Positions 1 to 21,326 of a DNA stretch of 21,326 bases are shown in pieces. Under the pieces are notes generated by a model. The model was not told where the DNA came from. It was given only the letters and a program-made list of their open reading frames with translations, and did no database searches. Origin of the DNA: Candidatus Hadarchaeum sp. (GTDB lineage: Archaea; Hadarchaeota; Hadarchaeia; Hadarchaeales; Hadarchaeaceae). Position 1 is the first letter of the stretch; each line of letters begins with the position of its first letter. The stretch lies in the NCBI RefSeq assembly GCF_049969415.1, contig NZ_JBMFOX010000022.1:1-21326 (forward strand), given 5' to 3'. The position numbers and the translations under genes were made by a program.

Positions 1-1070
1 CTGTCGAAGATCGGCGCTGCCGAGGTTCTCGTCCATATTTTTTCCCCATCTTTTCTAATCCGTATGATTTCGTATGTTCTGCGCTCGCCCTTCTTCCCTT
101 GGGCCAAATTTTCTTCAAAAATCTTCAGGTGCTCGGGAGCAATGAAGTCCGTTGCGGGCCGGCCGATCATTTCCTCCTTAGAGTAACCGAGCATCCTGCA
201 GAGCTGGTCATTCACGTAGGTCGTGACCCCGTTCTCATCGACAACGCCCAGCCCGTCGTTCATCGTCTCGACGAGCATCCGGTAGCGCTCCTCGCTTATT
301 TTCAGCTCCTCCTCAGCCAACCGTTGCTTTCTTTCCTGCTCCGCCAGCCGGATTATATTATTTTTGGCTTTCTCGACCAGCCGTTTGGTTATCCTGCCGC
401 TCAGCATCGCCAGGAACTCATCCGGCGGGATATAGGTGCAGTTCTCATAGATGTAGCCAGCGATGATAATCCGGGGGTGCGTGTAGATGATGTTGAGCAG
501 GATGTCGGGAGGGAATTTTTTCTCGTTATACAGGCAGATCGCCGCGGTCTTGCTGTTCGGGAAGAAGTAATTCAGCTTGGCCTCGTACTCCACGAGCTTT
601 TCCGCGCCCGGGTTCTTTTTCAAGGCCCAGGTCATTTCCCCCGAGATCCTCAGGCCACGGTAGCCCTCCCGGATGGCCCGTTCCTCGGTCTGCTTGAGCA
701 CGGCTATCATCCGGTCGGGGTCGAAATAACCGCCCTGGAGATAGGTCTCGTCGCTCGACAGCAGCTCAAACTGCTTTGAGGCCAGAGGCTTCTCGAGGTC
801 AATGCCCGCCCTTTGGAGGGCCTGAACCGCTTCCTCCCGGGTGCTTTCGTCGAGGATCCAGATGCATTTCTCGTTGTTCTGGAGACCGCCACGGAAGAAG
901 GGAGCGATGATGGAATACTCTTCGTCTTTATCACGATAAAAGCCGCAGAGGTGCTCTCCGAACGCAATCTTCTCGAAGCCGGTGCTCGAAGGCTGTTCAG
1001 GAATGACTTCGGCAGCCTTCGGCGTCCTTCTGCTCCTCTTGCCTCCGCCCGATTTCTTCACAGGAGCCAC
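1..1070 (-). CDS. MEDS-domain + PAS-domain sensor protein (probable signal-transduction protein/histidine kinase); C-terminus truncated by the window edge
   Basis: Manually translated open frame from GTG 1070 (or GTG 1061) to the edge, absent from the ORF track because it has no stop. MEDS-like: GEHLCGFYRDKDEEY..GLQNNEKC..YLQGGYFDPDRM..GYRGLRISGEMTWAL..LVEYEAKLN..AICLYN..THP. Then a coiled linker (AEEELKISEERYRMLVE) and PAS (MNDGLGVVDENG..YVN..LGYSKEEMIG..RKDGEKIW). Confidence 0.9.
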   Translation of the reverse strand, partial: MAPVKKSGGGKRSRRTPKAAEVIPEQPSSTGFEKIAFGEHLCGFYRDKDEEYSIIAPFFRGGLQNNEKCIWILDESTREEAVQALQRAGIDLEKPLASKQFELLSSDETYLQGGYFDPDRMIAVLKQTEERAIREGYRGLRISGEMTWALKKNPGAEKLVEYEAKLNYFFPNSKTAAICLYNEKKFPPDILLNIIYTHPRIIIAGYIYENCTYIPPDEFLAMLSGRITKRLVEKAKNNIIRLAEQERKQRLAEEELKISEERYRMLVETMNDGLGVVDENGVTTYVNDQLCRMLGYSKEEMIGRPATDFIAPEHLKIFEENLAQGKKGERRTYEIIRIRKDGEKIWTRTSAAPIFD

Positions 1071-1417
1071 GATTTCACTCTTCCTAGGATGATTTAAAAT
1101 TTCTCTCACCAATCTAAAACAACATCAATAAATTTTCTGGATGTTAGATGAAGGACGTGAAAAGCACCCCAAGGAAATAAACGTCAGGATTATCTTTCGG
1201 GCTCCTTTTTCGGGCAGGCAGGAGTATCCTATGTTTGTTCTCGTAAACACCTGCTTGAGGGCGAGGGCAGTTCTGGATCCGGAGGGAGTTTATCCATTCG
1301 ATGTACCCGGATATCCCAAGCTTCGACGTGTTCTCTAAAGTTATTCTGGCCCCCGCCAGCGCGCACTAGAACTGGTCTCTTTCCCCGTTTCTAGCCATCT
1401 TTTCTGAACCAATGGGT

Positions 1418-1493
1418 TGGAGCCGGGGGCCGGATTTGAACCGGCGAATAGCGGGTCTGCAGCCCACCGCCTTAACCGCTTGGCTACCCCGGC
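1418..1493 (-). tRNA. tRNA-Cys (GCA), CCA encoded, no intron
   Basis: Reverse complement GCCGGGGTAGCCAAGCGGTTAAGGCGGTGGGCTGCAGACCCGCTATTCGCCGGTTCAAATCCGGCCCCCGGCTCCA: cloverleaf, GCA anticodon, T-loop TTCAAAT, U73 discriminator typical of tRNA-Cys. Confidence 0.97.
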
Positions 1494-1534
1494 ACGCAAG
1501 ATATTATTCAAACGGTCGATTAATAAGTTTCGTG
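1494..1534. promoter_or_regulatory. Compact divergent promoter region (tRNA-Cys / thiI-like)
   Basis: 41-bp AT-rich spacer with TATA-like elements (ATATTATT ~1501-1508 on +, CTTATTAA ~1520-1527 on -), each about 30 nt upstream of one gene. Confidence 0.5.
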
Positions 1535-2206
1535 ATGATCGTGACAAAAGAAAAGGTCGTCTGTCTGGTCTCTGGCGGCATCGACTCCCCGGTGGCGCTG
1601 GTGCTAGCGGCGAGGTGGTTCGAGGTTCTGCCGCTCCATTTCTGCCTCTACCCTTACACCTGTGAGGATTCCTTCTTGGTCGCGATGAGGGTGCTGGGGG
1701 ACCTCAAAAGGAAGGTCGGCTTCGAGAAGGCAGTCGTCTATCCCTGGTCGCCGGTGCTGCGGCGGATAATGGGGTGGCGGGACAGGAGATACGCCTGCCT
1801 GCTCTGCCGGCGCGGCATGTTTCGGGTGGCAGAGTTGATTTGCCAGCGCGAGGGTGCCGCGGGCATCGTCACCGGTGAGTCGCTGGGGCAGAAGGCCTCG
1901 CAGACGCTCTCCAACCTCTGGGCCACCACGGCGGGGGTGAGGTTCCCGGTGCTGCGCCCGCTGCTGGGGCTGGACAAGGTCGAAATCGAGCAGCTGTCGA
2001 AGCAGTTGGGGATCTGGCACGAGGTCCACGCGGGCTGCTGCTACGCCACACCTAGATATCCTCGAACCCGGGCCAATCCTGCCACGGTCGACTCGCTGTT
2101 CAGGGAGCTTAACTTGGATGATCTCATCAGGGAACAGCTCGGCGAGGCGTTGGAAGTGCGGAGCTTTCAGGAGGAGTTCAGGGCCTTTCTGGAGAAGCTC
2201 ACTTAG
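1535..2206 (+). CDS. thiI: ThiI-family PP-loop sulfurtransferase, catalytic domain only (no NFLD/THUMP)
   Basis: SGGIDSPVA PP-loop, CLLCRR (CxxC), TGESLGQKASQTL, RPLLGLDKVEI, GCC. The ORF-track start at 1412 runs through the tRNA, so the real start is probably ATG 1535 or GTG 1541. Confidence 0.85.
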   Translation: MIVTKEKVVCLVSGGIDSPVALVLAARWFEVLPLHFCLYPYTCEDSFLVAMRVLGDLKRKVGFEKAVVYPWSPVLRRIMGWRDRRYACLLCRRGMFRVAELICQREGAAGIVTGESLGQKASQTLSNLWATTAGVRFPVLRPLLGLDKVEIEQLSKQLGIWHEVHAGCCYATPRYPRTRANPATVDSLFRELNLDDLIREQLGEALEVRSFQEEFRAFLEKLT

Positions 2207-2505
2207 TGGTGCGGCCGGGTTGTCAGCTTCCCAGTTGAAACATCTCTACCAGCAGCTTCCGGAAAGTCTCTATTTCTTTGGCGAGGATTTTTCTAGTTCC
2301 CCTTGCGTCAGCTGACCGGGCAAGGCCCATTATTATCGAGAGACGGATCACTGGGATGGGTTTCCGGCAGCCGAGCCAGCGATCTGCGCCTGCACCACTT
2401 TCCGACCTTGGTTCTGCTCTTCCAGAAACATTTGGTCACATTTTTTTAGCCATTCCCTGCTTTGTTACGTGCACCATCTGGCGGTGTTTGTTTTGTCTTG
2501 GTCTT

Positions 2506-2526
2506 GACATCTCGAGATGTCTCGAG
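2506..2526. repeat. Overlapping palindromes upstream of the aminotransferase
   Basis: Perfect 16-bp palindrome GACATCTCGAGATGTC (2506-2521) overlapping the inverted repeat CTCGAGA-TG-TCTCGAG (2511-2526). Confidence 0.6.
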
Positions 2527-2660
2527 CCCAACCTCCGCGGATGGTCTCAGCACTAAAGAGTTAACTTGGGATTTTTACAAGGAGTAAAGGCTTTTAGGTT
2601 TCGGAAAAAACTTATCAAAGAAAAAGCGGGCGGAACGAAGGGGATGATTGGCTGAAAAAT

Positions 2661-3995
2661 TTGAAAAGACCGGAAATTGTCGTGAGCCCGCCTGGGCCAA
2701 AAGCCAAGGCATTTATTGAGAGAGATCAAGCCGTGAGCTCTCCGTCTCTGACGAGGACCGCCCCGCTGGTGGGAGTGGAAGAAGAGGGAGTGTGGGTGAA
2801 GGACATTGACGGGAACATTTTCTTAGATTTCAGCTCCGGAATTGCGGTAACGAACGTTGGGCACAAACACCCTCAAGTTGTAGAGGCGATTAAACGCCAA
2901 GCTGAGAGGCTGATTTTTGTAAATAGCTGCGACTTTTACACTCTTCCACAGGTCGAACTGATGGAAAAGTTGTGTGAGTTGACCCCAGGCAAGTTCAAAA
3001 AGCGCGTCTTTCTCGGCAACTCTGGCACGGAGGCTATTGAATGCGCGCTGAAGATAGCTCAGTGGCAAACCGGCAACTACTACGTAATCGCCTTCATCGG
3101 CGGTTTCCACGGGAGAACAATGGGATCTCTCGCTCTGACCACGACGAGCGTATCCGCCCGCCGACACTTCAAGGGAATGATGCAGGGTGTCTACCACGTT
3201 CTCTACGCATATTGCTACCGCTGCCCGTTCAAGCAGGAATACCCAAGCTGCGGATTAGCCTGCGTTGAGTTCCTAGAGGAGACCATATTGAGGAAGGTGG
3301 TTCCTCCGGACGATGTCGCCTGCATGGTGGTCGAACCGATACAGGGAGCCGGGGGATACATTGTTCCGCCGGATGATTATCTGCCAGCGCTCGCAAAGCT
3401 CTGCAAGAGGAACAACATAATTTTTGTCGTGGATGAGGTCCAAACCGGATTCTGTAGGACGGGAAAGTGGTGGGCATCCGACCACGTGGGGATAGAGCCG
3501 GACGTGATGACCGTGTCCAAAGCAATGGCGGCTGGGCTTCCATGCGGCGCCGCAATCGCTCGCGCCGAACTTATGGATTGGGATCCAAACGCACACGAAA
3601 ACACGCTGGGCGGTAATCCCATCGTTTGTGAGGCCGCCTTGGCCGTGTTGGATATACTGAAGAAAGAGAAGCTCGATCAAAATGCCGCGAAGGTTGGTGG
3701 TTACCTGATCAAGCGGTTCAGAGAACTCGCCGAGCTCCACGAAATCGTAGGCGACGTTCGCGGGAGGGGTTTGATGATCGGCATAGAGTTCGTGGAAGAC
3801 AGGCGCACAAAGAAACCTGCAAAGAATTTCAGGAATGCGTTGATGGATGAGGCCTTCAAGAACGGACTAATATTACTGGGCGCAGGCGTCTCATCGCTCA
3901 GGATTGCGCCCCCGCTAATACTCACGGAAGAACAAGCAGATGTGGGCTTTGAAATATTTGAAGAGTCACTGAAGAAAGTTGAAAAGGGCAGGTGA
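2661..3995 (+). CDS. Class III PLP-dependent aminotransferase (acetylornithine/ornithine/4-aminobutyrate family)
   Basis: DIDGNIFLDFSSGIAV, NSGTEA, FHGRTMG, EPIQG, DEVQTGFCRTG, PLP lysine in SKAMAAG, NTLGGNP, RGRGLMIG, RIAPPL. TTG start; substrate cannot be assigned. Confidence 0.93.
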   Translation: MKRPEIVVSPPGPKAKAFIERDQAVSSPSLTRTAPLVGVEEEGVWVKDIDGNIFLDFSSGIAVTNVGHKHPQVVEAIKRQAERLIFVNSCDFYTLPQVELMEKLCELTPGKFKKRVFLGNSGTEAIECALKIAQWQTGNYYVIAFIGGFHGRTMGSLALTTTSVSARRHFKGMMQGVYHVLYAYCYRCPFKQEYPSCGLACVEFLEETILRKVVPPDDVACMVVEPIQGAGGYIVPPDDYLPALAKLCKRNNIIFVVDEVQTGFCRTGKWWASDHVGIEPDVMTVSKAMAAGLPCGAAIARAELMDWDPNAHENTLGGNPIVCEAALAVLDILKKEKLDQNAAKVGGYLIKRFRELAELHEIVGDVRGRGLMIGIEFVEDRRTKKPAKNFRNALMDEAFKNGLILLGAGVSSLRIAPPLILTEEQADVGFEIFEESLKKVEKGR

Positions 3996-4311
3996 CACAT
4001 TCTATCTGGGTGAACTGACGCAAGACACGTTTTTCACTGTGGCTCCACGTTTTTGTGGGTTATTCTTCAGGCTAATCACCAACCTTTAGAAAATATTGAA
4101 AAACTACCAACTTCGGGATCCGCATCATCAATCTTCTCGCAATTGGGGCGATGATGCCGATTGTAGTTTTCGTCACTATACTCCGATACAGTTTGAACGA
4201 AGTTCGATGGTTTGGCAGAGCCATTGTCGTGGTGATCAACTCGTAATTTATGAACTCATTCTAGTTCTGCCCGTCGCTTACGCGCTTTTAGGTCAAAGAA
4301 GTGCTTGGGTC

Positions 4312-4485
4312 AGCCGCGCTCTTCCCCGTCTCCGCCCCGCCGTAGAGCATGGCGGCGGCTTTGGCCGGTCATCTCCTTTGCCAAGACTGGATCCAGCTCG
4401 TGATCGTCGAGATCGCCTTTGGTCGCCCCAAGATTTCCTCGCGGCCCTTCAGCTGTTACTTCTCGGCCCAAGGCAGGTTTGACAC
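4312..4485 (-). pseudogene. Decayed 5' fragment of replication factor C large subunit-like AAA+ gene
   Basis: One frame from GTG 4485 reads VSNLPWAEK*QLKGREEILGRPKAISTITSWIQSWQRR*PAKAAAMLYGGAETGKSAA. This resembles the archaeal RFC-L N-terminus (PWxEKYRP..E.G..W..SW..K.ALLYGPPGxGKT), with two in-frame stops and a degenerate Walker A. Confidence 0.75.
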
Positions 4486-4684
4486 GACACCGAGGAAATT
4501 TTGACTGATTTTGGTAAGCCCGACCAATTTTTAGAACTGGTAGGTCCTTTAACAGCTCGAGGTTGTTGGGGCGGTCACGAAAAGATAGCGTTTTTTGAGA
4601 CCAATTTTGCTGTCAACTCCCCAGTTGACGCTGCCCGGAGTGGTTTTTAATGTTGGCGCAAAAACAACCGTCAACCAGATCAAA

Positions 4685-5551
4685 TCATTTTTCTACCATT
4701 TTACGGATTTTCAGATTTAGTCGAGAGAACGGCGGTGTCACTTTTTTACACCCGATTTTTATCTCATGTACCAAGCGGGCTATTTCTGGTAGCAGCTCAA
4801 AGGGGTTCAGGAGATTTTGGGAATATATCTTTGCGTAGGCACTTCCCACGACCACGCCGTCAGCACCCGCTGACATGATGATCTCAACTTGTTCTCTTCT
4901 AGAGATGCCGAAGCCCACCACCACAGGGACAGCGCTACGGGCTTTGATATCGCCGATCCGCTTAAGCGCGGAGTTCGGCCACTTCAGCTTAGCACCCGTA
5001 ACACCCTCGTGACTGATCAGGTAGATGAATCCCGTCGCCACTCTGAGGATGTGCTCAAGTCTCTCTTTTGAGGTGGTGGGGGCAACCTGCAGGAGTAGAT
5101 GGAGGTCTCTTTCAGCGGCCAGCTCCAAATAGGGCCCTGCTTCTTCAAGGGGGAGGTCCGGAATTAAAAGCCCCTGGGCGCCGGCAGCCTTGACCATGTC
5201 GAGGAATTTTTCGAAACCCATCACGTACGGAATGTTGAAATAGGTGGTAACGACAATCGGCGCCTTAACGCCACTCTTTCTCAATTTCGCAATAGCTTCG
5301 ATGCATCGGACGGGCGTTACCCCGGCCTTCAGCGCCCTTTCACAGGCAGCCTGAAAGACCGGACCGTCAGCGGTTGGGTCAGAAAATGGTATGCCCAGCT
5401 CAATGATGTCTGCGCCGTTCTCCACCAGTGTTTCGGCCAATTTCAGTGAAAAATCTTCACAGGGATCTCCATAGTAAAGATGGGCCATGTGAGCACCTTC
5501 CCGTCTGTCCCTGAGCTCTTGGAATTTCGCCTCAAGTGGGTCCATAAGCAT
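4685..5551 (-). CDS. trpA: Tryptophan synthase alpha subunit
   Basis: GDP, IIELGIPFSDPTADGP (catalytic E and D), TYFN, IPDLPLEE, APTT, GVTG, VGFGIS, ADGVVVGSA. Overlaps the trpB 3' end; start may be ATG 5545. Confidence 0.95.
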   Translation of the reverse strand: MLMDPLEAKFQELRDRREGAHMAHLYYGDPCEDFSLKLAETLVENGADIIELGIPFSDPTADGPVFQAACERALKAGVTPVRCIEAIAKLRKSGVKAPIVVTTYFNIPYVMGFEKFLDMVKAAGAQGLLIPDLPLEEAGPYLELAAERDLHLLLQVAPTTSKERLEHILRVATGFIYLISHEGVTGAKLKWPNSALKRIGDIKARSAVPVVVGFGISRREQVEIIMSAGADGVVVGSAYAKIYSQNLLNPFELLPEIARLVHEIKIGCKKVTPPFSRLNLKIRKMVEK

Positions 5552-6707
5552 ACCTCAGTATTGTTTCGATGTCCTTGTCCCCCCTCCCGGAATAATTGAT
5601 GACAACGATGTCGTCGGGATTGAACTCCTCGGGATGCCTTAGCACGTAGGCCACGGCGTGGGCAGTTTCCAGCGCAGGGATAAGCCCTTCGCTTTTACAC
5701 ATCAGGCGCACGGCCTCAAAGACATCGCTGTCAAGGGCATAGCCCGTCTTCACCCTGCCGGTTTCACAGAGGTGGGAAAGCTCAGGGCCCCTTCCTGGAT
5801 AGTTTAACCCTGCCGCTCGCGTTCTCGAGGGCCTGATCTGACCCCATTCGTCCTGCATCACTATCGTCAGGCTTCCGTGGAGCACCCCAGGTCCGCCGAG
5901 CTCGAAAGCTGCGGCACTATTTTCAGCGCCCAAGCTTTCACCACCTCCCTCAACGAAATAGAGCCTGACTTCGCGCTCCTCCATGAAGGGCCTGAAAGCA
6001 CCCAGGGCGTTGCTCCCGCCGCTTCCACAGGCAACTATAGCGTCGGGGAGCCTGCCCTCCTTTTCAAATATTTGTCTTTTAAGTTCTCGACCTATGACGC
6101 TCTGAAATGTCGCCACAATGGTGGGGAAGGGATGCGGTCCCACGGTGGAGCCCATGAGATAATGGGTCGTTCTTGAGCAGGCAGCCCACTCACGAAGGGT
6201 CTCCGAAACGGAATCCTTGAGAACCCCAGCCCCGGTCTTCACCGGCCTGATTTTTGCGCCGAGGAGCTTCATCTTCTCAACGTTCGGTGCCTGTCGCTCG
6301 ATGTCCTTGATGCCCATGAATATTTCAGTTTTGAGGCCGCATACATTGCCAGCCATAACTGTGGCCAAGCCATGCTGCCCAGCGGCCGTTTCAGTGATCA
6401 GGCGTTTCTTTCCCATCTTCTTAGCCAGGAGTGCCTGACCCAGAGCATTGTTGAGCTTGTGCGACCCCCCACAGAGCAAGTCTTCCCGCTTGAGGTAAAC
6501 CTTGAATCCCACCCGTCTGCTGAAGTTCCTCGCGTAGTAGAGCGGCGTAGGCCTGCCGCCGTAATCCCTCAGGAGTTCTTGGAGTTCCTCCTGAAACTCC
6601 TCTGTTGGGTAAATGCGAGCGAAGGTCTCCTCAAGCTCAAGCAGCGCATGAACGAGGATCTCGCTGACGTACATTCCACCGTATCTGCCGAACCTACCCC
6701 TCTGCAC
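5532..6707 (-). CDS. trpB: Tryptophan synthase beta subunit (TrpB1 type, divergent)
   Basis: FGRYGG, GRPTPL, LKREDL..GSHKLNN (PLP Lys), GQHG, GPHPFP, GGSNA, EGLIPALE, SGRGDKD. GTG start with AGGTGAT RBS. Confidence 0.96.
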   Translation of the reverse strand: MQRGRFGRYGGMYVSEILVHALLELEETFARIYPTEEFQEELQELLRDYGGRPTPLYYARNFSRRVGFKVYLKREDLLCGGSHKLNNALGQALLAKKMGKKRLITETAAGQHGLATVMAGNVCGLKTEIFMGIKDIERQAPNVEKMKLLGAKIRPVKTGAGVLKDSVSETLREWAACSRTTHYLMGSTVGPHPFPTIVATFQSVIGRELKRQIFEKEGRLPDAIVACGSGGSNALGAFRPFMEEREVRLYFVEGGGESLGAENSAAAFELGGPGVLHGSLTIVMQDEWGQIRPSRTRAAGLNYPGRGPELSHLCETGRVKTGYALDSDVFEAVRLMCKSEGLIPALETAHAVAYVLRHPEEFNPDDIVVINYSGRGDKDIETILRYAYGPT

Positions 6708-6793
6708 AGTTTATCACCTTGTCTCCTACGAGAACCATCATCTTCACATCGGAAAGTTTCATCAGCAAACCCGTCATCCCGCTCCTTTTCGCC

Positions 6794-7600
6794 TCATTTC
6801 CTGTAGGCCATCACGAGTTCCCTGACCTTCTTCTCAATGTTTTCAGCTCTCATTATCGCCGACCCCACCAAGTAGGCCCTAGCTCCACACTCTCCGAGGA
6901 AGCGTATGTCTGCGGGATTGTGGATACCGCTTTCGCTGACCACAATTCTATCCCCGAAGTCCGTCGTGCCTAGGACTCTCCGTGTGATTTCCAAGTTCAC
7001 CTCTAATGTGGTCAGATCCCGATTGTTTACTCCTACTAGGTCAGCGTCTGTATTCAGCGCTGCCCTGAATTCATCAGCGGTGTGGGTTTCGAGCAGGACC
7101 TCCAATCCTACGGAGTGGGCCCGTTTGATCATCCCATCCAAGGTGTGGTGCAGCATCCCTCTGGAAAAGACGGAATGGATCAGAAGAAGGGCATCGGCCC
7201 CGAGTTTAGTAGCGGCCTCTATTTGAATGGGGTCGACGATTATATCCTTCATCAGAACCGGGAGGCTCACAGCTCTTTTAACCTCAGCCAGCCTGGCCAG
7301 TGAGCCTCCGAAATGTTTGGGCTCGGTGAGCACGGATATTCCCACCGCCCCCCCTGCCTCCATACTTTTGGCAACTTCACCCGTGTCGGTGATACACCTT
7401 AAGCTCCCGAAGGAAGGAGACATCTGCTTAATCTCCGCGATGATGGGGGCATCACTGCACTTGGCTATTGAATCCTTCAGGCTAGTTCTCTTGGTGGCCC
7501 CACTGAAGTCTGTCCAATAGTATCCGCTGCGGACCCTTCCCAGCGCCTCTAGAATGAGTATTTCTAGGAAGTCAGCTGTATTTTTTCTCAAGCTCCTCAA
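6794..7600 (-). CDS. trpC: Indole-3-glycerol phosphate synthase
   Basis: IIAEIK..SPS.G, ISVLTEP..F.GS, LMKD, LLE, GVNNRDL, VSESGI, LVGSAIM. Start uncertain (TTG 7600 or 7591). Confidence 0.95.
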   Translation of the reverse strand: MRSLRKNTADFLEILILEALGRVRSGYYWTDFSGATKRTSLKDSIAKCSDAPIIAEIKQMSPSFGSLRCITDTGEVAKSMEAGGAVGISVLTEPKHFGGSLARLAEVKRAVSLPVLMKDIIVDPIQIEAATKLGADALLLIHSVFSRGMLHHTLDGMIKRAHSVGLEVLLETHTADEFRAALNTDADLVGVNNRDLTTLEVNLEITRRVLGTTDFGDRIVVSESGIHNPADIRFLGECGARAYLVGSAIMRAENIEKKVRELVMAYRK

Positions 7601-8636
7601 GCCTCCCGAGATAGTTTCTGTTGTATAGTTTCACCAGTTCCTTAAGCTTTCTGTATGCAGCCCCGCTTTCAATCGATTCATTCGCAAGCTCTAAGCCGCC
7701 GGCAAAGTCATCGGCCTTGCCCCCCACGATGATTCCAGCCGCGGCGTTGATGGTCACGAGATTTCTCTTCGGGTCGCCGTCTCTGAGGCATCCATGGAGT
7801 ATCCTGAAAACCGTCTCGGCGTTTTCCATCGGGGATGCTCCGGACACATCCTCAGCGGCGGCCTTCTTCACTCCGAGTTGTTTTGGGGTGATGGTGAAGA
7901 TTTTGATTTCCCCTTCCCTCAACCATGCTATTCTGGTTTTTCCGATAATTGATATTTCGTCCAGTCCGTCAAGCCCATGGACCACCATCGCCTCCTTGAG
8001 ACCAAGCTCCCTGAGCACTAGGGCGATCCTCTCAACGAGATCATTGCTGCAGACGCCTATCACCTGGGCGTCGGGTAAGGCCGGATTTGTCAGCGGGCCA
8101 AGAAGATTGAAGACGGTTCTTATACCCATTTCTTTTCTGGGTCCGGCAGCGTATTTCATGGCTGGGTGAAAGAGCGGCGCGAACAGAAAGCCTATCCCAA
8201 TCTGTTCAACAGCCTTCCAGACGACCCCGTGGGACACGTTAAGATTCAGGCCCAAGCACTCAAGCACATCGGCGCTGCCGCTCTTGCTGGTCACCGAACG
8301 GTTCCCATGTTTTGCCACAGGCACCCCTGCCCCTGCAATCACGAAAGCAGCCGCGGTGCTAACGTTAAAGGTTTTGATTCGGTCTCCTCCCGTTCCACAC
8401 GTGTCCACCAGATGACCGCATGTCCTCGGTCTTGCTCTTTGACAGAAGCATCTCATAGCCATGGCAAAGGATGTGATCTCCTCTACTGTTTCGCTTTTCA
8501 TCCGGAGGGCGGTGAGAAAGGCAGCGATTTGTGCAGGTGTAGCCGAGCCGGACATTATCTCCATCATCGACTCGAAAGCCTCGTGGCGGGTGAGGTCTTC
8601 TCCGTTCACCAGTTTTTCAATGGCTTCCCGTATCAT
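7572..8636 (-). CDS. trpD: Anthranilate phosphoribosyltransferase
   Basis: DTCGTGGD, FNVST, KHGNRSVTSKSGSAD, FAPLFHPAM, RTVFNLLGPLTNP, GLDEIS. ATG 8636 follows GGAGGTGA; GTG 8645 is an alternative start. Confidence 0.97.
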   Translation of the reverse strand: MIREAIEKLVNGEDLTRHEAFESMMEIMSGSATPAQIAAFLTALRMKSETVEEITSFAMAMRCFCQRARPRTCGHLVDTCGTGGDRIKTFNVSTAAAFVIAGAGVPVAKHGNRSVTSKSGSADVLECLGLNLNVSHGVVWKAVEQIGIGFLFAPLFHPAMKYAAGPRKEMGIRTVFNLLGPLTNPALPDAQVIGVCSNDLVERIALVLRELGLKEAMVVHGLDGLDEISIIGKTRIAWLREGEIKIFTITPKQLGVKKAAAEDVSGASPMENAETVFRILHGCLRDGDPKRNLVTINAAAGIIVGGKADDFAGGLELANESIESGAAYRKLKELVKLYNRNYLGRLEELEKKYS

Positions 8637-8641
8637 CTCCG

Positions 8642-9223
8642 TCACCTCCCGTCAAGGAAATTTTTCAGCATCGTCTTCCCCAGCTCCGTGATGATGGATT
8701 CGGGATGGAACTGGACTCCCTCGATAGGGTAAGACCGGTGGCGGACGGCCATAATTTCGCCATCATCGAGCGACACGGCTGCGATTTTCAAACAGTCAGG
8801 AAGGCCAATCCTTTCTGCTACGAGGGAGTGATATCGGGCGGCTTGAAGCGGATTTTTTATCCCCCTAAAGATACCCTCCCCATCATGCTTGATCGGGCTT
8901 GTTTTTCCATGCATTATCCTGCTCGCCCTGACGATTTTTCCACCAAAGGACGCCACAATTCCCTGATGGCCCAGACAAACTCCAAGCGTCGGGATTTTTG
9001 GGCCCATCAACTTGATGATTTCAGAACAAGCGCCGAAGTATCTGGGCTGCTCCGGTGTGCCCGGGCCAGGGGAGATAATGATTCTCTGTGGCTTTAGTTC
9101 CTCCACCCTTTTCAGCGAAACCTGGTCGTTCCTGTAGACCATCGGTTCCGCGCCCAGCTCGCCAACGTACTGGACAAGGTTGTAGACGAATGAATCGTAG
9201 TTGTCTATCACAAGAACTCTCAT
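8642..9223 (-). CDS. trpG: Anthranilate synthase component II (glutamine amidotransferase)
   Basis: IDNYDSF, SPGPG, GVCLGHQ, RYHSL, QFHPES. ATGA overlap with the trpE stop. Confidence 0.97.
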   Translation of the reverse strand: MRVLVIDNYDSFVYNLVQYVGELGAEPMVYRNDQVSLKRVEELKPQRIIISPGPGTPEQPRYFGACSEIIKLMGPKIPTLGVCLGHQGIVASFGGKIVRASRIMHGKTSPIKHDGEGIFRGIKNPLQAARYHSLVAERIGLPDCLKIAAVSLDDGEIMAVRHRSYPIEGVQFHPESIITELGKTMLKNFLDGR

Positions 9224-10584
9224 CTTGGCTGGCCTCCTTCGGCAGCGATTTTCAGCGCTTTGAGAATGGCTTTGGCCTTATGCTCAGTTTCGAGCCATTC
9301 CCTCTCCGGTTCCGAGTCCGCCACTATACCCGCCCCGGCCTGCACGTAGGCGCGGTTCCCCTCCGCGACCAGCGTTCTGATGGTTATGGCGAAGTCCGCG
9401 TTGCCGTTGCAGGAGAAGTAGCCCACCGCCCCAGCATATGGACCTCTTCTGACGGGCTCGAGTTCTTCAATGATTTCCATGGCCCTCAACTTGGGCGCTC
9501 CTGACACCGTTCCCGCGGGAAAGACCGCCTTTAAAGCATCATAGCTATCGCAGCCGTCTTTGAGTTTTCCCGTCACCCGGGAAACCAGGTGCTGAACGTG
9601 GCTGTACTTGTAAATTCTCATGAACTCCTGCACGTTGACCGACCCGTATTCGGAGATTCGCCCCAAGTCGTTCCTGGCTAGATCCACCAGCATCACGTGT
9701 TCGGCCTGTTCCTTAGGATCCCGCGTAAGCTCCAACGCAAGTGCTTCGTCTGCCTCACGGTTTCCCTTGTCCCGCGGCCTCGTGCCAGCAATTGGAAAGG
9801 TCTCGACATCCCTCCCTTCAACTCTCATTAGCATTTCAGGACTTGAACCCACGATCTGACGGCTTCCCATCTTCAGGAAGTACATGTGGGAGGAGGGGTT
9901 AATCTGCCGCAGCGCCACGTAAAATGGAACAAGGCTTCCGTGAAAGTTGAACTCGTAACGCTTGGAGAGCACGACTTGGAAGACATCGCCAGAGACAATA
10001 TATTCTTTTGACTTTCGCACCATGTCCTCAAAATGCTTTTTTTCGAGGTTCACTTTGGGTTGCGAGCAAATTAGTGGAGAAGGGTTGGAGGGTTCCTCAG
10101 CAATGGTCTCGATTTCATTTAAGCGATTCTCCCCGTGGTGAAAGTAAAGAAATTCACCCTTTTTATGATCAAATATCAATCCGTCACGGTAGATACCCAT
10201 TTCGAGGTCAGGGAAGCCGAAAACATCCGTTGCGTTCTCAGCTATTTTTTCCCAGTATCTGATGGCATCATAGGAGATGTAACCCACCGCCCCACCCATA
10301 AATCTGAAGCCCCCATGAGCCACACCGGCATCTACGACAAATTTTTTCAGCAGCGGCAGCGGATCTGAGGTCTTTTCTCCAATCTTTTCACCCTCGTCCC
10401 TGTCATAGACCTCTAGCTTGCCGTTCTTCACGCTGACGATGGTTCGCGGCTCAAACCCGAGGAACGAGTATTCAGCAAGTTTCTCTGGTCCTTCAACGGA
10501 CTCCAGGATATAGGCATAATCGAATTGGTCGTAAAGACGGGTAAAGATCTCGAGGGGCGAGGTTTTGAGACTGGTCCGGATCAA
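9220..10584 (-). CDS. trpE: Anthranilate synthase component I (true start uncertain; possibly ATG 10624 via +1 frameshift)
   Basis: ILES-x10-[76 protein letters not shown]. The frame stays open upstream of TTG 10584 (..RIAFGQPKPEAS) with no ATG/GTG/TTG in that stretch. Confidence 0.96.
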
Positions 10585-10597
10585 GCTAGCTTCAGGC

Positions 10598-10624
10598 TTA
10601 GGCTGGCCAAAGGCTATCCTCCAT
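10598..10624 (-). promoter_or_regulatory. Trp-codon-containing leader ORF MEDSLWPA* with candidate +1 shift site CTT-TGG-C
   Basis: ATG GAG GAT AGC CTT TGG CCA GCC TAA, preceded by G-rich RBS-like GAGGGGGGCGTG. The +1 frame (TTT 10611, GGC CAG CCT..) is the trpE frame. Confidence 0.55.
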
Positions 10625-10649
10625 TGGTTACACGCCCCCCTCTTTCATA

Positions 10650-10690
10650 TGATTGTTATTAATCAAAGGACATATTTAAGCTTTAGTGGA
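10650..10690 (-). promoter_or_regulatory. Putative trp operon promoter (BRE/TATA) with operator-like inverted repeat
   Basis: Minus strand CACTAAAGCTTAAATA (TATA 10679-10673), plus TGATT-N6-AATCA at 10650-10665 between the TATA box and the expected start site. Confidence 0.55.
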
Positions 10691-10906
10691 CAAAAATGAT
10701 CATTAGAGGGGGGGTGCTGGTGATGGTCTGGATGTGGTTGGAGAAATCAAACGCCATATGGCTATCAGTGATTCTCTATTTCTGCTGTTACGCTTGGGGC
10801 AACGTTGAAGAGAATAACGATGTTAGTTGTGAAACAAACGAGTGGTAATGTCTTCCATAGGAAATTAATCAAGATCTCGTTTGCGAGGTGAGGACGGCAT
10901 TGTTCT

Positions 10907-11767
10907 TCAGGTTGGCTTGGCTGCGTTAAGTTCTTTTCCAAAAAGACTCGCACCTAGCTTGGAGTGAAAATTGCAAAACTCGCTTTCCTTGGGCCCCAGT
11001 TGCGCTAGGATGACTTCCTCCTGCCAGTGGGCGTTGTACAGGCGACAGGTCTTGACCTCACAGAAGGGGTTAGAGATCAGATGGTAGAACAGCGCCTGCA
11101 TCACATACCCCTTCATCACCTCGGTGAGCCTCTCGTCGTCGTAGTCGATGAAGCGGTCGCGGAACTGCTCCTTCAGCTCCTCGTAGGCCGCGGCAGCCCC
11201 GAGCGCTAGGTAGTGCTGCTTCAGCGCGTAGAACTCCTTGGGCTTCGCCGGGGCCTCGACGATGCCGGTCGTTGAGATCAGGCACGGGAAACTGTAGAGG
11301 CTCACGCGGGCGTGATACCGGGCGTCGGACTCGTCCCAGGTCCCGAAGAGCCGGTTGGTGAAGACGAGGTGCAGGTCTTCCTGGGTCCGCTCCGCCTCCG
11401 GGATCAGCTTCAGCGCCAGCCCCCGGAGGGCGACCCCATCGTAGAGCAGCCCCAAAATCCTCTGCTCGGGTTGTCGTAGCAGCTTCAGCTCGAGGTTGAT
11501 TTCCGCGGTAAGGGGCTCAAAGTCGCGGTCCTTTCTCGTCGGATCACGGATCCTCGCGCCGGCGAACTCCCGGGCCAGCTCCTTGGCTCGCGGCTCGTCA
11601 TGAATGTAGAAGAGTGGAGCCCGAATGTCCACCGATACTCGGCCCAGTTTCTCGGCCAGATAACGGGCGATCTCCTTCAGGTCGAGCCTTTTGCAGGACC
11701 TGTCCTCATAAAGGTGGATCCGTGGCAGCGGTTTACTTGGTTTCCCGGAGCTTCTCATAGGCGACAT
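10907..11767 (-). CDS. DUF6775-like putative metallopeptidase-fold protein (archaemetzincin-like Cys motif, no HExxH)
   Basis: [30 protein letters not shown]-x4[11 protein letters not shown]..FCxxH. Family recalled from memory. Start uncertain (11767, 11758, or a CTG just after the thi4 stop). Confidence 0.7.
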
Positions 11768-12518
11768 CGGCGGCCCGCTTCCCGCTCATCAGCATCGCGC
11801 CGAAGGTGGGTCCCATCCTGGGCAGCCCGAAGGCGGTGGAGACGGCCATCCCGGTGACGATGAGACCAGGGTAGATCTCGCTGGTGTACTCCACCACTAG
11901 GTCCTCGGAGCGTTCGACCCACATGGCCCCATAGCCAGAAACCTTGATCAACCCCCGCCTCTCCAGCGTGCGCACCACGGCGGCGTCGTGTCCGGTGGCG
12001 TCGATGACCAGCTTGCTCTCCAGCCCGACGGGATCGACGCAGGTTATCTCGCGCGGCAGCGCTGAAATCGGGGTCCAGTTAACGACCACGCCGGCAACGC
12101 GTTTTTCCCTGATGATCACGTCGTCGATCAGCGTCATGTTCAGTATTTTCGCTCCGGCGTCGCAGGCGGCGGCGATGAGCTTGGAGCAGGCGTGGGGACC
12201 ATCGGCCACGAACAGACCCTTTGAGGACTCAGTGTACGGTACGCCCAGCTCGTCCAGGATCTTCTGGGCGGGGGCGCGCACGGTGACCTTGTTCATCAGG
12301 TAGCCGCCGATCCAGAAGCCGCCGCCGAGGTAGTTGTTCCTCTCGATCACGAGGCTGGCCACACCGCGTTTTGCCAGCTCCCGGGCTGCCATGAGCCCGC
12401 TGGGACCCCCACCGACGATAATCACATCGCTTTCCGCGTAGCGGTGGAAGTCCCTCATGAAGCCCTCGACGATGGCCCGGGTGACCTCCTTTTCTCCAGA
12501 CGGTTCGAATGTCGGCAT
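11733..12518 (-). CDS. thi4: Thi4 adenosine diphosphate thiazole synthase (Cys-containing type)
   Basis: [54 protein letters not shown]; GGTGG RBS. Confidence 0.95.
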
Positions 12519-12548
12519 GTTCTCCCACCAATTAAAGCTGTTTTATCC

Positions 12549-13340
12549 TTAAAGGTTTGCCCCTCCGGTCCGGTAGCCGCGCCGGTCCAAAATCACTTCG
12601 TCATAGCCCAGCCCTTGCAGCGTTGAGACGATCTTTCCCTCCAGCCGCATAGCCCGGGGCAGTTCCTCTTTACCCACCTCAACGCGGGCCAGTCCTTCGT
12701 GGTCCCTGACCCTGACCACATTGAAACCGAGCGAGCGGATGAATTCCTCGGCCCGGGCGATCCGCTGGAGCTTGGTCTTAGTGATTTTCTGGCCGAAGGG
12801 GATGCGCGAGGCGAGGCACGGGCTGGCCGGCTTCTCCGCGTTGGGCAACCCATATTTTGAGGCGAGCTCCCGAACCTCGTTTTTCGTTAGCCCGGCTTCC
12901 GCGAGCGGGCTGATTACCCCGAACTCCGTCAGCGCGCGCAGGCCGGGCCTGAAGTCGCGGTGATCGTCGCGGTTGGTGCCGTCGAAGATGCAATCAAAAA
13001 CGAGGTTCCTCCTGATTTCCTCCAGCCTCTCTAGGAGCTCCCGCTTGCAGTGGTAGCAGCGCTCCGGCGGGTTGCTGTAGAAATCGGGATTTTTCAGCTC
13101 CTCCGTCTTGATCACCATCTGCCGGATGCCGATCGATTCTGCCAATTTTCTGGCGCTCTCCAGCTCACCCGGCGGGTAGGTAGGTGAAACTGCCGTGACC
13201 GCCACGGCCCGCCCGCCCAAGACCTCGTGCGAGACCGCGCACACCAAGGAGGAGTCGACTCCGCCGGAGAAGGCGATGACCGCGCTGCCGCGGGCCGCGA
13301 TCGCCGACTTCAGTGCTTGAAGCTTTTTTTCGAGCCGCAT
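12549..13340 (-). CDS. larE: LarE-family ATP-dependent sulfur transferase (TIGR00268-like)
   Basis: AFSGGVDS PP-loop, NPPERCYHCK, DGTN.DD..D.RPG, KPASPCLASRIP, VRVRDH, GYRTG. Confidence 0.92.
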   Translation of the reverse strand: MRLEKKLQALKSAIAARGSAVIAFSGGVDSSLVCAVSHEVLGGRAVAVTAVSPTYPPGELESARKLAESIGIRQMVIKTEELKNPDFYSNPPERCYHCKRELLERLEEIRRNLVFDCIFDGTNRDDHRDFRPGLRALTEFGVISPLAEAGLTKNEVRELASKYGLPNAEKPASPCLASRIPFGQKITKTKLQRIARAEEFIRSLGFNVVRVRDHEGLARVEVGKEELPRAMRLEGKIVSTLQGLGYDEVILDRRGYRTGGANL

Positions 13341-13442
13341 GCGGGTCCCTCAACCTTGGTTTCGCGCGCCGATTTAAACGGATGTCGCGCGCACCTAGGA
13401 AAGTTATTTATATCCTTTCTATAACGGTGTTATGGTGGGAGT
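13341..13442. promoter_or_regulatory. Divergent promoter region larE / mtaB
   Basis: TTTAAA (13373-13378) about 33 nt upstream of larE. TTTATAT (~13407-13413) upstream of mtaB is flanked by GAAAG/CTTTC. Palindrome ATAAC-GGT-GTTAT at 13421-13433. Confidence 0.55.
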
Positions 13443-13460
13443 ATAAAAAGTTATTCCAAG

Positions 13461-14816
13461 ATGGAGCTGGGTTCTCCCCAAGAGCTCGTTTTTGGCAGGT
13501 CAAAGTATCCGCTGCGATATGGTTTGAGTCTTGAGATCGGCAACGGGAGCGTGGTGCCTGAGCTGAAGTATTCTCCGCGGCCCGGCAAAGAGCAGAGCTT
13601 GGACTCGCTGAAGAGGGAGTACGAGACGATAACCAAGGACATCCTCGATCGGGCGGTTGACATCGGACTGCCAGCGGTGCAGCTTGAAACTGAGCATGTG
13701 GTTCAGATGACGAGCAACCCGAAATGGGGAGAGGAGATTACCGCGCTGCAGAAGGAGCTGCTGGAGAGGTATCATGACGAGCACGGGATTAGCTGTGCCC
13801 TGAGGCAGACCATCGCCGATATCAGGAAGGCCGAGGCAGGTATGAGGGAGGGGGAGGAGTTTACCGCAGTGATGGAATCCTTCGACCTGTGCGCGAAGGC
13901 TGGGGCCGATGTCTTGGCGATAGAGTCCTTGGGCGGCAAGGAGGTCTTCGACTACGCGATAGCGAGACAGGACATAAGGGGAATCCTCTTTTCTTTGGGC
14001 GTTCTCGCCTGCAGCGATATGGACTTTCTCTGGAAGAACATCGTCAGCATAGCCGGAAGGCACGGCGTCGTCCCTGGCGGTGACACCGATTGCGCGCGCT
14101 CAAACACGGCCATGTTTCTCGCAGGAGGTTACCAGAACAAGGAGTTGCCCCACACCATCGCCGCCATTGTCCGGGCGGCCGGGGCCTCCAGGTCTCTGGT
14201 GGCGTTTGAGGCGGGAGCAACCGGCCCGGACAAGGACTGTGGATACGAGGGCGTGATCATCAAGGCCATCACCGGAAGGCCGATCTCGCAGGAGGGCAAA
14301 AGTTCTGCCTGCGCCCACTCGAGCCTCTTGGGCAACGTTGCCGCCGTCGCCTGCGATCTCTGGTCGAACGAGGCGGTCCAGTATGGCGACATGTTCGGCG
14401 GCAGCACCCCGCAGGTTTTCACCGAAATTCTGGGTTACGATGTTGCCCTGTTTAACGCCGCCCTGGCCACGGGCAACGAGATCAGGCTTAGGAATTTGCT
14501 GGCGCTCTCGGACAAATACCGGGACCCGCAGGCGCTCATTCTGATCCCGGAAAATGCCTACCGGATCGGCAAGGTGATCGTGGAAAATTCCGGTGATAGT
14601 TATCTCCGTACCCGGGCGGCCATGATGGAGGCGGCCCGAATAATCGATGAGGAGAAGGAGAAGCTTCATCTTTCCGAGCTGGAACTCCGGGCGCTGAAAA
14701 AGACAATTTCCGCGCTCTCTCAATTCCCAGACGATGGGGACCGGTTCACCTCCGAATGCATTGAAATTTACGAAAAGCTGGTTCCCTCCTTCAATCCCAA
14801 GAATTACGGTCTCTGA
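13461..14816 (+). CDS. mtaB: Methanol:corrinoid methyltransferase MtaB
   Basis: FG.SKYP..GL.LEIG.G, PRPG.E, LETEHV. Zn-ligand motifs IESLGGKE, GDTDCA, GPDKDCGYE; also EGKSSACAHS, DLWSNE. May start at ATA 13443. Confidence 0.95.
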   Translation: MELGSPQELVFGRSKYPLRYGLSLEIGNGSVVPELKYSPRPGKEQSLDSLKREYETITKDILDRAVDIGLPAVQLETEHVVQMTSNPKWGEEITALQKELLERYHDEHGISCALRQTIADIRKAEAGMREGEEFTAVMESFDLCAKAGADVLAIESLGGKEVFDYAIARQDIRGILFSLGVLACSDMDFLWKNIVSIAGRHGVVPGGDTDCARSNTAMFLAGGYQNKELPHTIAAIVRAAGASRSLVAFEAGATGPDKDCGYEGVIIKAITGRPISQEGKSSACAHSSLLGNVAAVACDLWSNEAVQYGDMFGGSTPQVFTEILGYDVALFNAALATGNEIRLRNLLALSDKYRDPQALILIPENAYRIGKVIVENSGDSYLRTRAAMMEAARIIDEEKEKLHLSELELRALKKTISALSQFPDDGDRFTSECIEIYEKLVPSFNPKNYGL

Positions 14817-14825
14817 GGTGATGAG

Positions 14826-16580
14826 ATGAGCATGACAGCAAAGAAACGGGTTATTTCCGCAATTCTGGGCGGCAGGGTTGACCGGATACCCGCCACCGCC
14901 GTGTGTCAGACGGCCACGCACGACCAGATGCAGCTGACGGGAGCCAGCTGGCCCGAGGCCCACCTGAACGCGGAAAAAATGGCAAAACTGGCCAGCGCGG
15001 CCCATACCTACACCGGTCTTGAGACGGTAAGGGTCCCGTTCGATCAGGCCGTGGAGGCCGAGGCCCTAGGAGGAAGGATGGAGATTAAGGGGGAGATACC
15101 GGCCATCGTTGAGCACCTGAGGGATTTCTCGGAGTTCAGGATTCCAGAGAACTTCCTCGAGCGCGGCAGGCTGCCCGTCGTGCTTGACGCCGTTGAGCGT
15201 CTCGCCAGAGAATTTGGGGAGAAGCTGCCGGTGATGGCGGGAATAATCGGGCCGTTCTCGGTCGCGACCCAGGTCTTTGAACCGAGCGACATGCTGAAGT
15301 GGACCATCACCCGGCAGCGGGAGAGCGCGGAGGTGCTGTCGGCGCTCGTGGACCCCCTGCTTGAATATGCGAACGAGCTGGCGAGGCGAGGTGCGGATGT
15401 GATCGTCATCGAGGACATGTTTTCCTCCCAGCTCGGAAGCAAGGTCTTCAGGGCCGTGGCCATGGAGCCGCTGAAGAGGCTCGTGGACGGGATCAAGAAC
15501 ATCGTCGTTATTCACATGTGCGGAAATATCACCAAGATGCTCCCGGACGTGATCGAGGTGGGTGCCGAGGGGCTGAGCATAGCTAGGGAGACCGACTTGG
15601 CCGCCGCCGTCAGCAGCGCGAGGGGGAGGGTTTCGATCATCGGCAACGTTGACCCGCTCGATCTTCTCTTCAAAGGAGGTCCTGCGGTGGAGGCCGCCGT
15701 CAGGGCCGCCATCGATGGAGGAGTGGACCTTGTGGCTCCGGGCTGTAGTCTGGCACCGGGCACCCCGATTGAAAATATAAAGCAGATGGTGATCCAGACG
15801 CAGCGCTATGGGCGTAGGGCTGGCGAGGTAACTCCCTCGGCGGTGGACTTCAGCAAGATTTTTGTGAAGTACGGGGTGACCAAGGGGCCCGCCACAGCTT
15901 ACGACCAGCAGCTGCCGGCCGACCCAGCTCTGGCCGAGGTGGCCCGAGCGGTGGTCAGGGGAGACACCGGCGCAGTGGAGACGGCGGTTGTTGCCGCGCT
16001 GGAGAAGTGGGGCCCCTTGAAAGTTATTTCTGATGGGTTGACCGGCGGGATGAACATCGTCAGCAGGATGTGGGAGGATGGCGTCTACTTCCTTCCTGAG
16101 GTCGTGAACGCCGCCGATGCCATGCAGGCCGGAATAGCGCTGTGCGAGAAGAGACTGGGCCGAGCCTCGGTTAAGAAGGGCAGGATCATTACCCATGTGG
16201 CCGAGGGGGATATTCACGACATCGGCAAGAACATCGTCTCCGCCCTGCTGCGCGCGAATGGCTATGAGGTCATAGACCTTGGAAGGGATGTTCCCGTTGA
16301 GAAGGTTGTCGAGGAGACGAAGACGCAGCGGCCACTCTTGGTGATGGGCACGGCCCTGATGACCACCACCATGACGGCGTTTCCCAGATTGGTAGAAAGG
16401 CTGAAACAGGAGGGCCTAGAGACAACGCTTGCCTGCGGCGGGGGGGCGGTTAATCAGGAGTACGTGGAGACCTTCGACCACAGCGTCTTCGGGGACAAGG
16501 CAATAGACGCCGTGAAGATCGCCGAGCTGGCGCTAAAAGGGCTTTCTTGGCTCGAGATCAGGGAGAAGATTCATAAGTAG
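14826..16580 (+). CDS. Fusion of MtaA/URO-D-family methylcobamide:thiol methyltransferase (N-term) and MtaC-like corrinoid protein (C-term)
   Basis: N-terminal ~330 aa: VCQTAT, WPEAH, VPFD..VEAEALG, GPFS, Zn motif IHMCG, APGC..TP.EN. C-terminal: B12 cap (GL..GM..V..W..G.YFLPEV) and EGDIHDIGKNIV, DLGRDVP, ALMTTTM, GGGAV. GAGGTGA RBS. Confidence 0.93.
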   Translation: MSMTAKKRVISAILGGRVDRIPATAVCQTATHDQMQLTGASWPEAHLNAEKMAKLASAAHTYTGLETVRVPFDQAVEAEALGGRMEIKGEIPAIVEHLRDFSEFRIPENFLERGRLPVVLDAVERLAREFGEKLPVMAGIIGPFSVATQVFEPSDMLKWTITRQRESAEVLSALVDPLLEYANELARRGADVIVIEDMFSSQLGSKVFRAVAMEPLKRLVDGIKNIVVIHMCGNITKMLPDVIEVGAEGLSIARETDLAAAVSSARGRVSIIGNVDPLDLLFKGGPAVEAAVRAAIDGGVDLVAPGCSLAPGTPIENIKQMVIQTQRYGRRAGEVTPSAVDFSKIFVKYGVTKGPATAYDQQLPADPALAEVARAVVRGDTGAVETAVVAALEKWGPLKVISDGLTGGMNIVSRMWEDGVYFLPEVVNAADAMQAGIALCEKRLGRASVKKGRIITHVAEGDIHDIGKNIVSALLRANGYEVIDLGRDVPVEKVVEETKTQRPLLVMGTALMTTTMTAFPRLVERLKQEGLETTLACGGGAVNQEYVETFDHSVFGDKAIDAVKIAELALKGLSWLEIREKIHK

Positions 16581-16593
16581 TAATTGTCTTAGA

Positions 16594-16671
16594 TGGTGGG
16601 CCCGCGGGGATTCGAACCCCGGACCTTCCGGTTATCAGCCGAACGCGCTAACCATGCTGCGCCACGGGCCC
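16594..16671 (-). tRNA. tRNA-Ile (GAT), CCA encoded, no intron
   Basis: GGGCCCGTGGCGCAGCATGGTTAGCGCGTTCGGCTGATAACCGGAAGGTCCGGGGTTCGAATCCCCGCGGGCCCACCA. Confidence 0.97.
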
Positions 16672-17016
16672 CTTTTCACCTCTCGGAAATCCACTATTTT
16701 AGTCTGCCGTATAACGCTTGCTATTCGGTTTTTTAAGCCCAACTACTGGTCCAATGAATATTCCGAGCAGGTGGCAAACGGATATCAACCACGATGAGAC
16801 ACTTGTATCATCGGAAGAGCTTTCAGATTGTCCGACAGCAACTGATCCTAGAAAACGAATTGCCAATAGCATTTTCAAATAACATGGCGCGAGGCTTAAT
16901 TTGCCGTTTATAAACGGCCGGATGGCAAAATTTTGGTGGGGCCCGATGTTTTTCAGAGATTGGAAGTTTACCTTTTTAAACCGCATCGCGAAATTAAAAA
17001 AAAGGAGGCTGATTGT

Positions 17017-18603
17017 CTGAAGGATCCGATACGGCTTCGGATCTTTTTATCCATAATGTTTTTTCTAGCAGTTGCGCTGGCGCTGGCCTCCCCGGCAACC
17101 GCGGAAGGACTGAGCCGCCGGGAAATTCAGTTCACCATCGAGAGGGATTTGACGGTCATCTGGGGCGAGGTGGTTGACAGCGATACCGGAAGTCCGGTGG
17201 CGGGAGCCGCTGTCGTGGCCGCGATGGATTCCGGATTCAATTATGAGGTTCAAACCGATGTCAACGGTCGCTTTGTCATTGTAGTAACTGAAGACGGCGA
17301 TCATGATTATGTGCTGAGTTTTACTGCTATCGGTTATGATCCTAAGACCGTCAATGGTTCCATAAAGTTTGGTGAGAACCAGCACCTGACCATCGGGCTC
17401 AAGTATAATCCCTTCGACCTGCAGCTCTCGGAAAGCTACGGGACCATGAACCGAGGTTATACGGCCTATAGTTACACGGGCAGGCGTTTCGTTCCCTTCA
17501 CCGCCCAACGTACGGTGCCAGTTTTGGACGAGAGGGGCAATCCTGTCTACGACGTTGTTGAGGAAAGAGTTCTCACGGGCTATACTTGGGAGGAGCGGAT
17601 CACGGTCTATCAAACGGAGACTTACACCGTGCAGGTTTCAATCCCGGTTCCAAGGTACACAACTGTGAGATACGTTTCCGGGTGGAACTGGGTCAAAGTC
17701 GGCTGGATATATCTGCGCCTCCCTGTTTATTCGACGCGACAGGTTCTCAGCGGCTACTCGGTGAAGTACGTCACGCAGACGCTGACCAGACAGGTTCCCC
17801 ACGACGTCTGGGTGACAAGGTCTTCTACCACACGGCCAGATTTTCTCGACAACCCCGCCAGACTTCAGGACGGCAGTATAAGAAATGTGCGGGAGATTTA
17901 CACCGTCATCCTGAGACAGGTTCCGAGGACACGCGTCGAGACCTATACCGCCTACAGGATCTACGATTATGGCGGCACCTACTACACGTTCCTGCCCTGG
18001 AGCAGCAGGCAGACCACGGTGATCGTCACTCCGAAAAATGGTTATTCAGGAAGTGTTTTGCTCAGAGTGGAGTCAGGCGGCCTAGAGGCTTCATTGGGCG
18101 CCACCGAGTTGAAGCTCTCCTCTTCAACATCGACCACGCTGACAATGACTCCCAGATATGCCTCCACTCACGTGCTGACTCTGCGGGCCCTTGATCCCAG
18201 CGGTCGTTTGGTTAGGACCTGCAGCTACAGGCTAAATGCCATCGAGTCGCTGCCGAGCCCCGAGAGCTGGGAGAGATACGTATGGACGGCTTTGGAGCCC
18301 GATTACATACCCGCGACGATAGTTAGCACCAGAACTTACATCGAGGAGATAAACACGCAGACAAAAACCGAAGTCCCATCAGTTGAGTTGGACTTGTCTA
18401 TTTTAGACACATTTTCAGGCAAACTTGGCGGTCCAATATATGATGGTGGTACTTTTGGTGGACCAATGACTAGGTTTTGGACAGTAAATTATATGCAACC
18501 CGTTAGACCTGATGGGACGCTGAATTACGTTAATCAAAAGGCGTGGGAACTGGTTTATGATATGAAGATTCGTGCTCAACCCGAACCATATCCAATTAGT
18601 TAG
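17017..18603 (+). CDS. Secreted protein: signal peptide, carboxypeptidase-regulatory-like domain, Ig-like domain with long beta-rich insert, AT-rich C-terminal tail
   Basis: AGGAGG RBS 8 nt before in-frame CTG 17017 (ORF track starts at TTG 16933). Signal peptide ..FLAVALALASPATA, then G.VVD..TG.PV.GA.V..TD.NG.F..Y.L.F...GY. Confidence 0.8.
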   Translation: MKDPIRLRIFLSIMFFLAVALALASPATAEGLSRREIQFTIERDLTVIWGEVVDSDTGSPVAGAAVVAAMDSGFNYEVQTDVNGRFVIVVTEDGDHDYVLSFTAIGYDPKTVNGSIKFGENQHLTIGLKYNPFDLQLSESYGTMNRGYTAYSYTGRRFVPFTAQRTVPVLDERGNPVYDVVEERVLTGYTWEERITVYQTETYTVQVSIPVPRYTTVRYVSGWNWVKVGWIYLRLPVYSTRQVLSGYSVKYVTQTLTRQVPHDVWVTRSSTTRPDFLDNPARLQDGSIRNVREIYTVILRQVPRTRVETYTAYRIYDYGGTYYTFLPWSSRQTTVIVTPKNGYSGSVLLRVESGGLEASLGATELKLSSSTSTTLTMTPRYASTHVLTLRALDPSGRLVRTCSYRLNAIESLPSPESWERYVWTALEPDYIPATIVSTRTYIEEINTQTKTEVPSVELDLSILDTFSGKLGGPIYDGGTFGGPMTRFWTVNYMQPVRPDGTLNYVNQKAWELVYDMKIRAQPEPYPIS

Positions 18604-19432
18604 GATATAGCCATAACCACGTAGACGAACTATTTTCAATATGACGGCTATATTTTTCGACAATTTTGTATCCGCCGTTCGTTTTCGAAAAAAGCCTAGC
18701 TAAAAAATAGAAGTTCACAGGGAAATCTTGATCAGATAAAGTTTGATAAGATCCTAAACTTCGTAAAAAATTGTCGCCATAAGTTCGAATAGTAACTTTA
18801 TTTAATTGGTCCTTTGACGCAAAAGCAATAGTGGTTATCTGAAAGACTTCTCGAGGATACAGTTTATCAATTTTGTAATAAATTTTAGGGCCTAGTGAGG
18901 AATCTTCTACGCCTGAAAGTAACACATTTAAAGAAGCGGTTCTTTCTCCCACCAAACTATATACTTGATCTTGGTCCGCCTCTAAAATTAGGACGTTATC
19001 CTCGTCTAGGTAATACAGACTCCAAAAGGTTTTGGTAAATAGGGCGACATTTTCCACATTAGGACAGGGAAACCTCAGCGCAACATTTTCAATTGGCAGG
19101 TTGTTTTCGCTCCCCAAGTAGGTGAAGCTGGCCTCCATCTTGAAGGTCGCCATCTCTTCAGGGGTTAGATCCCAAGGAACGCCCGCCACGAGAGTCGTCC
19201 CAATCAATCCGACGGCCAAGACCGTGGGCACGGCAACGCACCACTTGTTGCCAGAGATCTTTCCCGCTAGGCCCGCGGCAAAGAACCAAGCCAGCCCCAC
19301 CGTTATTATCAAGGTCAACGGAGAGAACGGCCATCCCGCCAAGTTGAACATTAAGAGGACCAGCACAAAGACGGCGATCGAGGTCACAACGCCGGCCAGA
19401 AATCTCGACGGAAATTTTCCCATGCCATCCAC
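18596..19432 (-). CDS. Membrane protein with three N-terminal TM helices and a soluble C-terminal domain
   Basis: Three hydrophobic segments in the first ~85 aa; long open frame. Stop overlaps the convergent gene by 8 nt. Start may be one of the ATGs just downstream. Confidence 0.8.
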   Translation of the reverse strand: MDGMGKFPSRFLAGVVTSIAVFVLVLLMFNLAGWPFSPLTLIITVGLAWFFAAGLAGKISGNKWCVAVPTVLAVGLIGTTLVAGVPWDLTPEEMATFKMEASFTYLGSENNLPIENVALRFPCPNVENVALFTKTFWSLYYLDEDNVLILEADQDQVYSLVGERTASLNVLLSGVEDSSLGPKIYYKIDKLYPREVFQITTIAFASKDQLNKVTIRTYGDNFLRSLGSYQTLSDQDFPVNFYFLARLFSKTNGGYKIVEKYSRHIENSSSTWLWLYPN

Positions 19433-19531
19433 GCCTGTTTAGTATTTTGTCCTTAACACTTTTTTCTTTCAGAGCGAGAACTATAAAACTGATGAAAGGG
19501 GTAAGATAGATACACCGGGCACCTCCCCGGG

Positions 19532-20107
19532 GTGGTTTTCTTGGATCAGGAGTTCACTTTTCTGGACGAGAAGCAGCGCGAAAGGCTGAGCCGGCTCATG
19601 GCCTTCCACCTGCGCCACGACGCCACCATTGAGAGGACACCCGAGGGGTACGTGAGCGTCCAGAAGCTCGCCGACGTCATCCGCCGGAAGATAAACTGGG
19701 TCAAGCCGCACCACATCCGGGAGGTGGCCCTTTTTGACACCAAGGGCAGATACGAGCTCAACGGGCAGCTGATCCGGGCCCGCTACGGCCATTCGGTAGA
19801 CGTGAAGCTGGACTACCCCGAAGCGGACGTTGATGTCCTCTATTACGCCGTGGCCCCAGATTCAGTGCCGCAGGTGACCGCCGCGGGCCTAAAGCCGCAG
19901 GTCAGAAAGATGGTGCATCTCTCTCCCCGCGTTGACTGGGCGCTGGAAGCGGGCAGAATACGCGCCGAGAACCCCGTGGTGCTCGCCGTCGACGTGAGGC
20001 GGGCCAAGCAGCGGGGCATCAAAATCTTGAAGGCCTCGGACCGGGTTTATCTGGCCCCGGAGATCCCGCCCGAGTGCATCAAAGTGTTGGAGAAGGGTTC
20101 AGGTTGA
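19532..20107 (+). CDS. kptA: RNA 2'-phosphotransferase KptA/Tpt1
   Basis: S..M...LRH, D.KGRYE, IRARYGHS, GLKP..R.MVHLS, VYLA..IPP. Confidence 0.92.
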   Translation: MVFLDQEFTFLDEKQRERLSRLMAFHLRHDATIERTPEGYVSVQKLADVIRRKINWVKPHHIREVALFDTKGRYELNGQLIRARYGHSVDVKLDYPEADVDVLYYAVAPDSVPQVTAAGLKPQVRKMVHLSPRVDWALEAGRIRAENPVVLAVDVRRAKQRGIKILKASDRVYLAPEIPPECIKVLEKGSG

Positions 20108-20117
20108 TCGTTTTTTT
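20108..20117 (+). terminator. Oligo-T archaeal terminator candidate
   Basis: T7 run (20111-20117) 3 nt after the kptA stop, between convergent genes. Confidence 0.45.
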
Positions 20118-20165
20118 GGCATGCTCCCGATTTGAGAGCCGTTGATGAGAACCGATGACCGGGAG

Positions 20166-21281
20166 TCAGTTGTTCCAGATGAGCAGGCCCTCTCTGGTGA
20201 TTCCGAGCTTTTTCCTCGTCGGCGTGGTGCAGTACCTCCTGTTCACGATGACTAAGCTCTTGGCCCTGAGGCCGGCCCTCTCTGCCAACAGTCCCAGCGT
20301 CTGGCAAACCTCGACCGGGCCGCTGGAGAAACACCCGTCCGAGACCACGAGGCAGATGTTGGCCCCCATCTTGCAGACGCGCCGGATCTCCTTTATCACC
20401 GCAAACAGGTCCTGGAAGTAGCTCCAGCTTTCCTGCGGTTTGTCCCCGAGCAAATCGACAATTTCGGAGAAGTCTCCACTCTCCCCGCAGCCGATGAGAT
20501 CGTTAGGCCGCGGCCCCTCGAGACCCATGAGCCACTGCTCTATCCGGTAGGCGGAGAAGTACTCGGTTTTTCCGAGATAGGGCGGTGAGGTGATCACGGC
20601 GTCAACCCGGTCATCGGGAAGGTTCATCCTCCGAGCGTCGCAGAACTCGACGCCGACCCGTGAACTCTTCGCCCGGAACTTCTCGATGTCGCCGCACATT
20701 CTCCGCAGCTGTCTGCCCAGCTCGGGAAGCAGTGGAGGCACCAGTCGTTTCGCCACTTTTATCGCCGCCCCGTCCTTGTGCGCCCAGCTGCACCTCATCG
20801 CCGCTGTCGCCAGCCCGAGGAGCAGGAACTCCCGGGTTGCCTCATCCTTCAGTTCTAGAATCCTCTGCCGGACCGAGACGACTTCCTCGAGGATGGCCCT
20901 GGGGAAGACCCGGGCCACGAAGCCCGGGGCCTCGGCTTCCCGACCCGCAAACTCCTGTTTCAGGAAGTCAGCCACCTCCTCCTTCAACCTGACCGCATCG
21001 TAGTCGCGCAGCTTGACCCGCGCCGCGAGCAGGAGAACCGGGTGGACATCATAGCCGATGCAGTCAAGGCCCAGCTCCCGGCAGGCGAGCGGGGTGGTGC
21101 CTGTGCCGCAGAAGGGATCGAGGACTAGGTCACCCTCGGCGAGCCCCCAGGTGTCCGCGAGCAGCAGCACCAGCTCCCGGGAGAAGGATTCCTTCATCGT
21201 GAACCAGTTGTAGACGGGGCGATGGCGGTCGGGCAGGGGAGTGACCAGCTTCCCGAGCCAGAGCTTTTCTGAGATCTTCAA
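20166..21281 (-). CDS. Amino (N4-C/N6-A) nucleic-acid methyltransferase, motif I before motif IV
   Basis: VLDPFCGTGTT (SAM binding) and VITSPPY (catalytic; SPPY is typical of m4C enzymes). TTG start with GGAGG RBS. Confidence 0.85.
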   Translation of the reverse strand: MKISEKLWLGKLVTPLPDRHRPVYNWFTMKESFSRELVLLLADTWGLAEGDLVLDPFCGTGTTPLACRELGLDCIGYDVHPVLLLAARVKLRDYDAVRLKEEVADFLKQEFAGREAEAPGFVARVFPRAILEEVVSVRQRILELKDEATREFLLLGLATAAMRCSWAHKDGAAIKVAKRLVPPLLPELGRQLRRMCGDIEKFRAKSSRVGVEFCDARRMNLPDDRVDAVITSPPYLGKTEYFSAYRIEQWLMGLEGPRPNDLIGCGESGDFSEIVDLLGDKPQESWSYFQDLFAVIKEIRRVCKMGANICLVVSDGCFSSGPVEVCQTLGLLAERAGLRAKSLVIVNRRYCTTPTRKKLGITREGLLIWNN

Positions 21282-21326
21282 GAGCCTTCCTCCGCAATTT
21301 CCCCCTTCCAGAGCTGGCGGAGCTGC
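21278..21326 (-). CDS. Probable 3' end of an upstream gene (partial)
   Basis: Open frame QLRQLWKGEIAEEGS* whose TGA overlaps the methyltransferase TTG (TTGA coupling). Too short to identify. Confidence 0.4.
   Translation of the reverse strand, partial: QLRQLWKGEIAEEGS

Follow-up and report, generated by a model that had tools for sequence, protein, structure and literature searches.

A candidate tryptophan-sensing +1 frameshift in a short leader upstream of archaeal trpE

The bacterial gene for release factor 2, prfB, is autoregulated by a +1 frameshift at the sequence CUU UGA C, which is accompanied by an internal Shine-Dalgarno (SD) sequence. Bacterial trp operons are governed by attenuation, in which the trpL leader peptide carries tandem Trp codons and the leader RNA forms terminator or antiterminator hairpins followed by a U-run. 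In Methanothermobacter, the trpEGCFBAD operon is repressed by TrpY through TGTACA 'TRP boxes', and frameshifting upon Trp shortage occurs in human cells. To our knowledge, very little has been established about how archaea regulate amino-acid synthesis, and we know of no described archaeal counterpart of bacterial leader-peptide attenuation or of T-boxes. Ribosome-mediated attenuation of bacterial trp operons is covered in the abstracts of two earlier papers (PMC6614838; PMC7298713). Passages of a 2016 review (PMC5009743) treat the prfB frameshift, the yeast Ty1 site CUU AGG C, at which a P-site CUU slips by +1 because the tRNA for the sense codon in the A site is scarce, and the 'hungry codon' frameshifting under amino-acid starvation described by Gallant, for which natural use is there considered unclear. 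The antizyme +1 frameshift, a combined sensor and effector in a metabolite circuit, is described in parts of the same review and of a second one (PMC5009743; PMC8211752).

The window analyzed here is a stretch of 21,326 nt from Candidatus Hadarchaeum sp., for which a first-pass annotation had proposed that a short out-of-frame leader controls trpE by a Trp-sensitive +1 frameshift. The trpE gene, encoding anthranilate synthase component I, lies on the minus strand and occupies frame 0 from the proposed shift-site TTT to its stop codon (9220..10611). Its product matches the NCBIfam profile TIGR01820 (TrpE-arch) over positions 1-448 of 449 (E 8.8e-157; 523 bits, with a cut-off of 512.05); with the frame read from 10611, the first matching residue is number 19. 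The TrpE core (PLEIF..) is separated from the shift site by an unconserved linker of 17 residues in the trpE frame (10558..10608). As the first-pass annotation had stated, the trpE stop and the trpG start share an ATGA overlap (9220..9223), an arrangement that suggests translational coupling of the two genes. The remainder of the operon spans 4685..9223 on the same strand and consists of trpG (9223-8642; TIGR00566) together with trpD (8645-7572), trpC (7600-6794), trpB (6707-5532) and trpA (5551-4685), the last four assigned by NCBIfam and Pfam matches.

Upstream of this gene, and one base out of frame with it (the -1 frame relative to trpE), we find the short ORF that had been described, ATG GAG GAT AGC CTT TGG CCA GCC TAA (MEDSLWPA; 10598..10624, minus strand). 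Its eight codons include a single TGG, and the positions of the relevant triplets are ATG 10624-10622, CTT 10612-10610, TGG 10609-10607 and TAA 10600-10598. The trpE frame is open from 10647 onward and reads TTT at 10611-10609 followed by GGC at 10608-10606. A slip from CTT to TTT is thus a +1 shift that lands in the trpE frame, in agreement with the codon positions that the earlier proposal relied on. Within the proposed shift site, CTT TGG C (10606..10612, minus strand), the P-site codon and the base after it read CTT T, which allows re-pairing one base downstream. The internal GGAGG described previously is likewise present, at 10618..10622 on the minus strand, 5 nt upstream of the slippery CTT, where it constitutes a candidate stimulator. 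The predicted trans-frame product consists of MEDSL joined to GQPK... and is 467 amino acids long. The trpE frame contains no in-frame ATG in the window; its sole canonical start is the TTG at 10582..10584 (minus strand), which had been taken as the start in the mechanical ORF list. The 24 nt before this TTG contain no GGAG, GAGG, GGTG or GGGG, confirming that it has no SD-like motif, and in relatives the corresponding codon is CTT, ATT or TTT. TTG 10584 is therefore most likely an ordinary Leu codon.

An SD-like, G-rich run, GAGGGGGG (10635..10642, minus strand), ends 10 nt before ATG 10624; in the genome of the window, whose 16S rRNA has the 3′ end GGATCACCTCCT, spacings between GGAGG and ATG are mostly 5-10 nt with a peak at 6-8. 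Farther upstream is a promoter (10672..10684, minus strand) made up of a BRE-like AAAGC and the TATA box TTAAATAT (10679-10672), the latter at a distance of 55 nt from the leader ATG, and the block TTTTGTNCACTAAAGCTTAAATATGTNCTTTGATTAATAA at this promoter is near-identical in the closest relative. Relatives fall into two classes with respect to these signals. Of the 64 sequences in the SD-led class, which are the relatives that lack an in-frame GTG, 50 have an SD-like motif 4-12 nt before the leader start and 52 have a TATA-like box 43-59 nt before it. The other class comprises 60 sequences, of which 49 have a TATA-like box beginning 28-30 nt upstream of the ATG and only 11 have an SD-like motif; the 28-30 nt spacing fits a leaderless mRNA that would begin at the out-of-frame ATG itself. 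Whether by SD motif or by leaderless-type TATA spacing, the initiation signals point to the out-of-frame ATG and not to any frame-0 codon. Directly upstream of the BRE and TATA elements, the window also carries a possible operator, a TGTCCA box (10687..10692, minus strand) that differs by one mismatch from TGTACA and that may resemble the TRP box bound by TrpY. Among 124 related loci, 50 have a box of the form TG[TC][AG]CA ahead of the leader, and 7 have one in a control stretch taken downstream.

The first-pass annotation had suggested examining related genomes for either an in-frame ATG or an out-of-frame ATG followed by CTT-TGG, and it is the latter that we find, in the more general form NTT-TGG. 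We defined the motif as a start codon, usually three further codons, and then NTT-TGG with its TTT in the trpE frame. Of 68 archaeal loci, 44 have it ahead of trpE, and in each of the 44 the TTT falls in the trpE frame. A motif-blind survey was also conducted, in which a TrpE profile was compared with 301 genomes of one phylum and the best 110 matches were taken (at least 53 weaker TrpE matches were left out); among the 108 of these with usable 5′ regions, 93 loci (92 distinct sequences) bear the motif, each of them in frame and free of stops from the TTT to the TrpE core. The leader ORFs of both the 44 archaeal and the 93 survey loci are out of frame with trpE and have Trp as codon 6, relatives sharing one conserved TGG in the leader. 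A sample of 20 anchored TrpE loci from Asgard archaea yielded the standard motif in 10 and the motif core in 2 more, and the form of the motif typical of Nitrosopumilaceae produced 117 exact matches, 110 of them upstream of trpE, in frame and open. Holders of the motif include Hadesarchaea, Bathyarchaeia, Jordarchaeia/Asgard, Caldarchaeales and Nitrosopumilaceae, and the arrangement occurs in at least three archaeal phyla with its frame relation to trpE constant. Nitrosopumilaceae are abundant marine ammonia oxidizers. By comparison, 131 bacterial trpE loci gave five loose matches to the motif, none in frame. A search of genome contigs seeded with a thaumarchaeal TrpE returned almost solely unrelated bacteria. 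The closest relative of the window, which belongs to the same genus and has a TrpE that is 76% identical, carries ATG AGG GAT TGC GTT TGG, again one base out of frame. Among the 92 distinct survey sequences the P-site codon is CTT in 58, GTT in 21, ATT in 9 and TTT in 4, each of which keeps two or three base pairs after a +1 slip onto UUU; a single Asgard variant has CAT-TGG, for which re-pairing is impossible. TTTGG is invariant in 124 of 124 distinct motif-bearing relatives, as the motif search itself required.

The comparative data also delimit where a change of frame would have to occur. In 25 of the 92 distinct survey sequences, no ATG, GTG or TTG exists in the trpE frame from the upstream stop to the conserved core, and 18 loci of the first relative set likewise lack any such codon, whereas all 15 motif-less loci have a canonical in-frame start. 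In-frame 'fused' variants that might reveal the junction residues were sought among these 15 motif-less loci, and none was informative. Within the SD-led class, a frame-0 TGA overlaps the leader ATG in 22 of 43 distinct 19-mers, and in seven distinct survey sequences a frame-0 TAG directly precedes the TTT, as in TTA GTT TGG. On the other side, the leader stop falls 1-22 codons after NTT in the survey; it lies one codon past TGG in L321 and L376-L378 and two codons past it in eight more. Stops in both frames therefore confine the frame change to NTT-TGG. The ATA at 10617, considered as another start for trpE, cannot be a general one and was rejected, since relatives have ACT or GTC at this position and seven sequences have a frame-0 TAG between it and the TTT.

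An alignment of 38 relatives anchored at TTTGG reveals that information content is confined to positions -13 to +5 around the TTT. Relative to TTT, the base at -9 is almost always G (37 of 38), with further enrichment of G at -11, -10 and -8; because a G-rich element is conserved here, a role for the internal GGAGG as a helper of slippage is plausible. Every third base upstream of the TTT is free to vary. Read in the trpE frame, the region upstream of the site gives G-I-A-F-G, with 17 different peptides among the 43 distinct 19-mers of the SD-led class as compared with 38 in the leader frame. The three codons 5′ of the TTT are thus better conserved in the trpE frame, a pattern typical of frame-0 coding that the frameshift model leaves unexplained. 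This periodicity may be the mark of a frameshift stimulator of a novel type. In 55 of 55 loci that include 300 or more codons of the TrpE body the site reads TTT, and across the genes of those loci TTT accounts for 497 of 1220 Phe codons (0.41) and TTC for 59%. Downstream of the site, the first-pass annotation had anticipated coding-type conservation of the GQPK segment, which proves weak. The linker spans 14-29 codons in relatives and never contains a stop, but it is poorly conserved and fast-evolving, and mismatches by codon position in close pairs (41, 28 and 51) are weakly coding-like and not decisive.

RNAalifold predicted no consensus pairs among the 38 TTTGG-anchored sequences, and the folds of single sequences differ from one another; Rfam returned no family at E values up to 1, and no terminator-like site was detected in 10350-10950. 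We consequently rejected a structure-based attenuator or downstream stimulator as a conserved feature. ARAGORN detected 32 tRNAs in the metagenome-assembled genome (MAG), with neither tRNA-Trp nor tRNA-Leu(GAG) in a set that is incomplete. The 1.47-Mb assembly was also scanned loosely for a start codon followed by 3-5 codons and NTTTGG, leading into a +1-frame ORF of 150 codons or more. Among the 24 matches, trpE alone has an ATG start while lacking both an in-frame start upstream and an in-frame ATG in the 50 codons that follow. Four others were inspected and proved to be chance matches, three of them with a normal ATG a short way downstream and one apparently non-coding; the remaining 19 were judged from the table alone. 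The arrangement in the window is more than a chance occurrence.

These observations support the interpretation put forward in the first-pass annotation, and from the comparison of sequences we consider it probable that trpE is expressed by a programmed +1 ribosomal frameshift like that of prfB, with the Trp codon UGG as a slow A-site sensor. We infer that the frame is changed by the ribosome, that this happens by P-site slippage and, purely by reasoning, that the shift depends on Trp and rises when Trp-tRNA falls. According to this model, the trp operon mRNA would begin about 25 nt upstream of the SD-led AUG 10624, and all ribosomes would start at this AUG and read AUG GAG GAU AGC CUU, leaving peptidyl-tRNA-Leu on CUU in the P site and UGG, the sole Trp codon, in the A site. 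With ample charged tRNA-Trp, UGG would be decoded and translation would stop at UAA after eight codons without producing TrpE. When Trp-tRNA is scarce, the empty A site would allow the P-site tRNA to re-pair one base on, at UUU, such that GGC would be read next, followed by the linker and then TrpE, and ATGA coupling would probably carry translation on to TrpG and the remaining genes of trpEGDCBA. A possible aid to the slip, by analogy with the internal SD of prfB, is the G-rich stretch situated 5-6 nt before the slippery codon (GGAGG in the window).

Some of the observations above can also be read as signs that trpE is initiated separately in its own frame, with the leader serving as a regulatory uORF whose ribosome modulates trpE by occlusion or stalling. 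The supposed start sites would be TTG 10584 in the window, an in-frame GTG in Nitrososphaerota and non-canonical codons elsewhere. An in-frame GTG does lie three codons before the TTT in 50 of the 92 distinct survey sequences, mostly Nitrososphaerota-like forms of the leaderless-type TATA class, and because this GTG is in the trpE frame, a shift is not strictly needed there, which counts against the frameshift model; so does an in-frame ATG six codons downstream of the TTT in the closest relative. The frame-0 conservation of the GIAFG stretch and locus L218, which retains the in-frame GTG and has no leader start codon, also favor separate initiation. We nonetheless consider this explanation unlikely, given that the 25 survey sequences and 18 further loci noted above have no in-frame ATG, GTG or TTG at all, that a TAG comes after the GTG in L327 (one of the seven TAG-bearing sequences) and directly precedes the TTT in six more lineages, that the SD motifs and leaderless-type TATA spacings are aligned to the out-of-frame start, and that TTG 10584 is neither conserved nor preceded by an SD motif. 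Moreover, stalling at codon 6 would place a ribosome over the supposed frame-0 start and so yield less TrpE at low Trp, which is the wrong direction for such control, and a leader stop at 1-22 codons after NTT is a misfit with termination and reinitiation. It is quite unlikely, in our judgment, that the +1 frameshift is real and constitutive, setting a fixed low level of TrpE or responding to a signal other than Trp-tRNA, with UGG being merely a moderately slow codon. All of the evidence for a frame change applies equally to this possibility, and the TGTACA-like promoter boxes could provide a Trp response at the level of transcription. Against it, a Trp codon occupies the A site before the first gene of the Trp pathway in every motif-bearing sequence; though the motif search required TTTGG, every locus without an in-frame start has it; the CAT variant of the P site still retains TGG; and the NTT-TGG arrangement is found at no other gene of the assembly in a scan restricted to TGG and to ORFs of at least 150 codons.

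Another way to account for the G-I-A-F-G periodicity is a frame change immediately after initiation, in which one base is skipped after AUG and translation proceeds through GGN AUH GCN UUU GGN, making G-I-A-F-G the N-terminus of TrpE and the out-of-frame Trp codon incidental or the bearer of a second role. The free third positions in the trpE frame and the conservative nature of the changes (GIAFG, GVAFG, GILFG, GIAIG) support such an early shift, and in three Asgard sequences the 12-13 codons up to the site are open in frame 0, beginning right after the ATG in L519 and L520 and two codons later in L518. The seven distinct sequences with a frame-0 TAG directly before the TTT count against this scheme, however, and coding for Phe alone is insufficient to explain why the site is TTT and never TTC despite the 59% use of TTC. 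In addition, no slippery sequence is conserved at the AUG, its fourth base being A in 22 and G in 21 of the 43 distinct 19-mers, and we regard an early shift as very improbable. The window derives from a 138-contig MAG, a nearby G-run could invite indel errors, and three public DNA contig runs of one study place a single contig on the window, at 10708-10964, outside the shift site, all of which would be compatible with an artifact of assembly or sequencing or with recent breakage of the gene. Independent assemblies, with contigs of more than 1.5 Mb among them, show the same arrangement in over 120 distinct sequences, and this comparison refutes such an error for practical purposes, leaving it a negligible chance. 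Transcriptional slippage was rejected as well, as the T-run is merely 3-4 bases long and the G-run is not conserved. Beyond the in-frame starts already mentioned, the P-site slippage we favor is itself weakened by the first-position mismatch that tRNAs reading GUU or AUU would form after the slip, by the CAT variant, by a G-rich element placed 5-6 nt from the slippery codon where prfB has 3 nt, and by the finding of no conserved structure downstream.

Whether the mechanism extends beyond the window is a broader matter, and we lean only slightly toward the view that a large share of archaea, including Nitrosopumilaceae, Bathyarchaeia, Caldarchaeales, some Asgard archaea and the methanol-using Hadesarchaeon of the window, control Trp synthesis by an amino-acid-sensing programmed +1 ribosomal frameshift. 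If the model is correct, a ribosome paused at a single Trp codon, six codons into a leader, would decide whether TrpE is made, which would represent a third logic for sensing charged tRNA, the choice of reading frame, that relies on neither RNA structure nor a protein. Archaea would possess an analog of bacterial attenuation that is independent of RNA structure, and the shift would be the first case in nature of a 'hungry-codon' switch governing a biosynthetic operon as well as the first conserved +1 frameshift of a cellular archaeal gene. Full-text searches, covering papers other than subscription-only ones, found no description of a trpE frameshift. In the passages drawn on here, a 2021 review lists just one case, a -1 frameshift, for archaeal cellular genes (PMC8211752), and the proposed switch would answer the question on the natural use of starvation-induced slippage as it is posed in part of the 2016 review (PMC5009743). 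Because the element occurs in cultivable ammonia oxidizers, the model is directly testable. Meanwhile, the SD-less TTG called as the start in the window and the absence of any callable in-frame start in many relatives imply that the TrpE N-termini annotated in these lineages are probably truncated or misplaced.

Among described systems, the candidate switch most invites comparison with prfB. In both, a P-site CUU is followed by U so that its tRNA can re-pair on UUU, a UGR codon, which here would be read slowly, occupies the A site and is followed by C, and a G-rich element lies shortly upstream, an internal SD in prfB and a candidate equivalent of it here. As in prfB, the zero-frame product would be a short dead-end peptide and the full-length protein would be reached only through the frame change (in the window, the TTG is SD-less and the zero frame ends soon), and that protein would replenish whatever decodes the A-site codon, generating negative feedback. 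The two differ in that the A-site codon of prfB is the stop UGA read by RF2 and here would be the sense codon UGG read by a tRNA, such that feedback would be indirect, from TrpE to Trp to Trp-tRNA; the hosts here are archaea. The shift takes place at codon 26 of prfB and here would fall at leader codons 5-6, the G-rich element is 3 nt from the slippery codon in prfB and 5-6 nt from it here, and the P site of the archaeal sequences may also be GUU, AUU or UUU. With trpL attenuation, the leader shares a very short ORF before trpE in which the speed of decoding Trp would report charged tRNA-Trp, yet it has one Trp codon in place of a tandem of two or more, a search for terminator and antiterminator hairpins found none, and what the leader would deliver is a switch into the reading frame of the structural gene instead of continued transcription. 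Like the TrpY system, it concerns archaeal control of trpE, and a large number of the present loci carry TGTACA-like boxes beside the TATA box; TrpY control is exerted by a protein at the level of transcription, and the two may coexist. As portrayed in the passages of the reviews cited above, Ty1 resembles the leader in pairing a P-site CUU with a slow sense codon in the A site, and antizyme in using a +1 shift to sense a metabolite; the scarcity exploited by Ty1 is fixed and non-regulatory, antizyme responds to polyamines at a stop codon, and neither controls amino-acid synthesis or is archaeal (PMC5009743; PMC8211752). A parallel for the proposed trigger is hungry-codon frameshifting, in which, according to the relevant part of the 2016 review, the P-site tRNA can slip when a starved sense codon leaves the A site empty (PMC5009743); what appears there as an error or a laboratory phenomenon would here be a conserved, built-in gene switch.

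The trpE gene of the window lies on the minus strand and is the first gene of a trpE-G-D-C-B-A operon in which stops overlap starts, among them the ATGA at trpE/trpG claimed by the first-pass annotation. Its product is a genuine TrpE (TIGR01820, 523 bits against a cut-off of 512). Reading of the sequence upstream, all on the same strand, reveals a TGTCCA box (10692-10687), a BRE/TATA element (AAAGCTTAAATAT, 10684-10672), a G-rich Shine-Dalgarno (SD)-like run (GAGGGGGG, 10642-10635), and the leader ORF ATG GAG GAT AGC CTT TGG CCA GCC TAA (10624-10598). From 10647 onward the trpE frame is free of stops, and the leader runs one base behind it, such that passage from CTT (10612) to TTT (10611) is a +1 step. 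The SD-like run ends 10 nt before ATG 10624. GGAGG in this genome stands most often 6-8 nt ahead of ATG, and with 8 genes at 10 the spacing at the leader falls within the observed range. The sole canonical start in the trpE frame is TTG 10584, just 9 residues ahead of the first position of the curated archaeal TrpE profile, and inspection of the sequence upstream of this TTG revealed no SD-like motif. The first-pass annotation had thus described the leader, its frames and the SD-less TTG correctly in every detail.

A six-codon mini-ORF, ATG AAA GAG GGG GGC GTG TAA (ATG 10648 to TAA 10628, minus strand), starts about 31 nt past the 5′ edge of the TATA box, close to where the mRNA would be expected to begin; the SD-like run lies inside it. 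Because the ATG at the matching place in the closest relative differs in frame and length, this mini-ORF is probably incidental. Upstream of the trp promoter is a DUF6775/DUF7001 probable metallopeptidase gene (10907-11767, minus strand) with no evident link to the trp operon. Elsewhere in the window (13461-16580, plus strand), an MtaB methanol-corrinoid methyltransferase (NF040651, E 6e-199, slightly below the cut-off) is followed by a protein fusing a URO-D/MtaA-like domain to B12-binding domains; the pair constitutes a methanol methyltransferase system, here in an assembly of Hadesarchaea type. This assembly comprises 1.47 Mb in 138 contigs, and its small contigs carry four different 16S rRNA 3′ ends (C69, C73, C74, C85) along with tRNA-Ile(GAT) and tRNA-Ala(TGC), four of each. 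The four contigs bearing 16S ends are probably rRNA-operon fragments from other organisms binned into the MAG.

The best TrpE relative (76% identity) occurs in a Hadesarchaea MAG of the same genus. Its promoter is almost identical to that of the window, and its leader, ATG AGG GAT TGC GTT TGG CCA G.., is likewise one base out of frame with trpE, with a frame-0 TAA TGA directly before GGG ATT GCG TTT GGC. The first-pass annotation had allowed that relatives might instead show an in-frame start, altered in the window by a single-G error; because the relative also has an out-of-frame ATG followed by GTT TGG, the arrangement in the window cannot result from a single-base sequencing error. Most relatives of the same genus, family or order (L003-L030) carry another TrpE type, 45-52% identical and with an N-terminus some 20-30 residues longer, which mostly has ordinary starts and no leader. 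The closest TrpE proteins outside the genus are from Bathyarchaeia (66-68%), and the trp operon of the window may have been acquired, leader included, by transfer.

The leader element is real, ancient and widespread. When species genomes and metagenomes were searched with protein seeds, the matches listed gave 199 loci with usable upstream sequence, the window included (68 archaeal and 131 bacterial, sorted by titles or, for untitled metagenome contigs, by identity and N-terminal type). The pattern scanned for, allowed in every frame across the 200 nt preceding the conserved TrpE core, consisted of a start codon followed by 3-5 codons and then NTTTGG. The out-of-frame start with NTT-TGG, for which the first-pass annotation had suggested aligning the trpE 5′ regions of relatives, proved to be conserved: among the matches listed, the pattern is present in 44 of 68 archaeal loci, and in all 44 the TTT is in the trpE frame (L113 has one additional off-frame match farther upstream). 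The bacterial loci among these matches yielded 5 in 131, none in frame. Carriers are titled Hadesarchaea, Bathyarchaeia, Jordarchaeia, Calditenuaceae, Wolframiiraptor, Nitrososphaerales, Nitrosopumilales and Nitrosotenuis. The 24 archaeal loci that do not match include 14 of Thermoplasmata type (L049, L219-L231), three Bathyarchaeia-like loci (L034, L193, L194), L065 and L126, all with an ordinary ATG, as well as L218, which keeps the core and an in-frame GTG and has TGG at the expected position of the leader ATG.

A motif-blind survey, in which a TrpE profile was run against 301 genomes from the phylum of one thaumarchaeal carrier, matched 163 at E ≤ 1e-60. The 5′ regions were taken from the best 110 of these 163 matches (30 loci and 80 regions, one contig-edge match omitted), leaving out about 53 weaker matches with alignments starting around profile positions 60-97; 108 of the best 110 were usable. 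The motif occurs in 93 of the 108 (92 distinct), always in frame and with no stop between TTT and the core, and the 15 regions without it all have a canonical in-frame start. The commonest Nitrosopumilaceae form, searched as an exact 18-mer, has 117 occurrences in the species collection, 110 of them preceding a TrpE N-terminus in the matching frame with no intervening stop; the other 7 have no adjoining TrpE, and at least 4 of these are bacterial records. TrpE matches were found in 24 of 151 Asgard genomes. Among the 20 loci that could be anchored, 10 have the standard motif, 9 of these with a GTG start, and GGAGG lies 8-9 nt 5′ of the leader GTG in all 8 loci with context reaching that far. 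In two further Asgard loci, the core AGG CGG GAT NNN GTT TGG is preceded by the leader ATG at a distance of 12-13 codons, and in one locus CAT-TGG replaces NTT-TGG. Two other arrangements were observed in the phylum sample. L331-L336 and L340 share TTG YGG GGY ATG TGY CTT TGG CAG TAA, in which the nearest ATG is just two codons before CTT and the leader start codon is ambiguous. A subclade lacking TTTGG (L301, L303, L306, L307, L310 and neighbours) has ATG or GTG about 32 codons before the core; several members also show, a few bases farther upstream, an ATG that is out of frame, as in ATGACTCGTGGCT, resembling the ATGGGTG arrangement without its Trp codon.

Initiation signals were compared in 124 distinct carriers, 64 without and 60 with an in-frame GTG. 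In those without, an SD-like motif lies 4-12 nt 5′ of the leader start in 50 of 64 and a TATA-like box 43-59 nt upstream in 52 of 64. In those with GTG, an SD-like motif is present in just 11 of 60, and a TATA-like box begins 28-30 nt 5′ of the leader ATG in 49 of 60. Given the usual distance between TATA box and transcription start in archaea, the mRNA 5′ end of the GTG-bearing class would lie at or adjoining the leader ATG, yielding a leaderless message whose terminal AUG is out of frame. The initiation signals of both classes thus serve the leader rather than trpE. TGTACA-like boxes (window: 10687-10692, minus strand) lie beside the BRE/TATA of trpE promoters; they are present upstream in 50 of 124 loci, compared with 7 of 124 in a control stretch, and also in the other TrpE clade of Hadesarchaea. 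In Methanothermobacter, TrpY acts at operator boxes of similar sequence, and the boxes seen here suggest that trpE is additionally controlled at the level of transcription.

Between the upstream stop and the core, the trpE frame contains no ATG, GTG or TTG in 18 loci of the first set, among the matches listed, and in 25 of 92 distinct survey sequences. Across both sets, the motif is present wherever an in-frame start is lacking, and an in-frame start is present wherever the motif is lacking. In the SD-led class, 22 of 43 distinct 19-mers have a leader start that shares bases with a frame-0 TGA, in the form ATGA. Seven distinct survey sequences have a frame-0 TAG directly 5′ of TTT, six of them of a Caldarchaeales-like form (e.g., TTG AGA GGC GGT TTA GTT TGG) and the seventh being L327 (ATG GGT GAT CTA GTT TGG), whose TAG comes after the in-frame GTG. 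On the 3′ side, a stop in the leader frame lies one codon past TGG in four sequences (e.g., CTT TGG TAA in L376-L378), two codons past it in eight more and three in the window. Stops on both sides thus leave NTT-TGG as the only place for a frame change. The site is TTT in 55 of 55 carriers with at least 300 codons of TrpE, versus 497 of 1220 Phe codons in the same genes, so the third T is maintained by something besides Phe coding; its effect is to form TGG in the leader frame. Information content is limited to -13..+5 around TTT, with none further downstream.

The frameshift proposed by the first-pass annotation is the best-supported interpretation of these comparisons. With NUU in the P site followed by U, peptidyl-tRNA would keep two or three pairs after a one-base move, which would compete with decoding of the A-site codon. 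Feedback via charged tRNA-Trp would be the simplest logic, because UGG is the sole codon for Trp and stands ahead of the first gene of the Trp pathway. NTT is codon 5 in 71 of 92 survey sequences, a near-constant position that may matter in that a ribosome paused there would cover the start codon, excluding a second ribosome and a collision. P-site codons in the 92 are CTT (58), GTT (21), ATT (9) and TTT (4). Re-pairing would be poor at GUU and AUU, and poorest at the CAU of the Asgard variant, a point that fits the frameshift poorly. On comparative grounds, we regard +1 ribosomal frameshifting of whatever kind at the leader as likely and a Trp-responsive form of it as fairly likely.

The remaining probability is shared among a uORF with separate initiation at trpE, an early shift, and error. 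In favor of these rivals, the best TrpE relative carries an ATG in the trpE frame six codons downstream of TTT, at a position that is CCT in the window, and some direct initiation could take place at the in-frame GTG of Nitrososphaerota-like forms, which have the leaderless-type TATA spacing. Moreover, the nine bases before TTT in the SD-led class read GGN ATH GCN, each third base being free (window 10613-10621, minus strand). The trpE frame there, G-I-A-F-G, gives 17 different peptides versus 38 in the leader frame (43 19-mers); Asgard variants make conservative changes in the trpE frame (GILFG and GIAIG), and two Asgard loci carry the unit in tandem copy. Such a period-3 pattern resembles coding in frame 0 ahead of the proposed shift site, and the frameshift model gives no account of it. 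However, frame-0 translation upstream of TTT is impossible in the seven TAG-bearing sequences and leaves TTT itself unaccounted for. An RNA-level constraint, a triplet-read stimulator and a second, minor route are all candidates for the pattern. The third base of ATH is G in just 2 of 43 19-mers, a scarcity consistent with selection against an unregulated in-frame ATG.

Slippage at starved sense codons is well established. A 2016 recoding review describes the natural use of such events as unclear (PMC5009743), and a 2021 review names one -1 case as the sole frameshift shown for an archaeal cellular gene (PMC8211752). In the portions consulted of that 2016 review, the 2013 GeneTack survey and the 2021 archaeal recoding review, supplements excluded, we found no mention of frameshifting with trpE, anthranilate synthase or tryptophan. 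Nor was a mention linking these to archaeal frameshifting found in the full-text literature searched; papers beyond it could describe the leader. The trpE leader has its sensing logic in common with bacterial trp attenuation, and the RNA hairpins of the latter were not found at the leader by consensus structure, Rfam or terminator-like sites. In bacterial prfB, the shift occurs at CUU UGA C with an upstream SD. The trpE leader resembles this anatomy, with UGG in place of UGA and a candidate G-rich element upstream; the cassette would work as prfB and Ty1 do, and it is at the A-site codon that it falls outside the prfB type.
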